Shown here: positions 1-64,000 of the stretch, in pieces | Layout of the letters: each line of letters starts with the position of its first letter | Numbering within the stretch: the first letter of the stretch is position 1 | DNA from: Polyangia bacterium | Lineage (GTDB): Bacteria; Myxococcota_A; Polyangia; Fen-1088 | Assembly: GCA_035549075.1 (NCBI GenBank) | Contig: DASZRT010000069.1 | Span: forward strand, 678 to 64,677 | Direction of reading: 5' to 3' | Length of the DNA stretch: 64,000 nt | Position numbers and translations under genes: made by a program | Notes under the pieces: model-generated | Databases searched by the model: none | What the model was told of the DNA's origin: nothing | What the model saw: only the letters and a program-made list of their open reading frames with translations

Positions 1-264
1 GGGCGCGCCCAACGCCGTGCGCAGATCGACGGCCGACTGCCGCACCCACACGTCGGGCGGCTCGCGATCCGCGGTCTCGACGGTGAGCGCGTCGTCGCTC
101 GCGCGCATGTCCCACGAGCCGCCGCCTTCACCCGAGATGGTCGCGCGCACGACGGGACCCTCGAGCGGCCCGCGCCGGCCCGACTTCGCGAACGCCTCGG
201 GCAGCCAGCGCTCGAAGAAATCGGCGACGCCGATGTCGGGGGGCGGACGATCCCAGCTCTGCAT
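1..264 (-). CDS. partial hypothetical protein (N-terminal 88 codons; gene runs off window start)
   Basis: Reverse complement from CAT at 262-264 reads MQSWDRPPPDIGVADFFERWLPEAFAKSGRRGPLEGPVVRATISGEGGGSWDMRASDDALTVETADREPPDVWVRQSAVDLRTALGAP with no stop. GC3 is strongly biased. It is divergent from sppA. No function recognised. Confidence 0.4.
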   Translation of the reverse strand, partial: MQSWDRPPPDIGVADFFERWLPEAFAKSGRRGPLEGPVVRATISGEGGGSWDMRASDDALTVETADREPPDVWVRQSAVDLRTALGAP

Positions 265-290
265 CCCGGCGACTATACTGCGGCCCCATC

Positions 291-2849
291 ATGCTGCGCG
301 CGCTCGCCCCCAAAGCGTCGATGATCCTGTTGGTGATGACGGTCGCCGCGCCGGCGCGGGCGCAGGTGCCCGATCCCGAGGCGCGGCCCACGCGCGGCGT
401 GCACGTCGCGGGCGCCGCGCGCGCGGGCGACGCCGACGCGACGTCGATCGCGACGAACCCCGCGCAGCTCGGCCTGCTGCCGGCGGGCGGCCTGTCGCTC
501 GCCGAAAACTATGGCGATCATCAGGCGGCGCTCGCGGGGCAGGGGACGGCGCTGTTCGCGGCGGCGCCGGCGCTGCACGGCGGGCTCGGGATGTCGCTCG
601 GGTACGCGAGGTCGTCGCCGCGCCTCGGCGTCGACGGCCACGGCACATTCCAGCTCGCGTATGCCCTGCGCTTCGGGAGCGCGACGGCGCTCGGCGCGTC
701 GTGGACGCACGTGTGGGGCGGTCACTGGGCGGGCACCGACACGTTCGACCTCGGCGCCTCGCACCGCTTCGGCCGCTGGGTCGCGCTCGGCCTCGTCGTC
801 GAGGACGTGGGCGCGCCGTCGCTCGCGCGCTCGGCGTCGTTCGTGGGCGCTTCGCTTCCGCGCCTGTGGGCGGGCGAGCTGGTCGTGCGGCCGCTCCGGA
901 CGGATCGCTTGGAGATCGCCGTCGGCGCCGCGCACGCCGAGGGCGATCAGTGGCGATGGATCGTGCCGCGCGCGCGCGTCGCGGGGCGCGTCGCGCGCGG
1001 CCTGCGCATCTTCGCCGACGGCGAGACGTTGCCGCGCGGCGGGCAGCTCGCCTTCGCGAGCGGGGCCGACTACCAGGCGGAGCTCGGGCTCGCGCTCGAC
1101 TTCGATCACTTCGGCGTCACGGCGTCGGGCCGCGGCGCGTTCCCGGGCGCGGGCGGGGGCGACGCGAGCGGCGACGGCGGCCTCGTGCTGCGCTTCGAGG
1201 GCCTGCGCCGCGAGCCGCTCGCGACGGGCGGCGGCGTCGTCACGCGCGTCAAGCTCGACGGCGCCGGCGACGAGCGAGCGTACGTCGCGCTCGTGCGCCG
1301 CCTGCGCGCGCTCGCGCTCGACCCGGGCGTCGCCGCCGTGCTCCTGCACGTCGAGAGCGACGGCATCGGCCTCGGCCGCATCGAGGAGCTGCGCGAGCTC
1401 GTCGCGTCGCTGCGCGCGCACGGCAAGAAGGTCTACGCCTACGCCGAGTACCCGTCGACGCGCGACTACTACCTCGCGACGGCGTGCGACGGCATCCTCA
1501 TGCACCCCGCGGGCGGCCTCTCGCTCACGGGCTTCGCGCAGACGGTGACGTTCTACAAGCGCGCCATGGACACGCTCGGCGTGCACGTCGATCTCGTGCG
1601 CATCGCCGAGTACAAGGGCGCGATGGAGCCCTTCGTGTTCGAGGGGCCGACGGCGCCCGTGAGCGCAAACCGCAACGACCTGCTCGACGACGTGTGGAAG
1701 CGCCTCGTCGCGACGATCGCGCGCACGCGCGGCGGCGACGAGATGAAGGCGCGCGCCCTCGTCGATCGCGGCTTGTTCACGCCCGAGGAGGCGCGCGACG
1801 CCGGGCTCATCGACGCGGTCGCCGACGCCGACGGCGTCGAGGCGTTTCTCGGCCGCGCGCTCGGGCGCGCGCACGTCACGATCCGCGATCCCGACGGCGC
1901 GCCGCTCTCCGAGCCGTGGCCTTCTCGCCGCGTCGCCGTCATCCTCGCCGAGGGCACGATCGTCGACGGCGAGAGCCGCCACATGCCGTTCGGCCTCGGC
2001 ACGATGGCCGGCTCCGACACGTTGGTCGCGGCGCTCGACGCCTGCGCCAAGGACGCGTCGGTGGGCGCCGTCGTCCTGCGCGTCAACAGCCCCGGCGGCT
2101 CGGCCTTCGCGTCCGACGTCATCGCGCGCGCCATCATCAAGGTGCGCCAGGCGGGCAAGCCCGTCGTCGTCTCGATGGGCGATCTCGCGGCGTCGGGCGG
2201 CTACTACATCGCGGCGCCCGGCGACGCCATCCTCGCCGAGCCGTCGACGGTGAGCGGCTCGATCGGCATCTTCGCGTACAAGGTCGACGTGCAGAAGCTG
2301 CTCGGCACGCTGGGCGTCGGCACCGAGACCTACCGCCGCGGCGCGCACGCCGACTACTTGTCGCCCTACCGCCCGTGGACGCCCGAGGAGCTGCAGATCT
2401 CCTTCGACAAGATCCGCCACCTGTACGACCTGTTCCTGTCGACCGTCGTCGAGGGCCGCAAGTCGCGCGGCCTCACGCGCGCGCGCGTCGACGAGATCGG
2501 CCGCGGCCACGTCTGGACGGGCGCCGAAGCGCAGTCGCTCGGTCTCGTCGATCGCATGGGCGGCTTGTCCGACGCGATCGATCTGGCGGCGTCGCTCGGC
2601 CGCGTGCCGGTGAACCGGGACGGCTTCCCGACGCTGGCCGTGCTGCCGCGCGAGAAGGGCGGCCTCGCCGAGCTGCTCGGCGCGCTCTCCGTCGAGGCGA
2701 AGACGGACGATCGGTCAGCGTTCGAGGAGCTCATGCGCGCGCGTATCGAAGCGCTCGGCGGCCCCGCGCTCCGGCTCCTCGCCCCCCTGCTCCTCGGCAA
2801 AGGCGAGGGGGTCGAAGCCCGCCTGCCCTACGATCTCGAGCTGCGCTGA
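291..2849 (+). CDS. sppA: signal peptide peptidase SppA (protease IV, S49 family, 67K type) with N-terminal ~300 aa Gly/Ala-rich beta-like extension
   Basis: Two S49 modules are present. The catalytic one carries VVLRVNSPGG...KPVVVSMGDLAASGGYYIAAPGDAILAEPSTVSGSIGIF, with the Ser in GDLAASGG and the Lys in the first module. A signal peptide MILLVMTVAAPARAQ sits near the N-terminus, so an alternative start at 321 is possible. Confidence 0.8.
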   Translation: MLRALAPKASMILLVMTVAAPARAQVPDPEARPTRGVHVAGAARAGDADATSIATNPAQLGLLPAGGLSLAENYGDHQAALAGQGTALFAAAPALHGGLGMSLGYARSSPRLGVDGHGTFQLAYALRFGSATALGASWTHVWGGHWAGTDTFDLGASHRFGRWVALGLVVEDVGAPSLARSASFVGASLPRLWAGELVVRPLRTDRLEIAVGAAHAEGDQWRWIVPRARVAGRVARGLRIFADGETLPRGGQLAFASGADYQAELGLALDFDHFGVTASGRGAFPGAGGGDASGDGGLVLRFEGLRREPLATGGGVVTRVKLDGAGDERAYVALVRRLRALALDPGVAAVLLHVESDGIGLGRIEELRELVASLRAHGKKVYAYAEYPSTRDYYLATACDGILMHPAGGLSLTGFAQTVTFYKRAMDTLGVHVDLVRIAEYKGAMEPFVFEGPTAPVSANRNDLLDDVWKRLVATIARTRGGDEMKARALVDRGLFTPEEARDAGLIDAVADADGVEAFLGRALGRAHVTIRDPDGAPLSEPWPSRRVAVILAEGTIVDGESRHMPFGLGTMAGSDTLVAALDACAKDASVGAVVLRVNSPGGSAFASDVIARAIIKVRQAGKPVVVSMGDLAASGGYYIAAPGDAILAEPSTVSGSIGIFAYKVDVQKLLGTLGVGTETYRRGAHADYLSPYRPWTPEELQISFDKIRHLYDLFLSTVVEGRKSRGLTRARVDEIGRGHVWTGAEAQSLGLVDRMGGLSDAIDLAASLGRVPVNRDGFPTLAVLPREKGGLAELLGALSVEAKTDDRSAFEELMRARIEALGGPALRLLAPLLLGKGEGVEARLPYDLELR

Positions 2850-2949
2850 GCCACTCCCACCGCCCCCCTCGAGCGAGCGAAGCGAAGCGGCTTCAGCGAC
2901 GAGAGGCGCGGCTTCGCCGCGCCGGCCCCAACCCCAAAAGGGGGGTCCC

Positions 2950-2974
2950 GTAGGGGGGACGAAGTCCCCCCTAC
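2950..2974. repeat. GC hairpin (GTAGGGGGGAC-gaa-GTCCCCCCTAC) between convergent sppA and metalloprotease genes; shares G5AC/GTC5 stem with hairpin at 10226-10243
   Basis: Perfect 11-bp inverted repeat 5 nt after the metalloprotease stop, flanked by CCCCAAAAGGGG. Likely a bidirectional terminator or REP-like element. Confidence 0.5.
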
Positions 2975-2978
2975 GCTC

Positions 2979-5900
2979 TTAGTAGCCGAACGCCGTGCGG
3001 AACGTGCGCAGATCGTCGAGGAGGTCGACGCGGTACGAGACCTGGTAGTCGACCGCCTGGAAGACGTTGAGGGCGTTCTGGTAGTTCTGCTGCAGCTTCG
3101 CCGTCATCGTGGCGTCCTTGTTGGCCGCGGCGGCCGCCTGCGCGGCGTCGACGTTGGCCTTGGCCGTCTGCCAGTCGGGCAGCGCCTGGCCGTTGAAGGT
3201 GCCTTCCTTCTCCGGCAGCGACCCCGGCGTTCCCGCGACGCCCGTGTAGGCGACGAGCTCCTTGATGATCTTCTCGCCGACGCCCTCCTGGTTCGCGTCG
3301 ACGACGGGCGCGCGGTAGATGACACCGCTCTGCGGGTGCTGGTACTCGACCGTCGGCACGCCGTAGTCGACGTCCTCCTTCGAGCCCTTGATCGTGACCG
3401 CGAGGTAGTTCGACAGGTCGAGCGTGCTGTCCCACGAGTTGTCCAGGTTCGCGAGCGCGAGGCCGAGCGCGTAGTACTGGATCGTCTTGTTGACGGGCGT
3501 GTCGACGCGCTTGGCGCCCGGCTGCATGTACGCCGGCAGCGTCGGCGCCGCCTTGCCCCACACGTTGAGGTCGACGACGGGCGTCGGCGCGTAGGTGTCA
3601 GAGCTCGTGACCTGGCCGCCGTACGTCGAAGAATCCATGCGGATGACGCCCGACAGGAGGTTGATCATCTCGGGCTTGAACGCGCTGTAGTAGTTGATGG
3701 CGTACTTGGTCGAGTCGGCGAACGTGTCGACGCGGTAGAAGCGCGCCTGCGTCGTCGTGAGGGCGATGAGCGCCCCGAGCTTCTCGTACAGCGAGCCCGC
3801 GCGCGTGATGCGGTAGTAGTAGTCCTCGGAGAAGTTGATGTAGTACGGCTTGCCGTCAGGCACGTCGATGTTCATCGACGGCTGGCCCGAGACGCACGTG
3901 TTCTCGCCCGTGCCGCTCGGATCGGGCAGCACGTAGAGGTTCGGCTGCGCCTTCGTCGGGCAGTGCTCGCCGGGCTCGGGCGTCTGCAGGATCTCGCCGA
4001 TGGCGTTGAGCGAGTCGATCGACGCCTTGAGCAGGTCGTTCGGCAGGTCGAGGCTCGGGTCGAGCGCGCCGTAGTAGTAGTAGAACTGGTACGCCTCGGT
4101 GAAGCGCGCGAAGTAGCGATCGAGCAGCCGGTTGAGGTAGCCGTCGATCGTCCAGTTGGTGCGGCCGCGCTTGAAGGCATTGAAGACGAAGTAGTTCTTG
4201 TAGCGGTCGATCGTGTCGTCGACGATCTCGGTCTGGTTGGCGCCGAAGTCCCACACCTTGCAGTCGAGGTTGCCGACGTACTCGTCCGAGCAGAACTTGT
4301 ACGGGCGCTCGGGCGACAGCGGGAAGCCGCCCTTGGCGTTCTTCTTCATCGCGTAGAAGCTCGACGCCGCGTCGCGGACGTTCTGGTAGCGCGTGATGCC
4401 GCCGTCCTTGAGGTTGGCGGTGCCGCCCACGGCGTCCGGCAGCTTCTTGTAGTCCATGAGCTGGATGAAGTTCGCCAGGTCGGTGCCCGTCGCGCCCTGC
4501 GATGCGGCGCCCGACGACATGACGTCGACGAGGCCGCCGTAGCCGAAGCGAATCGCCGCCAGGTCGTACTTGCCGAGGCCGTTGATGTCGCTGTTGAAGC
4601 GCGAGCCGTAGTCCATGACGGTCGAGTACTGGTACTCCTGCATCTTGCCGTCGCTGCGGGACTGGACGTCGCTGGCCTTCGTGTCGTCCGGGTACATGTC
4701 GCGCAGCGCCCAGAACTGGTCGTTGTAGTTGAGCGCGTCGCTCGAGCCCGCGAAGTTGTGGCGCAGGCCCATCGTGTGGCCCATCTCGTGGTCGGTGAGG
4801 CCGCGGAAGATGCGCTTGCGCAGCTCCTTGAACATCGCGTCGCCCGTGAGGCCCTTCTTCATGAGCTCGAGCGCGAGGCCCTGGATCGCGTCGTCGGCGA
4901 ACTCGCCGAGGAACACGCAGCCGTTCGTCGACAGCTGCTGGAAGCGCTGCGAGCGCGCGTCACGCGCGTCTTGCGTGAGCCAGGTCGCCGGCGACGCCGT
5001 CGCGAGCTGGTCGGGCGTCAGCGTGTCGCCCGGCTTCGACGCGGGCAGCATCGCCGCGAGGATGTCCTGGGTCATCATCTTCTGCTCGACGTCGGTGCCC
5101 TTGATCTTCGCCATGCGCGACTGCGTCGTGCCGCCGGGGATCGGGATGAGGCGCGGCGTGCCTTGCGCCGTCGTCCCGCCCTTCGTGACGAGTGCGCGCG
5201 CCTTGGCCGACGCCTCGGGCGTGAGCTTGAGCGCCGACGTCGTCGTGCGCTGCGCGGCCGTCTCCTTGAGGACGTCGTTGATGGTCTTGCCCGAGAGCAG
5301 GTCGTCGGTGGAGATCGAGCCGTTGAGCAGGCCGATCGAGTCGACGGCGAACTGCGCGTAGGTGTCGAGCGCCGCGCCGTAGAGGTAGATCGACGCCGAG
5401 ACGATCTCGCCCGTCTGCGGATCGGCCGACGACGGGCCATAGCCCAGCGGGCCCGACGGCGCGTAGCGATCGACCCAGTGGACGAACGAGTAGCGCAGGT
5501 CGCCGTTGCGCTGCCACGTGAACTTGCCGGCGTCGCCGTCGGCGAGCGAGGCCGTCGCGGCCTCCATGACGCCGCAGGCGTGCTCGAGGTTGGCCTTGTC
5601 GATCTTGTCGCCCGCGAGGCCCGTCGCCTTCTGCACGAGCGCCTCGACGTCGGCGTGCGCCGCGAGGAACGCGTGCACGTCGGTCAGGTTGCACGAGTTG
5701 CGCTTGAGGATGACCATCTGCAGCGGCTTGGTCTTGTCGTTCGGATCGGTGAGCCCCGCCGCCTTGTTGTCGAGGTCGGTCGGCGAGACCGTGCCCGTCT
5801 TGTTGCCCTCGGTGAGCAGCATGCCGGCGATCGTCTTGTTCATCGCCGAGCTCCAGTCCTTCGCGACCTCCTGGGCCTCGTTCCAGATCGTGAGGTCCGG

Positions 5901-7109
5901 ATCGGTGTCGACGTCGGGGAACTCGACGTTCGTGTAGTAGACGATGGGCTTCGGCACCTTGTCGTTGAGCGGGATCGTGCGGAGGTTGCCGTTCGCGTCC
6001 CACACCGACTTGCCCGACGAGTCGACGTCGGCCCAGATGTTCCAGCGGTTCGCGAAGTACTCGCGGCCGGCCTCGGTCGCGCCGTACTTGCGGTCGTAGG
6101 TCTGGATGACCGTGCGGAAGAAGCCGAACTTGCTGAACGCGCCCACCTGAGCCGGCGAGCAGTCGTCGCCGCTGTACGTGCCGCCCGACGCCGCGAGCTG
6201 GTCGGCCGTGCAGCCCTGGCCCGTCGGCAGGACCTCGACGGGGTTACCCGTCGAGTCATTGATCGTGTAGTTGTCCGGGTAGTCGAGCGGCTCGTAGCTC
6301 GAGGGCTTCACTTCCATGAACGAGTTGCGGATCGCGAGCTCGGCGTCACCGCAGTCCCACGGGCCGCCGTCGTCGACGCCCGGGTACAGGTTCGAGCAGG
6401 CGACGTAGTCGGGCGTCGCCGTGACCTTCTGGACGAAGTCGATGTAGTGCTGCGAGATGATGGGGCGGTTGCCGTACTCGGGGTTCGCGTAGTCCGTCTC
6501 GCTGACCGTCCAGGTGTGGGGGACCTGCTTGACGGCGAAGAAGTCCATCGGGTCCTGCCCAGCGGTTTGCAGGTCGGGGGGCGCGGCGAAGTTCGTCGAC
6601 CAGTCGACGCGCATGTACTGCCGCTGATCCCAGGGGCGGTCCGTCGTGTTCTCGCTGATGACGTTGGTCTGCTCGCCCGTCGCCGGGTTGTACTCGCGCT
6701 TGACGTCGAAGTGCGACTTGATCGAGTACGAGACGACCGGCGTGTCGGTGTTGTTGGCCGTCGACGTGAAGTCGTTCTCCGAGCCCGGGGCGTAGTCGTT
6801 GGCGCGGTAGCCGACGAGGTAGTCCTGCGTGATCTGGAACCGGACCTTCATCATCGTGTTCTGCGTGCCCTCGAACGCCCAGTTGCTCGTGGGCGGCACG
6901 CCGATGTACGTCTGCCGGTAGTAGAAGACCTTCGCCGTGCCGTCGGCGTTGAAGAAGATCGACTTCTCGACCTTGTCGGGCTGCGTGCGGTCGATGTCGC
7001 CTTGGCCGGCGCAACCGGCGAGCGGAGCCACGGCGGCCGTCGCCAAAAGGGCGAGGGCGGAGGCGAGGGCGGGGTGAAGGGTGCGCTTCGCGCTGGAGCT
7101 GGTCATCAC
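2979..7109 (-). CDS. large secreted zinc metalloprotease lipoprotein (HEXXH met-zincin; DUF4953-like zinc-dependent metalloprotease)
   Basis: Lipoprotein signal ...AVAPLAGCAGQ. Zinc-binding motif HEMGHTMGLRHNFAGS. 1376 aa with coding-type codon bias throughout. Lies directly downstream of the OMP gene. Confidence 0.8.
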   Translation of the reverse strand: MMTSSSAKRTLHPALASALALLATAAVAPLAGCAGQGDIDRTQPDKVEKSIFFNADGTAKVFYYRQTYIGVPPTSNWAFEGTQNTMMKVRFQITQDYLVGYRANDYAPGSENDFTSTANNTDTPVVSYSIKSHFDVKREYNPATGEQTNVISENTTDRPWDQRQYMRVDWSTNFAAPPDLQTAGQDPMDFFAVKQVPHTWTVSETDYANPEYGNRPIISQHYIDFVQKVTATPDYVACSNLYPGVDDGGPWDCGDAELAIRNSFMEVKPSSYEPLDYPDNYTINDSTGNPVEVLPTGQGCTADQLAASGGTYSGDDCSPAQVGAFSKFGFFRTVIQTYDRKYGATEAGREYFANRWNIWADVDSSGKSVWDANGNLRTIPLNDKVPKPIVYYTNVEFPDVDTDPDLTIWNEAQEVAKDWSSAMNKTIAGMLLTEGNKTGTVSPTDLDNKAAGLTDPNDKTKPLQMVILKRNSCNLTDVHAFLAAHADVEALVQKATGLAGDKIDKANLEHACGVMEAATASLADGDAGKFTWQRNGDLRYSFVHWVDRYAPSGPLGYGPSSADPQTGEIVSASIYLYGAALDTYAQFAVDSIGLLNGSISTDDLLSGKTINDVLKETAAQRTTTSALKLTPEASAKARALVTKGGTTAQGTPRLIPIPGGTTQSRMAKIKGTDVEQKMMTQDILAAMLPASKPGDTLTPDQLATASPATWLTQDARDARSQRFQQLSTNGCVFLGEFADDAIQGLALELMKKGLTGDAMFKELRKRIFRGLTDHEMGHTMGLRHNFAGSSDALNYNDQFWALRDMYPDDTKASDVQSRSDGKMQEYQYSTVMDYGSRFNSDINGLGKYDLAAIRFGYGGLVDVMSSGAASQGATGTDLANFIQLMDYKKLPDAVGGTANLKDGGITRYQNVRDAASSFYAMKKNAKGGFPLSPERPYKFCSDEYVGNLDCKVWDFGANQTEIVDDTIDRYKNYFVFNAFKRGRTNWTIDGYLNRLLDRYFARFTEAYQFYYYYGALDPSLDLPNDLLKASIDSLNAIGEILQTPEPGEHCPTKAQPNLYVLPDPSGTGENTCVSGQPSMNIDVPDGKPYYINFSEDYYYRITRAGSLYEKLGALIALTTTQARFYRVDTFADSTKYAINYYSAFKPEMINLLSGVIRMDSSTYGGQVTSSDTYAPTPVVDLNVWGKAAPTLPAYMQPGAKRVDTPVNKTIQYYALGLALANLDNSWDSTLDLSNYLAVTIKGSKEDVDYGVPTVEYQHPQSGVIYRAPVVDANQEGVGEKIIKELVAYTGVAGTPGSLPEKEGTFNGQALPDWQTAKANVDAAQAAAAANKDATMTAKLQQNYQNALNVFQAVDYQVSYRVDLLDDLRTFRTAFGY

Positions 7110-7118
7110 GGGTGCCTC

Positions 7119-8246
7119 CTACAAGGTGCCGGTCACGCCCACGAACGCCTGAGTGAAGTTGTTGGCGTTCGGGCCAGAGAAATCGAAGAACGGGTTGCGC
7201 AGGTGCTGGTAACGGGAGTCGAGCGCCGGCTGGAAGCTCGCGATACCGAGCGAGAAGCCGACGTGATCGGTGAGGTCGTAGCCAAACGAGATGATTCCCC
7301 AGGTCAAGTCGCTGCGACCCATGGGGACGGTGAACGAGCTGTCGAGCGCGAGCGCGTTGTTGAAGACGCTGGGGTCGACCGAGTAGCGGAATTCGTTGAT
7401 GACGCTCATCGAGACCGAGACCGAGTAGCGGCCGCGCGCGAGCGCGACGTTTCCCGCGGTCGTGACGGCGTAGCTCGTGCTGAGCGGGCCGCCGCAGTGA
7501 TCGGTCTCCGACGGGCCCGCGGCGGCGGCGCCCTCGGGCGCGGCCGTGCGGCAGCCCGACGAATCACCCGGTGAGTTGCCGCGCAGCGGGCTCGTGCGGA
7601 AGAACTTCGTGAACGTCGAGCCGAGCGATGCCACCAGCTCCCACCGCTTGCCCTTCGCGTCGGGCGTTCCGAACTCCCACAGGCGCCGCGCCGAGAGGCC
7701 GACGCCGACGCCCGTGACGAGGTGCGAGTACTGGCTCTCCCACGACGTCGGGACGACGGCGCGGAACGTGCCGCCGAAGGTGATCTTCGCCCGCGGCATC
7801 GTGTAGAGGTTCTTCGCCTGCAGGAAGAGCCACGAGTCCGAAGGGTTGAAGTGCCGGCCCGTCGAGTTGTCGGGCTTCGTGTACTCCTCTTCGAGGTAGA
7901 GCCGCGCGTTGAGCGACAGCTTGAACTTCGTGCCGAGGTTGAACATCGGCCTCAAGAAGAGCGCGTTCGACACGTACGGGTCGTGATAGCCGCTCGAGTA
8001 GAAGGTGCCCGATCCCATGTAGGTCGAGAAGTCGGCGAACGATCCGGCGAACCGCTGGTAGAGCGCCGTCTTGGTCTGGTCCTGCTCGGGCGTCGCCGTG
8101 AGCGTGCCGCTCTGATCGCGAAACGCGACCTGCGCGTGGGCTGCGCCCGCCGTCCACATTCCGATGATCGCCGCCGCGAGCAGGCCCGCCGCGACGCGCG
8201 CAAACTGTTGCCTCCGTTCCGTCAAGCCGTTCCTCCGGAGTGGCAA
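7119..8246 (-). CDS. putative outer membrane beta-barrel protein
   Basis: N-terminal signal peptide (...AGAAHAQ). Amphipathic beta-strand-rich sequence with many aromatic-X alternations. 10 bp upstream of the metalloprotease gene on the same strand. Confidence 0.5.
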   Translation of the reverse strand: MPLRRNGLTERRQQFARVAAGLLAAAIIGMWTAGAAHAQVAFRDQSGTLTATPEQDQTKTALYQRFAGSFADFSTYMGSGTFYSSGYHDPYVSNALFLRPMFNLGTKFKLSLNARLYLEEEYTKPDNSTGRHFNPSDSWLFLQAKNLYTMPRAKITFGGTFRAVVPTSWESQYSHLVTGVGVGLSARRLWEFGTPDAKGKRWELVASLGSTFTKFFRTSPLRGNSPGDSSGCRTAAPEGAAAAGPSETDHCGGPLSTSYAVTTAGNVALARGRYSVSVSMSVINEFRYSVDPSVFNNALALDSSFTVPMGRSDLTWGIISFGYDLTDHVGFSLGIASFQPALDSRYQHLRNPFFDFSGPNANNFTQAFVGVTGTL

Positions 8247-8401
8247 AGGTGACGCAGTCTAACAGAGGCGCTGGAAGGTGCGTGCGCCGAGGGATGCGTT
8301 GGTGCACGTCAAAATGCGCCGGTGTAGGCGCTGGTGAGTGTGATCGGCCCCACCGCGACTCTTGCCGTCGTCGGCGATCAGTGCAACGTTCCTGCGCGGT
8401 C

Positions 8402-9964
8402 ATGCCCAAGCCATCGTCGTCGTTGCTTCTGATCGCCGCCGTCTGCGCGGTCTTTTCTTCCAGCGTCGCCAGCGCCGCGGCCAAGCGGCGCGTGGGCGTC
8501 GACGTCAGCGGCCCGTCCGCGCCTCCCGTGCGCGCGGCGGTCATGGTGGTCCTCAAGAAGCACGGCTTCTCGCCCGGCTCGATCAGCCTCTCGGGCGACT
8601 CGAGCGACGCCATCGTGACCGCGGCGCGCAAGGACAAGCTGGCGGCCGTGATCGCCGGCGAGGTGAAGGACGGTGGCAAGCGCGCGAAGCTCCGCGTCTA
8701 CGGCTCGGGCGGCGATCTCATCGGCGAGGGCTCGTGGGCGGAGCGCGGCGGCGCGAAGAAGCTCGCCGCCGCCATCAAGCGCACGCTGTGGGCGCGCGTG
8801 GGCGGCGCGCTGTCCAAGGCCAAGGCCAGCGAGGGCGGCGGCCACGCCGAGGCGAGGGCCGAGAAGGCGGAGAAGGCCGAAAAAGCCGAGCCGGCCAAGA
8901 CCGAGCAGGACGAGTCCGAGGACCAAGGCGAGGACAAGGGCGACAAGGCCGAGGAGAAGCCCACGTACTCGCGCTCCGAGGAGAGCGAGAAGGCCAACGA
9001 CGACGAGGCGCCAAAGCCGAAGAAAAAGAAGAAGAAGGCGAAAGTCCAAGAGGAAGAGGCGGAGGACGAGGGCGAGTCGTCGGGTGGCGAGGCCGCGCTG
9101 ACGGCGCTCGACGTCGGCGTCGGCGTTCGCTCGATCAACCGCACGCTGACCTGGGCCAACGGCAACGTGCGCGGCTACAGCATGGGCATGGCGCCCGCGC
9201 TCGGGCTGTCGCTCGCCTGGTACCCGGCGGCGCACTTCCGCGGCGGCTGGCCGTCGAACATCGGCCTCGCCGTCTCGGCCGAGTTCCTGCCCGGCTACTC
9301 GTCGAAGACGAGCGACGGCATCCACTACCCGACGCAGGAGAACGACTACTGGGCCGGCGTGCGCGGCCGTCTGCCGCTCGGCCCCGTCGAGGGCGCCCTC
9401 ACGGTGGGCGGGGGCCAGCACGCCTTCGTGTTCCGCAGCAGCGGCACGGCCATGCGCTCGAACATCTCCGACCTCCCCGACGTTGCCTACACGTACATCC
9501 GCGCCGGCCTCGACTTCCGCGTGGCGCTGCCCGCGAACGTCTCGCTGCTCGTGGGCGGCGGCTACCGCGCCGTCCTCGACGGCGGCAAGGTCAACTACCT
9601 CGTCCAGAGCTCGTCGTTCTTCCCGGACGCGAAGATCTCGGGCCTGGACTTCTCGGGCGGCCTCGGCTGGCGGTTCCTCTCGTTCCTCGAGGTGCGCGGC
9701 GGCGTCGACCTGCGCCGCTACTCGATCACGACCAACGCCTCGGGCACGCAGCCCATCGTCGCGAGCGGCACCGACCAGACGTTCGCGCTGTGGGCCCAGC
9801 TGGCGGTCCTGCTCGACGGCTTCAAGGGCGGGGGCGGCGGCCGTGGCGCGGCGGCGACCCACGAGGCGCCGGCCGAGGACGCGGAAAAGCCTGAAAAGGC
9901 CGCGGCCAAGCCCGAGAAGTCCGACGACGACAAGTCCGAAGGTAAGTCGGAAGAGGACCAATAG
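8402..9964 (+). CDS. secreted hypothetical protein with central K/E/D-rich low-complexity region (poly-Lys run) and beta-rich C-terminal domain
   Basis: ATG at 8402 followed by a signal peptide (MPKPSSSLLLIAAVCAVFSSSVASA). A KAEKAEKAEPAK...KKKKKKAK acidic/basic linker. C-terminal aromatic-alternating strands. Confidence 0.5.
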   Translation: MPKPSSSLLLIAAVCAVFSSSVASAAAKRRVGVDVSGPSAPPVRAAVMVVLKKHGFSPGSISLSGDSSDAIVTAARKDKLAAVIAGEVKDGGKRAKLRVYGSGGDLIGEGSWAERGGAKKLAAAIKRTLWARVGGALSKAKASEGGGHAEARAEKAEKAEKAEPAKTEQDESEDQGEDKGDKAEEKPTYSRSEESEKANDDEAPKPKKKKKKAKVQEEEAEDEGESSGGEAALTALDVGVGVRSINRTLTWANGNVRGYSMGMAPALGLSLAWYPAAHFRGGWPSNIGLAVSAEFLPGYSSKTSDGIHYPTQENDYWAGVRGRLPLGPVEGALTVGGGQHAFVFRSSGTAMRSNISDLPDVAYTYIRAGLDFRVALPANVSLLVGGGYRAVLDGGKVNYLVQSSSFFPDAKISGLDFSGGLGWRFLSFLEVRGGVDLRRYSITTNASGTQPIVASGTDQTFALWAQLAVLLDGFKGGGGGRGAAATHEAPAEDAEKPEKAAAKPEKSDDDKSEGKSEEDQ

Positions 9965-10020
9965 CCGTCGAGTCGTCTTCCTGGCTCAAGAATCCCCCCG
10001 CCCCTGACGAAGCACCAGTC

Positions 10021-10218
10021 ATGCTGACTGGTGTCGTGAGCGCGCTGATGGTCGTGGCCGGCGGAGCCTGCGCGATCGCCGGGTACATGGTCGGCGCCTG
10101 GCGCCAGCGTCAGGCGATGGAGATGGAGCTCGAGGGCGACTACGTCGACTCGCGCGAGCGCTTCCTCGACCTGGTCGACAGCCTGCGCGACGACCGCCGC
10201 GACAATAGACCCAACTGA
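10021..10218 (+). CDS. small hypothetical membrane protein (65 aa)
   Basis: Single predicted TM (VVSALMVVAGGACAIAGYMVGAW) followed by an acidic tail. Weak support. Confidence 0.25.
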   Translation: MLTGVVSALMVVAGGACAIAGYMVGAWRQRQAMEMELEGDYVDSRERFLDLVDSLRDDRRDNRPN

Positions 10219-10225
10219 CCGAGTC

Positions 10226-10243
10226 GGGGGACTCTCGTCCCCC
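10226..10243. repeat. GC hairpin GGGGGAC-tctc-GTCCCCC downstream of metF and the small ORF
   Basis: 7-bp perfect stem with the same core as the hairpin at 2950-2974. Confidence 0.4.
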
Positions 10244-10289
10244 GAACCCCCCGCTCGCTTCGCGCGGCGAAGCCGCGCTGCGCTCGGGT

Positions 10290-11170
10290 TCAGGCGAGTC
10301 GGGCGGTCTTGAGGGCGGTCAGGATGATGCGGGTCGCGGGGGATTGGTTGAGCGTGTAGAAGTGGATGCCGGGCGCGCCGCCGTGGAGCAGCTCCACGCA
10401 TTGGGCGGTCGCGTGGGCCACGCCGAGCGCGGCGACGGACGCTTCGTCGTTGCGGCAGCGATCGAGCTCGGCGAACAGCGTTTGCGGGATCGAGGCGCCG
10501 CAGAGCTTCGTCATGCGCTCGACGCTCGCGAGGTTGCGGATGGGCATGATGCCCGGGACGATCGGCACCGTGATGCCGGCGGCGCGCGCGCGCGCGACGA
10601 AGTCGAAGTAGACCTTGTTGTCGAAGAAGATCTGCGTGACGACGAAGTCGAGGCCGGCGTCGACCTTGCGCTTGAGGTTGGCGACGTCGCGATCGAGGTC
10701 GCGGCACTCGACGTGGCCCTCGGGGTAGCCGGCGCCGCCGAGCGTGACGCGATCGCCGTGGCGCCGACGGATGTAGGCGACGAGATCGTTGGCGTAGCCG
10801 AAGCCGCCCTCGGTCGCGACGAAGCGCTCTTGCCCAGCGGGCGGATCCCCGCGCAGGGCCATGACGTTCTCGACGCCGGCGTCGAGCAGGCGATCGAGCA
10901 CGCCGCCGATCTCGGCCGACGTCGCGCCGACGCACGTGAGGTGCGCCATGGCCGGGATGTGCGCCTCGCGCTGGATCCAGCGCACGATCTCCAGCGTCTT
11001 CTCGCGCGTCGAGCCGCCCGCGCCGTAGGTCACCGAGACGAACGCCGGCTGCAGGTCGGACAGCTCGCGCACCGTGCGCTCGAGGTTGGCGACGCCCGCG
11101 TCGGTCTTGGGCGGGAAGAATTCGAAGGAGAACACGCGCGGCGAGCCGGGCGCGAAACGCTTCGCGAGCT

Positions 11171-11174
<4 letters not shown>
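10290..11174 (-). CDS. metF: 5,10-methylenetetrahydrofolate reductase
   Basis: FSFEFFPPKTDAGVANLERTV...VSVTYGAGGSTREKTLEIVRWIQ...AMAHLTCVGATSAEIGGVLDRLLDAGVENVMALRGDPP is the classic MetF signature. The likely start is GTG (VKLAKRF), in-frame upstream of a GC-rich extension. Confidence 0.85.
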
Positions 11175-13676
<2,502 letters not shown>

Positions 13677-13721
13677 CACCCGAAAAGAGGCGAACGGCCG
13701 CGAAGTCAGTAAGCTGACTTC

Positions 13722-14546
13722 GTGGCCGATGCCTTCCGCACCGTCGAGCTGTCCGATCCTCGTTTCGAGCGCGACGGCCTCCGGTTCGTGACCGTCAAGA
13801 GCGCGTCGCTCGGGCGGCGCGGCGACGTCTCGGTTTGGGCGCCGCCGGGGGCGGTCGAGCCGCTGCCGCTCGTGATCCTCTTGCACGGCGTCTACGGCAG
13901 CCATTGGTCCTGGCCGTTGCGCGGCGGGGCGCACCTCACGGCGGCGCGCCTCATCGAGAGCGGCGAGCTGCCGCCGCTGGCGCTGGCGATGCCGTCCGAC
14001 GGCTTGTGGGGCGACGGCAGCGGCTACGTCGCGCACCACGACGCCGACTACGAGCGCTGGATCGTCGACGACGTGCCCGCGGCCGCGGCGCTCGCCGACG
14101 AGCGCATCAGCGATCGCTCGCCGCTGTTCATCGCTGGCCTGTCGATGGGCGGCTTCGGCGCGCTTCGCCTCGGCGCGAAGTTCGCGGCGCGCTTCTCGGG
14201 CATCTCGGCCCACTCGGCCGTCACGACGATCGCGCGCCTGGCCGAATCGATCGAGGAGCCCGTCGAAGAGCTGCCCTCGTTCGGCCTCGCCGACGGCACG
14301 GCGCTGCACTGGCTCGAAGCGCACGCCGCGCGGTTGCCGCCGCTGCGCTTCGACTGCGGTACGGGAGACGGCCTGCTCGCCGGCAACCGCGCGCTGCACG
14401 CCGCGCTCGACGCGCGCGGCATCGACCACGTCTACGAAGAATTTCCCGGCGGCCACGACTGGCCGTACTGGAAGCTGCACCTCGCCGACACGCTCCGCTT
14501 CTTCGGCGCGCTCGTGAGCGAAGTCGACGCCGCGCCGCCGCATTAG
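13722..14546 (+). CDS. alpha/beta-hydrolase esterase (enterochelin/S-formylglutathione esterase-like)
   Basis: LVILLHGVYGSHWSW, GLSMGGFGALRLGAKF (GxSxG nucleophile elbow) and a C-terminal GGHDWPYW. GTG start preceded by a hairpin at 13702-13722. Confidence 0.7.
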   Translation: MADAFRTVELSDPRFERDGLRFVTVKSASLGRRGDVSVWAPPGAVEPLPLVILLHGVYGSHWSWPLRGGAHLTAARLIESGELPPLALAMPSDGLWGDGSGYVAHHDADYERWIVDDVPAAAALADERISDRSPLFIAGLSMGGFGALRLGAKFAARFSGISAHSAVTTIARLAESIEEPVEELPSFGLADGTALHWLEAHAARLPPLRFDCGTGDGLLAGNRALHAALDARGIDHVYEEFPGGHDWPYWKLHLADTLRFFGALVSEVDAAPPH

Positions 14547-14618
14547 TTACGAGCTTTTTGCCGGCGGGAAATGTCTCGTCGACCAAACGCGCGCACAGTA
14601 ACCCACGGAGGCACGACG

Positions 14619-15029
14619 ATGACGCCCGAGCAGAAGACGCTGGTGAAGACGACGTTCGCGCAGGTGGCGCCCATGGCCGACGCCGTCGCCGAGATGTTCT
14701 ACGGGCGGCTCTTCGAGATGGATCCGTCGTTGCGCGCGTTGTTCAAGATCGACCTGCACGAGCAGGGTAAGAAGCTCATGCAAACGCTCGCCGTGTGCGT
14801 CGCGAACCTCGAGCACCTCGACGTGATCCTGCCGTCGGTCCAAGCGCTCGGGAAGCGGCACGTCGCCTACGGCGTCGTCGACGCGCACTACGACACCGTC
14901 GGCGGCGCGCTGCTGTGGACGCTCGAGAAGGGCCTGGGCGCCGGCTTCACGCCCGAGGTCAAAGAGGCCTGGACCACCGTCTACGTCACGCTCTCGGGCG
15001 TCATGAAGGACGCCGCGCGCGCCGCCTGA
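14619..15029 (+). CDS. single-domain globin (bacterial hemoglobin-like)
   Basis: MTPEQKTLVKTTFAQVAP...FYGRLFEMDPSLRALF...HLDVILPSVQALGKRHVAYGV is a globin fold pattern with a proximal His. GGAGG RBS 8 nt upstream of the ATG at 14619. Confidence 0.65.
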   Translation: MTPEQKTLVKTTFAQVAPMADAVAEMFYGRLFEMDPSLRALFKIDLHEQGKKLMQTLAVCVANLEHLDVILPSVQALGKRHVAYGVVDAHYDTVGGALLWTLEKGLGAGFTPEVKEAWTTVYVTLSGVMKDAARAA

Positions 15030-15033
15030 TCGC

Positions 15034-16278
15034 TCAGTTGCCGCGGATCAGACCTCGGACGAACGCGCCCGACTGCGAGAGATCCGTCGCGGCCCAGCCG
15101 CCCTTCGGGCTCGCGCCTTGTTTCAACGCCGACGAGCCTTCGTTGGCGCCGCTGATGGCCCAGTTGCATGAGCTGATGGAGTTCTGATCGAGGAACGCCA
15201 TCCACTTGTTGCTCTCGTCGGCGTTGAACATCGTCTGCGTGATGGGATCGACGGCGCCCCACTCGGTGACGAACAGCGGGATGCCGCCCGCGACCGCCAT
15301 CTGCGCGTTCTTGCCGAGATCGCCGCCGAAGAAGTGCGGCTGGTAGCCGGCGTAGAAGTGCAGCGTGTAGGCGACGTTCGTGTCGTCGACGGGGTGGCCG
15401 ATCACCGAGGTCGGCTGCTGGTCCCAATTCGGCGTGCCCGCGATGATGAGGTTCTTGGCGTCGTTCGCGCGGATGACCTTGGCGATCGTGTCGGCGTAGG
15501 GCTTGAGATCGCCGGTCCAGGTGAGGCCCTCGCCGCCGCGCGGCTCGTTCCAGATCTCGTAGATCGTGTTGGCGTGGCCGCCGTACTTCTTCGACGCCAT
15601 GTCGAAGAACGACTTCGCGGCGTCGAGGTGCATGGGCGCGTGGTGGTCGTGCCAGTCGACGATCGCGTAGATGCCGTTCGCGAACGCCGCTTGCGCGACG
15701 GCGTCGAGCAGCGCGAGGTTCACGTCGGGCTTTTGCAAATAGTCGCCGTCGTTCATCCCCGTGACGCCGACGGCGATGCGAATCACCGAGATCTTCCAGT
15801 CCTTCGCGAGCCACTCGATGACGTCGGCGTTGAAGAAGGCCGCGCCCGCCGGGTAGTTGCTCCAGTAGAGGCTCATGCCTTTGAGCTGCGTCGGCTGCCC
15901 GTGCTCGTCGACGACGTGCGCGCCTTGCACGTGCAACGCGCCGTGCAGCGCGACGGGACTGCCGGCCGGTGCGCCCGTCGCGAGCGCGCCGCCGGTTCCG
16001 CCCGTGGCCGTCGTCGCGCCGCCGGTGCCGCCCGTCGACGACGTCGTCGTGCCGCCCGTTCCGGTCACGCCGCCGGTCGCCGTGCCGCCGGTTCCGCCCG
16101 TGGGCGTGGCCGTCGTCGTACCGCCAGTCCCTGTGTCGCCGCCGGCGCCGCCCGTCGACGCCACGCCGCCCGTGCCGCCGCCGTCAGGCTGCGCGCTCGG
16201 CGTGCTCCCCGTGGCGCAGCCCAGCGCGCTCAGCACGAGCCACAGCCCCAGCGATCCCCTCGACGCATGTCTGGTCAT
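15034..16278 (-). CDS. GH5 family endo-beta-1,4-glucanase (cellulase) lipoprotein with Gly/Thr-rich linker
   Basis: IYEIWNEPRG (acid/base Glu) and FVTEWGA (nucleophile Glu) are GH5 hallmarks. Lipobox LSALGCATG. A (TGG)n linker TGGTGGTATGGVTGTGG. Confidence 0.8.
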   Translation of the reverse strand: MTRHASRGSLGLWLVLSALGCATGSTPSAQPDGGGTGGVASTGGAGGDTGTGGTTTATPTGGTGGTATGGVTGTGGTTTSSTGGTGGATTATGGTGGALATGAPAGSPVALHGALHVQGAHVVDEHGQPTQLKGMSLYWSNYPAGAAFFNADVIEWLAKDWKISVIRIAVGVTGMNDGDYLQKPDVNLALLDAVAQAAFANGIYAIVDWHDHHAPMHLDAAKSFFDMASKKYGGHANTIYEIWNEPRGGEGLTWTGDLKPYADTIAKVIRANDAKNLIIAGTPNWDQQPTSVIGHPVDDTNVAYTLHFYAGYQPHFFGGDLGKNAQMAVAGGIPLFVTEWGAVDPITQTMFNADESNKWMAFLDQNSISSCNWAISGANEGSSALKQGASPKGGWAATDLSQSGAFVRGLIRGN

Positions 16279-16336
16279 CGCCCCCAAAGGACGCGACCCG
16301 CCCGAAACCTTCACGCGCGCGCCGGCGCGCGTCGGA

Positions 16337-17482
<1,146 letters not shown>

Positions 17483-17509
17483 GGCTCGACCAGTATATAT
17501 TCGTTTCCG

Positions 17510-18025
17510 ATGCCCGCTCAGTATCTCGACGAGTACGCGCGGGAGCTCCGGCGCGACGGCGAGAAAGCCTTCCGCAAGCGCCACGGCCAGCCTGTGTTGA
17601 TCGTGACCAAGGCCGAGAAGGACGGCGCTTCGCCCAGCTCGGCGAGCGTCGAGGTGGCCGTCGTCGCCGACACGTCGGGCTGGCGCCTGCCCGCGGCCTC
17701 GCTCGTGGGCCGCGTGTTCGTCGTGAGCCGCGGCGCCTTCGTGGACCCTGGACCCGTGACGCTCGGCCGCACCGACGGCACCGAGCTCACGATCGCCGAC
17801 AAGTCGGTCTCGAAGAAGCACTGCGTATTCGAGCCTGCGGCCGGCGGCCTGCGCATCACCGACCTCGGCTCGACGAACGGCACGAGCGTCGACGGCGAGC
17901 CGCTCCCGCCCAACGTCCCGCGCGCGCTCGCGGGCGGCGAGACCATCGACATCGGCAACTTCGAGCTCGTCTACCAGACGGCCGACGGTTTCGTCGCGTA
18001 CCTGCGCGCGCGGCCCGAAGGCTGA
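17510..18025 (+). CDS. FHA domain-containing protein
   Basis: TIADKSVSKKHCVFEPAAGGLRITDLGSTNGTSVDGEPL is the FHA core. ATG at 17510, divergent from the acyl-CoA dehydrogenase gene. Confidence 0.75.
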   Translation: MPAQYLDEYARELRRDGEKAFRKRHGQPVLIVTKAEKDGASPSSASVEVAVVADTSGWRLPAASLVGRVFVVSRGAFVDPGPVTLGRTDGTELTIADKSVSKKHCVFEPAAGGLRITDLGSTNGTSVDGEPLPPNVPRALAGGETIDIGNFELVYQTADGFVAYLRARPEG

Positions 18026-18026
18026 C

Positions 18027-18242
18027 TCACTCGTTCGGCTTGTTGGCGTTCGCCGCGGCGCGGGCGGCCTTGCGCGCGGCGCGCTCTTCGTTCTTCTTCT
18101 GCTCGAGCGCGATCGCGTCGCGCGTCGCGCGGCCGCCCATGATGAAGCCCAGCGTGATCCCGAGGATGAAGATCACCGGGATGTAGATGAAGTGCGACGA
18201 CGGCGGCGTGCCGATCGCGAACGTGGGCAGAAAGACGTTCAA
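18027..18242 (-). CDS. small hypothetical membrane protein (71 aa)
   Basis: One TM (IYIPVIFILGITLGFIMGG) then a basic/Ala-rich tail. Lies immediately downstream of the ccmD-like gene. Confidence 0.3.
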   Translation of the reverse strand: MNVFLPTFAIGTPPSSHFIYIPVIFILGITLGFIMGGRATRDAIALEQKKNEERAARKAARAAANANKPNE

Positions 18243-18255
18243 CGCTTCGGCCCCT

Positions 18256-18522
18256 TCAACGTTTGTCGGCGGCGTCGAGCTTGGCTCTCAGCTCGCGCAG
18301 CTCGGACTTCACGCGCACGACGCCGCGCGCGACCGACACGACGTAGGCCAGCAGCGCGATCCAGATGAAGCTGTAGGCGATGCCGACGAACGGCCCGGCC
18401 GGCACCTCCTCGGTCGCCTTCCCCGAGATCTTCTCGAACTCCTGCGCGAAGGCGAGGGCGGGCGCCGCCAGCGTCGCCGCCACGACGGCGAGCGCGGCCG
18501 CGGCTTTCTTCATCGTCGTCAT
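18256..18522 (-). CDS. CcmD-like small membrane protein (heme exporter protein D candidate)
   Basis: 88 aa with a single TM (FVGIAYSFIWIALLAYVVSVA) followed by a coiled basic tail. ATGA stop/start overlap with the upstream ccmC at 18519-18522. Confidence 0.45.
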   Translation of the reverse strand: MTTMKKAAAALAVVAATLAAPALAFAQEFEKISGKATEEVPAGPFVGIAYSFIWIALLAYVVSVARGVVRVKSELRELRAKLDAADKR

Positions 18523-19202
18523 GAACGAGCCTCCAACAGATCTTCGACGTCGAGCTTGAGCGTCGCGAGCTCGGCGCGCGCGCCCTCGAGCCGCGCGCGC
18601 ACCGTGAGCAGCACGCTCCACACGAGCGTGATGAGCAGCATCGAGCTCCAGAACGCGGGCCGCATGTGCGGGTCCAGCTTGGGCACGACCGTCGTCTGCG
18701 GGTGCACCGTGCGCCAAAAGTCGACGCTCTTGTAGACGAGCGGCACGTCGACGGCCGCGAACAGCGCCAGCGCCGCCGACAGCTTGCGACCGCCCGGCCC
18801 GCCGTAGCGGCGCGCGAGCATGTAGCCGATCAAAATCAGAAACAGCAGCAGCGACGTCGTGAGCCGCGCGTCCCACTGCCAGTACACGCCCCAGGCCTTG
18901 CGCCCCCACAGCGGCCCCGTCACCAGCGTGCAGGCGCCGAACAGCACGCCCAGCTCGCCCGCGGCCGCCGCGAGCCGGTCGCCGCGCTCGGACCCCTTGA
19001 ACAGGTAGGCCATGCTGCCGGCGGCGCACGTGAACGTCGACAGGAACATCATCGAGGCGCACGGCACGTGGAAGTAGAAGATCTTCTGCACGAAGCCCAT
19101 GACGGGCTCGATGGGCGCCGCGAGGATCATCGACGGCACGAACAGGAAACCGACGGCGGCGACGAGGATCGCGGCGACGAAGGCGACGCCTAAAGCGCGC
19201 AT
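18519..19202 (-). CDS. ccmC: heme exporter protein C (cytochrome c maturation)
   Basis: WWD motif WGVYWQWDARLT. Six-TM organisation similar to CcmC. Start chosen at MRALGVAF, but an upstream alternative start is possible. Confidence 0.85.
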   Translation of the reverse strand: MRALGVAFVAAILVAAVGFLFVPSMILAAPIEPVMGFVQKIFYFHVPCASMMFLSTFTCAAGSMAYLFKGSERGDRLAAAAGELGVLFGACTLVTGPLWGRKAWGVYWQWDARLTTSLLLFLILIGYMLARRYGGPGGRKLSAALALFAAVDVPLVYKSVDFWRTVHPQTTVVPKLDPHMRPAFWSSMLLITLVWSVLLTVRARLEGARAELATLKLDVEDLLEARS

Positions 19203-20493
19203 GGAGGGCTTTATACTACGAACCGTGTCAGACGACGGTTCACTCTCAGCGTTTCGCCCGGTCCCGCGGACAGGGGTCATCTACGTCACCACCGAGGCCG
19301 GCAAGCTCGGCTTCAACCCGGCCGCGCCGGACTGGTGCAACCTGGGGCAGGGCCAGCCCGAGACGGGCCCGCTGCCCGGCGCGCCCGCGCGCGTCCACGA
19401 CGTGACGATCCACGTCGACGACCAGGAGTACGCGCCCGTGCCCGGCATCTGGGAGCTGCGGGAAGCCATCGCCGGGCACTACAACCGCCTCTACCGGCGC
19501 GGCATTCCTTCTCAGTACACGGCCGAGAACGTCAGCGTCTGCGGCGGCGGGCGCGCCTCGCTCACGCGCGCGGCGGCGAGCCTCGGCCACGTCAACCTCG
19601 GCCACTTCCTGCCCGACTACACGGCCTACGAAGAGCTGCTCGACATCTTCAAGGCCTTCACGGCGATCCCGATCCTGCTCGAGGGCGAGCGCGGTTACGC
19701 CTTCACCGTCGACGATCTGCGGCGCGAGGTGCACGGCCGCGGCCTTTCGGCGCTGCTGCTGTCGAACCCGTGCAACCCCACGGGCAAGCTCGTGCAGGGC
19801 GACGAGCTCGCGCGCTGGGTCGACCTCGCGCGCGAGCTCGACTGCGCGTTGCTCTTCGACGAGTTCTACTCGCACTACGTGTGGAGCGGCCGGCCGGGCC
19901 AGCTGCCCGTCGAGAGCGCCGCGCGCCACGTGAAGGACGTCGACAAGGATCCCGTGGTCATCTTCGACGGGCTCACGAAGAACTGGCGCTACCCCGGCTG
20001 GCGCGTCACCTGGACCGTCGGCCCCAAGAAGGTCATCGAGGCCGTCGCGAGCGCCGGCTCGTTCCTCGACGGCGGCGGCTCGAAGCCCCTGCAGCGCGCC
20101 GCGATCCCGCTGCTCGAGGACGCGCACGTCGTCGCCGAGACCAACGCGATCCACACCGCCTTCCGCGCCAAGCGCGATCGCCTGCTGTCGGGCCTCGAGC
20201 GCCTCGGCGTGCGCACCGACCGCGCGCCCGACGGCACCTTCTACGTGTGGGGCAAGGTCGACGGCCTGCCGCCGCCGCTCAACGACGGCATGGGCTTCTT
20301 CCGCGCCGCCCTCGACAAGAAGGTCATCGCCGTCCCCGGCGAGTTCTTCGACATCAACCCCGGCAAGCGCCGCAGCCAACGCGCCTCCCGCTTCCGCAAC
20401 CACGTCCGCTTCTCCTTCGGCCCATCGATGGAGACGCTCGAGACCGCGCTCGCGCGGCTGGAAGATCTCGTCCGCGAATCGGCCGCGCGATAG
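19201..20493 (+). CDS. PLP-dependent aminotransferase (class I/II fold)
   Basis: Full-length aminotransferase fold (LLLSNPCNPTGK..., FDEFYSHYVW, DGLTKNW.. Lys region). The start is uncertain: the first in-frame ATG at 19201 overlaps the ccmC start. Confidence 0.75.
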   Translation: MEGFILRTVSDDGSLSAFRPVPRTGVIYVTTEAGKLGFNPAAPDWCNLGQGQPETGPLPGAPARVHDVTIHVDDQEYAPVPGIWELREAIAGHYNRLYRRGIPSQYTAENVSVCGGGRASLTRAAASLGHVNLGHFLPDYTAYEELLDIFKAFTAIPILLEGERGYAFTVDDLRREVHGRGLSALLLSNPCNPTGKLVQGDELARWVDLARELDCALLFDEFYSHYVWSGRPGQLPVESAARHVKDVDKDPVVIFDGLTKNWRYPGWRVTWTVGPKKVIEAVASAGSFLDGGGSKPLQRAAIPLLEDAHVVAETNAIHTAFRAKRDRLLSGLERLGVRTDRAPDGTFYVWGKVDGLPPPLNDGMGFFRAALDKKVIAVPGEFFDINPGKRRSQRASRFRNHVRFSFGPSMETLETALARLEDLVRESAAR

Positions 20494-21082
20494 TGGCCAG
20501 ATCGTTGCTAGGCTCATCATCCGCCACATCTCGCCGGAGGACTCGTTTCGGGTGAGGGCGGGGTGCATCCCGCGGAACGGGTCCTGTCAGCTCGGCGATC
20601 CCTTCCCACTGAACTTTTTTTCGGGCTCGAGGGACTCGCGCTCGTCGGTGCGAGCGCACCGATCCCCATGGACTCGCGAAAAAAAGCTTCAGCGGGCCCC
20701 TTCCCTCACTGCCACCCGTTCCACGGGCTGCACCCCGCCGACAACACGACCCGATCGTCTCGATACAGGTCCGACACAGCCGTATCGACTTTGGCGGGAT
20801 CGGCCTCTCGCATCGGCGGCGGGAAGCGAGCGGGAATGGGTGACGCGAAGGGGGGGACCCCGATGAGGCTTTTTCCCGAGGCAGTCCATGGGGATCAGCC
20901 GCCGGTTGATCACGGCACCAGAACAACGACGGTACCCGAGGGACAAAGACTCAGCGGGGAGGACCCCGCAGCGGCAGGACCCGTTCCCGCGAGCGCCCGC
21001 CGCCCGACAACGAAAGGATCCGCCGGCGAGATGTGACGGATGATGAGGAGGGAGGGAGCTGCCCCTCCCCAGGAAGGGACGC

Positions 21083-22126
21083 TCAGTCGCGGCAGCAGAG
21101 GACGCCGCCGAGCCGGGGGCTGCCCTTCACGACTTGGTCGAGCTCGTTCAGGTCTTGGCCGGGCTGGCCGTTGCCGGTCGCGCAGGACCAGGGCGCGTTG
21201 TTGTCGCAGTCGGTGTCGCGCAACAAGCGGTTGAGCGGGTTGCACGAGTGATCGGGGGTGCCGCCGAACGTGCCGCAGCCGTAGAGGTTGTTCGCGCCCT
21301 GGCCGTTCGTCGTGCAGACGTTGTTTTCGGCGCGCTGGCGCGTCGCGAAGAACACGCGGTCGCCCATGAAGGGCGAGATCGCTTGGTTGCAGCCGCCGGG
21401 GATCGCGGCGATCGCGGCGGCGTTCTCGCAGACGTGCCATCCAACGGCGCACAGATCGGCGGCCGAGCAGCCGCCGCCGTTGGGGCGCGCGCCGTCGTTG
21501 CCGGCGGCGCGGTTGCACTTGGGCGTGCGGCTCGCGAGCGACGTGAGGCCTGGCTCGTCCCACGCGCCGAAGCAGCCGGCGATCTGTGGGTATGAGATCG
21601 TGTCGGTGTAGCCTTCGCGTGAGCCGTCGGCGCAGCCGGCGATGTAGAGCGCCGTGTTGCCGCCCGCGCCGGTGACGCCGCCCGTGGCGGTCGTGCCGCC
21701 CGTGCCGGTGACGCCGCCCGTGGCGGTCGTGCCGCCCGTGCCCGTGACGCCCGCGAAGCCCGAGGCGCCGCCCGTGTCGGTCGCGCCGCCCGAGCCACCC
21801 GTCGCGACGGTGGTGCCGCCGCTGCCCGTCGTGTCGCCCCCCGTGCCGCCGGTGGACGTCACGTCGCCGCCGGTGCCGCCCGCGGCGGTGTTGCCGCCCG
21901 AGCCTGTGTCACCGCCGACGCTCGTGGTGTCGCCACCGGCGCCGATGTCGCCGCCGTCTCCGCCTTGGGGACCCGCGTCGGGGCGGACGCCACCCGAGCC
22001 GAGGCTGCCGCCGCCGCCGGTCTGCACGTTGAACTTGCTCGTGAGGCCGTGCGTGTCGACGGTGCACGAACCGACGACGAAGGCCGTCAACCCGACGGCC
22101 AGCAGGTGTCGATACACGACCTGCAT
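21083..22126 (-). CDS. secreted Gly/Thr-linker protein with Cys-rich C-terminal domain (possible carbohydrate-binding or cellulase-associated module)
   Basis: Signal/lipobox (LTAFVVGSC). A linker ATGGVTGTGGTTATGGVTGAGG nearly identical to the GH5 cellulase linker. A C-terminal ~190 aa domain with about 16 Cys residues. Confidence 0.5.
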   Translation of the reverse strand: MQVVYRHLLAVGLTAFVVGSCTVDTHGLTSKFNVQTGGGGSLGSGGVRPDAGPQGGDGGDIGAGGDTTSVGGDTGSGGNTAAGGTGGDVTSTGGTGGDTTGSGGTTVATGGSGGATDTGGASGFAGVTGTGGTTATGGVTGTGGTTATGGVTGAGGNTALYIAGCADGSREGYTDTISYPQIAGCFGAWDEPGLTSLASRTPKCNRAAGNDGARPNGGGCSAADLCAVGWHVCENAAAIAAIPGGCNQAISPFMGDRVFFATRQRAENNVCTTNGQGANNLYGCGTFGGTPDHSCNPLNRLLRDTDCDNNAPWSCATGNGQPGQDLNELDQVVKGSPRLGGVLCCRD

Positions 22127-22229
22127 GACGAGATCGATCTTACGTGTCGCGATCGCCGTGAACAAGAATGACCGCGTGCATTCGGCGCGTGCTCAGCGCA
22201 CGAGCGCTCCCACCTCCGCGCACGAAGAC

Positions 22230-22958
22230 CTACTCGCCTGTGACGACGGGCTCGAACGCCGAGAGGCCGACGGTGACGAAGATGACGGCGACGGCGACGA
22301 GGAACTGCGTCCAGAAGCGCGCGCCGTCGAAGTCGGGCGAGATCGGGTCGATGAGCTGGGCGGTCCCACGCGCGCCCGCGATGACGACGGGCACGATGAT
22401 CGGGTAGAGCAGCGTCGAGAGCAGCACGTCGCGGCTGCGCGAGCGGAGCAGCGCCGCCGAGAACACGCAGCCGACGGCCGCGAAGGCCACGGTGCCGAGC
22501 GCGAGCAGCGTGGCGACGCGCGGGAGCTCGGTCGCGATCTTGTTCGTGAACAGCACGCCCACGAGGAAGACCAGCACGACCTCGACGACGAGCATGAGCG
22601 CGATGGTCGCGGCGAGCTTGCCGAGGTAGATCGCGGCGCGCGGCGCCGGGGAGAGGAGAAGAGACCGGATGGCCTCGCCGTCGCGCTCGCGATCGAACGT
22701 GCGGCCGAGGCCCACGGTGCCCGAGACGACGAGCGCGATCCACAGGATGCCGGACGTCACGGGCGCGGGCGGGCGCGCGTCGCCGACGACGAACGCGAAG
22801 CTGAAGATCAGCACGACGACGACGGCGAGGAAGGTCATCGTCGCGAGGATCTCGCGGCTGCGCCACTCGATGCGCAGATCCTTGGCGGCGATGCGCAGCG
22901 TTTGGCTCAGGAACGACGGTGCGTTCACCGGCTCAGCCACGCGTGCGGCCTCAGCCAC
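22230..22958 (-). CDS. ccmB: heme exporter permease CcmB
   Basis: Six-TM ABC-2 type permease with CcmB-like length and pattern (…FTNKIATELPRVATLLALGTVAFAAVG…). Overlaps the ccmA stop. Confidence 0.8.
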   Translation of the reverse strand: MAEAARVAEPVNAPSFLSQTLRIAAKDLRIEWRSREILATMTFLAVVVVLIFSFAFVVGDARPPAPVTSGILWIALVVSGTVGLGRTFDRERDGEAIRSLLLSPAPRAAIYLGKLAATIALMLVVEVVLVFLVGVLFTNKIATELPRVATLLALGTVAFAAVGCVFSAALLRSRSRDVLLSTLLYPIIVPVVIAGARGTAQLIDPISPDFDGARFWTQFLVAVAVIFVTVGLSAFEPVVTGE

Positions 22959-23667
22959 GAGTACGCTCCGCGTAGAGGGTGCGGAGCGCCTCGGCGCCGA
23001 AGCGGCCGTCGCGCGTCTCGTCGTGGGCGACGCGGCCGCGGCGCAGCACGACGACGTGCTCGGCGACGGCGGCGGCCGCGTCCAGGTCGTGCGTCACGAG
23101 CACGACGACGCGGCCCGCGTCGCGCTCGGCGGTGAGCTCGGTCTGCAGCCACGCCGCGCCCGCGGGGTCGAGCGCCGACGACGGCTCGTCGAACAGCAGC
23201 AGCGACGGCTCGTGCAGCAGCGCGCGCGCGAGGGCCAGGCGCTGCAGCATGCCGCGCGAGAAGGTCCGCGCCGCCGCGCCCGCGGGCGCCTCGCCGAGCC
23301 CGACGCGCCCGAGCATGGCGTCGGCGCGCGCGCCAGGCGCGGCGACGCCGTTGAGCTCGGCGAAGAGCACGAGGTTCTCGCGCGCCGTGAGGTCGCCGTA
23401 GACGCCCGGGTCGTGGCCGACGTAGCCGATGCGCGCGCGCGCCTCCGACGCGCGGCCGAGCGCGCGCCCGCCCCACGTGACCTCGCCCGTCGTGGGCGGC
23501 ACGAGCGTCGACAAGATCCCCAGCAGCGTCGTCTTGCCGGCGCCGTTGGGGCCGAGCACGGCGCTCACGCGGCCGGCCTCGAAGGTCGTGCTGACGTCGA
23601 TGAGCGCGCGCCGTCCCGCGTAGGTCTTGCCGACTTTCCGCAGGACGAGCGCGTCCGCCGTCATCAC
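22951..23667 (-). CDS. ccmA: heme exporter ATP-binding protein CcmA
   Basis: Walker A GPNGAGKTTLL, signature/Walker B region LLLFDEPSSALD, and an H-loop VTHD. Confidence 0.85.
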   Translation of the reverse strand: MMTADALVLRKVGKTYAGRRALIDVSTTFEAGRVSAVLGPNGAGKTTLLGILSTLVPPTTGEVTWGGRALGRASEARARIGYVGHDPGVYGDLTARENLVLFAELNGVAAPGARADAMLGRVGLGEAPAGAAARTFSRGMLQRLALARALLHEPSLLLFDEPSSALDPAGAAWLQTELTAERDAGRVVVLVTHDLDAAAAVAEHVVVLRRGRVAHDETRDGRFGAEALRTLYAERTRG

Positions 23668-25298
23668 GAGGCGCGCGGCTCGTCGAGCGTCGCGAGCTGG
23701 CGGTACACGCCTTCGAGCTTCGCGACCAGCTCGCGGCGGCGCTCGGGCGTCGCCGAAGCCGCGCCCGACTTGGCGGCGCGCTCGACGGTGACGAGCTCGG
23801 CGAAGAGCGACTCGCGCCGCGCCTCGAGGCGTGTGCGCTCGTCGGCGGCGACCTTGCGCGCGTCGCCCGCGGCCCGGCGCCCGAAGACGATCGCGCCCGC
23901 GATGAGCAGCAACGTCAGCACGGCGGCGACGACGCGGCCCGAGTGATCCTGCGAAGGCAAGCCCGTCACGGTGAAGCGCATGACGCCGCCCGCGGGGATC
24001 GCCGAGCCGGGCATGACCCAGTACTTCTTGCCGTTGGCCTCGCGCTCTTGCCGCGCGCCCACGCCGGGCCCCGAGATCTCGAGGCCGGGGATCTGCTCGT
24101 GGATGAGCGTGAAGAGGCCGATGCCGTTCGGCATGGGCTGCTCGAAGTCCTTGGTCGTGCCGCGGTAGGGGAGCACGAACCCGAACGTCACCTCGTTGCC
24201 CGCGGACTTGGCGTCGGTCTGACCGAGCGACGACTTGGGCGAGATCGTGCCGTGCACGGCCATGCCGTGGTTGGCGCGCACCTCGACCTTGCGCCCGCCG
24301 CTCTCGGCCGCCTCGGCGCCCGTGAACTCCTTGGGCAGCGGGATCTCGAAGGCGCCCGGGCCCGGGTCGAACATCTTCTTCGACGTGTTCTCGAGCGGCA
24401 GCATCTCGAGGAACTGCTGCGTGTCCTCGCGCAGCTGCAGGATGATGCGCGCGCCCTCGCCGATCGTGATGACCGACGGGTCGCTCGTGTGCTCGAGCGC
24501 GTGGATGTCGGCGCGCGCGCCCGTGTCCTCGGGCATCGCGAACGGGTCGGTGCCGATGTGCTGGCCGTGGAAGTCGACCACGGCGGCGTAGCCGGCCGTG
24601 CGGCCCGTCGCGAGATCGGCGAAGCGCGCCGTGCCGTCGGCGCCCGTCGTCGCGTGGTGAACCGTGACCTTGTTGGTCTGGTCGACGGACCCGAGCGTGA
24701 TGGGGTGGTTCGGCACGGGCCGGCCGCCCTCGTCGACGAGCTGCACGACGAGCGTGCCCTTGGGCAGCGTCGGGTCGGGGTGCGACGAGCCCGTCGCCGA
24801 GCCGAGCGCGAACGCGTCGGCGCCGCCCGCGGCCTCGCCGCCGCTGTCGTCACCCGCGGGCGCGTCGCCGAGGCCGGCGATGAGCATCGTGCGCACGCCG
24901 CCCTCGGCGGGAATCGTGAAGGTGTCGGTCTTGAGCAGCTCGCCGTCGACCTTGACCTCGGCGTGGAACTCGTCGCCGGCCGCCAGGCCCTCGATGAGCG
25001 CGCGGCCGCCGGCGTCGGTCGTCGCCGTGCGCTTGCGCGCGTCGCCGCCGGCGTTCTTCGTGATGACGGTGATCTCGGCGCCCGCGACGGCGTTCGACGG
25101 CATCTTGCGCGCGACGCGCACGCTGACCGTGCCCGCGGGCATCCCGCGATCGGGCAGCGGCCGCCCGGAGATCGCGCGCATGTTCGGCATGCCCGGCGGG
25201 CCGCCGCCCGCCGCGCCGCCGGCGAACGGCTGCGCGCGCGCCGCGCCCGCGAGCGACAACGAAACGACGGCGACCGCCGCGATCCCGAGCCGCCTCAC
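23664..25298 (-). CDS. secreted protein with tandem Cna-B/CarboxypepD_reg-like beta-sandwich repeats and C-terminal TM anchor plus coiled coil; unknown function embedded in ccm cluster
   Basis: GTG start at 25298 in a GTGA overlap with the upstream gene's stop. Signal peptide RRLGIAAVAVVSLSLAGAARAQ. Repeats such as TVSVRVARKM...AEITVITKNAGGDARKRTATTDAGGRALIEGL and LVVQLVDEGGRPVPNHPITLGSVDQ...TTGADGTARFADL. A C-terminal TM VVAAVLTLLLIAGAIVF. Confidence 0.55.
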   Translation of the reverse strand: MRRLGIAAVAVVSLSLAGAARAQPFAGGAAGGGPPGMPNMRAISGRPLPDRGMPAGTVSVRVARKMPSNAVAGAEITVITKNAGGDARKRTATTDAGGRALIEGLAAGDEFHAEVKVDGELLKTDTFTIPAEGGVRTMLIAGLGDAPAGDDSGGEAAGGADAFALGSATGSSHPDPTLPKGTLVVQLVDEGGRPVPNHPITLGSVDQTNKVTVHHATTGADGTARFADLATGRTAGYAAVVDFHGQHIGTDPFAMPEDTGARADIHALEHTSDPSVITIGEGARIILQLREDTQQFLEMLPLENTSKKMFDPGPGAFEIPLPKEFTGAEAAESGGRKVEVRANHGMAVHGTISPKSSLGQTDAKSAGNEVTFGFVLPYRGTTKDFEQPMPNGIGLFTLIHEQIPGLEISGPGVGARQEREANGKKYWVMPGSAIPAGGVMRFTVTGLPSQDHSGRVVAAVLTLLLIAGAIVFGRRAAGDARKVAADERTRLEARRESLFAELVTVERAAKSGAASATPERRRELVAKLEGVYRQLATLDEPRAS

Positions 25299-25966
25299 GC
25301 CTTCAGCTTTCCGCCGCACTTCTTGCAGAACTCGGCGTCGTCGTCGTTGGCCGTGCCGCACCGGCCGCACGCGCCGGCGACGATGGCGCTCGGCAGCGCA
25401 GGATCGGCCGAGCTCTCTTGCGCGCCCCCGCCCGCGGCGTCTTCCGCCGCGAGGCGATCGCGCAGCTCGCGCTCGATGAGCGGCTTGAAGTTGTCGCCTG
25501 CCTCGAGCTCGCTGATGAGGCGCATCGCCCGGCGGCGGTAGCGCTCGACCATCTCTTTGTAGTCGCCCTCGGCGATCTTGCGCATCTGGTAGTCGAGCTC
25601 GATCTCCTTGATGGCCTTGAGCACGAGCTGCTTTTCGCGCTCGAGCTCGCGCATCCGCTGGGGCGCGCGGCCCGCGACACGCGCCGCGCTTTCGTTCGAA
25701 CGCGACAGCGGATCGAGCACGCGCCACAGCGCGACGCTCGCGAGCACGAGCGTGAGCCCGCCGAGCCCGAGCATGACGAGCGGCGCGCCCAAGCGCATCT
25801 TCATGACGGCGATGCCGTAGAGCGACGTGAGCGCGGCGCCGCCGAGCCCGAGCACCAACGAGGGAATGCGGCGACGCGCGGCCTTGGGCGCGCTGGCGAC
25901 GGCTTCGTCGGCGTCGTCGACCTCACCCGCGGCTGCGGGGAGCGTTTGATCCTTGGCGGTGGACAC
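25295..25966 (-). CDS. two-TM membrane protein with coiled coil and C-terminal C4 zinc ribbon; unknown function embedded in ccm cluster
   Basis: TMs IPSLVLGLGGAALTSLYGIAV and LVMLGLGGLTLVLASVALW. A coiled region RMRELEREKQLVLKAIKEIELDYQMRK. A C-terminal CGRCGTANDDDAEFCKKCGG zinc ribbon. Confidence 0.55.
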   Translation of the reverse strand: MSTAKDQTLPAAAGEVDDADEAVASAPKAARRRIPSLVLGLGGAALTSLYGIAVMKMRLGAPLVMLGLGGLTLVLASVALWRVLDPLSRSNESAARVAGRAPQRMRELEREKQLVLKAIKEIELDYQMRKIAEGDYKEMVERYRRRAMRLISELEAGDNFKPLIERELRDRLAAEDAAGGGAQESSADPALPSAIVAGACGRCGTANDDDAEFCKKCGGKLKA

Positions 25967-25969
25967 GGG

Positions 25970-28516
<2,547 letters not shown>

Positions 28517-28694
28517 GACGACCCTCCAGCCGGGCGGTCTCGCGGGGGATCACGAGGACGGCGCGGAAGTTCTCGCAACTTAACACAGACCCGGCGAGCG
28601 GGCCGGCGTGGCGATTCAACCCGAACCCGGGCGCGCCCGCGCTTATTCCTTTCCGGAGCGCCGTCAGCGGGACAGGGCTCGAACGACCTTCGCC

Positions 28695-29942
28695 ATGGCG
28701 TCACGCTGGGCCCGGTTGTGCGCGGTTGGCGGGCTCGTGTTCGCGATCGGTTGCCATCACGGCGGCGGGCTGCGGCCCGCTGACGCAGGCGACGGGCCCG
28801 CTGACGTCGCGCCGCAGGGCGAAGCGCCCGCCGATGCGGGCGCTCCCGAGACCGGACCGGCGACGGGCGGCGAGACGGGGGGCGGCGGCGCGGGCGGCGG
28901 CGGTGCAAGCGGCGGCGCGAAAGGTGAAACGACCGACGCGGGCGGGGCCGATGCCGACGTGACTCCCGCCGACGCGGGCGCGACCGACGCCGACGCCGAC
29001 GGTCCTCGGCACCTCGGTGCCATCGCGGCGAGCCCGGGCACCGAGACCTCGTGCGTCGTGCTCGTCGACGGGACGGCGCGATGCTGGGGCGTAGGTTTCC
29101 TCGGCGACGGGCCGGCCGTGACGACGACGACGGTCGCGCCCGAGCGCGCGCACACCGTCGCGGGGCTCTCGGACGCCGTCGCGATCTCGAGCGGGCGGAC
29201 GCACGTCTGCGCGCTTCGCGGCAACGGCGACGTCGTGTGCTGGGGCGCGAACGATCACGGGCAGCTCGGGCGCGCGAGCACATGCCCGCCCGCGGGGTGC
29301 GAGACGCCGACGCCCGTCGAGGGTCTGGGCAAAGCGGTCGACGTCCGCGCGGCGCGCGAGTACACGTGCGCGCTCCTCGTCGGCGGGACGGTCGCGTGCT
29401 GGGGCAGCAACGCCCGTGGCCAGCTCGGCGCGCCGAACCAGTCGTTCGTCGCCGCCGTGCCTGGGGTCTCGAACGCGACGGCGATCGCCGCGGGCTGGTT
29501 TCACACGTGCGCCGTCGTCGGCGGCGGCAGCGTCGCGTGCTGGGGCGGGGCCCTCCTCGGCGACGAGGCGCCCGCGCTCGTGCCGAGCATCGACGACGCG
29601 ACGGGGGTGAGCGTCACGAACACGATGACGTGCATCTCGCGGCGCGACCATTCGGTGTGGTGCTGGGCTGACGACGATCACCAATCGATGGGCGCGTGGA
29701 CCCCGGCGTCCGTCGCGCACGTCGACAACGCGCACGCCGTCGCTGGGACCTGCGCGGTCCTCGGCGCTGGCGATCTCGCGTGCTGGTCGGGGACGGCGGC
29801 CGCGAACATCGTCCCGAACCTCGACGGCGTGACGTCGCTGTCGGCCGCCGTCGAGCAGCCGGTGTGGCTCGCCGTCGATCGAGACGGCTCGGTCTGGACC
29901 TTCGATTCGAAGGCCCAGCCGACGCGGCTCTCCGGCTGGTGA
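28695..29942 (+). CDS. RCC1-repeat (regulator of chromosome condensation-like) beta-propeller lipoprotein
   Basis: Lipobox LVFAIGC. A Gly/Asp-rich linker. Repeated HTCAL/HVCAL...GxVxCWGxNxxGQLG blades (at least 6). Confidence 0.7.
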   Translation: MASRWARLCAVGGLVFAIGCHHGGGLRPADAGDGPADVAPQGEAPADAGAPETGPATGGETGGGGAGGGGASGGAKGETTDAGGADADVTPADAGATDADADGPRHLGAIAASPGTETSCVVLVDGTARCWGVGFLGDGPAVTTTTVAPERAHTVAGLSDAVAISSGRTHVCALRGNGDVVCWGANDHGQLGRASTCPPAGCETPTPVEGLGKAVDVRAAREYTCALLVGGTVACWGSNARGQLGAPNQSFVAAVPGVSNATAIAAGWFHTCAVVGGGSVACWGGALLGDEAPALVPSIDDATGVSVTNTMTCISRRDHSVWCWADDDHQSMGAWTPASVAHVDNAHAVAGTCAVLGAGDLACWSGTAAANIVPNLDGVTSLSAAVEQPVWLAVDRDGSVWTFDSKAQPTRLSGW

Positions 29943-29946
29943 CGCT

Positions 29947-32900
29947 TCAGCGGAACGTCACGCGGACGGTGTGGGTCGCGCCGTCGCCCAGGTCGACGCG
30001 CAGCTGGTACGCGCCGCGCGCGAGCGCGTGCGTGTCGAGCAGCAGATCATAGGTGCGGAGCAGCGGGATGAACACGAAGTTGTCGCCGAGGAACGGCGGC
30101 AGGGCGTGGGCCGGCTGCTCGGCGCCGACGTGGCCGGCGGCGTCGACGGGCGCGAGGAAGAGCTTCGCGGGGAAGTCGGCGATGCCGGCGCAGCCGCCCG
30201 CGAGCGTGAAGCGCACGAGCAACGGAAGCGGCCGGTAGAACACCGACGAGCCGTCCTCGTCGATCGGCTGCAGGAAGTGGCCGAACGAGACGAGGACGCG
30301 CACGAGGAACGAGCCCGTCGAGCGGTTGCCCGTCGCGTCCGTCGCCGCGCAATTCACCTTGGTGTCGCCGAGCGGGAATTGCGCGCCCGAGGCCGGCGCG
30401 CACGAGACGCTCGGGTGCGGGTCGGTGTCGTCGGTCGCCGTCACGTGGTACGTCACGCGCGCGCCGAGGCGGCTCGTCGCGGGCACGACGATCGTCGCCG
30501 GTAGGGAGAGCACGGGCGGCCGGTTGTCGGCGACCGAGACGACGAACGTCGCGGGCGCCGTCGTGTTGCCGTGGTGGTCGGTCGAGGTGCAAGTGACGAG
30601 AGTCGTGCCCACGGCGAAGAACGAGCCCGACGGGTGGTCGCACGTCACGGGGTCTGCGCCGTCGACGACGTCGCTCGCGCACGTGGCGAAACTCACGACG
30701 CTGCCGCCTGGGCTGCTCGCGAGCACGTGGACGTTGGTGAGCGGGCACAGCGTCGGCGGCGTCGTGTCGCGCACCGTGACGGGGAAGCTCGCTGACGTCG
30801 TCTGTCCCGCGGCGTCGGTGGCGGCGCACACGACCTCGGTCGTCGTGTCGAGCGCGAACAGCGCCGGCGACGCGGGCGCGCACTCGACGGGCAGCGGGCC
30901 CGTGACGACGTCGACGGCCGACGCCTCGTAGCTGACGACGGCGCCGAGCGCGCTCGTCGCCTCGGCCACGATGGGGCCGGGCACGGTGACGACGGGCGGG
31001 CCGTCGACGACGTCGACGCCGAAGAGACCGAGGCCGACGGCGCCCGTCCCGGGATCGATCGCCTCGCAGAGGACCGTCGATTGACCGATCGGGAAGGTCG
31101 CGCCCGAGGGCAGCCGGCACGACAGCGCCGCCGGCTTGTCGTCGATCGTCGTCGCCGACGCGTCGTACGTGACGGGCGCGCCGTCGGGGCTCGTCGCGTC
31201 GACGGTGATGGAGCCAGGCGTGTGCACCGTGGGCGCCTTCGAGGGATCGCCCTGCGTCACGCCGACGAGCGTCGGATCGGACTCGCAGCTCTCCGACCAG
31301 CCGCCCCCCGCGCGTGAGTCGAGCACCTGCGAGATGCGCAGCGGGTGCCACCCCGGCGGCACGTCGAGCGTCATGCTCCAGTCGCCGTTGGCGTCGGCGC
31401 GCGCCGTGAAGGTGCGCTGGCCGTCGCGAACGACGACGTCGGCGAACGGCTGCGCGCAGGACGGCGGCGGCGCCGCGACGACCGAGGCGCAGCCGGCGGC
31501 GCCGAACTTGATCGGCCCCACCTGCGTGATCACGCCGTTCGGCGCGATCGGCGGCAAGGGCAGGCTCGGCGGGCGCACGTCGATCTCGAGGCGGCTCGTG
31601 GGCGTGTTGGCGAGACTCGCGAAGGCGCGGAAGTGGGCGTCGATCTGATCCGGCGTCGAGCCCGCGGGCGGGTCGGGCGCCTGGAAGAAGTACACGAGGT
31701 GCTTGCCGGGTGGCAGCGAGACGCCGCCCTGGAACGAGAACGTGCCGTCGGGCTCGGGCGTGTCGTTCACGCCGAGATCGCGCGAGACGACGCGCAGGCC
31801 CACGTGGCCCGTCTCTTCGTAGATGCGCAGCGGCCCGAGCACGGCCTGCGCGTACGGCAGCGAGCCCGTGACGTGCACGAACTGCCCGTCGTTGCCGGCG
31901 GGCGTGCACGAAGGCTCGGCGCCCGAGCGTGGGAACGTCACGGTGGGCGGGCGGATGCCGACGCTCACGAACACCGGCGCGCTGCCGCCGGGCGAGCCGC
32001 ACGCGGCCTTCGAGAACACGAGCTTATGCCAGCCCTTGTTCGGGTCGGACGCCGACCCGGCCGACAGCGTGATGACGTCGTTGATCTTGCCCGTGCCGTC
32101 GGCGGTGACCGTGGGCGTGAGCGTTGCGCCGCCGCCGAGGTCGCACACGTTGACGACGCCGGGCGCCGCCGTGCCCGTGACGGCGAACGTGTCGTCGGCG
32201 GGGTTCGGGCTGGCCGTCGGGTCGCGCGGCGACGTGATGACGGGCGCGTCGGGAGTGGCGGGCGCCGCCGCGGTGACGACGACGGGCCAATCGATCGACG
32301 CGCTCACCCCGCAGAAGGGTGCGGGCGGCGCGACGCACGGATCGCTCGCGAACGTGCGCTGCGTGAACGAGAGCGTGTGGTTCCCGTACCCCGAGACCGG
32401 CACCGTGCCCGAGAACGTGCCGTCCGACGCGATCGACAGCACCGAGCCCGGCGCGCCGTCGACGAGCACCTGCACCGAGCCGCCGACGACGCCGCCGATG
32501 CCCGACACGGCGACCTGCGGCGCGACGCCATAGACGGTCGAGCCGTTGCGCGGCGACACGATCGCGGGCGGCGGCGGTGTGGCGCGCGTGCCGTCGTCCG
32601 GCGCCGCGAGCACGTCGACGACGGCGAGGCCGTTCGCGCCGACGGCGGGCGCGAGCGAGAGATCGGCCGTCGGTCCGGCGGCGAGCGGCGTGTCGAGGTC
32701 GGGCTTCGTACCGTTCGACTTGGTCGCGAACGAGACGACGTTGAGGCCGGCGCCAGCGTTCGCGGGCGTCGCGGGCGGGTACAGCGCCGACCACGGCACG
32801 ACCTGGCGGAGCTGGCTCGCGCTCGCCCACAGCAGCTGGGCCGTGCGATCGCTCGTGCTGTTCTGGATCTCGACGTGGATGGGGTAGTGCACGCCCGCCT

Positions 32901-35793
32901 GCAGCGCGATCGTGACGCTCTTGCGCTGCTGCGTCGTCGGGATCGGCACCGGCGTCGTGCACGTCTCGTGGCAGATCGTCTTGACCTCGGCGATGCACTT
33001 CGCGTCCCACTCGGGCTCGGTCGAGTAGTACGAGAGGTAGCCGCCGTCGCAGCAGAACGGATCCTGCGCGCAGATGGCGTCGACGCACGAGTCGCAGGCG
33101 TGGATGATGCCCGTGCTCGCGGCGAGCTTGGGCCCGAGCGCGCAGATGTCGTGGGGGCACGCGGGCGCGAGCGGCGCGCCCACGGCGACGGGCGGCAGCA
33201 GCGACGTGCTGCCCACGGTGAGCGCGGCGTCGCCCGCGGCCGTCACCGTGAAGGTGTACGTCTCCGAGTACGTGGGGACGATCTCGCCGTCCCACTTCGT
33301 CGAGTAGTTGGGCGTCGCGATGCCCGAGGGCAGCGTCGTCGTCGCCGAGAGATCGATGCCGGGATCGACGCGCGTCATGGGCGTGCCCGCGAACGCGAGG
33401 CCCGGGTAGTAGGTCGCGAGCAGGCCCGTGCCGCCGCCGGGGCCGACGCGGTAGAGCGCGCCCGACGGGATCGCCGACGGCGACAGCGCGCCCGGCGTCT
33501 GCCACGTGAGGCCGGGCGCCGTCGGATCCACGGGCGTCGTCGCCTGGAAGCGATCCCAGCGGATGTCGTATTTGATGCCCCGGACGAGATCGATGGTGCC
33601 GCTCGTCGGGCCCGGGCCGTCCCACCAGTCGACGAGCTTCTGGCCGTTCACGAAGACGCGGCTCGGCTCGACGCCCGCGGCGAAGGTGTACGTGCCCGTC
33701 GCGGGCGCTTCGATCCAACCCGTGAGCACCTGCGCGAACGCGCGGTCGTCGGCCGCGGCCGAAGCGCCGGTGGGCGTGCACGTTTCGGCGGCGGCGGCGC
33801 ACGCGTCGGTCCAGGCCGTCGTGCAGCAGCTGCCGAGGCCGCTCTTGGCGCAGACGCTGGCGGCGCACGCGCTGCACGAGGCGTCGAGCGCGTCGCCCAC
33901 GTCGTGCTCGCCGTGGGCGCACGTCGGCACGCGCACGATGCCGTTGCGCAGCAGCGTGGGCGGCGCCTCGGGGCCGTCGGCCGTCGCCGTGTCGAGCGCG
34001 TAGACGAACACGTCGCCGGACGTGCTCGCCGGCAGCGTGAACGAGAAGCCGTGGCGAGCCGTCGTGAGGCCCGCGCCGTCGCAGGCCGTCGCGACCTCGC
34101 CCGCGAGCGGCGCCGCGAGCGCGAGGTCGGCGTAGGTCGTGCCGACGAGCGTGCCGCCGTGCTCGCGCGGGCCCGTGTAGATCGCGACGGCGACGGCCGC
34201 GCCCGGCCACTCGGGATCGCACGCCCAGCCCGTCACCGTCGCCGAGGTGCCGCTCGTGCTGACGCCGTCGACGCGATCGACGGCGCCGCCCGGACCGATG
34301 AGGTACTTCTGCGGCGCGGGCGCCGGGCCCGTGACGTCGCGCGGCCATACGCGCCCCGGCTGCCACAGCGGCCCGCCGCCGTCGACGACGTCCTGGCAGA
34401 CGTGCTGCCGCTTGTCGACGCAGGCCGCGTTCCACACCGGCTGCGGCAACGTCGGATCGGCGCTGCAGCACTGGGGCATCTCGCGGCACACGGCCGTCGT
34501 GCACGGGCTGCAGTCCCACGGCAGCGCCTCGCCCGTCTGCGACTCGTCGTGCGTGCAGTAGTTGCCCGAGAAGATCTCGACGCGCGGCGTGTTCGTGAGC
34601 GGGTTCGCCCAGCGACCGTCCTCGAAGTGGTCGCGCTCGAGCCGGTCGATCGACGCGAAGCTGTCGCACGCGTTCTCGGGCGCGAGCTCGCGGTAGCGCG
34701 TGCGCTGCAGCGCCGTCGCGTGCAGCGTCGGATCCGACGCCAGCGGATCGAACGACACGAAGTATTCTTGCGCGAGCATCCACTGCGAGTCGGGCACGGC
34801 CGGGTTCCAGGGGTTCTGGATCGTGTTGGGCCAGATGAATTGTCGTGTGTCGAACAGATCGACCAGCGTGCCGTTCTTCGTGAAGCTCTGGCGGTCCTGG
34901 CAATATCCGGCGCGCGCCGCGATCTTGCAGACGTCGTAGAACGGCTTGAGCGGGAATTCCTTCTCGACCCAGCTCGACGAGGGATCGTCGTAGAACCACG
35001 TCGTGTCCGTGCGCCAAGGGCGGAAGCCCCAGATGCGCGCGCACTTCGCGGCGACGCCCGTCGCCGTGCACGCGAAGATGAACTTGTTGGGGTTGGCGGG
35101 ATCCTCGGCGATTGCCATCGCCGTCGCGCCGCCCGTCGCGTCGTGGTACGGGCACAGCGACGCCCACTGGCCGCTCCACTTGTAATAGAAGTAGACCTCG
35201 TACAGCTGCACGTCGTCGTTGATCTGGTCCGCGGGGCGGTGCAGGAGGTTCGGCACGGGATCGGCCTCTTCGCCCGCGATGTAGAGGTCGAGATCGTCGG
35301 CGGGGTTTCCGGCCGCGTCGACGAGGTGAGCCGTCGCGTAGTGGCCCACGGCCGTCTCGCCGCCCACCGAGATGTAGCTGCCCGCGCCCGTGCTCATGCC
35401 CGGGTTCGCCGTCAGCTCGACGGGAACGACGCCCGAGTCCGACGTCAGCCCCCTGATTTCGACCGAGCCGATGTCGACGCCTTTGAGGCTGCTTCCGACG
35501 ACGTCCGTTCCCAAGACGGGAACGCCTTGAACGAGCGAGCCCTGGACCGAGAGCCCCTGAACCGAGAGGCCTTGAACGGACAGTCCCTGGACGGAAAGTC
35601 CCTGGACCGAGAGTCCCTGGACCGAGAGGCCTTGGACGGACAGTCCCTGGACGGAAAGTCCCTGGACCGAGAGTCCCTGGACCGAGAGTCCCTGGACGGA
35701 CAAGCCGGCGATCGCGGCGCTCGGAGCCGCGATCAACAACACCACCAACCACGTCGCGGGCCGTTTGCCCCTCGTCCAAGAAGGTCTTTTCAT
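29947..35793 (-). CDS. giant secreted surface protein: signal peptide, 12x GLSVQ pentapeptide repeats, Cys-rich domain, PA14-like domains, multiple C-terminal HYR (hyalin repeat) domains
   Basis: ATG at 35793 with a GGAG RBS. Signal MKRPSWTRGKRPATWLVVLLIAAPSAAIA. Repeats (GLSVQ)x12. PA14-like segment YTFAAGVEPSRVFVNGQKLVDWWDGPGPTSGTIDLVRGIKYDIRWDRFQ. HYR-like blocks, e.g. PPVVTVPGPIVAEATSALGAVVSYEASAVD...CAPASPALFALDTTTEVVCAATDAAGQTTSASFPVTV, repeated about 5-6 times. Confidence 0.8.
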   Translation of the reverse strand: MKRPSWTRGKRPATWLVVLLIAAPSAAIAGLSVQGLSVQGLSVQGLSVQGLSVQGLSVQGLSVQGLSVQGLSVQGLSVQGLSVQGSLVQGVPVLGTDVVGSSLKGVDIGSVEIRGLTSDSGVVPVELTANPGMSTGAGSYISVGGETAVGHYATAHLVDAAGNPADDLDLYIAGEEADPVPNLLHRPADQINDDVQLYEVYFYYKWSGQWASLCPYHDATGGATAMAIAEDPANPNKFIFACTATGVAAKCARIWGFRPWRTDTTWFYDDPSSSWVEKEFPLKPFYDVCKIAARAGYCQDRQSFTKNGTLVDLFDTRQFIWPNTIQNPWNPAVPDSQWMLAQEYFVSFDPLASDPTLHATALQRTRYRELAPENACDSFASIDRLERDHFEDGRWANPLTNTPRVEIFSGNYCTHDESQTGEALPWDCSPCTTAVCREMPQCCSADPTLPQPVWNAACVDKRQHVCQDVVDGGGPLWQPGRVWPRDVTGPAPAPQKYLIGPGGAVDRVDGVSTSGTSATVTGWACDPEWPGAAVAVAIYTGPREHGGTLVGTTYADLALAAPLAGEVATACDGAGLTTARHGFSFTLPASTSGDVFVYALDTATADGPEAPPTLLRNGIVRVPTCAHGEHDVGDALDASCSACAASVCAKSGLGSCCTTAWTDACAAAAETCTPTGASAAADDRAFAQVLTGWIEAPATGTYTFAAGVEPSRVFVNGQKLVDWWDGPGPTSGTIDLVRGIKYDIRWDRFQATTPVDPTAPGLTWQTPGALSPSAIPSGALYRVGPGGGTGLLATYYPGLAFAGTPMTRVDPGIDLSATTTLPSGIATPNYSTKWDGEIVPTYSETYTFTVTAAGDAALTVGSTSLLPPVAVGAPLAPACPHDICALGPKLAASTGIIHACDSCVDAICAQDPFCCDGGYLSYYSTEPEWDAKCIAEVKTICHETCTTPVPIPTTQQRKSVTIALQAGVHYPIHVEIQNSTSDRTAQLLWASASQLRQVVPWSALYPPATPANAGAGLNVVSFATKSNGTKPDLDTPLAAGPTADLSLAPAVGANGLAVVDVLAAPDDGTRATPPPPAIVSPRNGSTVYGVAPQVAVSGIGGVVGGSVQVLVDGAPGSVLSIASDGTFSGTVPVSGYGNHTLSFTQRTFASDPCVAPPAPFCGVSASIDWPVVVTAAAPATPDAPVITSPRDPTASPNPADDTFAVTGTAAPGVVNVCDLGGGATLTPTVTADGTGKINDVITLSAGSASDPNKGWHKLVFSKAACGSPGGSAPVFVSVGIRPPTVTFPRSGAEPSCTPAGNDGQFVHVTGSLPYAQAVLGPLRIYEETGHVGLRVVSRDLGVNDTPEPDGTFSFQGGVSLPPGKHLVYFFQAPDPPAGSTPDQIDAHFRAFASLANTPTSRLEIDVRPPSLPLPPIAPNGVITQVGPIKFGAAGCASVVAAPPPSCAQPFADVVVRDGQRTFTARADANGDWSMTLDVPPGWHPLRISQVLDSRAGGGWSESCESDPTLVGVTQGDPSKAPTVHTPGSITVDATSPDGAPVTYDASATTIDDKPAALSCRLPSGATFPIGQSTVLCEAIDPGTGAVGLGLFGVDVVDGPPVVTVPGPIVAEATSALGAVVSYEASAVDVVTGPLPVECAPASPALFALDTTTEVVCAATDAAGQTTSASFPVTVRDTTPPTLCPLTNVHVLASSPGGSVVSFATCASDVVDGADPVTCDHPSGSFFAVGTTLVTCTSTDHHGNTTAPATFVVSVADNRPPVLSLPATIVVPATSRLGARVTYHVTATDDTDPHPSVSCAPASGAQFPLGDTKVNCAATDATGNRSTGSFLVRVLVSFGHFLQPIDEDGSSVFYRPLPLLVRFTLAGGCAGIADFPAKLFLAPVDAAGHVGAEQPAHALPPFLGDNFVFIPLLRTYDLLLDTHALARGAYQLRVDLGDGATHTVRVTFR
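35523..35706 (-). repeat. 12 tandem 15-bp repeats encoding (GLSVQ)n at the mature N-terminus of the giant surface protein
   Basis: Visible periodicity ...gagagtccctggaccgagaggccttggacggacagtccctggacggaaagtccctggacc... Codon wobble positions vary but the peptide unit is conserved. Confidence 0.85.
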
Positions 35794-38423
35794 TTTTCTT
35801 CTCCAGCGGTCGCGCACACGCGAACACCCGTCGTCGAGTCTCGAAGCGTCCTGGTCACCGGCTCGCGATTCGTGCTCCTCGCCGAGACCGAATTGAAGTA
35901 GTAAGCGCCACCTCGGATCACGAATTCGCCCCGAGTTTGCGACGACACGGCGAACTCGAGGACGTTGCCGGCCAAGTCGTCGATCCCAAAAGGACTTCGC
36001 GAGCCCGGGTGAGATCCGACGGCGTCAGGTCCGTAGGCGGACTCGACGCGGCCGTACGAGATGTCGAAGTTGGCGTCGTCGGGGGCGATCTCGTCGCCGT
36101 TCGGAAAGAGCCGATCATCGGCGCCGCGCGCCGCGCGCTCCCATTCGACCTCGTCGCACAGCCGTGCGCCGGGAACCCTGCCGGACGAGCGCAGCCACGC
36201 CAAGTACTCTTCGACGTCGGCGAGGGAAACGCCTGCCACTGGAAACTGCAGCCAGTTCTGCTTCGCCAAGCGCTGACGGCCGACGTAGACGAACGGTTGG
36301 CCCGACCTGACAGCATATCTGTGGGACGCCGTGCCGAGACTGAATTGCCAGCCGTCGCCGACCTGGCGAAGCGTCACCGACCCGTGCGTGGTCGCCGCAC
36401 CGTCGGGCAAGTGACGTCCACGGTCATTCGGCGGCAATGCCTCGAGGAACGCGATCCACTCCCGGTAGGTCGTCTCTGTACGCGCGATCAGAAACGCTGG
36501 CACATGCCTTCGATGGATCGGTACCGTTCCGAGGAACTCCGTGCGGAGTTGCTCGTCCGCGTCGCCGAACCACGATTCTCCAGCAGGTACGTAGACCATT
36601 CCTTCGGGAACGATCCGCGCTGTTGGCAGCACGACGTCGACGGTCTGGTGAGCGGGGTCGCCGCGCCTCAGCTCGAAGGGAACGATCAAATCCGCGAACC
36701 CCGTGGCGCGTGCGACGACGCGGTACGAACCGGCCTCGAGGTTCAGCGTGGTCGTCGGCGGTGCGAACCCGGGCACGGGCGCCCACAATCCACGTGGCGC
36801 CGCTTGGTCGCGGTAATGACGTTCGAGAGAGAGAGTCGTCGACGGCGGAGAAACGTGCAGCCCCACCGTGAACGGCTCGGAGAGCCGTTGCTTCCACGTC
36901 CCTCCGGCGTCAGTCGAAACGAGCTTGGCGCTCGCTGTCTTGATCTCGTCCGTGAGATGCAGGTCCTGCGTGAGCGCCAGTTTGTCGGCAAGGACCTCGA
37001 GCAGGCGCGAGCGGGCGATTTCGCGGCTCGGATCGAGGACGAGCGCTGCCTCGAAGGCCTGCGTGGCGGCGTCAAATGAGCCAAGGATCGGCGGCACCAT
37101 CGCGCGTGCCGCTTTCCAGAGGGCCTCGCCCTCGTCGCGATCCATCGCATCGAACGCCGCGAAGGCGCGCGTCCTCATCGCTTTCAGGTCGTCGACCTTC
37201 TTGGCCGTCGATTGCGCTTCCGAGTTTCCTCTCTCGATCTGCTCGGCGACGCTGCGTTCGACGTCTTCGTGGCGCCTGCGCGCCGCGTGCAGGACGGCGA
37301 GCGTTGCTCCCACGAGCACGAGCGTGACCGCACCAATCGTGGTTCGCCGTCGTCGCGCGACGGCTGGGTCGTCCTCGAGCGCCGAGATGAGCGCGGCCAT
37401 CGATGGGTGACGAGCCTGGCGATCGGTCTGAAGCCCGCGCAAGACGACGCGGCGAATCCAACCGGGGACGTCGCGCTCCTTCGGCAGCGCGCGAAGGTGA
37501 CCGTTCGTCACGCTCACGGAGAGCGCGACGAGCGTGTCGCCGTCGAAGGGTCGTTGGCCGTAGAGCGCCTCGTACAGAGCGACGCAAAAGCTGAACTGGT
37601 CCGTGCGCTCGTCGGTGGGCTCGCCCAAGAACTGTTCGGGCGCCATGTAAGCCGGCGTGCCCATGAGCGCGCCCGTGCGTGTGAGCTTGTCCAGCTTGTC
37701 CGACGAGCTCAGATCGACGTTCGTCGGCAAGTTCGGGTCGAAGCGAGGCGGCGGGTGCGAGTCGGAGGCTGCGTCGTTCGCGGGCACGGCTCCATCGACA
37801 TCGGAGACCGCGCGTTCGAGCGCGCCGGCGCTCTCGAGCTCGATCTTGACCGCCTCGACGTTGCGCGCGAGGCCGAAGTCGACGACGCGTGCACGCCCGT
37901 CCTTGTCGAGCAGCACGTTGTCGGGCTTGAAGTCGCGGTGAACGAGCCCCTCGGCGTGCGCTGCCGCGAGCCCGCGCCCCGCCGCCGCGAAGACGGCCAC
38001 AACCTCGCGCCACGAACGCGTCGCTGATTCGAGCCAAACGCGGAGCGTGCCGCCCGCTAGAAATTCTGTCGCCAGGAAGACGCGATCATCGTCGGTCACG
38101 CCGACGTCGTGCACGGCGGCGACGTTCGGATGAGACAACCGCGCCATGGCCTTCGCTTCGCGCATCATTCGCGCTCTTGCGAGGGGCGCCGCGCCCGCAC
38201 CGACGCCGCGCAGAATCTTGAGAGCGATCTTGCGATCGAGCTCGGGATCATAAGCGCCGTAGACGACGCCCATCGCCCCGGTCCCTACGCGCTCGAGGAT
38301 GACGTAGCGGCTGACGCGAGCGCCAATCGCAAGGTCGGGCTCGTGCTTTTCGACGGAGCCTTCGGCTCGGTTTCCCCGCACTCTTTCCCCCGGGAGCGGC
38401 GGAGTTGGTTTCTTCGTAGTCAA
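35790..38423 (-). CDS. Ser/Thr protein kinase fused to C-terminal FGE-sulfatase (formylglycine-generating enzyme-like) domain
   Basis: Kinase motifs GTGAMGVVYGAYD, HRDFKPDNVLL, DFGLAR and APEQ. C-terminal FGE-like motifs (GNVLEFAV...IRGGAYY, VRVCA). The stop codon overlaps the ATG of the giant adhesin gene (ATGA at 35790-35793). Confidence 0.85.
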   Translation of the reverse strand: MTTKKPTPPLPGERVRGNRAEGSVEKHEPDLAIGARVSRYVILERVGTGAMGVVYGAYDPELDRKIALKILRGVGAGAAPLARARMMREAKAMARLSHPNVAAVHDVGVTDDDRVFLATEFLAGGTLRVWLESATRSWREVVAVFAAAGRGLAAAHAEGLVHRDFKPDNVLLDKDGRARVVDFGLARNVEAVKIELESAGALERAVSDVDGAVPANDAASDSHPPPRFDPNLPTNVDLSSSDKLDKLTRTGALMGTPAYMAPEQFLGEPTDERTDQFSFCVALYEALYGQRPFDGDTLVALSVSVTNGHLRALPKERDVPGWIRRVVLRGLQTDRQARHPSMAALISALEDDPAVARRRRTTIGAVTLVLVGATLAVLHAARRRHEDVERSVAEQIERGNSEAQSTAKKVDDLKAMRTRAFAAFDAMDRDEGEALWKAARAMVPPILGSFDAATQAFEAALVLDPSREIARSRLLEVLADKLALTQDLHLTDEIKTASAKLVSTDAGGTWKQRLSEPFTVGLHVSPPSTTLSLERHYRDQAAPRGLWAPVPGFAPPTTTLNLEAGSYRVVARATGFADLIVPFELRRGDPAHQTVDVVLPTARIVPEGMVYVPAGESWFGDADEQLRTEFLGTVPIHRRHVPAFLIARTETTYREWIAFLEALPPNDRGRHLPDGAATTHGSVTLRQVGDGWQFSLGTASHRYAVRSGQPFVYVGRQRLAKQNWLQFPVAGVSLADVEEYLAWLRSSGRVPGARLCDEVEWERAARGADDRLFPNGDEIAPDDANFDISYGRVESAYGPDAVGSHPGSRSPFGIDDLAGNVLEFAVSSQTRGEFVIRGGAYYFNSVSARSTNREPVTRTLRDSTTGVRVCATAGEEK

Positions 38424-38523
38424 ACGCCCAACTCGCTCTGAATTCCCGGTTATCTTCGGCGACGCTACACGCGTCCCGTTTCGCGTTCAACCGCCATGGG
38501 TCGATCGTTCGAGGGACGACCGG

Positions 38524-38733
38524 CTAGGACGCGCAGCTCAGCCGACGGTTGTGCTGGGGGCTGAGGCCGCCGGCCTTGACGGAAGCGCGAACCTTGAGGG
38601 CGCGGTTGTGCTGGGGGCTGAGGCCGCCAGCCTTGATGGAGGCGCGGACCTTGAGGGCGCGGTTGTGCTGGGGGCTAAGGCCGCCAGCCTTGATCGTCGT
38701 CTTGATCGCGAGCGTCGTCTTCGTCGTCTTCAT
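38524..38733 (-). CDS. small basic tandem-repeat peptide (69 aa; Thr/Lys-rich N-terminus followed by 3 x 19-aa repeats IKAGGLSPQHNRALKVRAS)
   Basis: ATG at 38733 with an AGGAG RBS 5 nt upstream. Codon usage matches the host (AAG, ACG, CTC, GCC, CGC). The opposite-strand ORF would require a TTG start and rare TTG/AGG/CGA codons. Three 57-bp DNA tandem repeats. Confidence 0.5.
   Translation of the reverse strand: MKTTKTTLAIKTTIKAGGLSPQHNRALKVRASIKAGGLSPQHNRALKVRASVKAGGLSPQHNRRLSCAS
38547..38700 (-). repeat. three tandem 57-bp repeats inside the small peptide gene
   Basis: ggttgtgctgggggctgaggccgccRgccttgaYggaRgcgcgRaccttgagggcgc repeated 2.7 times, encoding IKAGGLSPQHNRALKVRAS units. Confidence 0.85.
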
Positions 38734-38769
38734 GGGAGTCTCCTAGTTGTGGGTGGGTGGGTGTTTCGT

Positions 38770-39705
38770 TCATGGTTGGGTAATCGCCGCGAGGGCCTCG
38801 GGCGCTCGCTGGAAGCGGGCGGCGGGCTCGCGTTCGAGGCAGCGCAGGATGGCGCGCTCCCAGCGGACGTCGAGGTCGGGGCGGATCGTGCGCGGGGAGG
38901 GCGCGGCCTCGCGGAAGCGCTTGAGCGCCATGACGGTGATCGAGCTGCCCTTGAACGGCAGCTCGCCCGTGAGCATCTCGAACAAGACCACGCCCAGGGC
39001 ATAGACGTCGGTCGCGGTCGAGATGGGTTGCTTGCCGGCGGCGACCTGCTCGGGGGCCATGTAGAGCGGCGTGCCGACGGCCTCGCCGGTGATGGTGATC
39101 GAGATGTCGTCGAGGGCCGAGCGGCGGGCGAGGCCGAAGTCGGTGATGACGAGGCGCGGGGTCGGGCGGATGTCGACGTCGGGGACGAGCACGAGGTTTC
39201 CGGGCTTGAAGTCGCGGTGGACGACGCCGGCGGCGTGCGCCGCCTCGAGGCCGGCGACCATCTGGCGCACGAGCGGCAGGGCGTCCTCGACGGAGAACCG
39301 CGTGCGCGACGCGAGCTCCTCGGCGAGCGTCGGCCCGCGCAGCAGCTCCATCGTGATGAAGACGAGGGGCGGTCCCTCGCCGTCGTCGTGCTGGCCGACG
39401 TCGAACGTGCGGCAGACGTTCCGGTGGGTCACGCGGCGCGCGAGCTGAATCTCGCGGCGGAAGCGCTCGACGGGGACGGCGTCCTCGGCGACGATCTCGC
39501 GCAGCGTCTTGAGGGCGACCGCCTCGTGGAGCAGCTCGTCCTCGACCTCGTAGACCTCGCCGACGGCGCCGGCGCCGATGAGTCGCGTCACGCGGTAGCG
39601 GCCGGCGACGCGCTCGCCCTCGAACAGACGTTGGTCGAGCCGATTGCGGCGAGGGCCCGGGGGCCCGTCAGCCGGCGTGCGGTCTTCCTCGTCTATGCCG
39701 GCCAT
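38770..39705 (-). CDS. Ser/Thr protein kinase, catalytic domain only (311 aa)
   Basis: GAGAVGEVYEV, VALK, HRDFKPGNLVL, DFGLAR and GTPLYMAPEQ. No regulatory or TM domains. Confidence 0.8.
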   Translation of the reverse strand: MAGIDEEDRTPADGPPGPRRNRLDQRLFEGERVAGRYRVTRLIGAGAVGEVYEVEDELLHEAVALKTLREIVAEDAVPVERFRREIQLARRVTHRNVCRTFDVGQHDDGEGPPLVFITMELLRGPTLAEELASRTRFSVEDALPLVRQMVAGLEAAHAAGVVHRDFKPGNLVLVPDVDIRPTPRLVITDFGLARRSALDDISITITGEAVGTPLYMAPEQVAAGKQPISTATDVYALGVVLFEMLTGELPFKGSSITVMALKRFREAAPSPRTIRPDLDVRWERAILRCLEREPAARFQRAPEALAAITQP

Positions 39706-39748
39706 GCCTTTCCGCAGCCCACACGATGCGCGCGCGGCGGCGTTCCTG

Positions 39749-40657
39749 TCAAACGGGGTAGGGGAACGTCGGCGTCGGCGCCGTCGGCTCGGTGTCGTGG
39801 AACTTCGTCAGGTCGAGCACGACGTCGCCGTCGGCGTCCTCGGACACGACGTCCACCAGCCGGTGGCCCCAGAGGATCTGGTGCGCGAAGTAGCGGTGGC
39901 TCGAGTGGACGGTCTGCATCGAGATGTCGTCGAGGCCGACGACGAGCACCTGCAGCTCGACCTCCTTCGCTGCGATCGACTCGGGCGTCTCGCCGTAGAG
40001 CGGGCTCGTCTCGTCGATCGTGTGCAGCACGACCCACGAGCGCGACAGCGAAAGGATGTGGTCGCGCTGCAGCTTGAGATCGATCGTGCGGTAGAAGGTC
40101 CCGCCCTCGGCCGTGATCTCCGTGCGCGCCATCGTCGCGCGGATCTGCGCGCCCACGATCTGGTTGCCGCGCTGGTTGCTCATGCGAAACATGAGCGTCG
40201 GCACGTTGTTCATCGGCGAGATCACGGCGTGGCGCGAGACGATGATCCGCGCCGTCGAGCGCGAGAACTTCGCGAACACGAGCCCCGTCGCGAGCGCCGT
40301 CAGCGTGAGGCCCGTGATCGACTCGGCGACGACGACGAAGTTCGCGCCGGGCGTGTCGGGCGACAGCACGCCATAGCCGATCGTGCCCATGGTCTGGACG
40401 CTGAAGAAGAAGGCGTCGAGGAACGAGTTCGGTTGCGCGTGCGCGACGCCGCCCACGACGAGGAAAACGAGGGCGAACAGCGCGTTCGCGACCAGGAACG
40501 TGCCGGCGATGAGCGCGAACGTCACGCTCCACGGCATGTGCAGCAGCGCGTGATAAAAATCGCGCAGCGGCATGTGCTTCTCGCCGATGACCTTGAAGCC
40601 GTAGCTCGCGCCCGGGGCGCGAAAACGGCGCGTGCGGTGCTTCCGCGCGCGGCTCAC
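39749..40657 (-). CDS. inward-rectifier-type potassium channel (KirBac family)
   Basis: FFFSVQTMGTIGYG selectivity filter. Aligns with KirBac1.1 from the slide helix through the C-terminal cytoplasmic Ig-like domain (…LFGETPESIAAKEVELQVLVVGLDD…HRYFAHQILWGHRLVD). GTG start at 40657 overlapping the TGA of the glycosyltransferase (GTGA). Confidence 0.85.
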   Translation of the reverse strand: MSRARKHRTRRFRAPGASYGFKVIGEKHMPLRDFYHALLHMPWSVTFALIAGTFLVANALFALVFLVVGGVAHAQPNSFLDAFFFSVQTMGTIGYGVLSPDTPGANFVVVAESITGLTLTALATGLVFAKFSRSTARIIVSRHAVISPMNNVPTLMFRMSNQRGNQIVGAQIRATMARTEITAEGGTFYRTIDLKLQRDHILSLSRSWVVLHTIDETSPLYGETPESIAAKEVELQVLVVGLDDISMQTVHSSHRYFAHQILWGHRLVDVVSEDADGDVVLDLTKFHDTEPTAPTPTFPYPV

Positions 40658-41727
40658 TGGACGGCGGCCTCGAGGCTTCCGTCGAGCGCCGTGAGGAGAT
40701 GGCGGTTGCCGTCTTGCGCGTAGCCCGCGAGCGCGCGCCCGAAGTCGGGGAGGCGTTCGAGGAAGCGTCCGAGCGCATCGTCGTCGAGCGCGCCCTCGCC
40801 GAGGCCGTAGCCTTCCTTCTCGAGGTAGCGCGCGTTCAAGACCTGCTCGAACTGGCCCTCGACGGGCACGGCCAGCATCGGACGGTGCAGATAGACCGCC
40901 TCGCCCATGAGCGTGAAGCCCGCGCTCGCGACGACGCCGGCCGCCGTCCGCAGATCGTCGATGAAGCCCGCCTCGGAGAACGGCCGGTAGCGCAGGTTGC
41001 CCTCGACGACCTCCTCTTTGAGGTCGCGGCGCAGGCCGTAGACGCGGCACTCGCGGCCGCTGCGCGCGAGGATCTCGGGCAGCGCTTCGTTCGACGTCGA
41101 CGTTTGATAGACCAGCAGGTGCGCGCCGGGCTCGGGCTTCGCCGCGAGGATCTCGGGGCGCAAGATCGGCGGGTGCAGCGTCGTGCGGTCCTTGCGCGTC
41201 GGGGGGTAGAAGAACGTCGTGATGTGGTAGTGGAACGCGCCCGCGACCTTCGCGCGTACGATGGCGTTCGTGAGGCGGTAGTCGCGCTCGACGCCCGCGA
41301 GCAGCTCGGGCGCGTGCGCGCAGCGGTTGATGATCTGCATGTTGTCGACGGAGATCACCGGCAGGCGGTGGCGCTTCGCGAACAGGTAGCTCCACGTCTC
41401 GAAGTCGGAGATGACGACGTCGGGCGCGAACTTGTCGGCGATCTCGACGTAGGCGCGGATGTTCTCGGGCCAGCCCGTGGCGGCGCCCTCGAGGTTCTGC
41501 CGCAGCGTGGCCCACTTGCGGACCTCGTTGTCCTCGTAGACGAGCGTGTAGCCCCAGATCTTGCGGACGGCGAGGTGCTCGTTGGCGCGCTTTTGCAAGT
41601 AGTCGTAGGCGCGGCCCGACACGACGACCTGCACGTCGTGCCCGCGCGCGAGCAGGTGATCGAGCACGACGCGCGAGCGCATCGCGTGCCCCATCCCTTC
41701 GCCGACGACCCCGTAGAGGATCTTCAC
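40654..41727 (-). CDS. GT-B fold glycosyltransferase (MGT/GT28-like, MJ1255-type)
   Basis: MKILYGVVGEGMGHAMRSRVVLDHL is the N-terminal G-rich loop of UDP-glycosyltransferase/MurG-like enzymes. Two Rossmann halves. 357 aa. Confidence 0.7.
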   Translation of the reverse strand: MKILYGVVGEGMGHAMRSRVVLDHLLARGHDVQVVVSGRAYDYLQKRANEHLAVRKIWGYTLVYEDNEVRKWATLRQNLEGAATGWPENIRAYVEIADKFAPDVVISDFETWSYLFAKRHRLPVISVDNMQIINRCAHAPELLAGVERDYRLTNAIVRAKVAGAFHYHITTFFYPPTRKDRTTLHPPILRPEILAAKPEPGAHLLVYQTSTSNEALPEILARSGRECRVYGLRRDLKEEVVEGNLRYRPFSEAGFIDDLRTAAGVVASAGFTLMGEAVYLHRPMLAVPVEGQFEQVLNARYLEKEGYGLGEGALDDDALGRFLERLPDFGRALAGYAQDGNRHLLTALDGSLEAAVQ

Positions 41728-41745
41728 GGGGCGATGGTAGCCGGT

Positions 41746-42339
41746 TTAAGCGACGAGCGACGCGTCGGCCGTGGGCACGCCGCCGGCGCGCTCGAGCAGC
41801 GTCGCGAGCGGCGTCGCGGGCCCCTTGATGCGGACCGAGAACAGCTCTTTGGGGCCGCCTTCGCGCGCGAGCTCGACGCCGGCGCCGAACAGCGTCTTGG
41901 CCCACGTCTCGAGCTCGCCGCGCAGGGCAGCGAACGTCGCGTCGGTGTTGGGGGCCGCGAGGCGGTCGTTGATGCGGAAGAGCAGCTCGTTGGTCGAGAA
42001 CTTCGCCTTCGCGTCCCTCTCGAGCAGCGAGGCCACGTGCAGCGTGCGGCGCGCGAGGTCACTCAAGCGCTCGCCCGCCGCCGCGCCGGCGCGCTTGCGG
42101 TTGTGGAGCAGGCCCAGGCGGCCCTCGCCCTCGTCCATGAAGTAGTCGGCGCCGTGGCCGATGAGGACGACGCCCGGGCCCTTGGGCACGTGGTCGTAGT
42201 TGGCGACGTCGATCGTGAGCTCGGGCAGCACGCGGTCCTTGATCCACCGGTGGAACACGGGCACGAAGGCCTCGGCGTGGAGCGCGCGCGCCGACTCGGG
42301 CGCGACGTAGATCTTGAGCTGCAGCTTGTGGGCGTCCAT
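41746..42339 (-). CDS. hypothetical protein downstream of sulfite/nitrite reductase (possible reductase-associated DUF)
   Basis: 197 aa beginning MDAHKLQLKIYVAPESAR, with good codon bias. Only the C-terminal part of the 792-aa track ORF is real. The rest is a shadow frame over the reductase gene. Confidence 0.45.
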   Translation of the reverse strand: MDAHKLQLKIYVAPESARALHAEAFVPVFHRWIKDRVLPELTIDVANYDHVPKGPGVVLIGHGADYFMDEGEGRLGLLHNRKRAGAAAGERLSDLARRTLHVASLLERDAKAKFSTNELLFRINDRLAAPNTDATFAALRGELETWAKTLFGAGVELAREGGPKELFSVRIKGPATPLATLLERAGGVPTADASLVA

Positions 42340-42359
42340 GGGTCTCGCGGTCCTTCGAT

Positions 42360-44645
42360 CTAGACGGTGGGGGCGCGCAGCGCGGGGCCGAGGCGCACGT
42401 AGCACTGGTGGGCGGCGTCGACGAACAGCGTCGCCTCTTCGATGCGCGTGTGGGCGCTGGCCGCCGTGACGGCGGCGCCGCGCTCGTCGAAGGCGCGGAA
42501 GAAGTACGACGAGAACCTCGCGGCCGCCAGCGGGTCGAACAGCTGCGTGTCGACGTAGCGCGCGCGGAACTCGCCGACGATCTCGCCGGCGTCGGTGCCG
42601 ATGTTGGCGTTCTTCTCTTTCACGAGCGCGCGCGCCGCGATGAGCATCGCCGAGAAGGCGCGCGCGTCGGCGTCGCCGAGCTTCTTCTCGTCCATGAGCA
42701 GCTGCGCCTCGAAGAGCTCGCGCTCGGCCGAGGCCAGCTCGACCTCGACGTAGGGCACGATCTCGCCGGCGCACTCGCCCTCGCCCATGTCGGAGATCGT
42801 GTACTCGCGCGGGTCGCCCCAGTCGCTGTAGTAACTCGGGTCCTGGTCGTAGGCGGGGATCGCCTGCAGCTCCTCGACCATGGCGCGGATCGTCTTCTTG
42901 CCGATGCGGGTCGCGAAGTCGGCGAAGGTCTCTTCGCCCTGGCGCTCGGCCGCGTAGCGCTCGGTGAGGCGCTTGACGACCTCGGGCACGCGCTTGCTCG
43001 GCACGGCGCCGATGGCCAGGCCGTACGACGCGGCGTTGTTCGTCCATTGGCCGCCGACGACGAGCTGGAAGTGCGGCACGCGGCGGCCGCTCACGGTGCG
43101 CGACACGCCCAGGAAGCCGAGGTCGGCGACGTGGTGCTGGCCGCACGAGTTGAAGCAGCCAGACGCCTTGATGTGCAGGTGCTTGGCGTTGGGGTTCTGG
43201 TCGATGCCGGACTTGCGGATGTGCTTGGTGAGCTCGGCGGCGAGCGAGCGCGACGACGAGATGCCGAGCTTGCACGTGTCGGTGCCCGGGCACGCCGTGA
43301 TGTCGCTGATCGTCGAGGCGCCACCCGTGGCGAGGCCGATGTCGACGAGCGCGGCGTAGACGGCGGGCAGATCGGCCTCGCTCACCCAGCGCAGCAGCAT
43401 GTTCTGCTCGACGGTGGTGCGCATGGCGTCGCCGACGTACTTGCGCGCGACGTCGGCCAGCGCGCGCGCCTGCTCGGACGTGAGGTCGCCGAGCGGCAGC
43501 GTGATGGTCGCCATGACGTAGCCGGGCTGGCGCTGGGGGACGACGTTGGTCGCGCGCCAGGCCTCGAAGCCGGCGGGATACGGCGCGGGCGGAAGCGCGC
43601 CCGCCGGGCGGATCGGCTTCTCGTCGGTCGAATGAAGGTCGGCGAGGAACGCCGTCCATCGGGGGTCGGGGCGCAGGTTGGCGCGCTCTTCGTTGATGAG
43701 GCGCTTGGTCTCCTCGAGGCCGAGCTTCTTCACGACGAACTTGAAGCGCGCGCGCGCGCGGTTGGCGCGCTCGCCCAGCTTGGCGAACACGCGCGAGATC
43801 GCCTGCGAGATCGGCAGCAGCTCTTCTTCGGGCAGGAAGTCGTCGAAGACCTGCGCGTCCTGCGGCACGGCGCCCAGGCCGCCGCCGATGACGAGGCGGA
43901 AGCCGCGCTTGGTCTCGCCGTTTTCGACCCGCGTGCGCGCGATGGCGCCGATGTCGTGGAAGTTGGTGACGCCGCAGGCGTTCTCTTGGCAGCCCGAGAA
44001 CGCGACCTTGAGCTTGCGCCCGAAGTCCTGCGTGTCGTCGTGGCCCAGCAAGAAGAACGTGAGCGCGTGCGAGTACGGCGTGACGTCGAACGCCTCGGTG
44101 TTGCAGACGCCGGCGTAGGGGCACTGCGTGACGTTGCGGACGGTGTTGCCGCAGGCCTCGCGCGTCGTGATGCCGGCGGCCGCGAGGCGCCGGTGCATGT
44201 CGGGCGTGTCCTCGATGTGGACGAAGTGCAGCTGGAAATCCTGGCGCGTCGTCACGTGCAGGATGCGGTCCGAGTACTCCTCGGCGCAGGCGGCCAGCAC
44301 GTCCAGCTGGTCACAGGTGACGCGGCCGTAGGGGATCTTGATCCGCTGCATGCCGGGCGCGTCCCACATCGTGACGGGGCCCTTCGTGATCTCGCCCGAC
44401 GGGAACACGAGCGCCTGCGTCTTCTCGCCGTCGTGGCGCTGGCCGTTGTCGTAGCGCTGGCCGTAGGCGCCGCGGCGCAGGCGCGTCTCGGCGAAGAGCT
44501 TCTCCTCGATCTTGTTCTTCTTGCGCAGCTCGATCTGCGTCTCGAAGATGTCGATCTCGCGGCCCCAGGCCTCGGGGATCTTCGCGCCGAGGGTCTCTTT
44601 CCAAGTCTTGGAAGCTTTGTCGGCCGTCTTGCTCGCGTCGCTCAT
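42360..44645 (-). CDS. ferredoxin-dependent sulfite/nitrite reductase hemoprotein (siroheme/4Fe-4S) with C-terminal extension
   Basis: NirA/Sir family signatures: TTRQDFQLHFV, CGNTVRNVTQCPYAGVC, and a second half-site ITACPGTDTCKLG...GCFNSCGQHHVADLGFLG. An extra ~180 aa at the C-terminus. Confidence 0.85.
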   Translation of the reverse strand: MSDASKTADKASKTWKETLGAKIPEAWGREIDIFETQIELRKKNKIEEKLFAETRLRRGAYGQRYDNGQRHDGEKTQALVFPSGEITKGPVTMWDAPGMQRIKIPYGRVTCDQLDVLAACAEEYSDRILHVTTRQDFQLHFVHIEDTPDMHRRLAAAGITTREACGNTVRNVTQCPYAGVCNTEAFDVTPYSHALTFFLLGHDDTQDFGRKLKVAFSGCQENACGVTNFHDIGAIARTRVENGETKRGFRLVIGGGLGAVPQDAQVFDDFLPEEELLPISQAISRVFAKLGERANRARARFKFVVKKLGLEETKRLINEERANLRPDPRWTAFLADLHSTDEKPIRPAGALPPAPYPAGFEAWRATNVVPQRQPGYVMATITLPLGDLTSEQARALADVARKYVGDAMRTTVEQNMLLRWVSEADLPAVYAALVDIGLATGGASTISDITACPGTDTCKLGISSSRSLAAELTKHIRKSGIDQNPNAKHLHIKASGCFNSCGQHHVADLGFLGVSRTVSGRRVPHFQLVVGGQWTNNAASYGLAIGAVPSKRVPEVVKRLTERYAAERQGEETFADFATRIGKKTIRAMVEELQAIPAYDQDPSYYSDWGDPREYTISDMGEGECAGEIVPYVEVELASAERELFEAQLLMDEKKLGDADARAFSAMLIAARALVKEKNANIGTDAGEIVGEFRARYVDTQLFDPLAAARFSSYFFRAFDERGAAVTAASAHTRIEEATLFVDAAHQCYVRLGPALRAPTV

Positions 44646-44707
44646 CTGGTCTCCGTTGGGCCGCCTTTTATGCCACGAAACCCGGGCGGCCCGGGTTGTC
44701 TCTTATA

Positions 44708-45286
44708 CTAGACACGGGGTTCGGGCGCCACCATGCGGCGGTCGGGCACGAACCAGACGATCGCGACGCTGACATAGAGCGCCAACGCCAGCCAGCAGGA
44801 CACGAAGGCGAGCGGGATCGCCACCGCATAGATGAGGCCCGACACGACGCCTTTGACGTCCTTGCCGACGGCGGCGGCGACCTTCGAATGCGGGCCTTCG
44901 GCGCGGACGATGGCGCGCACGAGGATCCAGTAGGCGACGGCCGAGAGCAGCAGCACGACGCCGTAGACGGCGACGGGCAGGGGCTCATAGTGGTTCTCGC
45001 CCATCCAGCCCGTGACGAACGGCGTGAGCGACAGCCAGAACAGCAGGTGCAGGTTCGCCCACAGCACGGCGCCGTCGATGCGCGTCGTCGCGTGCAGCAG
45101 GTGGTGGTGGTTGTTCCAGTAGATGCCGACGAACACGAAGCTCATCAGGTAGGTGAGGAACGTCGGCAGCAGCGGCTTCAGCGCGGCGAGCGAGCCGCCG
45201 TGGGGAACCTTCAGCTCGAGCACCATGATCGTGATGATGATGGCGACGACGCCGTCGCTGAACGCTTCGAGCCGGCCCTTGGTCAT
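44708..45286 (-). CDS. TMEM175/DUF1211-family putative potassium channel
   Basis: N-terminal RLEAFSDGVVAIIITIMVLEL hallmark of the TMEM175 family. Six TM helices. Confidence 0.7.
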   Translation of the reverse strand: MTKGRLEAFSDGVVAIIITIMVLELKVPHGGSLAALKPLLPTFLTYLMSFVFVGIYWNNHHHLLHATTRIDGAVLWANLHLLFWLSLTPFVTGWMGENHYEPLPVAVYGVVLLLSAVAYWILVRAIVRAEGPHSKVAAAVGKDVKGVVSGLIYAVAIPLAFVSCWLALALYVSVAIVWFVPDRRMVAPEPRV

Positions 45287-45402
45287 GCGCGCGCAGTGTA
45301 CAAGAACGCGCTTAGCGAGTTCTTAGCGTCGCCGGAGGGACCATTTAGCAACGGGCGCGCGCGCGATTCGGCAGGGTGAATCTCACCAGGAGGTTCCATT
45401 CG

Positions 45403-46059
45403 ATGCGCACCAACACTTTGATCGCAGCTTCGATTCTCACCGCTTCCCTCGCGTTCCTCGCGGGCGCTTGCAAGACGGTCCCGCCCGTCGACACCCACGC
45501 TGCGCAGGTCGAGCGCGGCCGCTTCCTCGTCACGATCGGCGGCTGCAACGACTGCCACACGCCCATGAAGTTCGACCCCGAGATCGGCATGCCCGTCCCC
45601 GACCTTTCGCGCGCGCTGTCGGGGCACCCCGAGGGCGCGCCCGATCCGGCGTCGGCGCTGGGCGGCCACGACATGGCGGCGATCGGGCCGACGTTCACCA
45701 GCTTCCGCGCGCCGTTCGGCGTCGTCTACTCGGCGAACCTCACGCCCGATGCCGCGACGGGCCTGGGCGCGTGGACCGAAGACATGTTCATCCGCGCGCT
45801 GCGCACGGGCCGCCACATGGGCGGCGCGGGCCGCCCCATCGTCCCGCCCATGCCGTGGCCGACGCTCGCGCGCCAGTCCGACAACGACCTCGCGGCGATC
45901 TTCGCGTACCTGCGCTCGGTGCCGGCGATCCGCAACGACGTGCCTGCGCCCAAGGTCCCGGACGCCGCGCTCGCGGCGATCGCCGCCGGCTACGAAAAAA
46001 TGGCCGCGAAGATGCGCGCGCAGACCGAACAGACGAACGTCGAGCTCGCGAGGCGCTAG
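45403..46059 (+). CDS. mono-heme c-type cytochrome lipoprotein
   Basis: AGGAGG RBS 9 nt upstream of the ATG at 45403. Lipobox FLAGAC. Single CNDCH heme-binding site. A Met ligand candidate in PPMPWP. Confidence 0.7.
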
Positions 46060-47573
46060 GCCGTCGCGCGTTCGGTGAGGTCGAGCTCGCAGTCGACCTC
46101 GACGGCGAAGCGGCCGCGGCCGCGCGAGGGCAGGCGGATGTCGGGGCACTTTTGCGCGAGGCGCTGGCGCAAGAGGATGAGGCGGCTCTCGAGGTTGTCG
46201 CGGATCGCGGGCAGGCCGAGCGTCGGGTCGAGGCGCAGCTCGCGGTTCGTGAAGTCGCAGCGGCCTTCGGCGTGCGAGCGCAGCAGCTTCCACAGGATGC
46301 GGCCAGGCACGTTGCGAATCAGGTACTCGCCGTCGACGAAGACGCAGTCGTCGTTTTGGTAGAAGACGAAGGCGCGCCGGCGGCGCGTCGCGGGCGCGCT
46401 CGGGGCCGCCGCGCGCGCCGCCGCGGGATCCTCGGCCTCGGACACGGCGAGGCGGTCGATGCCGGCGGCCACCTGATCGGCGACGATGCCGAGGAAGGCT
46501 TCGTGCCACGTTTCGAAGGAAGCGGCGCTGCGGCTCTCGAGCGCGAGCACGCCCACGAGACGCCCGCGCACGAGCAGCGGCAGCGCGAGGTGGCTCTGGG
46601 CGTCGGCGAGGCCGGGCAGGGGAATCTCGGGCGCGAGGCGCGCGTCGCCGCGATCGCCCGCGACAGACGCGCGCACGGCGCGGCCGTAACGCAGCTCGCT
46701 GTCGAGCCGGCCCACGCGCAGCGGACGACGGTCGCGCGCGACGGTGCCGATGAGGCCCTCGCCGAAGACGACCTCGGAGCCGACGCCGCTGTCGTCGTAG
46801 CCGCGGCTCGCGATCGTGAACAGGCGGCGGCCAGTCTCGTCGACGAGCAGCACCTTGGCGTGCGCGAAGCCGAAGTCCTCGCCCAGGCTGTCGAGCGCGG
46901 CGTCGAGCAGCCGCTCGAGATCGGGCGCCTCGTTGAGGCGCGTCGAGAGGCGGTGGAGGACCCAGAGCTCGTCGCGGCGCTCGAAGGGCACGCGGCCCGG
47001 CGCTTCGGGCAAGTCCGGACCGGCGTCGTCAGCCGCGTCGGGGGGGCCCATGTGCTCGGTGACGTGGCGGACGCGCACGACCTCGAACACGTCGGCGGCC
47101 AGCAGCTTGAAGATGCCGGCCATGCCCGTGTGCGAGGCGATGGCCTCGATGCGCGTCGCCATCTTCTCGAAGGTCGGCCCCGAGGTCTCGGCGCGCACGT
47201 GGCGCAGGTCGAGCGCGTGGATCTCGAACGTCAGCGGATCCCACAGCGTGACCATCGCGCGCGGGTTCTCGAGCAGGTTGCGCGTCGTCTTGCTGAAGAA
47301 CTGGCGCGAGAGCGCGACGTGGCGCGCGTCGACGTGGTGCACGTGCGAGATGCTGACGACGTTGGGGATGCCGTCCGCCGAGCACGTCGTCATCGTCGAC
47401 GGGACGACGCCTTCGAAGCAGCGCGAGAGGCGCTCGAGATCGATCACGGCGAAGATCCTTCTTCCGGCGCCTCGCCACAGCGCTTGCCCGCGCTCGGGCC
47501 CGGCGTCTGCACGAAGACCTCGCGCACCTCGAAGCGCAAGGCGACGCTGGGCCACCACAGGAGCCGTCGCCAC
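46056..47573 (-). CDS. pyridoxamine 5'-phosphate oxidase-like (split-barrel FMN-binding) domain fused to GAF domain protein; start uncertain
   Basis: N-terminal [45 protein letters not shown] (PNPOx-like). Central GAF region: [28 protein letters not shown]...[17 protein letters not shown]...[19 protein letters not shown]. The true start is probably near 47450, non-ATG, since the track ORF overlaps the upstream gene. Confidence 0.5.
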
Positions 47574-48004
47574 AGCGAGCGCGGCACACCCACGAGGCCG
47601 AGCTCGTCACAGAGCGCGTCGCGGTAGCGCGCCAGGAAGGCGCGATCGGCCTCGTCGACGCGGCGCTCGCCGAGCCACGTGCCCTTGATCTGGATCGAGC
47701 GGTGGCTCGTGGGGCGCACGAGCGTGAGCGCGAGCTGGCCGTTGTCGCGCAGGTTCGCGAGCGTCTCGCCCGCGGCCGCGACGGGCGCGAACACGGTCAG
47801 CTCGCGGCCGTCGCCCGCGCGGTGCAGGCCGAAGGCGAGGATGCTGAGCGGCACGAGCGCGGCGTCGCGCGTGCCGAGGTGCATGATGACCGGCTCGTCG
47901 AGCAGCGTGCGCACGTCGTCGGGCAGGGCCGCGAGCGGCCCGGCGAGCGCAGAAACCGCTGTATTCGAGGCTCGATCCGTCATGTCGCGTGAGCGGGCGA
48001 CCAT
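47444..48004 (-). CDS. pyridoxamine 5'-phosphate oxidase-like FMN-binding protein
   Basis: [65 protein letters not shown] is a PNPOx split-barrel pattern. Confidence 0.5.
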
Positions 48005-48114
48005 AGCACGTGCGTCGTTAAGGAATTCTTAGGGAGCGCCTAAGGAACACGTAGCGAGCGGCGTCGCTCAGGAACGCTACCTTCGAATCGTCCCCGCACC
48101 CGAAAGGAGATCCC

Positions 48115-48696
48115 ATGAAGACCGCCCGCTACGAGCCGTTCACCGCCATCCACAAGGCGCTGCGCCGCCAGCTGTTCGAGACGGCCATCGCGCTCGGCCG
48201 CACCGACTTCGCCGCCCCCGACGAGCGCGCCGCCGCGGCGCGCGCCGTAGAGGCGTGCAACGCCTTCCTGCGCGAGCACGCCGAGCACGAGGATCACCAC
48301 GTCGTCACGACGGTGCTGACCTTCGCGCCCGAGCTCGCCACCGAGCTGGACCACGAGCACGTCTCGCTCGAGCGCGCCGCGATCGCCGTCGAGTCGTTGT
48401 TCCCGCGCTTCGCGGCGCTCGACGCCGAGAGCTGCCACGCGCTGGGCGGCGAGGTCTCGCGGCGCTTCCTCGCGCTCGTCGCGCAGCAGATCCACCACAT
48501 GGCGCGCGAGGAGCACGAGGTGACGGCGCTGCTGTGGGACCACCTGGACGACGCCGCGCTCGAAGCGATCACGGGCCGCATCCTGGCCGACATCCCCCCC
48601 GCGCGCATGGCCGAGTGGGGCGCCGTCATCGCGCCCGCGATCAACCGCCGCGAGCGCGAAGGCCAAAAGAAGGGCGCCGAGGCGAAGGCGGCTTAG
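48115..48696 (+). CDS. hemerythrin-like (HHE cation-binding) domain protein
   Basis: Repeated H..E/HEDHH motifs (EHAEHEDHHV, LDHEHVSLER, HHMAREEHEV). Four-helix length of about 190 aa. Confidence 0.45.
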   Translation: MKTARYEPFTAIHKALRRQLFETAIALGRTDFAAPDERAAAARAVEACNAFLREHAEHEDHHVVTTVLTFAPELATELDHEHVSLERAAIAVESLFPRFAALDAESCHALGGEVSRRFLALVAQQIHHMAREEHEVTALLWDHLDDAALEAITGRILADIPPARMAEWGAVIAPAINRREREGQKKGAEAKAA

Positions 48697-49328
48697 GCCG
48701 CGGGCGCGGGCATCGTGCGCAGCTTGCTCTTCAGCATGGCCTGGAAGTCCTTCGCGCCTGGGCCCTCGAACGGCACGTCGACCCAGATGAGCGCGGGCGA
48801 GCCGTGCGCGAGCTTGCGCGCGCGCTGCGCGATCGGCGACAGCCCCTCCCACACGATCGCCGTCTGCGTCGCCGCGTCGAGCGCGACGATGCCCATGAGG
48901 CGATCGTCGTGGATGACGATCGAGCACACCGACTGCGCGCCGCGCAGGTAGCGGTAAGCCCAGCCCGTCTTCGGGCCGTAGTAGTAGAGCTCCTCGCGCA
49001 CGCCCGGCTGCTTCTTGAGGAACGCGCGCACGCTCTCGAAGCGCTTGCCGACGGCGAGCGGCAGGCGCGCCGCGAACTCGGCCTCGGTGGGCGGGAGGTT
49101 CTTCTTGGGGAAGGGCGCGCGTGCGGACGCCGCCGCCTTCGGCTTCGCCTTCTCGGCGGCCGGCGCCGGCTTGGCGGCGGCCGGGGCCTTGGCCGGCGGC
49201 GCGGGCTTGGGAGGCGCCGCCTTCACGGGCGCGGCCTTCGCCGTCGACGCCTTCGGGGGCGCGGCCTTCGCTTTGACCGCCGGCTTCGCGGCTGGCTTGG
49301 CGGGCGGCTTCGTGGGCTTGCCGGCCAT
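48693..49328 (-). CDS. protein with histone H1-like Ala/Lys/Pro-rich N-terminal tail fused to a globular C-terminal domain
   Basis: MAGKPTKPPAKPAAKPAVKAKAAPPKASTAKAAPVKAAPPKPAPPAKAPAAAKPAPAAEKAKPKAAASA, then ELYYYGPKTGWAYRYLRG...IWVDVPFEGP. Stop/start overlap with the upstream DedA gene. Confidence 0.5.
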   Translation of the reverse strand: MAGKPTKPPAKPAAKPAVKAKAAPPKASTAKAAPVKAAPPKPAPPAKAPAAAKPAPAAEKAKPKAAASARAPFPKKNLPPTEAEFAARLPLAVGKRFESVRAFLKKQPGVREELYYYGPKTGWAYRYLRGAQSVCSIVIHDDRLMGIVALDAATQTAIVWEGLSPIAQRARKLAHGSPALIWVDVPFEGPGAKDFQAMLKSKLRTMPAPAA

Positions 49329-49984
49329 CACGCCGCGTCCGCGGCCGTCGCCTTCTTGCGGTTGAGCAGCCAGCTGACGCCACCCGGGATCAGCGAGATG
49401 AAGATGATCAAGATGATGACCTTGTCGATCTGCTTCGTGATGGGCGGGTAGGTCTTGCCGAGCGTGAACCCGAGCAGCGTCATGCTGACGACCCAGCCGA
49501 TGCCGCCGAACACGTTGAACGACAGGAAGCGCTTGTAGTTCATCTTGCCGATGCCGGCGACGACGGGCGCGAACGTGCGCAGGAACGGCATGAAGCGCGC
49601 GAGGATGATCGTCTTGCCGCCGTGCCGCTCGTAGAACGCCTGCGTGCGCAAGAGGTGCTTCTTCGAGAAGAACAGCGACTGCTCGCGCGTGAACAGCTTC
49701 GGCCCCGACTTCGCGCCGATCCAGTAGCCGACCGTGTCGCCGACGATCGCGGCGACGACGCACACGAGCAGCAGCGGCCCGAGGTCGAGCAGCGCCCGCT
49801 GGTCGGGGTTGGCGCTCGTGCAGTACAGGCCCGCCGTCACGAGCAGCGAGTCGCCCGGCAGGAAGAACCCGACGAGCAGGCCCGTCTCCGAGAAGATGAC
49901 GGCGCCGAGCAGCGCGAGGCCGCCGACGCGGATGAGCCCCTGGACGTCGTAGATCTTATGAAAGAGATCGATCAAGGCGTGCAT
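49328..49984 (-). CDS. DedA/SNARE-associated (TVP38) family membrane protein
   Basis: GLLVGFFLPGDSLLVTAG...GDTVGYWIGAKSG...ILARFMPFLRTFAPVVAGIGKMNYKRF is the DedA consensus. Confidence 0.75.
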   Translation of the reverse strand: MHALIDLFHKIYDVQGLIRVGGLALLGAVIFSETGLLVGFFLPGDSLLVTAGLYCTSANPDQRALLDLGPLLLVCVVAAIVGDTVGYWIGAKSGPKLFTREQSLFFSKKHLLRTQAFYERHGGKTIILARFMPFLRTFAPVVAGIGKMNYKRFLSFNVFGGIGWVVSMTLLGFTLGKTYPPITKQIDKVIILIIFISLIPGGVSWLLNRKKATAADAA

Positions 49985-50035
49985 GAGGGCCGCACTTTCC
50001 GCGAAAAGACCGCCGAAGTCTAATGGCGCGGCGGC

Positions 50036-51460
<1,425 letters not shown>

Positions 51461-51541
51461 GCCCGCGAGCGTAACGCAAGCGGCCGCGCGGCGCATTTTG
51501 CTGGTTGACCCCGACGGACTCGCGTTTCATGAAAGGCGCCC

Positions 51542-52798
51542 ATGGACGCACCCGCCGCACCACCCGCTTTCACGTCGTATCAGAAGACGGTCGTCGCGAT
51601 CCTCGGGTTCCTGCAGTTCACGATCGTCCTCGACTTCATGATCATCTCGCCGCTCGGGGCGTTCCTGCTGCGCGACCTGCACATCCAGACGTCGGCGTTC
51701 GGCCTCGTCGTGTCGGCGTACGCCTTCAGCGCCGCGATCTCGGGCGTGCTGTCGGCGGGCTTCGCCGACCGCTTCGACCGCAAGAAGATGCTGCTCACCT
51801 TCTACGTGGGCTTCATGGTCGGCACGCTGCTGTGCGGGATCGCGCCCACCTACAAGTTCTTGCTCATGGCCCGCATCGTCACGGGCGTGTTCGGTGGCGT
51901 CATCGGCTCGATCAGCATGGCGATCATCGCCGACCTGTTCCCGTTCCAGATGCGCGGGCGGGTCATGGGCGTCATCCAGACGTCATTCGCCGCCAGCCAG
52001 GTGCTGGGCCTGCCCATCGGTTTTTACCTCGCGAACCACCTCGGCTGGCACGCGCCGTTCCTCATGCTCGTCGGGCTCACGGCCGTGGGGGGCGTCTTCG
52101 TCGTCGCGAAGCTGCAGCCCATCACGGGGCACCTCGCGCTGCAACGCGAGGGCAACCCGTTCATTCACCTGCTCCGCACGATCGCCGTCGACAACTACGC
52201 GAAGGCGTTTCTCACGACGGCGCTGCTCGCGACGGGCGGCTTCATGCTCATGCCGTTCGGCAGCACGTTCACGATCAACAACATCGGCATCTCGGGCGAC
52301 TCGATGTCGATCATCTACCTGTGCACGGGCCTGGTGACGCTCGTCGCCGGCCCGCTGCTCGGGCGCCTCAGCGATCGCTGGGGCAAGTACCGGCTGTTCG
52401 TCGCGGGGTCGTTCGTCACGGCCATCACCGTCGTCATCTACACGCACTTCGGGCACGTGCCGCTGGGCGTGGTGATCCTCACGAACTCGATCCTCTTCGT
52501 GGGCATCACGTCGCGCATGATCACGGCGTCGGCGCTCATGTCGGCCGTGCCCGAGCCCTCGCGCCGCGGCGCCTTCATGTCGGTGATGTCGTCGGTGCAG
52601 CAGGCTTCGGGCGGCCTCGGCGCCTACATCGCGGGTTTCATCGTCGTGCAGACGCCGAGCGGCGCGCTCGCCCACTACGATCGTCTCGGCTACGTCGTCT
52701 GCGCCGCGATGCTCATCGTCGTCGTCATGCTCAAGTCGATCGATCGCCTCGTCGCCGCGAGCCAGGCGGCCGCGGCGGCCCCGAGCCGCGCCGCCTAG
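51542..52798 (+). CDS. MFS transporter
   Basis: 12 predicted TMs. MFS motif A-like GFADRFDRKKMLL. 418 aa. Confidence 0.8.
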   Translation: MDAPAAPPAFTSYQKTVVAILGFLQFTIVLDFMIISPLGAFLLRDLHIQTSAFGLVVSAYAFSAAISGVLSAGFADRFDRKKMLLTFYVGFMVGTLLCGIAPTYKFLLMARIVTGVFGGVIGSISMAIIADLFPFQMRGRVMGVIQTSFAASQVLGLPIGFYLANHLGWHAPFLMLVGLTAVGGVFVVAKLQPITGHLALQREGNPFIHLLRTIAVDNYAKAFLTTALLATGGFMLMPFGSTFTINNIGISGDSMSIIYLCTGLVTLVAGPLLGRLSDRWGKYRLFVAGSFVTAITVVIYTHFGHVPLGVVILTNSILFVGITSRMITASALMSAVPEPSRRGAFMSVMSSVQQASGGLGAYIAGFIVVQTPSGALAHYDRLGYVVCAAMLIVVVMLKSIDRLVAASQAAAAAPSRAA

Positions 52799-52835
52799 GG
52801 TCGCGCGGCCTGAGGTTTCCTGGTACAAGCGGCGC

Positions 52836-53483
52836 ATGGTCGCGCCGCCGTCGCGAGGGGCCGCCGTCGCCAAGGTCGCGGCGGTCGTGGTGGTCGTCGC
52901 TGCCGTCTTGGTCTTCGCCGTCCTGCGCACGGCGAAGAGCTCTCGCTCCGAGCCGTACACGCTGCCGCCCGAGGCGATCCGCAGCTGGACCGTGTCGGTC
53001 GAGATGGGCTCGGCGCCCGACGATCCCGCGCTCGTGCTGCGGCCGCCGACGGCGCTGACGTCGGCGCTGTTCGAGCAGACCTTCCGGCGCTCGATGGAGT
53101 CGATGCGCGCGCCCGAGACGCTGGGGATCCCGCTCGTCTATCAAGGCGAGCTCGAGCGCGCGGCCGAGCACGTCTCGCCCGACGAGCTGCTCAAGATCGC
53201 CCGCCGCGCGGGCCTCGAGATGACGCCGCCTGCGGCGCGCTGCCTCGGGCACCGCCGCCGCCCCGAGCCCGACGCGCGCCAGCAGGTCTACTTCGCGATC
53301 TTCGACAGCGCGCCGTTCAAGACCTTCCGCGACGCGCTCGCCGCGCGCCTGGGCGCCAACTTCGATCCCGCGTTCGCGTCACCCGCGATGCTGGTCGGCA
53401 CCGTCGAGTCGGGCCCCAGCGTCTGGCTGCCCCTGCACGCCGACGCCGACCACGACTGCGTCGCGCCCATCCAGGCGCAGTAG
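52836..53483 (+). CDS. hypothetical protein with N-terminal TM anchor
   Basis: TM VAAVVVVVAAVLVFAVL then a soluble domain. No recognisable motifs. Confidence 0.35.
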   Translation: MVAPPSRGAAVAKVAAVVVVVAAVLVFAVLRTAKSSRSEPYTLPPEAIRSWTVSVEMGSAPDDPALVLRPPTALTSALFEQTFRRSMESMRAPETLGIPLVYQGELERAAEHVSPDELLKIARRAGLEMTPPAARCLGHRRRPEPDARQQVYFAIFDSAPFKTFRDALAARLGANFDPAFASPAMLVGTVESGPSVWLPLHADADHDCVAPIQAQ

Positions 53484-53487
53484 CCGC

Positions 53488-54894
53488 TCAGAAGTAGTAA
53501 GCGAGCATGAATTGCTCGCGAGCGTTCGTCGCGCGCGCGCCGTCGAGGAACGACTGCCGCGTCCACTGGTGCGAGCCGGCGATCTGTAGCCCGCGCCAAA
53601 TCGCGACCACGAGGTTCGCGTCGGCGTAGAAGCTGTCGGTCCACACGCCGGCGTAGCCCTCGGGCGGCGTCACGAGGCGCGCGTTGTTCGAGGTCGTGCC
53701 CGACAGCGTCCCCGAGATCCACAAGCGGTGCCCGCGCGTGATCGGCGGGTGGTACCGCAGGTTGAGCATCCAGGCGGCCCAGTTGATCGTGTGAGCGTCG
53801 CCGATCGCGTCGTACGACAAGAGGCGTGGCGGGATGTCGGTCGTGAAGGTCGGCAACGCCGTCGCTGAAGGATTGGGCAGAGCTGGATAGAGCACGCCGC
53901 CCGTGAGCTGCGGGTACAGATCGGCGATGCCGCTGCCGGCCGACGCCTCGACGGCGAGCGAGAGTGCGTTCGAGAGGTCGTCACCGTGCGCGGGATAGAT
54001 GGGGACGAAGAAGTCGAGCGCCAGTCCGCCGGCGTCGACGGACGTTCGGGGTTCGGGTTGTGCCGCGAAGGGTGGGACTTGCAGGATGCGGCCGATCGTC
54101 GAGATGCCGACTTGCAGCGGCCGCGCCTCGGGTGGTCCCGCGCCTTGCGTGGCGGCGCCGCGCCAGTGATTCACGGCGAGACGCAGACCGATCTCACCGT
54201 CTGCCGTGTTCGTCGACGACTGAACCTGCGAGACGCTGGCGATGGCGATCTCGAAGTCGACGGGGTCGAACCGGAAGACGTGCGAGATGCGGACTTGGCC
54301 GCGTTGCCGGTAGATCTCGCCCGGCACGCCGAGCGTCGCGACCGTCGTCGGAAAGAAGCCGTGGCCGCCCCAGCCGAAAAGATCGTGGGTGCGGCCGACG
54401 AGCACGTCGAGGACCGGCGTCTCGATCGCCGCGTAGGCATGGCGCGCCCAGAGGCCGTGCCAGCCCGTTGGCGCGTCGGGATCGGGTGATTCGGCGCCGA
54501 CCTCCAAGAGGGCGTGCGCCCGAACCGACGACGTCTCGGGCGCGACGAGCTTCAACCCATAAAGCGAGTTGCGCGCCGTGAAGCGCGTCTGCGAGGTGTC
54601 GCCAAACGCCGTGCCGGATCGGTCGAGGCTCGCGTTGTTGGCGAAGTCGCCGAAGCTCTGCGTCGAATCGCTGCGGAGATCGAGGCGCTCGACGCCGTAG
54701 ACCGAGAGCGCGAGGCCGCCACGGTGAAGCGTGGGCGACGGCTCGAACGACGGCGGCGCGTGCTGGAAGTCGACCTTCGACTGCGGATCGGCGGGCCAGA
54801 GTACGGGCGTTGGCGCAGGCGGTGGTGCCGCGGTCTGCGCGTGCGCCGCCGACCCAACCCCGACGAGCGCCGCCGCGAGCGCGAGCCGCTTCAC
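53488..54894 (-). CDS. outer membrane beta-barrel porin-like protein
   Basis: GTG start with signal peptide MKRLALAAALVGVGSAAHAQ. C-terminal ...LAYYF (terminal Phe typical of OMPs). Alternating hydrophobic strands. GTGA overlap with the ferredoxin gene's stop. Confidence 0.55.
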   Translation of the reverse strand: MKRLALAAALVGVGSAAHAQTAAPPPAPTPVLWPADPQSKVDFQHAPPSFEPSPTLHRGGLALSVYGVERLDLRSDSTQSFGDFANNASLDRSGTAFGDTSQTRFTARNSLYGLKLVAPETSSVRAHALLEVGAESPDPDAPTGWHGLWARHAYAAIETPVLDVLVGRTHDLFGWGGHGFFPTTVATLGVPGEIYRQRGQVRISHVFRFDPVDFEIAIASVSQVQSSTNTADGEIGLRLAVNHWRGAATQGAGPPEARPLQVGISTIGRILQVPPFAAQPEPRTSVDAGGLALDFFVPIYPAHGDDLSNALSLAVEASAGSGIADLYPQLTGGVLYPALPNPSATALPTFTTDIPPRLLSYDAIGDAHTINWAAWMLNLRYHPPITRGHRLWISGTLSGTTSNNARLVTPPEGYAGVWTDSFYADANLVVAIWRGLQIAGSHQWTRQSFLDGARATNAREQFMLAYYF

Positions 54895-55181
54895 TTGGGC
54901 GGCACTTCGACGACGACGTCACCGCCCGTGACGCGCGTCTGACAGGCGAGGCGCTGCTTCGTGATGAAATAGACGTTGCCGAGGTGCTTCTTCTCGGCGG
55001 CATTCATGGGCGAAAGGTAGGCCTCGCCGTCGACGATCTTCAAGCGACAAAGGCCACACGTGGCCTTGCCCACGCACGCCGTCGCGATGTCGACGCCCGC
55101 GCCGCGACCGACATTGAAGACGGAGTCGCCATCGGCGCACGCGACGCGCACGCCCGACGGCTGGAACGTCACGAACGGCAC
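54891..55181 (-). CDS. 2Fe-2S ferredoxin
   Basis: VPFVTFQPSGVRVACADGDSV...TACVGKATCGLCRLKIVDGE...LACQTRV shows the Cys-X-Cys-X2-Cys...Cys pattern of a [2Fe-2S] ferredoxin. GTG start about 55181. The upstream in-frame extension of the track ORF is Arg-rich shadow sequence. Confidence 0.6.
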   Translation of the reverse strand: MPFVTFQPSGVRVACADGDSVFNVGRGAGVDIATACVGKATCGLCRLKIVDGEAYLSPMNAAEKKHLGNVYFITKQRLACQTRVTGGDVVVEVPPK

Positions 55182-55186
55182 GGTGG

Positions 55187-55606
55187 CTACGCCTCGGCCG
55201 GCTCGGGCCAGTGCGACAGGCCCACGCGGTTGCCCTCGGGATCGCGCACGTAGAGCGTGAAGCTCGTGCGCGCCTCCACGACGGCGCCTGCGTCGGCGAG
55301 CCGGCGCTCCCACGTGGCGCGCGCGCCGCGCCCGATGCGGAGCGCGATCAAATGAAGGCCCGGCCGCGTCGCGCGCGCCGGATCCTCAGCCGCCGTCGGC
55401 TCGCCCGCGCCCACGCGCTCGAGCGCGACGAACGAATCGTCCGTCGGATCGTCTCCGCTGGCGAGCCACACCGAACGATCGACCGACGCGCCGTCGCCAA
55501 TGTCAGTTGAAGGCCAGCGCTTGAGCACGCGCAGCCCCAAGACCTCTCGATAGAACCGCTCCACGAGCGGCAGATCGCGCACCTGGATCGCCAGGTGGTG
55601 GAACAT
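55187..55606 (-). CDS. VOC/glyoxalase-family protein
   Basis: MFHHLAIQVRDLPLVERFYREVLGL...LHLIALRI...TSFTLYVRDPEGNRVGL is the glyoxalase/bleomycin-resistance fold pattern. Start at M14 of the track ORF. Confidence 0.55.
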   Translation of the reverse strand: MFHHLAIQVRDLPLVERFYREVLGLRVLKRWPSTDIGDGASVDRSVWLASGDDPTDDSFVALERVGAGEPTAAEDPARATRPGLHLIALRIGRGARATWERRLADAGAVVEARTSFTLYVRDPEGNRVGLSHWPEPAEA

Positions 55607-56073
55607 CACTTCTTCTGGCCGCCCAGCTTGAGGATCGTCTTCCACTCGGCGGCCGTCACCGGCTGCACCGACAGCCGGCTGCCCTTACGCAGCAGCACCA
55701 TGCCCTCGAGCGCCGGCGTCGCGCGCAGCTCGGCCAGCGTCACGGGCCGCGCGAACTTCGACTCGAATTTGACGTCGACGACGTACCAGCGCGGCTCGTC
55801 CTTCTTGCTGTCGGGATCGAAGTGGTCGGACTTCGCGTCGAACTGCGTCGCGTCCGGGTACGCCGCGCGCGCGATCGTCGCCGTGCCCACGGCGGCGGGC
55901 GGATCGGCGCTCGAGTGATAGAAGATGACGCCGTCGCCGATCGCCGCCTCGCGCAAGAGGTTGCGCGCTTGGTAGTTGCGCACGCCGTCCCACGACGTCG
56001 TCTGCTTGGGCGCCTTCGCGAGGTCGTCGATCGAGAACACGCTCGGTTCCGACTTCATCAACCAATAAGCCAT
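55606..56073 (-). CDS. EVE (PUA-like) domain protein
   Basis: MAYWLMKSEPSVFSIDDL...WDGVRNYQARNLLREAAIGDGVIFYHS...RWYVVDVKFESKF is the canonical EVE domain. Confidence 0.75.
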   Translation of the reverse strand: MAYWLMKSEPSVFSIDDLAKAPKQTTSWDGVRNYQARNLLREAAIGDGVIFYHSSADPPAAVGTATIARAAYPDATQFDAKSDHFDPDSKKDEPRWYVVDVKFESKFARPVTLAELRATPALEGMVLLRKGSRLSVQPVTAAEWKTILKLGGQKK

Positions 56074-56086
56074 CGTCGTCGCTCCG

Positions 56087-56782
56087 TCAGCCGAGGTCGA
56101 ACACCAGCACTTCGCCGCCGCGCCCGTCGATCGCGACGCTTGCTTCGTCGTCGAGCGCCGCGCCGTCGCCTTCGCTCAGCGTTTGTCCGTTGACGACCGC
56201 CGCGCCGCTCGCGACGTGCACGAACGCGTAACGCCCCTTCGCGATCGCGAGCGACGCTTTCTCGCCTTCCGCGAGCACGCCGATGTGGAGCGTGACGTCT
56301 TGGTGTAGCGACACCGAGCCCTCGCGCCCGTCGGGCGAGGCGACGAGCCGCAGCTTCCCGCGGCGCTCGCTCTCGGGGAACGCCTTCTGCTCGTAGCCGG
56401 GCGCGTGCCCGCGGCGATCCGGGATGATCCAGATTTGCAGGAAGTGCACGCCCTCGGTCTTCGAGGCGTTGAACTCGCTGTGGCGCACGCCCGTGCCCGC
56501 CGACATGCGCTGCACGTCGCCCGGTCGGATGACCGAGCCCGTGCCGAGGCTGTCCTTGTGCTCGAGCGCGCCTTCGAGCACGTAGCTGACGATCTCCATG
56601 TCGGCGTGGCCGTGCGTCGGGAAGCCGCCGCCCGGCGCGACGCGGTCGTCGTTGACGACGCGCAGCGCGCGGAACCCCATGCGCTTCGGGTCGTGGTACT
56701 CGCCGAACGAGAAGGTGTGGCGGCTGTCGAGCCAGCTCGTGCTCGAGCGACCGCGTTTCGCCGCTGGAATCAGGGTGAGCAT
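56087..56782 (-). CDS. pirin family protein (cupin)
   Basis: FPTHGHADMEIVSYVLEGALEHKDSLG...GDVQRMSAGTGVRHSEFN are the metal-binding His/Glu residues of pirin. Confidence 0.85.
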   Translation of the reverse strand: MLTLIPAAKRGRSSTSWLDSRHTFSFGEYHDPKRMGFRALRVVNDDRVAPGGGFPTHGHADMEIVSYVLEGALEHKDSLGTGSVIRPGDVQRMSAGTGVRHSEFNASKTEGVHFLQIWIIPDRRGHAPGYEQKAFPESERRGKLRLVASPDGREGSVSLHQDVTLHIGVLAEGEKASLAIAKGRYAFVHVASGAAVVNGQTLSEGDGAALDDEASVAIDGRGGEVLVFDLG

Positions 56783-56957
56783 GACGCCGACACCCTACGA
56801 GATCGCCGCGCGCGCGTCGAGCGACGGCTTTTCTCAGCGGCTCGGTTGACGGCCCGGGATCAGCGTTTAGAACTGTTCGGCAGTGTCCGTGAGGCATACC
56901 GCCCACGGGAAAAGGACCCGCCGGGAGCTGATGGCCTCGGCGAAAGGAGAATGAACG

Positions 56958-57464
56958 ATGCATCCAGCGATGGTGAATTGGTGGCGTGCGCGCCAAATGA
57001 GCGGCGGCGGCGGTGAAGCGAGCTGCGGGCCGCGTGGTTGGGGGCACGGACCCGGTCCGGGCCCGGGCGACGAGGGGGGCTTTCAGGGTGGTGGCGGCGG
57101 CGGTGACGACGGCTTCGGCGGCGGCGCCTTCGGCGTGCGGCGTCCGTTGCGGTTCCTCGCGTACAAGCTAGAGCTCGACGAGCGTCAGGTCGGCGAGCTC
57201 GCGCGTGTCTTGGACGAGCTCAAGACCGAGCGCGCCCAGGCCGCCGTCGACAGCCGGCGCTCGTTGACGGCGTTCGCGGACGCCATCGGCGGCGCGGCCT
57301 TCGACGAGGCCCGCGCCAAAGAGGCGGGCGGCCTGCGCGTCGCGACGGCCGAACGCTTGCGTGACGCCGTCACGAAGGCCCTCGGCCGCATCCACGCGCT
57401 GCTCGACGACGACCAGCGCGAGCGCCTCGCGTACCTGATCCGCACCGGTACGTTGGCGATCTGA
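56958..57464 (+). CDS. periplasmic Spy/CpxP-like (LTxxQ motif) stress protein with Gly-rich N-terminal region
   Basis: LELDERQVGELARVLDELKTERAQ and LLDDDQRERLAYLIR resemble LTxxQ repeats. Immediately upstream of htrA. Confidence 0.45.
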   Translation: MHPAMVNWWRARQMSGGGGEASCGPRGWGHGPGPGPGDEGGFQGGGGGGDDGFGGGAFGVRRPLRFLAYKLELDERQVGELARVLDELKTERAQAAVDSRRSLTAFADAIGGAAFDEARAKEAGGLRVATAERLRDAVTKALGRIHALLDDDQRERLAYLIRTGTLAI

Positions 57465-57522
57465 AAAATCGGCGGGGAGGGCCTTCGGGCTCTCCCCGCC
57501 TTTCGTTTCGAGAGGGAAGACC

Positions 57523-58539
57523 ATGATCAACGCGGCACGTGTGCCCATGGAAGATTCGCAGTTGCTCGACGCGTACTCGCAGACGGTGACGTCGGTCGCC
57601 GAGCAGGTGAGCGGCGCCGTCGTGAAGATCGAGGTGCGCGGCGCGCCGCTCGATCCGCGCGACCCGCGCGCCAAAGGTCAGCGGCGCAGCCCCGGCGGTC
57701 CGCCCGGACAAGAGCCCGGCGGCAGCGGCTCCGGCTTCGTCGTGACGCCCGACGGCTACGTCCTCACGAACAGCCACGTCGTCAGCGGCGCCAAGCGCAT
57801 CAGCGTCGTGTTCCAAGGCGGCGAGCGCGAGTCGGCGAGCCTCGTCGGCGACGACCCGGCAACCGACCTCGCCGTCGTGCGCGTCGACGGCTCGCACCTG
57901 CCGACGCTCTCGTTCGCGAGCTCGTCGGACCTGCGTGTCGGCCAGATCGCCATCGCCGTCGGCAACCCGTACGGCTTCGATTGCACCGTCACCGCCGGCG
58001 TCGTGAGCGCGCTCGGCCGTTCGTTGCGCACGCAATCTGGCCACCTCGTCGACGACGTCATTCAAACCGACGCCGCCCTCAACCCCGGCAACTCGGGCGG
58101 CCCGCTCGTCGACGCCCGCGGCCAGGTCATCGGCGTCAACACGGCGATGATCATGCCCGCGCAAGGCATCTGCTTCGCCATCGCCAGCAACACCGCGAGC
58201 TTCGTCATGAGCAAGCTCATCCACGAGGGCCGCATCCGCCGCGCCTACCTCGGCGTCGCCGGCCAGAACGTCCCGCTGCACCGGCGCGTCGTTCGTTTCC
58301 ACGGCCTGCCCAACGAGAGCGGCGTCTTCGTCGTCTCGACCGAGCCCGACAGCCCCGCCGCCCGCGCCGACCTCCGCGACGGCGACCTCATCGTCGCCTA
58401 CGGCGACAAGCCCGTCGCCGGCATTGACGATCTCCACAAGCTGCTCACCGAAGAGCAAGCCGGCGTCGGCTCGACGATGACCATCATCCGCAACCTCGAG
58501 AAGAAAACGCTGACCGTGGAACCGACGTTGCGTCGGTAA
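57523..58539 (+). CDS. HtrA/DegP-family trypsin-like serine protease with one PDZ domain
   Basis: GSGFVVTPDGYVLTNSHVV (His), DLAVVRV (Asp), GNSGGPLVD (Ser) and a C-terminal PDZ (GVFVVSTEPDSPAARADLRDGDLIVAYGDKPV). Confidence 0.85.
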   Translation: MINAARVPMEDSQLLDAYSQTVTSVAEQVSGAVVKIEVRGAPLDPRDPRAKGQRRSPGGPPGQEPGGSGSGFVVTPDGYVLTNSHVVSGAKRISVVFQGGERESASLVGDDPATDLAVVRVDGSHLPTLSFASSSDLRVGQIAIAVGNPYGFDCTVTAGVVSALGRSLRTQSGHLVDDVIQTDAALNPGNSGGPLVDARGQVIGVNTAMIMPAQGICFAIASNTASFVMSKLIHEGRIRRAYLGVAGQNVPLHRRVVRFHGLPNESGVFVVSTEPDSPAARADLRDGDLIVAYGDKPVAGIDDLHKLLTEEQAGVGSTMTIIRNLEKKTLTVEPTLRR

Positions 58540-58569
58540 GAGAAGGCGACCGCGAGACGCCGTCAACAC

Positions 58570-58608
58570 GGCCCCGGTGCGACGAACGGTCGCACCGGGG
58601 CCGTTTTT
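58570..58608 (+). terminator. rho-independent terminator downstream of htrA
   Basis: Perfect 14-bp stem GGCCCCGGTGCGAC / GTCGCACCGGGGCC with loop GAACG followed by GTTTTTC. Confidence 0.8.
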
Positions 58609-61600
58609 CAGCGTCGCCACGGCGACGGCCCTCGGCGCCGACGCGACGCCGTCGGCGACCTTGCCCGCGATCTCGTGGACCGCGGCGCCTCCCACCGGTC
58701 CGTCGCTCGCGACGCAGGGCTGGATCGGCGCGCCCGCGCACCAGGCCACGGTCACGGGCCTCGTTCCGATCACGGTGGCGGCCGGCACGACGCTGACAGC
58801 GGGGACGTTGACCTACTGGCCGATGGCTTCGCCCGATCAGGTGCACACGCTCTCGACGACCGTCACCGGCGGCCCAGGCGCGACGCTCGCGACGCTCGAC
58901 ACGACGACGCTGTCGAACGGCTCGTGGGTCATCCAGCTCGACGCGACCGACGACGGCGGCCACCAGCAGGTGAGCTCCGTCGCCGTCACCGTCAGCGGTG
59001 ACTACAAGCCCGGCCGCGTCGTCGTCGAGGTCACCGACCTGACCATCCCGGTCACGGGCATCCCCATCACGGTGGGTCGTCGCTACGACAGCCTCGAGAA
59101 AGACAACGTCGGCGACTTCGGCCACGGTTGGTCGCTGACCCTCGGCCACCCGAAGCTCGAGGTCGACCCCGCCCACAACGTGACGATCACGATGCCCGAC
59201 AACCGGCGCGTGACGTTCTACTTCCAAGCGTCGTCGGTGACCCCGAGCATCACGTTCGCGTGGCTCTACGGTCCGGGCTACGTCCCCGAGGCGGGCACGT
59301 TCGGGACGCTCACCGCAGATGGATGTCCGCTCATGGTCGTGTCGGGTGGGCAGCTCGTCTGCTCGAAGAAAGCTCGCTCGAGTACGCGCCGACGACCTAC
59401 ACGTACACCGATCCGTACGGCCGCGTGTTCACGATGGCAGCGACGGGCGAGCTCAAGTCGATCAAAGATCGCCAGCAAAACACGCTGACGTTCTCGCCTT
59501 CGGGCATCACGAGCAGCGCCGGTGTCAGCGTCACGTTCGAGCGCGACGGCAACGGCCGCATCACGAAGGTGACGAGCCCGCTCGTCGACGCGACCACGGG
59601 TTCCGTGGTCTACACCTACGAGTACGACGCCAACGGCGACCTCACCAAGGTCAACTTACCCGACGACGGCAACGGCCCCGGCCACATCGACTACGCGTAC
59701 GCCGATCATCGGTTGCTCACGACAAAGGACCCGAACGGCCATTTCGCACGAACGTCAACCTACGACGGCGACGGCCGCCTGCAGACCGACGCCGACGCCG
59801 TCGGCAACGCGACCTCGTACGCCTACGACCTGACGGCGCACACGACGACCATCACCAACCCAGACGACGGCGTCGTCACCCAGACGTTCGACGATCGCGG
59901 TCTGCTGACGAAAGAGGTCGATCCGCTCGGTCGTACGACCCAGCACACCTACGACGACAACCGGAACGAGCTCACCCGCACGAACGCCCTCAACGAGGTC
60001 ACCACGATGACCTACGACGGCAGCGGCAATCAAACATCGATCCAGAACGGTCGCGGTGAGACGACCCACATCACGTACAACTCGTTCTCCGAGCCGCTCA
60101 CGAGCACCGACCCGGCGGGCCACACGACGACGATCGGCTACGACTCGTCGGGCATCCCGACGAAGTTCAGCGATGAGGTTGGAACTCTCGCGACCTTCAC
60201 GTCGTCCGACCACGGGTTGCCGCTGACGGTGACCGACGTCGCCGGAAACACGGCGTACCTGACGTACGACGCGGTCGGCAATCTGACCGCGCGAACCGAC
60301 CGCCTCTCGCGCGTCACCAAGAGCAGCTACGACGGCACGGGCCGACTCTCGACGAGCACCGACGCACGCGGCGGCGTGACGAGCTACTTCTACTCGCTGC
60401 GCGGCCTTCGATCGCGAATGACAGACGCTTCAGGCCTCATCGGCCACCAGGCGTACGTCTACGGGTATGACCAGAACGGCAACCTGACGAGCGAGACGTC
60501 CGACGAGGGCCGTACGACGACATACGCTTTCGACGCGATCAACCACCTGACGCAGGTCCAGCACCCTGACCTCACGACGACCGGTTACACGCGTGACTTC
60601 CGCGGCAACCCGCTGACCACGACGGACGAGATCGGCCGGCTGACGACGTACGAGTACGACAAAGCCGGCCAGCTCACCAAGACGACGTTCCCCGACGGGA
60701 CGTTCACCACGCGCGCCTACGACGACCTCGGTCGCCCGCAGACCGCGACCGACGAGCGCGGCAACGCCACCACGTACGAGTACGAAACCGGCTGCGGCTG
60801 CGCCGAGCGGGTGACAAAGGTGACCGACCCGCTCGGCCACGCGACGACGACCACGTACGACGCCGTCGGTCGCCGCGCGACCGTCATCGACGCGAACGAC
60901 CACACGACCAGCTACGGTTACGATACCCGTGGTCATCTGACGACGACGACCTATGCCGACGCGACGAGCGAGAGCGACGGCTACGACACCCGCGGGCGCC
61001 GCACGAGCCACACCGATCAGATGGGTTCGGTCACCCAGTACGGTTACGACGCCGAAGGCCAGCTGACGTCGGTGACTGATGCCCTGAACCACGTCACGAG
61101 CTACACCTACGACGGCAACGGCAACCTAACGACTGTCACCGACGCCAACAGCCATACGACGAGCTACGGCTACGATGCACTGAACCGAAAATCGTCTCGT
61201 ACGCTGCCTCTCGGCATGACCGAGACATTCGCCTACAACATGTACGGCGACCAGACCGGTCATACGGACTTCAAGGGCAAGACGACCACGATGACCTACG
61301 ACGGTCTGAGCCGCTTGCTCACAAAGGTCCCAGACGCGGCTCTCAGCGAACCGACCATCACGTTCGGCTACAACCTGACCGGCACGCGCGCTTCGATGGC
61401 CGACGCCAGCGGCACGACGACCTACGCCTACGACCAGCGCGACCGCCTCAAGACCAAAGCGACGCCAGCCGGGACTTTGACGTACACTTACGACCCGGCG
61501 GGAAACGTGGCGTCGATCAAGTCGTCGAACGCGAACGGAACGGACGTGGCGTACAGCTGGGACGCCGCGAACGAGCTCGTCACCGTCACAGACAACCGGG

Positions 61601-63018
61601 CGGGCGGCGTGACGACGTCGGCGTATACCGCCACCGGACGGCCGAGCGGGTTGACACAGCCGAGCGGCGTGGGAGCGACGTACAGCTACGACTTGCGAGA
61701 TCGGGTGACGTCGCTTGAGTGGGCTCACAGTACGAACCCCGCGTTCGGAAGCTGGTCGTATGGATTCAACGGCCGAGGCCAGCGAACGAGCGTCACCGAC
61801 GCCACCGGCCGGCACGTCGCATACGGATACGACGCGGTCTCGCGTCTCGTCAGCGAGACCATTGCGGCCGACCCGCGCGGAGCGATCGGCAACGGCGAGA
61901 TCGACTATTCGCTAGATCCGACAGGCAATCGTCTGTCGCGGACATCCACGCTCGCGGCCGTCGGCGGGCAGACGTTCACCTACGACTCCAACGACCAACT
62001 CGGCAGCGACACCTACGACCTAAACGGCAACACGACAGCCTCGGACGGCCACGCGTTCGCGTACGACTTCGAAAACCGTCTGAAGTCAAAGGACGCGGGC
62101 GCCGTGACGATCGTCTACGACGGCGACGGGAACCGAGTTGCAAAGACCGCGGGAGGCGTCACGACGAAGTATCTGATCGACGACGTAAATCCGACGGGCT
62201 ACCTGCAAGTTCTTGAAGAGGTGAGAGGTGGATCGGTACAGACCGAGTACACGTACGGTACGATGCTTGTGAGCCAGAACCGGGCGGTCGGAGGGGCCAG
62301 TCAGACGAGTTACTACGGCTACGATGCCCACGGAAACGTCACGTTTCTGACGGACGCTGCGGGCGCGGTGACGGACACGTACGACTACGACGCATGGGGG
62401 AGCGTGGTCGGACAGTCCGAGACGACGCCGAACACACGGCTGTTTGATGGGGAGGAAGTGGATCCGGACCTCGGGCTCGTCAATCTGCGGGCACGGCTGT
62501 ACAAGCCGATCACGGGGCGGTTCTTGACGATTGATCCGCTGGATGGAGTTGCCGGCTCCTTCGTGGTTGCAGGTACAGCAGGGGATGTTTCACGAGAAGC
62601 CGCAACTACCTCGCCCTTCGTCAATGCAGTTCTGGATCTCACTCCGCGTGACGTAGTCGGGCCCCGCGTTCGCGGACAGCGCTATCTTTTCGCTGCCGGT
62701 GATCCTGTATCGAAGTTCGACCCGACGGGATTGAGCGAGGCCACGGCTGATGCGTTCTTCGAATTCGCGATAAGCCGTCCTCTCGTGACGGTCGCCTTCG
62801 TCGGGTCGGCAGCGGTGACAGCCGGTGGCATCGTGGTGTTGGCCAGTAAGATCAAGGAGAGGATCTGCGAGAACGGGTACCAGACTGATTTGGCAACGTG
62901 CAGGGAGCTTCCCGATCCTGCGGCCCGCGCTCGATGCTACGCCTCAGCCCTGGATCGAAAGAACGCTTGCTTGAAGGATCAGCCGCTGCCGCCATTGCAG
63001 GGATGGCCCGGATGGTGA
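58577..63018 (+). pseudogene. RHS/YD-repeat family toxin with C-terminal variable toxin domain; reading frame interrupted (frameshift near 59350-59365); true N-terminal start unresolved
   Basis: More than 40 YD repeats (e.g. GNATSYAYDLTAHTTTITNPDDGVVTQTFDDRGLL). RHS core ending ARLYKPITGRFLTIDPLDGVAG (the DPxGL-type boundary), then a ~150 aa unique tail ending ...LPPLQGWPGW. The frame of 58577-59488 joins the frame of 59128-63018 only via a 1-nt shift at ...tcgaagaaagctcg. The annotated ORF start lies inside the htrA terminator and so is not real. Confidence 0.6.
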
Positions 63019-63530
63019 GGCGCAAGCGAGGGGGCGTGCGCATCTCGAGGGCTAGAGCGGGCGTAGAGGGAGGCTGGTTTTGCGATGTGTCGTCAAGTGA
63101 CTCGCGGGTACCCAGCGGGAGGATCTTCGGTGAGGACAAAGGACAAGCTTTGCAGCTTGCGGCTCGGTACGTGTCGTCAATGACTACCGGCGATGAGGAC
63201 GCCGCCGCTGCGGTGGACGTGGACAAATCACGGGGCCGGACGGGAGTCGTTGCGTCCCTCGTCCCGACAAAGGATGGGTTTCGCTTAATTCTGGACGATG
63301 TGGAAGCAGTCGAAATGGAGGGATCAATGACCTGGCGGTCAGTTCGACTTTTCAGCCATCGCGACTTCGTTGAGACCAGACCTGCCAAGGTGACAAAGGA
63401 AGAACTCGCTTCCGTCGGCGGCATGCTGCTTGCTCGCCTTCGTGCGCTGGAGATCACCAAGGCAGCCGGACATGGAAGTAGCCCGCAGAACCCGAGATCG
63501 AAAGTAACGAAATCCAAGCGTGAGGTGTAA
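63001..63530 (+). CDS. candidate RHS immunity protein (start uncertain; alternative ATG about 63181)
   Basis: ORF immediately overlapping or following the RHS toxin tip. GC is lower (AT-rich codons such as ttt cgc tta att ctg) than the host background, typical of toxin-tip/immunity cassettes. No recognisable motifs. Confidence 0.3.
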
Positions 63531-63629
63531 CGCTTCAGCTAGGAGCCTGTCGGGGTAAGGCGGCCTGAGCGCCGGCGGCGTGGGCGGAGAAGGATCGACA
63601 GTGGATCGGGGCTGTGATCGTCTTCGAAG

Positions 63630-64000
63630 ATGAGCAAGACATTCCGGCCGTACTCACCTGGCCAGGCCTTTCTTCTGCCGCCGTCACCGCTGGACTGGCT
63701 GCCGGAGGACCACCTCGCGCGCTTCATCATGGATGTGGTGAAGAAGCTGGATCTGGCGGTGGTGTACCAGCGATACGAAGGCGACCTGCGCGGGTACCCG
63801 CCTTACCACCCGCAAATGATGGTGGCGCTGCTGCTGTACGGGTACTGCGTCGGCGTGCCGTCATCGTGGAAGATCGAGAAGAAGACCCACGAGGACATCG
63901 CGTTCCGTGTCATCGCCGGTGGCGCGCAGCCTGACCACTCGTCGGTCTCGGAGTTTCGTCGTGTTCACCCTCACGAAAGCGTCCTCGGCGTGGTGCTGAA
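63630..64000 (+). mobile_element. IS1182/IS5-superfamily transposase, N-terminal part (truncated by window end)
   Basis: ATG at 63630. MSKTFRPYSPGQAFLLPPSPLDWLPEDHLARFIMDVVKKLDL...GYPPYHPQMMVALLLYGYCVGVPSSWKIEKKTHEDIAFRVIAGGAQPDHSSVSEFRR is the transposase InsH-type N-terminal domain. The frame is open to the window end. Confidence 0.7.

Follow-up and report, generated by a model that had tools for sequence, protein, structure and literature searches.

A small repeat gene of a Polyangia bacterium belongs to a large unannotated family of basic tandem-repeat peptides encoded beside receptor Ser/Thr kinases

Peptide circuits of Firmicutes, such as ComC/ComD/ComE with ComAB and PlnA/PlnB/PlnCD, are built around a small, ribosomally made peptide whose Gly-Gly site lies some 15-25 residues from the N-terminus. 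The peptide gene has a dedicated promoter and a hypervariable mature region, a membrane sensor kinase (a histidine kinase) and a transcription factor (a response regulator) are encoded beside it, and the C39-peptidase ABC exporter may lie at a locus apart from the peptide. Class II microcins and NHLP/Nif11 precursors are also characterized by a Gly-Gly (or G-A, G-S) site, by a nearby exporter with a catalytic C39 domain and by arrays of paralogous small precursor genes; double-glycine sites tolerate A and S at position -1 (PMC12219008). Ser/Thr kinases appear in ECF43 systems (PknT/EcfP of Vibrio parahaemolyticus and PknS/EcfK of Xanthomonas citri), which pair a transmembrane kinase with an ECF-like sigma factor, have no recognisable anti-sigma and provide the precedent for sigma phosphorylation by an adjacent Ser/Thr kinase (PMC8999054, PMC7826278). 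Tandem arrays of a processing or recognition sequence followed by a short variable peptide are found in cyanobactin PatE, yeast alpha-factor and plant peptide-hormone polyproteins, and in such multi-core precursors the copy number differs among relatives. Some of these features recur in the peptide family described here, which was reached from one short gene in a stretch of 64,000 nucleotides of Polyangia DNA (the window).

The gene occupies positions 38524-38733 of the minus strand and encodes 69 amino acids plus a stop codon (MKTTKTTLAIKTTIKAGGLSPQHNRALKVRASIKAGGLSPQHNRALKVRASVKAGGLSPQHNRRLSCAS), exactly the reading frame and sequence that the earlier note had given. Its product is predicted to be strongly basic, with a pI of 12 and a net charge of about +14, and the same ORF has been gene-called in assembly GCA_964589105.1. 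As had been noted, an AGGAG ribosome-binding site (38740-38744) is well placed, 6 nt 5' of the ATG (38731-38733). It is preceded by a C/A-rich stretch, and comparable CA-rich tracts followed by GGAG are present upstream of other family members. Codon usage is good: GC3 is 0.91 and relative codon adaptation reaches 0.59, against 0.70-0.84 in nine confident neighbouring genes and only 0.25 and 0.17 in the two antisense ORFs. The TTG start that had been attributed, together with rare codons, to an antisense reading applies to one of these ORFs, the other beginning with GTG.

The peptide had been described as three perfect 19-aa repeats, a formula that would total 78 aa rather than 69. KAGGLSPQHN is indeed present in triplicate, with no other occurrence in the window, but the layout is 15 + 19 + 19 + 10 + 6 aa, with two full copies that differ at an I/V position and a partial third that ends after AGGLSPQHNR. 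At the DNA level, Tandem Repeats Finder reports a 57-bp repeat at 38546-38694 (2.6 copies, 94% matches, score 263), which is the coding repeat viewed as DNA; the two full copies differ at four positions, three of them synonymous in the minus frame. When aligned to the family, the peptide falls into three units, at residues 7-25, 26-44 and 45-63. The family alignment and unit statistics place unit 1 (38659-38715, minus strand; TLAIKTTIKAGG + LSPQ + HNR), which is degenerate and also serves as the leader-like N-terminal part, and unit 2 (38602-38658, minus strand; ALKVRASIKAGG + LSPQ + HNR). Unit 3 (38545-38601, minus strand; ALKVRASVKAGG + LSPQ + HNR) is followed by the tail RLSCAS (38527-38544), which holds the only Cys of the peptide, and by the stop codon. 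No further family peptide was found elsewhere in the 64-kb window, and the two-unit DNA pattern used below had no match in 100 shuffles of it.

Small homologous ORFs in relatives proved abundant. A family profile search retrieved 2,159 cluster representatives at E<=1e-3, of which 580 pass E<=1e-10, and 24 word-indexed homologues were recovered. Related loci were collected with a degenerate DNA pattern that demanded two units, yielding 104 distinct peptides of 2-11 units each in 93 non-redundant loci from Polyangia, Acidobacteriota and other MAGs. Their units are 19-21 aa long and follow the consensus [L-K-V-R-x-x-V-K-A-G-G][3-4 variable residues][N/Q-H-N/S/T-R]. This architecture comprises a conserved amphipathic basic stretch running to K-A-G-G (L-K-V-R-[S/T/A]-x-[V/I]-K-A-G-G), a hypervariable core of 3-4 uncharged residues, and a conserved [N/Q]-H-[N/S/T]-[R] motif. 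Among 374 units we counted 188 distinct cores, in which charged residues are scarce and Ser, Thr and Cys often absent, and the cores of neighbouring units in one gene differ in 58 of 112 pairs. Acidic residues (D+E 1.3%) and Cys (0.2%) are rare throughout the family. The residue at -3 from the Lys of KAGG is Ser or Thr in 272 units and Ala in 92.

Unit number is variable, as the earlier note had anticipated for the window locus: three units are present in the window peptide against two in its closest relative (P0001), and several near-identical family pairs differ by at least one unit. Differences between units fall at codon positions 1, 2 and 3 in a ratio of 220/174/487. Framework codons show 0.174 synonymous against 0.078 non-synonymous differences per codon, whereas core codons show 0.10 against 0.31. 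Purifying selection therefore acts on the framework, and the few residues of the core that follow KAGG are hypervariable. The ORF of the window is a genuine gene and a member of a large family of very basic tandem-repeat peptides that has remained unannotated. No model in Pfam, NCBIfam, PDB or Rfam matches the family peptides, and Pfam and NCBIfam scans of the window peptide and six diverse relatives gave sub-threshold noise only (RTC, YebC, L36, DAP, FwdC). Cluster look-ups returned only the name 'hypothetical protein', and searches of the open-access literature with motif strings and concepts found no description of the family. The match to L36 reflects KVRASVK, which equals the N-terminus of that ribosomal protein but extends over 7 residues only, and was treated as convergence.

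These data bear on the simplest objection, that a spurious ORF overlies a non-coding DNA repeat. The ORF is indeed short and repetitive, and long spurious ORFs are frequent in this GC-rich genome. Against this stand conservation at the amino-acid level across phyla with synonymous drift, the ribosome-binding site and codon usage described above, and the dedicated promoters of related genes. Moreover, an orthologous locus with the same kinase-then-peptide order keeps the ORF intact at 27% protein divergence, and the peptide locus has neither an Rfam match nor significant RNA structure (fold z-score -0.34). The objection is refuted as far as sequence analysis can refute it, and its probability is close to nil. 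The coding interpretation of the earlier note is thus upheld.

The dimensions of the unit also raise the question of a structural role. Like the repeats of curli CsgA or HET-s, the 19-21-aa units would form strand-turn-strand rungs and assemble into a beta-solenoid, a fibre resembling amyloid or a cationic coat, with Asn/His ladders for stability and the variable residues in a turn. The repeats of CsgA and HET-s measure about 19-23 aa, and the length, Gly and Asn pattern, polar/hydrophobic alternation, invariant Gly-Gly turn and conserved Asn-His-Asn of the family unit are compatible with such rungs, as are the 2 to 11 units per peptide and a variable patch that accepts substitution as a loop would. 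AlphaFold2, however, run on the three-unit window peptide with a shallow 17-sequence alignment, returned low-confidence coil with no strands (pLDDT 54, pTM 0.11). Four positive charges would be stacked per rung in a family with hardly any acidic residues, which is unfavourable for in-register stacking; genes with a single unit exist; and there is neither a Sec signal on the peptides nor machinery for curli- or Fap-like secretion in their vicinity. The PDB search gave a single match, to DotG/IcmE repeats (E=3e-4), which is compositional and reflects an AGF-rich period-10 pattern. We regard a structural role as very improbable. A pentapeptide-repeat fold (period-5 A(D/N)LXX) was rejected, the unit consensus being devoid of the period-5 hydrophobic pattern.

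The kinase association pointed out in the earlier note is real and conserved. Upstream of the peptide gene and on the same strand lies a soluble Ser/Thr kinase of 311 aa that consists of a kinase domain only (38770-39705, minus strand; Pkinase E=9e-44). Its end is 36 nt from the peptide gene, and the two are therefore probably co-transcribed. This order is kept in the locus of the closest relative (L114), where a kinase C-terminus 74% identical to that of the window precedes P0001. With other peptide-linked kinases, the 311-aa protein shares only generic similarity (31-40%). Downstream lies a receptor Ser/Thr kinase (35790-38423, minus strand; annotated start probably 38381) with Pkinase and FGE-sulfatase matches, in which the kinase domain is followed by one transmembrane (TM) helix at about residue 363 and an FGE-sulfatase-type ectodomain. 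It shares 46-51% identity over 320-407 aligned residues (E 1e-93 to 1e-105) with kinases adjacent to family peptides, against the 31-40% of a generic kinase comparison. By this measure it falls in the same clade as the other peptide-linked kinases and is likely the cognate partner of the window peptide.

The order peptide then kinase-FGE is repeated in a second locus (P0036), where a giant ORF of 2,634 aa lies 3' of the kinase-FGE gene. The window likewise has a giant gene in this position (29947-35817, minus strand). The secreted protein it encodes is 1,948-1,956 aa long, carries ADYC, PA14 and HYR domains and contains a (GLSVQ)n run. The start codon of this gene shares nucleotides with the stop codon of the receptor kinase gene (ATGA); the giant gene possibly belongs to the same transcription unit and may be a component of the module. 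Across the family, a kinase is encoded within two genes of the peptide in 33 of 93 loci, and an adjacent Ser/Thr kinase or TPR protein, mainly of kinase-TM-TPR type, in 26 of the 38 loci of at least 4 kb. At the threshold used, a TM helix is predicted in 18 of 24 peptide-linked kinases longer than 700 aa, that of the window included. In 17 of these 18 it sits at about residues 250-650, directly after the kinase domain and before the TPR (or FGE) domain. Lying beyond this helix, the TPR/FGE domains of most linked kinases are predicted to be extracytoplasmic.

For this repetitive peptide gene flanked by kinases, the earlier note had brought up kinase-dependent RiPPs of the class III/IV lanthipeptide kind, while seeing no lyase or cyclase. 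On such a reading the repeated cores would be phosphorylated, or phosphorylated and then subjected to elimination, by the neighbouring kinases. The arrangement of recognition sequence and variable core does resemble multi-core RiPP precursors, and a Ser/Thr-kinase-type domain beside a small repetitive peptide gene is a feature of class III/IV systems. The FGE-type superfamily also includes peptide- and His-modifying enzymes (weak EgtB and SenA matches, E ~1e-5). Yet the LanL and LanKC models match the flanking kinases only generically (34-103 bits against cutoffs of 575-650), and the latter, unlike lanthipeptide synthetases, are stand-alone signalling proteins with Pkinase alone or Pkinase plus FGE-sulfatase and no fused lyase or cyclase domain. 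Across about 100 family loci there is no recurrent lyase, cyclase, radical SAM, YcaO or other tailoring enzyme. The cores frequently offer no Ser, Thr or Cys, the window peptide has no S-x-x-S-x-x-x-C type motif, and the FGE domain lies on the far side of the membrane helix, with TPR repeats in its place in most relatives. Receptor-type kinases accompanied by ECF-like sigma factors or sigma-54 promoters are the signature of a regulatory pathway, so these kinases look like regulators or receptors rather than tailoring enzymes. The RiPP proposal is not supported by this comparison and is improbable.

Family peptide genes carry dedicated promoters of two kinds. A sigma-54-type motif, TGGCAC-N5-CTGC, is present in 31 of 75 peptide genes (28 of 93 loci), mostly 47-73 nt before the ATG, as detected with the strict pattern TGG[C/T]..-N5-[C/T]TGC (reference -24/-12 sequence TGGCAC-N5-TTGC[A/T]). 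Sigma-54 activators with FHA domains were found in five loci. The second kind is tied to an ECF-like sigma factor of TIGR03001 (188-205 bits, cutoff 154.6), which was identified in 25 of 93 loci and in all 25 adjoins the peptide gene in the same direction, never more than 168 nt away. In 11 of these loci, a kinase or TPR protein is in view as well. A 26-nt motif derived with a Gibbs sampler has its best match 96-109 nt upstream of the ATG in 20 of 20 non-redundant sigma-linked peptide genes; its score exceeds 16 in 17 of them, and no sigma-54-type locus exceeds 4.4. The TIGR03001 sigma factor and the sigma-54 promoter do not co-occur in any locus. In the 64 kb of the window, neither a TIGR03001 sigma factor, a sigma-54 activator nor DUF5916 was found, and no sigma-54 promoter lies near the peptide gene even with 2 mismatches. 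Scanning the surroundings of the gene for sigma-70 promoters and terminators gave no informative signal.

Evidence for export comes from relatives. ABC transporter pairs with a C39 domain (QxxxxDCG, HF[VI][VI][VA]W) that keeps the catalytic Cys and His adjoin peptide genes in six loci (L001, L013, L028, L106, L116 and L118), in several of them on the same strand; in several the peptidase is on one subunit only. In one (L116), the transporter pair is followed by eight peptide genes, among them the single-unit MTIKTNVKAGG-LTVQHNESFRR. The best NCBIfam matches of these exporters are NHLM_micro_ABC1 and ABC2, at 158-189 bits and thus far under the cutoff of 853. An exporter is visible in about 10% of loci, most contigs being short. 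No C39 ABC exporter was found in the 64-kb window, so the exporter of the window peptide would need to be encoded elsewhere. The lack of an exporter, TIGR03001 sigma factor, sigma-54 activator and sigma-54 promoter in the window counts against the reading preferred below. Of the alternatives raised in the earlier note, a secreted basic peptide is the best supported.

The position of the Gly-Gly pair is consistent with processing by such exporters. The first K-A-G-G ends at residue 18 in the window peptide and mostly 16-24 residues from the N-terminus in 79 family peptides. K-A-G is followed by G in 355 of 391 cases and next most often by A (11), V (6) and S (6). One family member (P0200) joins KAGG repeats to a canonical ELSDKDLEQAAGG leader. 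When tested against the published double-glycine leader patterns (M...[R/K/E/Q/I]-x-[I/L]-x9-G-[G/A/S]; hydrophobic at -4, -7 and -12; acidic and helical; PMC12219008), none of the 79 peptides fits, the window peptide included. The stretch before the Gly-Gly is hydrophobic at -5, -9 and -11 and basic at -4, -8 and -10, with acidic residues essentially absent from -1 to -15 (at most 3%, at -13). This departure from the canonical leader is a further point against the preferred reading. No NHLP/Nif11 leader domain was matched by Pfam or NCBIfam in the window peptide or the six diverse relatives.

A cytoplasmic role must also be weighed, in which the peptide would serve the adjacent Ser/Thr kinases as a multivalent scaffold, substrate or pseudo-substrate; its basic units or Thr-rich N-terminus would dock a kinase or become phosphorylated and thereby tune signalling through the sigma factor or FHA activator. 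The commonest neighbour is a kinase, Thr runs form many N-termini, the frequent Ser/Thr at -3 lies in a basic K-V-R-[S/T] context, and FHA domains occur in the linked sigma-54 activators. The peptides are without a Sec signal, most loci show no exporter, and the soluble kinase directly upstream in the window keeps its pairing in the related locus. Some members, however, have units without Ser or Thr (e.g. L047), so per-unit phosphorylation cannot be the conserved logic, and Ala replaces the -3 residue in 92 units. A cytoplasmic role also leaves unexplained why the uncharged core is hypervariable, why the His is invariant and the Gly-Gly nearly so, and why there are C39 exporter operons and eight-gene arrays, and the accessory domains of most linked kinases sit outside the cytoplasm. 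We consider this role doubtful.

With receptor Ser/Thr kinases, dedicated promoters and sometimes peptide-cleaving exporters in their neighbourhood, the family peptides are most likely regulated and exported. Our preferred reading, to which we assign a probability of roughly 45%, is that the window gene encodes an exported, kinase-regulated multi-unit precursor that is probably cut at KAGG. The peptide would be made only while a dedicated signalling pathway is active, with a receptor-type Ser/Thr kinase at its head, in the window the downstream kinase-TM-FGE protein, and a peptidase-containing ABC transporter would export it. If the Gly-Gly pairs are processing sites, as we propose, each precursor would give rise to several short peptides that share NH[N/S/T] and can differ in their cores. 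The window peptide would yield two products of the form LSPQHNRALKVRAS[I/V]KAGG and a single LSPQHNRRLSCAS. The kinases would regulate or sense and would not tailor the peptide.

For the function of the released peptides outside the cell, we lean towards an extracellular signal that would feed back on the receptor kinase ectodomain, a Ser/Thr-kinase analogue of the ComC/ComD/ComE and PlnA type circuits. A cationic antimicrobial role is our second choice. Core differences between units of one gene fit a single specific pheromone poorly. Extended to its full form, the signal proposal envisages that diderm soil bacteria (Polyangia, Acidobacteriota) have assembled peptide signalling from eukaryote-like parts. 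The C39 exporter would cut the precursor at K-A-G-G and the TPR/FGE ectodomain would sense the NH[N/S/T] peptides, upon which the kinase would phosphorylate the ECF-like sigma factor or the FHA-type sigma-54 activator and turn on the peptide's own promoter. The core would then set ligand-receptor specificity, and copy number the dose. As a complete scheme this is speculative and rather unlikely.

Several differences separate the family from the systems it resembles. Where the Firmicutes circuits have a histidine kinase as sensor and a response regulator, the family has a Hanks-type receptor Ser/Thr kinase carrying a TPR/FGE ectodomain and either a TIGR03001 ECF-like sigma factor or a sigma-54 promoter. 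The pre-GG stretch is basic, strand-like and off the canonical leader pattern, up to 11 units are strung together in one precursor, and the hosts are Polyangia, Acidobacteriota and other diderm lineages. Unlike NHLP/Nif11 precursors and microcins, the family peptides lack a leader domain of the nitrile-hydratase or Nif11 type as well as a canonical microcin signal, and their exporters score far below the NHLP-type cutoffs. No membrane fusion protein, immunity or tailoring gene was recognised at the family loci, which sets them apart from class II microcins, and cleavage at every GG site would leave products far below the 5-10 kDa of microcins.

The 11 loci in which a TM Ser/Thr kinase and an ECF-like sigma factor lie together show no recognisable anti-sigma factor and in this resemble ECF43 systems, and the host lineages of the family are among those with known kinase-linked ECF groups (PMC7826278, PMC8999054). 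The family sigma factor, however, belongs to TIGR03001 and is always accompanied by a co-directional repeat peptide gene, which is not described for ECF43 systems, and the window has the kinase without such a sigma factor. The likeness to PatE, alpha-factor and plant polyproteins is one of logic only, with no homology and no heterocyclase, macrocyclase or Kex2-type protease.

To our knowledge, ligands and outputs are lacking for nearly all of the hundreds of Hanks-type Ser/Thr kinases of myxobacteria and Acidobacteria, and we know of only a few cases in which the outputs of kinase-linked ECF sigma factors have been established. The family provides a concrete, abundant and easily synthesised candidate, a peptide gene that is closely tied to a single kinase clade, with two types of dedicated promoter as alternatives and, in some lineages, its own cleaving exporter. 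It escapes Pfam, NCBIfam and the published double-glycine leader patterns tested, and its proposed processing site also deviates from the canonical leader. If the peptides are exported signals or antimicrobials, they would represent a new and widespread class of bacterial peptides from poorly cultured soil phyla, and if they act inside the cell, the family would still offer a well-defined handle on kinase-to-sigma signalling.

The ORF at 38524-38733 (-) encodes a 69-aa tandem-repeat peptide, MKTTKTTLAIKTTIKAGGLSPQHNRALKVRASIKAGGLSPQHNRALKVRASVKAGGLSPQHNRRLSCAS. Its first start codon is an ATG, with an AGGAG ribosome-binding site (38740-38744, minus strand) six bases 5′ of it. GC content at codon positions 1, 2 and 3 is 0.57, 0.54 and 0.91, and relative codon adaptation is 0.59, compared with 0.70-0.84 for nine confident neighbours and 0.25 and 0.17 for two antisense ORFs. 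An earlier note, made from the sequence alone, had preferred this frame and its ribosome-binding site to the antisense reading, and these values bear it out. A 57-bp DNA tandem repeat is placed at 38546-38694 by Tandem Repeats Finder (2.6 copies, 94% matches). Where the earlier note had counted three 19-aa copies, the peptide is laid out as 15 + 19 + 19 + 10 + 6 residues, that is, with two full copies distinguished by an I/V difference and a 10-aa partial one; the full DNA copies differ at four nucleotides, three of them synonymous in the peptide frame. The C-terminus consists of a normal KAGG unit followed by RLSCAS. The window DNA is identical to CAZPSI010000003.1 (GCA_964589105.1) over the 20 kb compared, where the ORF is called as a gene, and the identical sequence was obtained from two independent read-set assemblies. 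The segment KVRAS[I/V]K (residues 28-34 and 47-53) is the same or nearly the same as the N-terminus of bacterial ribosomal protein L36 (MKVRASVK...), and weak sub-threshold rpmJ matches arise from it; we treat this likeness as probable convergence of a basic strand.

A word-indexed search returned 24 small homologues, all composed of repeated 'LKVRxxVKAGG + few residues + NH[N/S/T]R' units. A DNA pattern demanding two family units, with zero matches in shuffles of the window, retrieved 13 stretches from species-representative genomes, every one a MAG (Polyangia, Bryobacterales and other Acidobacteriota, Thermoanaerobaculia, a Candidatus Kuenenia MAG and others), as well as 89 metagenome contigs. 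The combined collection comprises 93 non-redundant loci and 104 distinct peptides of 2-11 units each. A 17-member profile searched against 1.84 billion cluster representatives matched 2,159 proteins at E<=1e-3, of which 580 also passed E<=1e-10. Members of this family are covered by no model in Pfam, NCBIfam or Rfam and by no PDB entry, and source annotations do not describe them; our literature search found no description of the family. Copy number varies, as the earlier note had foreseen, since near-identical peptides differ by whole units (L029/L069/L076 versus L077, L058 versus L080, L012 versus L093, L075 versus L024, and the window peptide versus P0001). The last of these is the closest homologue, at 73% identity, with two units against the window's three. 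One 167-aa peptide on a 1.4-kb metagenome contig (P0200) is a hybrid, in which KAGG/NHN repeats precede a canonical double-glycine leader (ELSDKDLEQAAGG) and an unrelated 29-aa C-terminal peptide.

Numbered from the K of KAGG, the unit consensus reads G(-8) L K V R [S/T/A] [A/G/S] [V/I] K-A-G-G. It is followed by a core, 3-4 residues long in 328 of 374 units, then by N (339) or Q (35), H, and N (248), S (83) or T (28), mostly with R thereafter. The cores draw on hydrophobic and small residues (L, S, T, A, V, G, I, F, P, N, M, W), charged ones being almost absent, and 188 distinct cores occur among the 374 units. The peptides are strongly cationic, with a charge of about +4 per unit and a family composition of 19% K+R, 4.5% H and 1.3% D+E. 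Across the family, nucleotide differences between adjacent units of the same gene number 220, 174 and 487 in codon positions 1, 2 and 3. Differences per codon in the framework are 0.174 synonymous versus 0.078 non-synonymous, indicating purifying selection; those in the core are 0.10 versus 0.31, which marks it as hypervariable, and the core is unlike in 58 of 112 adjacent unit pairs. This divergence pattern, together with the selection on the framework, rules out a spurious ORF or non-coding repeat. The unit length and Gly/Asn pattern would be compatible with a beta-solenoid or amyloid-like structural repeat, but this is highly improbable given the charge density, the existence of single-unit genes and the AlphaFold2 model of the window peptide (17-sequence alignment), a low-confidence coil with pLDDT 54. 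In many peptides (e.g. L007, L033, L047, L081, L089) the last unit is atypical, with K-A-G plus a non-Gly residue, a core of 6-8 residues often containing Cys, and a hydrophobic tail (e.g. VKAGQTIMSPNHNLRAR, VKAGYNCMKNHSARLLVVA).

Flanking ORFs (n=342) were clustered and annotated with Pfam and NCBIfam. A Ser/Thr kinase lies at most two genes away in 33 of the 93 loci; of the 38 loci that span 4 kb or more, 26 contain a kinase or a TPR protein. The linked kinases are mostly encoded on the strand opposite the peptide gene, divergently or convergently. At the threshold used, a transmembrane helix is predicted in 18 of 24 linked kinases longer than 700 aa, the window's included; in 17 of those 18 it falls at about residues 250-650, directly after the kinase domain and before a TPR or FGE-sulfatase-type (FGE) region. 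These long proteins are predicted receptor kinases with an extracytoplasmic domain. No recurrent tailoring enzyme was found among the 342 ORFs. The kinase-dependent RiPP logic considered in the earlier note, in which a kinase would tailor the peptide, thus fares badly: loci share no conserved tailoring enzymes, the linked kinases have receptor topology, and cores often have no Ser, Thr or Cys. We consider it improbable.

Two promoter systems accompany the family. A TIGR03001 sigma factor ('Myxococcales family 1'; 188-205 bits, cutoff 154.6) is encoded in 25 loci, always adjoining the peptide gene on either side, always co-directional, and with a gap of at most 168 nt. A canonical sigma-54 promoter, TGGCAC-N5-CTGC, precedes 31 of 75 peptide genes (28 loci), mostly 47-73 nt before the ATG, and never occurs in one locus with the TIGR03001 gene. 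In its place, sigma-linked genes have a common 26-nt motif, CGCrGCGCGTCc..AAATGTGgATGA, whose best match begins 96-109 nt 5′ of the ATG in 20 of 20 non-redundant genes (score >16 in 17); beyond these, high scores are confined to four contigs with no sigma gene in view. About 30-60 nt 5′ of the ATG, in what is presumably the 5′ UTR, sigma-linked genes (e.g. L039, L052, L012, L042) also have a GC-rich hairpin, after which come a C/A-rich stretch and GGAG; such a stretch (CACCCACCCACCCACAAC) is present 5′ of the window gene without the hairpin. FHA-domain sigma-54 activators occur in 5 loci and DUF5916 proteins in 10. A third regulatory context is found in L113:1-2647, where two paralogous GerE/LuxR-type regulator genes precede two tandem peptide genes with K-C-G-G and K-G-C-G motif variants.

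ABC exporter pairs with a C39 peptidase domain on one subunit adjoin peptide genes in six loci (L001, L013, L028, L106, L116, L118), and these C39 domains carry the catalytic QxxxxDCG and HF[VI][VI][VA]W His motifs. The most telling locus, L116:432-9002 on a forest or soil metagenome contig, is a precursor 'library': it encodes a C39-ABC and ABC exporter pair, a peptide of six units, a 405-aa TPR protein whose N-terminus shows no signal peptide or transmembrane segment, and then seven further family peptides, each of one to three units and with differing cores, the single-unit one being MTIKTNVKAGGLTVQHNESFRR.

In the window, the minus-strand order is glycosyltransferase, Kir-like K+ channel, soluble kinase, peptide, kinase-TM-FGE-sulfatase protein (kinase-FGE) and giant secreted protein. 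The soluble 311-aa Ser/Thr kinase (38770-39705, minus strand) ends 36 nt before the peptide gene, and co-transcription of the two would be the simplest reading. The kinase-FGE (35790-38423, minus strand) starts 100-142 nt past the peptide gene, and its stop overlaps the ATG (ATGA) of a secreted protein of 1,948-1,956 aa with ADYC, PA14 and HYR domains (29947-35817, minus strand). Within the latter ORF, a 15-nt tandem repeat (10.5 copies at 35540-35702, minus strand; 2.7 copies of a 60-nt super-unit, 95% matches) specifies a (GLSVQ)n run right after a signal-peptide-like N-terminus. The kinase-FGE shares 46-51% identity with kinases adjoining family peptides elsewhere (320-407 aligned residues, E 1e-93 to 1e-105), whereas the 311-aa kinase shows only generic similarity to them (31-40%), which places the former in the peptide-linked clade, with an FGE-type ectodomain where most of its relatives have TPR repeats. 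Each half of this arrangement is found again elsewhere: the P0036 locus, of the 'QHNR' core type like the window, encodes the peptide, a 921-aa kinase-FGE and a 2,634-aa protein in order, and on the P0001 contig the C-terminus of a 311-aa kinase orthologue (74% identity) is followed 92 nt later by the peptide. A TIGR03001 sigma factor, a sigma-54 activator and promoter, a C39 exporter and a second family peptide are all absent from the 64-kb window. The kinase-FGE gene has a GC3 of 0.79 and an adaptation of 0.39, compared with 0.94-0.97 (those measured) and 0.70-0.84 in surrounding genes, a difference that may stem from the module having been acquired recently or from shuffling of its domains; the peptide gene's adaptation is intermediate.

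The gene is coding and conserved. Its product combines a conserved cationic framework that ends in Gly-Gly with an uncharged, hypervariable core and an invariant His, and the gene is linked to one receptor Ser/Thr kinase clade, to two dedicated promoter systems that occur as alternatives and, in some family members, to C39 exporters. From this architecture and these linkages we infer a regulated, exported peptide; export and processing we hold tentatively, at a probability of about 0.45. The kinase pathway would control transcription of the peptide gene, with FHA-domain activators acting in it in the sigma-54 class, and the exporter would cleave the precursor at K-A-G-G. Adjacent kinases directly phosphorylate ECF sigma factors in PknT/EcfP and PknS/EcfK (PMC8999054, PMC7826278). 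Several features count in favour of such cleavage: most peptides have their first KAGG site 16-24 residues into the sequence, Gly-Gly is nearly invariant with Ala and Ser among the commonest substitutes at -1, as published double-glycine sites likewise tolerate G-[G/A/S] (PMC12219008), and some single-unit genes resemble 'leader-GG-11-mer'. Against it count the leader patterns published, which fit 0 of 79 family peptides, the basic stretch before GG, with hydrophobic residues at -5, -9 and -11 and not at -4, -7 and -12, and the scarcity of exporters, which are seen in only about one locus in ten and not in the window. In the main rival reading, the peptide would stay in the cytoplasm as a multi-site substrate or scaffold for the kinases. 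In its favour, 272 of 374 units have Ser or Thr at the K-V-R-[S/T] position, and many members have Thr-rich N-termini. The units of some members, however, contain neither Ser nor Thr, and the Gly-Gly, His, core variability and exporter operons are left unexplained, so that we judge it unlikely.

For an exported and processed peptide, we lean modestly towards a signalling role. The kinase ectodomain fits peptides acting as ligands, whereas the diversity of cores, both inside single precursors and across gene arrays, is closer to that of a library such as bacteriocin or RiPP families form. Closest in logic are the circuits of three-component peptide pheromones and class II bacteriocins, together with class II microcin and NHLP-type export. 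As in peptide-pheromone circuits, the layout combines a peptide gene that has its own promoter, an adjacent sensor kinase, an adjacent transcription factor and an exporter possibly elsewhere. However, the family lacks a defining leader feature of the double-glycine leader family, its regulators are a Hanks-type receptor kinase and an ECF-like sigma factor or sigma-54 in contrast to two-component circuits, and its precursor is a tandem array; we therefore assign it to no named peptide family and rate its broad kind as regulated exported ribosomal peptides. It is conceivable, if on balance doubtful, that in these loci a receptor Ser/Thr kinase senses a peptide ligand, a kind of signalling system for which no bacterial example has yet been described.

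Follow-up and report, generated by a model that had tools for sequence, protein, structure and literature searches.

On sequence grounds, the 64,000-nucleotide stretch of DNA analysed here (the window), from a Polyangia (Myxococcota) metagenome-assembled genome, contains a toxin-immunity cassette that is genuine and whose tip family has not been described before. We consider it probable that the locus consists of one Rhs/YD polymorphic-toxin gene and its cognate immunity gene, with the tip being a small, non-enzymatic, membrane-associated toxin. The cassette has possibly been inactivated in this genome. The features of the locus are compiled in Table 1.

Table 1. Features of the Rhs locus and its flank, with positions in the window
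Feature	Position	Strand	Basis or remark
Rhs/YD gene overall	58577-63018	+	Single frameshift near 59362
Rhs N-terminal part (frame 2)	58577..59362	+	DUF6531; possible Sec signal peptide; weak PKD/Ig-like stretch
Frameshift site, frame 2 to frame 1, 1-nt-deletion type	59340..59375	+	Junction ~59362; ORF overlap, GC3 switch
Rhs/YD-repeat shell and C-terminal core (frame 1)	59362..62733	+	RHS_repeat, TIGR03696; end motif DPTGL
Insertion of ~38-40 aa inside the core-end motif, between DPLD and RYLFAAGDPVSKFDPTGL	62545..62673	+	Core-end alignment
DPVSKFDPTGL, canonical PxxxxDPxGL Rhs core end, presumed autoproteolysis site	62701..62733	+	Translation, alignment with canonical Rhs ends
C-terminal tip, putative toxin, 94 aa plus stop	62734..63018	+	Follows DPTGL
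Hydrophobic segment PLVTVAFVGSAAVTAGGIVVLA, 22 residues, within the tip	62779..62844	+	Kyte-Doolittle
Four-cysteine helix-loop-helix module, C-x10-C-x11-C-x10-C then QPLPPLQGWPGW	62866..63015	+	Conserved family signature
Candidate immunity gene, 172 aa plus stop	63012..63530	+	ATG overlaps Rhs stop (ATGGTGA)
N-domain of immunity candidate, residues 3-59, short divergent DUF6968-like	63018..63188	+	Pfam, hhalign
C-domain of immunity candidate, residues 74-159, 'family 2' domain	63231..63488	+	BLASTP, leave-one-out profiles
IS1182-family transposase gene, 5' part, runs off the window	63630..64000	+	NF033551, DUF772

The Rhs gene and its frameshift

Two overlapping plus-strand ORFs, 58577-59488 (frame 2) and 59128-63018 (frame 1), make up the Rhs gene, in line with the initial annotation, which had described a frameshifted Rhs polymorphic toxin locus. 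The first ORF harbors a DUF6531 domain (Pfam; E 6e-10), while the second contains 17 stretches of RHS_repeat (PF05593; E 4.7e-101) and two stretches of the Rhs-associated core TIGR03696 (E 1.8e-12; 47.6 bits against a cut-off of 32.5). With regard to the N-terminal part, a K319L-like_PKD match stayed under the Pfam cut-off (E 0.001), and a possible Sec signal peptide (MRRTVAPGPFFSVATATALGADA) was recognised by eye; as for the secretion route, the N-terminus looks to be of the Sec type. Domain search gave no PAAR match in this part, none of the 10 large neighbouring genes examined in the window encoded a T6SS component, and the window genes that were examined included no PAAR, VgrG or secretion-system gene.

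A frame running uninterrupted from the N-terminal domain to the tip was not found, the reading passing from frame 2 to frame 1 at ~59362. The sequence at this junction (...GTCTGCTCGAAGAAAGC...) can be read as GGQLVC / LEESSLEY, and high GC3 leaves frame 2 for frame 1 in the interval 59250-59400; the change fits a 1-nt deletion. The frameshift may leave the Rhs gene inactive in this genome. In its fullest form, this reading would make the locus a decaying relic, in which the Rhs gene is a frameshift pseudogene and an IS1182 element landed beside the cassette, with no functional product except, perhaps, the immunity protein retained as an orphan defence. We regard such a relic as a serious possibility, if somewhat short of even chances, and it is compatible with the main explanation. 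In addition to the shift itself, it is suggested by the lack of a canonical slippery heptamer at the site (as judged by eye) and by the transposase, whose ATG (63630) lies 99 bp downstream of the candidate immunity ORF. Furthermore, no Rhs protein from this genome is present in the protein database searched, which does hold the product of the neighbouring ORF (P0002, 100% identical, the public annotation of its residues 57-172), suggesting that the public annotation calls the Rhs gene a pseudogene. On the other hand, there is one shift only, and the two halves are otherwise open over 0.8 and 3.65 kb with a strong codon bias (GC3 0.85-0.91, the upper value being that of the frame 2 part), so that any inactivation would be recent, or the shift would be an assembly error in this metagenome-assembled genome. 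Besides, translation of a separate shell protein might in principle begin at an in-frame ATG (59323).

The transposase itself, which had been placed about 100 bp past the ORF and assigned to the IS1182 family, matched NF033551 (E 4.6e-31; model positions 2-114) and DUF772 (9.5e-14, above its cut-off). The NF033551 score, 108 bits, is under the full-length cut-off of 270 because the protein is cut by the window end, with only 123 aa inside. Neither IS ends nor a target duplication were seen in the window, which includes the first 371 bp of the transposase gene.

The core boundary, the tip and its family

It had been proposed that the core ends at DPLDG and is followed by a toxin domain of ~150 aa. 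Alignment with canonical Rhs ends revised both points: DPLD (62533-62544) is the first aspartate motif of the core end, the core itself ends at DPTGL (62733), 63 residues after the proposed boundary, and the tip therefore comprises 94 aa (62734-63015). The insertion that separates the two parts of this motif is common only to the proteins P0003 and P0005. In characterised Rhs proteins the toxin sits after PxxxxDPxGL, and autoproteolytic cleavage at DPTGL is presumed here from established knowledge of Rhs/Tc proteins.

In the window, overall GC was 0.694, with background genes reaching a GC3 of 0.9-0.97. The low-GC 3' part noted in the initial annotation is real in so far as GC3 drops to 0.62-0.72 across ~62400-63530, compared to 0.85 in the Rhs body, but the drop begins at ~62400-62450, inside the core, and not at the toxin boundary. 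Similarly, the downstream ORF had been described as poorer in GC than its background and as starting at the toxin end, and both held (GC 0.595, GC3 0.64; start codon overlapping the Rhs stop).

AlphaFold2, run on the tip with an input alignment of two sequences, gave helices at residues 29-55 and 61-79 with a pLDDT of 87-91 over ~40 residues, and the four-cysteine module is thus predicted to be an antiparallel two-helix hairpin. Confidence was below 50 over the hydrophobic segment, which reached a top 19-residue Kyte-Doolittle mean of 2.11 and contained no glycine-zipper motif (small-xxx-small / GxxxG). No entry in Pfam, NCBIfam or PDB covers the module, and the tail accordingly does not correspond to a known non-toxic module; such a correspondence would have spoken against a toxin. 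The 'novel toxin fold' suggested earlier is not claimable, as the confident part is a plain two-helix hairpin, a common shape, with which Foldseek retrieved no significant match.

The tip was also held to be unique. A word search of 5.8 billion proteins returned P0003 as its sole relative (36-40% identity, same core insertion, same tail); an exhaustive profile search, however, yielded 148 proteins at E<=1e-3, nearly all covering profile positions 44-95 at the protein C-terminus. With a family of ~146 related protein clusters, uniqueness had to be abandoned. Sequences outside the building set of the profile were recovered at E values down to 1.8e-15. The family module has ~50 aa, lies at the extreme C-terminus with the pattern C-x10-C...C-x10-C...PLPPLxTW, and is usually preceded by a hydrophobic stretch, its carriers being mostly Rhs proteins. 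The four-cysteine pattern was present in 137 family proteins, 123 of which end <=16 residues past the fourth cysteine, and an Rhs core motif was found upstream in 59 (median linker, 64 aa); 34 of these 59 have a strongly hydrophobic 19-mer. Invariant columns in the family alignment are C3, D10, C14, C26, R33, C37 and P45, and the window module can be aligned over its whole length (C, D, C, C, R, C, PLPPL). By contrast, the region around the hairpin varies: P0030 has a proline-rich linker instead of the hydrophobic segment, and in a few members, P0043, P0055, P0081 and P0149 among them, a hydrophobic or proline-rich extension was seen by eye after the hairpin, not before. Glycine-zipper enrichment across the family was modest with respect to shuffled linkers (31 vs 25.5 and 28 vs 19.6). 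Judged by these sequence comparisons, the hairpin module defines a widespread, unannotated tip family found mostly on Rhs proteins, which is unnamed in domain databases and in the searchable literature. Members come from Myxococcota, Nitrospirota and Acidobacteriota.

The candidate immunity gene and its counterparts

The ORF that follows the tip likely encodes its antidote, as suggested by gene order and by conservation in other genomes. Neither a signal peptide nor a transmembrane segment was found in the candidate protein, for which the AlphaFold2 model was poor (pLDDT 47). A lack of conservation in other genomes, which would have spoken against the pairing, was not seen: P0001 is 73% identical to the ORF product, with conservation from residue 1, its gene having the same 7-nt overlap with the upstream gene, and both domains of the protein reappear elsewhere, immediately 3' of homologous tips.

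With respect to the N-domain, Pfam DUF6968 (PF22302) missed its threshold on the window ORF (14.4 bits against a gathering threshold of 27; E 0.035) and did not match P0001. With three sequences, the ORF-type N-domains aligned to DUF6968 by hhalign with a probability of 41%, which rose to 94.7% (E 6.3e-8; 62 columns) when the neighbours from loci L013 and L015 were added. Window residues 3-59 align to DUF6968 positions 19-82, and of the 90 profile positions only ~17-81 are matched. In particular, the two have the aromatic-aromatic-Cys strand and the G-x-D-x-x-Q-A-x-Q-L-A helix in common, whereas the window protein lacks the first strand and, at the C-terminal end, the W-x-G-D-x-x-G-x-L-G-F hairpin, and a second domain of ~85 aa stands in place of the C-terminal strand pair. 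This C-domain is also encoded directly 3' of the hairpin tips in L003 and L013 (BLASTP 1e-9 to the L003 neighbour; leave-one-out profile scores of 35.9 bits for L003 and 26.9 bits for L013). From these alignments, the window protein joins a divergent DUF6968-like domain to a second one, which likewise accompanies hairpin tips.

At nine of 12 evaluable tip loci, the next gene encodes DUF6968 or a DUF6968-like protein, the exceptions being L003, L004 and L012. DUF6968 was found directly downstream of the tip in L002/L005 (3.5e-23) and in L006, L008/L009 and L010/L011 (1e-18 to 1e-19), as well as downstream in the P0048 and P0005 contigs; L015 encodes a short DUF6968-like protein at this position, and the L013 neighbour combines the two domains in the way that the window ORF does. 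An overlap of the start codon with the preceding stop codon is seen not only in the window but also in L001 and the P0001 contig. Furthermore, several tip loci are arrays of orphan Rhs-tip/small-ORF cassettes, which is a classic toxin-immunity layout. It is conserved synteny alone that pairs the variable tip with a cognate immunity gene.

Within the framework of Zhang et al. (2012, PMC3482391), the closest known systems are Rhs/YD polymorphic toxins whose core closes with PxxxxDPxGL and whose gene is followed by one for immunity, such as the E. coli and Dickeya Rhs proteins, Bacillus WapA and P. aeruginosa Tse5. The window locus resembles them in its RHS repeats, DUF6531, Rhs-associated core, variable tip after DPxGL, overlapping small downstream ORF, lower-GC 3' cassette and relatives in orphan tip/immunity arrays; it differs in a core-end motif split by a ~40-aa insertion, in the frameshift, and in that no PAAR, VgrG or T6SS genes were seen.

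Possible modes of action

The mode of action that we favour, and infer from the tip's features, is that of a small, non-enzymatic, membrane-associated toxin. Autoproteolysis of the shell after DPTGL would release the tip, in which the four cysteines, the Asp of helix 1 and the Arg of helix 2 would line up between the helices as a ladder made of two cysteine pairs and a salt bridge; the invariant residues, as parts of this ladder, would therefore be structural and not catalytic. At the inner membrane of the target, the hydrophobic segment would insert, with the rigid hairpin anchoring or oligomerising it, and the soluble immunity protein would sequester the toxin on the cytoplasmic side. Support for membrane action is weak: many family members have the hydrophobic segment, but not all. 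Immunity proteins of known membrane toxins are usually membrane proteins, while DUF6968, like the product of the window ORF, is soluble and without a signal peptide. Also against a membrane model, the window segment has no glycine zipper and enrichment in the family is modest, and two inter-helix disulfides would need an oxidising compartment, which is awkward with a cytoplasmic immunity protein. A precedent for soluble immunity that neutralises a membrane-depolarising toxin is EsxX with ExiAB of Staphylococcus aureus, likewise a small, hydrophobic toxin at the C-terminus of a polymorphic carrier, paired with soluble cytoplasmic immunity, the likeness being a functional analogy only (PMC12744356). 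The LXG/T7SS substrate EsxX has a glycine zipper, unlike the window tip, which lacks the zipper and adds the four-cysteine hairpin; the window linker thus falls outside the motif definition of the glycine-zipper membrane toxins (EsxX, Tse5-CT, CdzC/D).

In an unlikely alternative, the hairpin would inhibit a cytoplasmic target stoichiometrically, with the hydrophobic stretch serving merely for inner-membrane crossing and the soluble immunity protein masking the binding surface of the hairpin in the cytoplasm. All immunity candidates are soluble and devoid of signal peptides, as this would predict, and it is the hairpin that is conserved, not the hydrophobic linker, which some members lack. Glycine-zipper segments can serve translocation and not toxicity, as described for one such hydrophobic segment in Agrobacterium Tde1 (PMC10240207). 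However, the disulfides suggested by the two inter-helix cysteine pairs would be lost in the cytoplasm, the extensions past the hairpin in a few members suggest action next to a membrane, and no target can be proposed. That the tip is a structural or anchoring appendage adjacent by chance to an unrelated ORF is very improbable: its very small size, lack of a catalytic motif and lack of a match to known toxin families would agree with this, but it occupies the toxin position of characterised Rhs proteins, recurs across phyla and in orphan arrays with small ORFs of one or two families, and shows the start/stop overlap at three loci.

With regard to shape, the tip recalls cysteine-stabilised helix-loop-helix mini-proteins such as twin CX9C CHCH domains, plant alpha-hairpinins and scorpion kappa-toxins, which also have two antiparallel helices with two cysteines each, about three turns apart, a geometry that would permit two inter-helix disulfides. 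The tip spacing is CX10C, and the likeness is one of shape, not of demonstrated homology; the best alpha-hairpinin match to the tip model (Foldseek, 2nb2) was not significant (E 9.1).

Rhs toxin-immunity cassettes are well known and the system itself is ordinary; what is new is a sizeable cross-phylum family of ~50-aa cysteine-braced tip modules, not listed where Zhang et al. (2012, PMC3482391) treat non-catalytic toxins, together with a testable role for DUF6968, a domain of unknown function, as partner of this family. A second partner domain, and the fusion of both, suggest how immunity specificity diversifies. Characterised Rhs tips are mostly enzymes. If a very small tip that is probably not catalytic were paired with a soluble antidote, this would widen the known range of Rhs action and offer a compact scaffold for study. 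More tentatively, and with chances well below even, the hairpin may represent a new class of non-enzymatic, disulfide-braced Rhs mini-toxins with a membrane or channel target in several phyla, with DUF6968 as dedicated soluble immunity and the window protein as a fusion of two alternative immunity modules; if so, bacteria would have an equivalent of the plant and scorpion cysteine-stabilised helical hairpin toxins.

The Rhs gene and its core end

From its sequence, the whole system appears to be a standard Rhs toxin–immunity cassette. It differs from the standard cassette in that the core-end motif is split, the tip family is absent from Pfam, NCBIfam and PDB, this family is paired with DUF6968 and the immunity protein would have two domains. 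The locus is a good and cheap lead for experiments rather than a surprise.

Coordinates of the Rhs locus and of further features in the window
Feature	Position	Strand	Remarks
1,956-aa protein	29947-35817	-	PA14, HYR, ADYC and GLEYA-like domains
LTXXQ (CpxP/Spy-like) protein and HtrA/DegP-type protease with PDZ	56958-58539		directly upstream of Rhs
Rhs ORF 1	58577-59488	+ (frame 2)	DUF6531 (6e-10); weak PKD-like stretch
Rhs ORF 2	59128-63018	+ (frame 1)	17 RHS_repeat stretches (4.7e-101)
Core-end insertion, ~40 aa	62545-62673	+	splits conserved motif between its two aspartate-containing halves
Tip	62734-63015		putative toxin
Hairpin	62866-63015		four-Cys helix-loop-helix module
Antisense ORF, 221 aa	62852-63517	-	almost complete overlap with immunity candidate
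Candidate immunity ORF	63012-63530	+	starts inside ATGGTGA, overlapping Rhs stop
IS1182-family transposase gene	from 63630, past window end		no IS end located

The two overlapping Rhs ORFs together span 58577-63018 on the plus strand. With high third-position GC (GC3) taken as the mark of the real frame in this 69% GC genome, the coding frame changed from 2 to 1 within 59250-59400, and the readable protein joined ...GGQLVC to LEESSLEY... at ~59362. This fits a single-base deletion, either a true mutation or an assembly error, in one gene of ~1,480 codons; by eye, no canonical slippery heptamer was present at the site. The repeats of the repaired Rhs protein and of P0030, the only full-length relative, are too diverged for any BLASTP alignment to have crossed the frameshift. 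An ATG at 59323, in-frame with frame 1 and shortly before the frameshift, could in principle be the start of a separate shell protein without the N-terminal domain. By eye, the N-terminus of the Rhs protein resembles a Sec signal peptide with an Ig-like region after it, and is similar to that of P0030, which carries a clear signal peptide. A database of 5.8 billion proteins contained P0002 ('Polyangia bacterium', same genome), 100% identical to the product of the candidate immunity ORF, but no match to the Rhs product of this genome, which suggests that public annotation handled the Rhs gene as a pseudogene. This copy may be dead, independently of the question of mechanism.

The initial annotation had placed the core/tip boundary at DPLDG, followed by a C-terminal domain of ~150 aa. 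Both values changed once the protein end had been aligned with canonical Rhs ends. The first aspartate motif is GRFLTIDPLD; the canonical core end, RYLFAAGDPVSKFDPTGL, lies further downstream, so that the tip begins at 62734 and comprises 94 aa. An insertion of ~38-40 aa lies directly after GRFLTIDPLD, inside the Rhs core end, and the NCBIfam Rhs-associated core model matched the window protein in two separate stretches. The split motif is presumed to be part of an aspartyl autoprotease. Three sequences only were found with this insertion, namely the window protein and its relatives P0003 and P0005. Upstream of the core-end motif, the P0003 shell is ~70% identical to that of the window (by eye), whereas the tails share only 32-40% identity. 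GC3 fell within the core, from ~62400-62450 onwards: it was 0.85 in the Rhs body, 0.62 at the core end, 0.72 in the tip and still 0.64 in the ORF that follows, against 0.9-0.97 in background genes.

A family of four-cysteine hairpin tips

The tip matched nothing in Pfam or NCBIfam, and a word-seeded search with the 94 aa as sole query was equally empty; a longer query retrieved one relative, P0003. A profile built from these two tails was then used for an exhaustive search of 1.84 billion cluster representatives. Here, 148 proteins were recovered at E<=1e-3, nearly all of them aligned at profile positions 44-95 and at their extreme C-terminus, and the tip, formerly described as unique, thus proved to have abundant relatives. 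Two of these matches were evident false positives (P0091 and P0004, the latter a eukaryote-like repeat protein). The pattern C-x(9-11)-C...C-x(9-11)-C was present in 137 of the matches, with no more than 16 residues after the fourth cysteine in 123 of these. An Rhs core motif preceded the hairpin in 59 members (median linker, 64 aa), 34 of which carried a strongly hydrophobic 19-mer in the linker. Invariant across the family, whose consensus was DECEKQYEEDIATCRALAGPAARARCYASAAERYAACLAGRPLPPLVTW(NN), were all four Cys, an Asp in the first half, an Arg in the second and a Pro. No Pfam model covered the hairpin in the ten members checked, and a PDB profile search with the module was empty.

AlphaFold2, run with a two-sequence alignment, predicted two helices in the tip (residues 29-55 and 61-79; pLDDT 87-91), with the hydrophobic N-part below pLDDT 50. 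The best match of this model in a Foldseek search of the PDB was no better than E 1.8, which is not significant. The i/i+11 spacing would place both cysteines of each helix on one face, and an antiparallel hairpin with this spacing would form two Cys-Cys pairs with an Asp-Arg pair between them.

The family alignment comprised a short-loop subtype ending in PLPPL(I/V)TW and a long-loop subtype (CRGISRxRGxAA) ending in PPLDTWNN; the window tip is short-looped and ends in QGWPGW. In a minority of members (P0043, P0050, P0055, P0073, P0081, P0122 and P0149) the hairpin is non-terminal: a proline-rich stretch and a hydrophobic segment come after it, as though a putative membrane anchor had moved to the opposite side. 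The module is also not confined to Rhs proteins, since it occurs, by eye, on P0072, with two peptidoglycan-binding-like repeats, and on P0031, a protein of unknown type with a signal peptide.

The candidate immunity gene and its counterparts

The only close homologue of the candidate immunity protein, P0001, shares 73% identity and is conserved from residue 1. Its gene overlaps a cut upstream gene of 575 aa by 7 nt, as in the window, and DUF6531/RHS fragments and a DUF4265 gene come next; the 575-aa gene is presumed to encode an Rhs protein with a hairpin tip. With the window ORF as query, contigs from metagenomes and genomes gave no match. For a locus scan with the hairpin, a 42-sequence alignment was too diverse and a 7-sequence version was used instead; this yielded three genome and four metagenome loci, one of which (L007) was a false positive.

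The 3' gene encoded a full DUF6968 protein at L002/L005 (Nitrospiraceae; 3.5e-23), L006 (Acidobacteriota), L008/L009 and L010/L011 and, according to precomputed assignments, a DUF6968 protein on the P0048 and P0005 contigs. At L015 it encoded a short DUF6968-like protein of 87 aa, at L013 a 177-aa protein aligning end-to-end with the window ORF, and at L003 a protein with only the C-domain in common (BLASTP 1e-9). The 3' genes of L004 and L012 were placed in neither immunity family, and those of L001 and L014 were cut by the contig end, that of L014 being assigned to neither family. Each of the two domains of the window ORF recurs 3' of hairpin tips in other genomes and tracks such tips there. 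Across these few loci, full DUF6968 partners occurred with short-loop tips; long-loop tips, like the short-loop tip of the window, had second-domain or short DUF6968-like partners.

The link to DUF6968 was weak with the DUF6968 profile alone and needed bridging sequences. The window ORF scored 14.4 bits against the Pfam model (sub-threshold) and went undetected by a four-sequence DUF6968 profile (2-4 bits). In profile-profile comparison, the N-domain matched DUF6968 with a probability of 41% with three sequences, and of 94.7% (E 6.3e-8) when the alignment also included the L013 and L015 proteins. Leave-one-out profiles of the shared C-domain scored L003 at 35.9 bits and L013 at 26.9 bits. These matches argue for a protein of two domains, a short DUF6968-like one (residues 3-59) and a second one (residues 74-159). 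For the immunity candidate, AlphaFold2 gave no usable model (pLDDT 47), and Foldseek and PDB sequence/profile searches with DUF6968 and the ORF family gave nothing significant. By eye, all partner proteins are without signal peptide or transmembrane segment. The antisense ORF is probably spurious, given that the plus-strand frame is the one favoured by all homologues and by the public annotation.

Downstream of the hairpin-tip/DUF6968 pairs at L006 (4520-5788), L009 (3528-5546) and L010 (3469-5068) come further orphan C-terminal fragments of Rhs genes, which bear other tips and have small ORFs as partners; these are classic displaced-cassette arrays. At L013, on a 4.77-Mb contig, the hairpin-tip Rhs gene is directly preceded by another Rhs gene (1-2101), which ends in a different tip and has a partner of 224 aa.

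Proposed action of the tip and genomic surroundings

Rhs architecture, core/tip boundary, tip family and partner synteny are established at the sequence level. By analogy with established Rhs biology, the shell would encapsulate the tip and autoproteolysis would occur after DPTGL. The invariant hairpin residues look structural, the domain seems too small for an enzyme, and the hairpin usually lies beside a hydrophobic stretch (in a few members, by eye, a hydrophobic or proline-rich extension follows it instead). On these grounds we favour a small, non-catalytic, membrane-associated toxin, which the immunity protein would neutralise by sequestration. EsxX/ExiAB offers a precedent, in that a soluble immunity protein can neutralise a membrane-depolarising toxin (PMC12744356). 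The main rival holds that the tip is a cytoplasmic inhibitor and its hydrophobic segment a translocation aid, for which Tde1 (PMC10240207) provides a comparison. The soluble immunity protein and the putative disulfides seem to point to different compartments. A glycine zipper was rejected for the window tip, whose hydrophobic segment has no such motif; across the family, these motifs are modestly enriched.

Searchable text yielded no literature on DUF6968 or PF22302, or on the tip family, which is likewise missing from the section on non-catalytic toxins in Zhang et al. 2012 (PMC3482391). The text on nine 'PT' domains (10.1101/2021.10.19.465003), with one of which the tip might coincide, does not mention cysteine.

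The IS, the Rhs gene and the candidate immunity ORF each occur only once in the window. Ten large genes across it encode proteins of housekeeping or surface type, and none of the ten is a T6SS component. The LTXXQ protein and the HtrA/DegP-type protease look like an envelope-stress pair, and the 1,956-aa protein is probably a surface adhesin.
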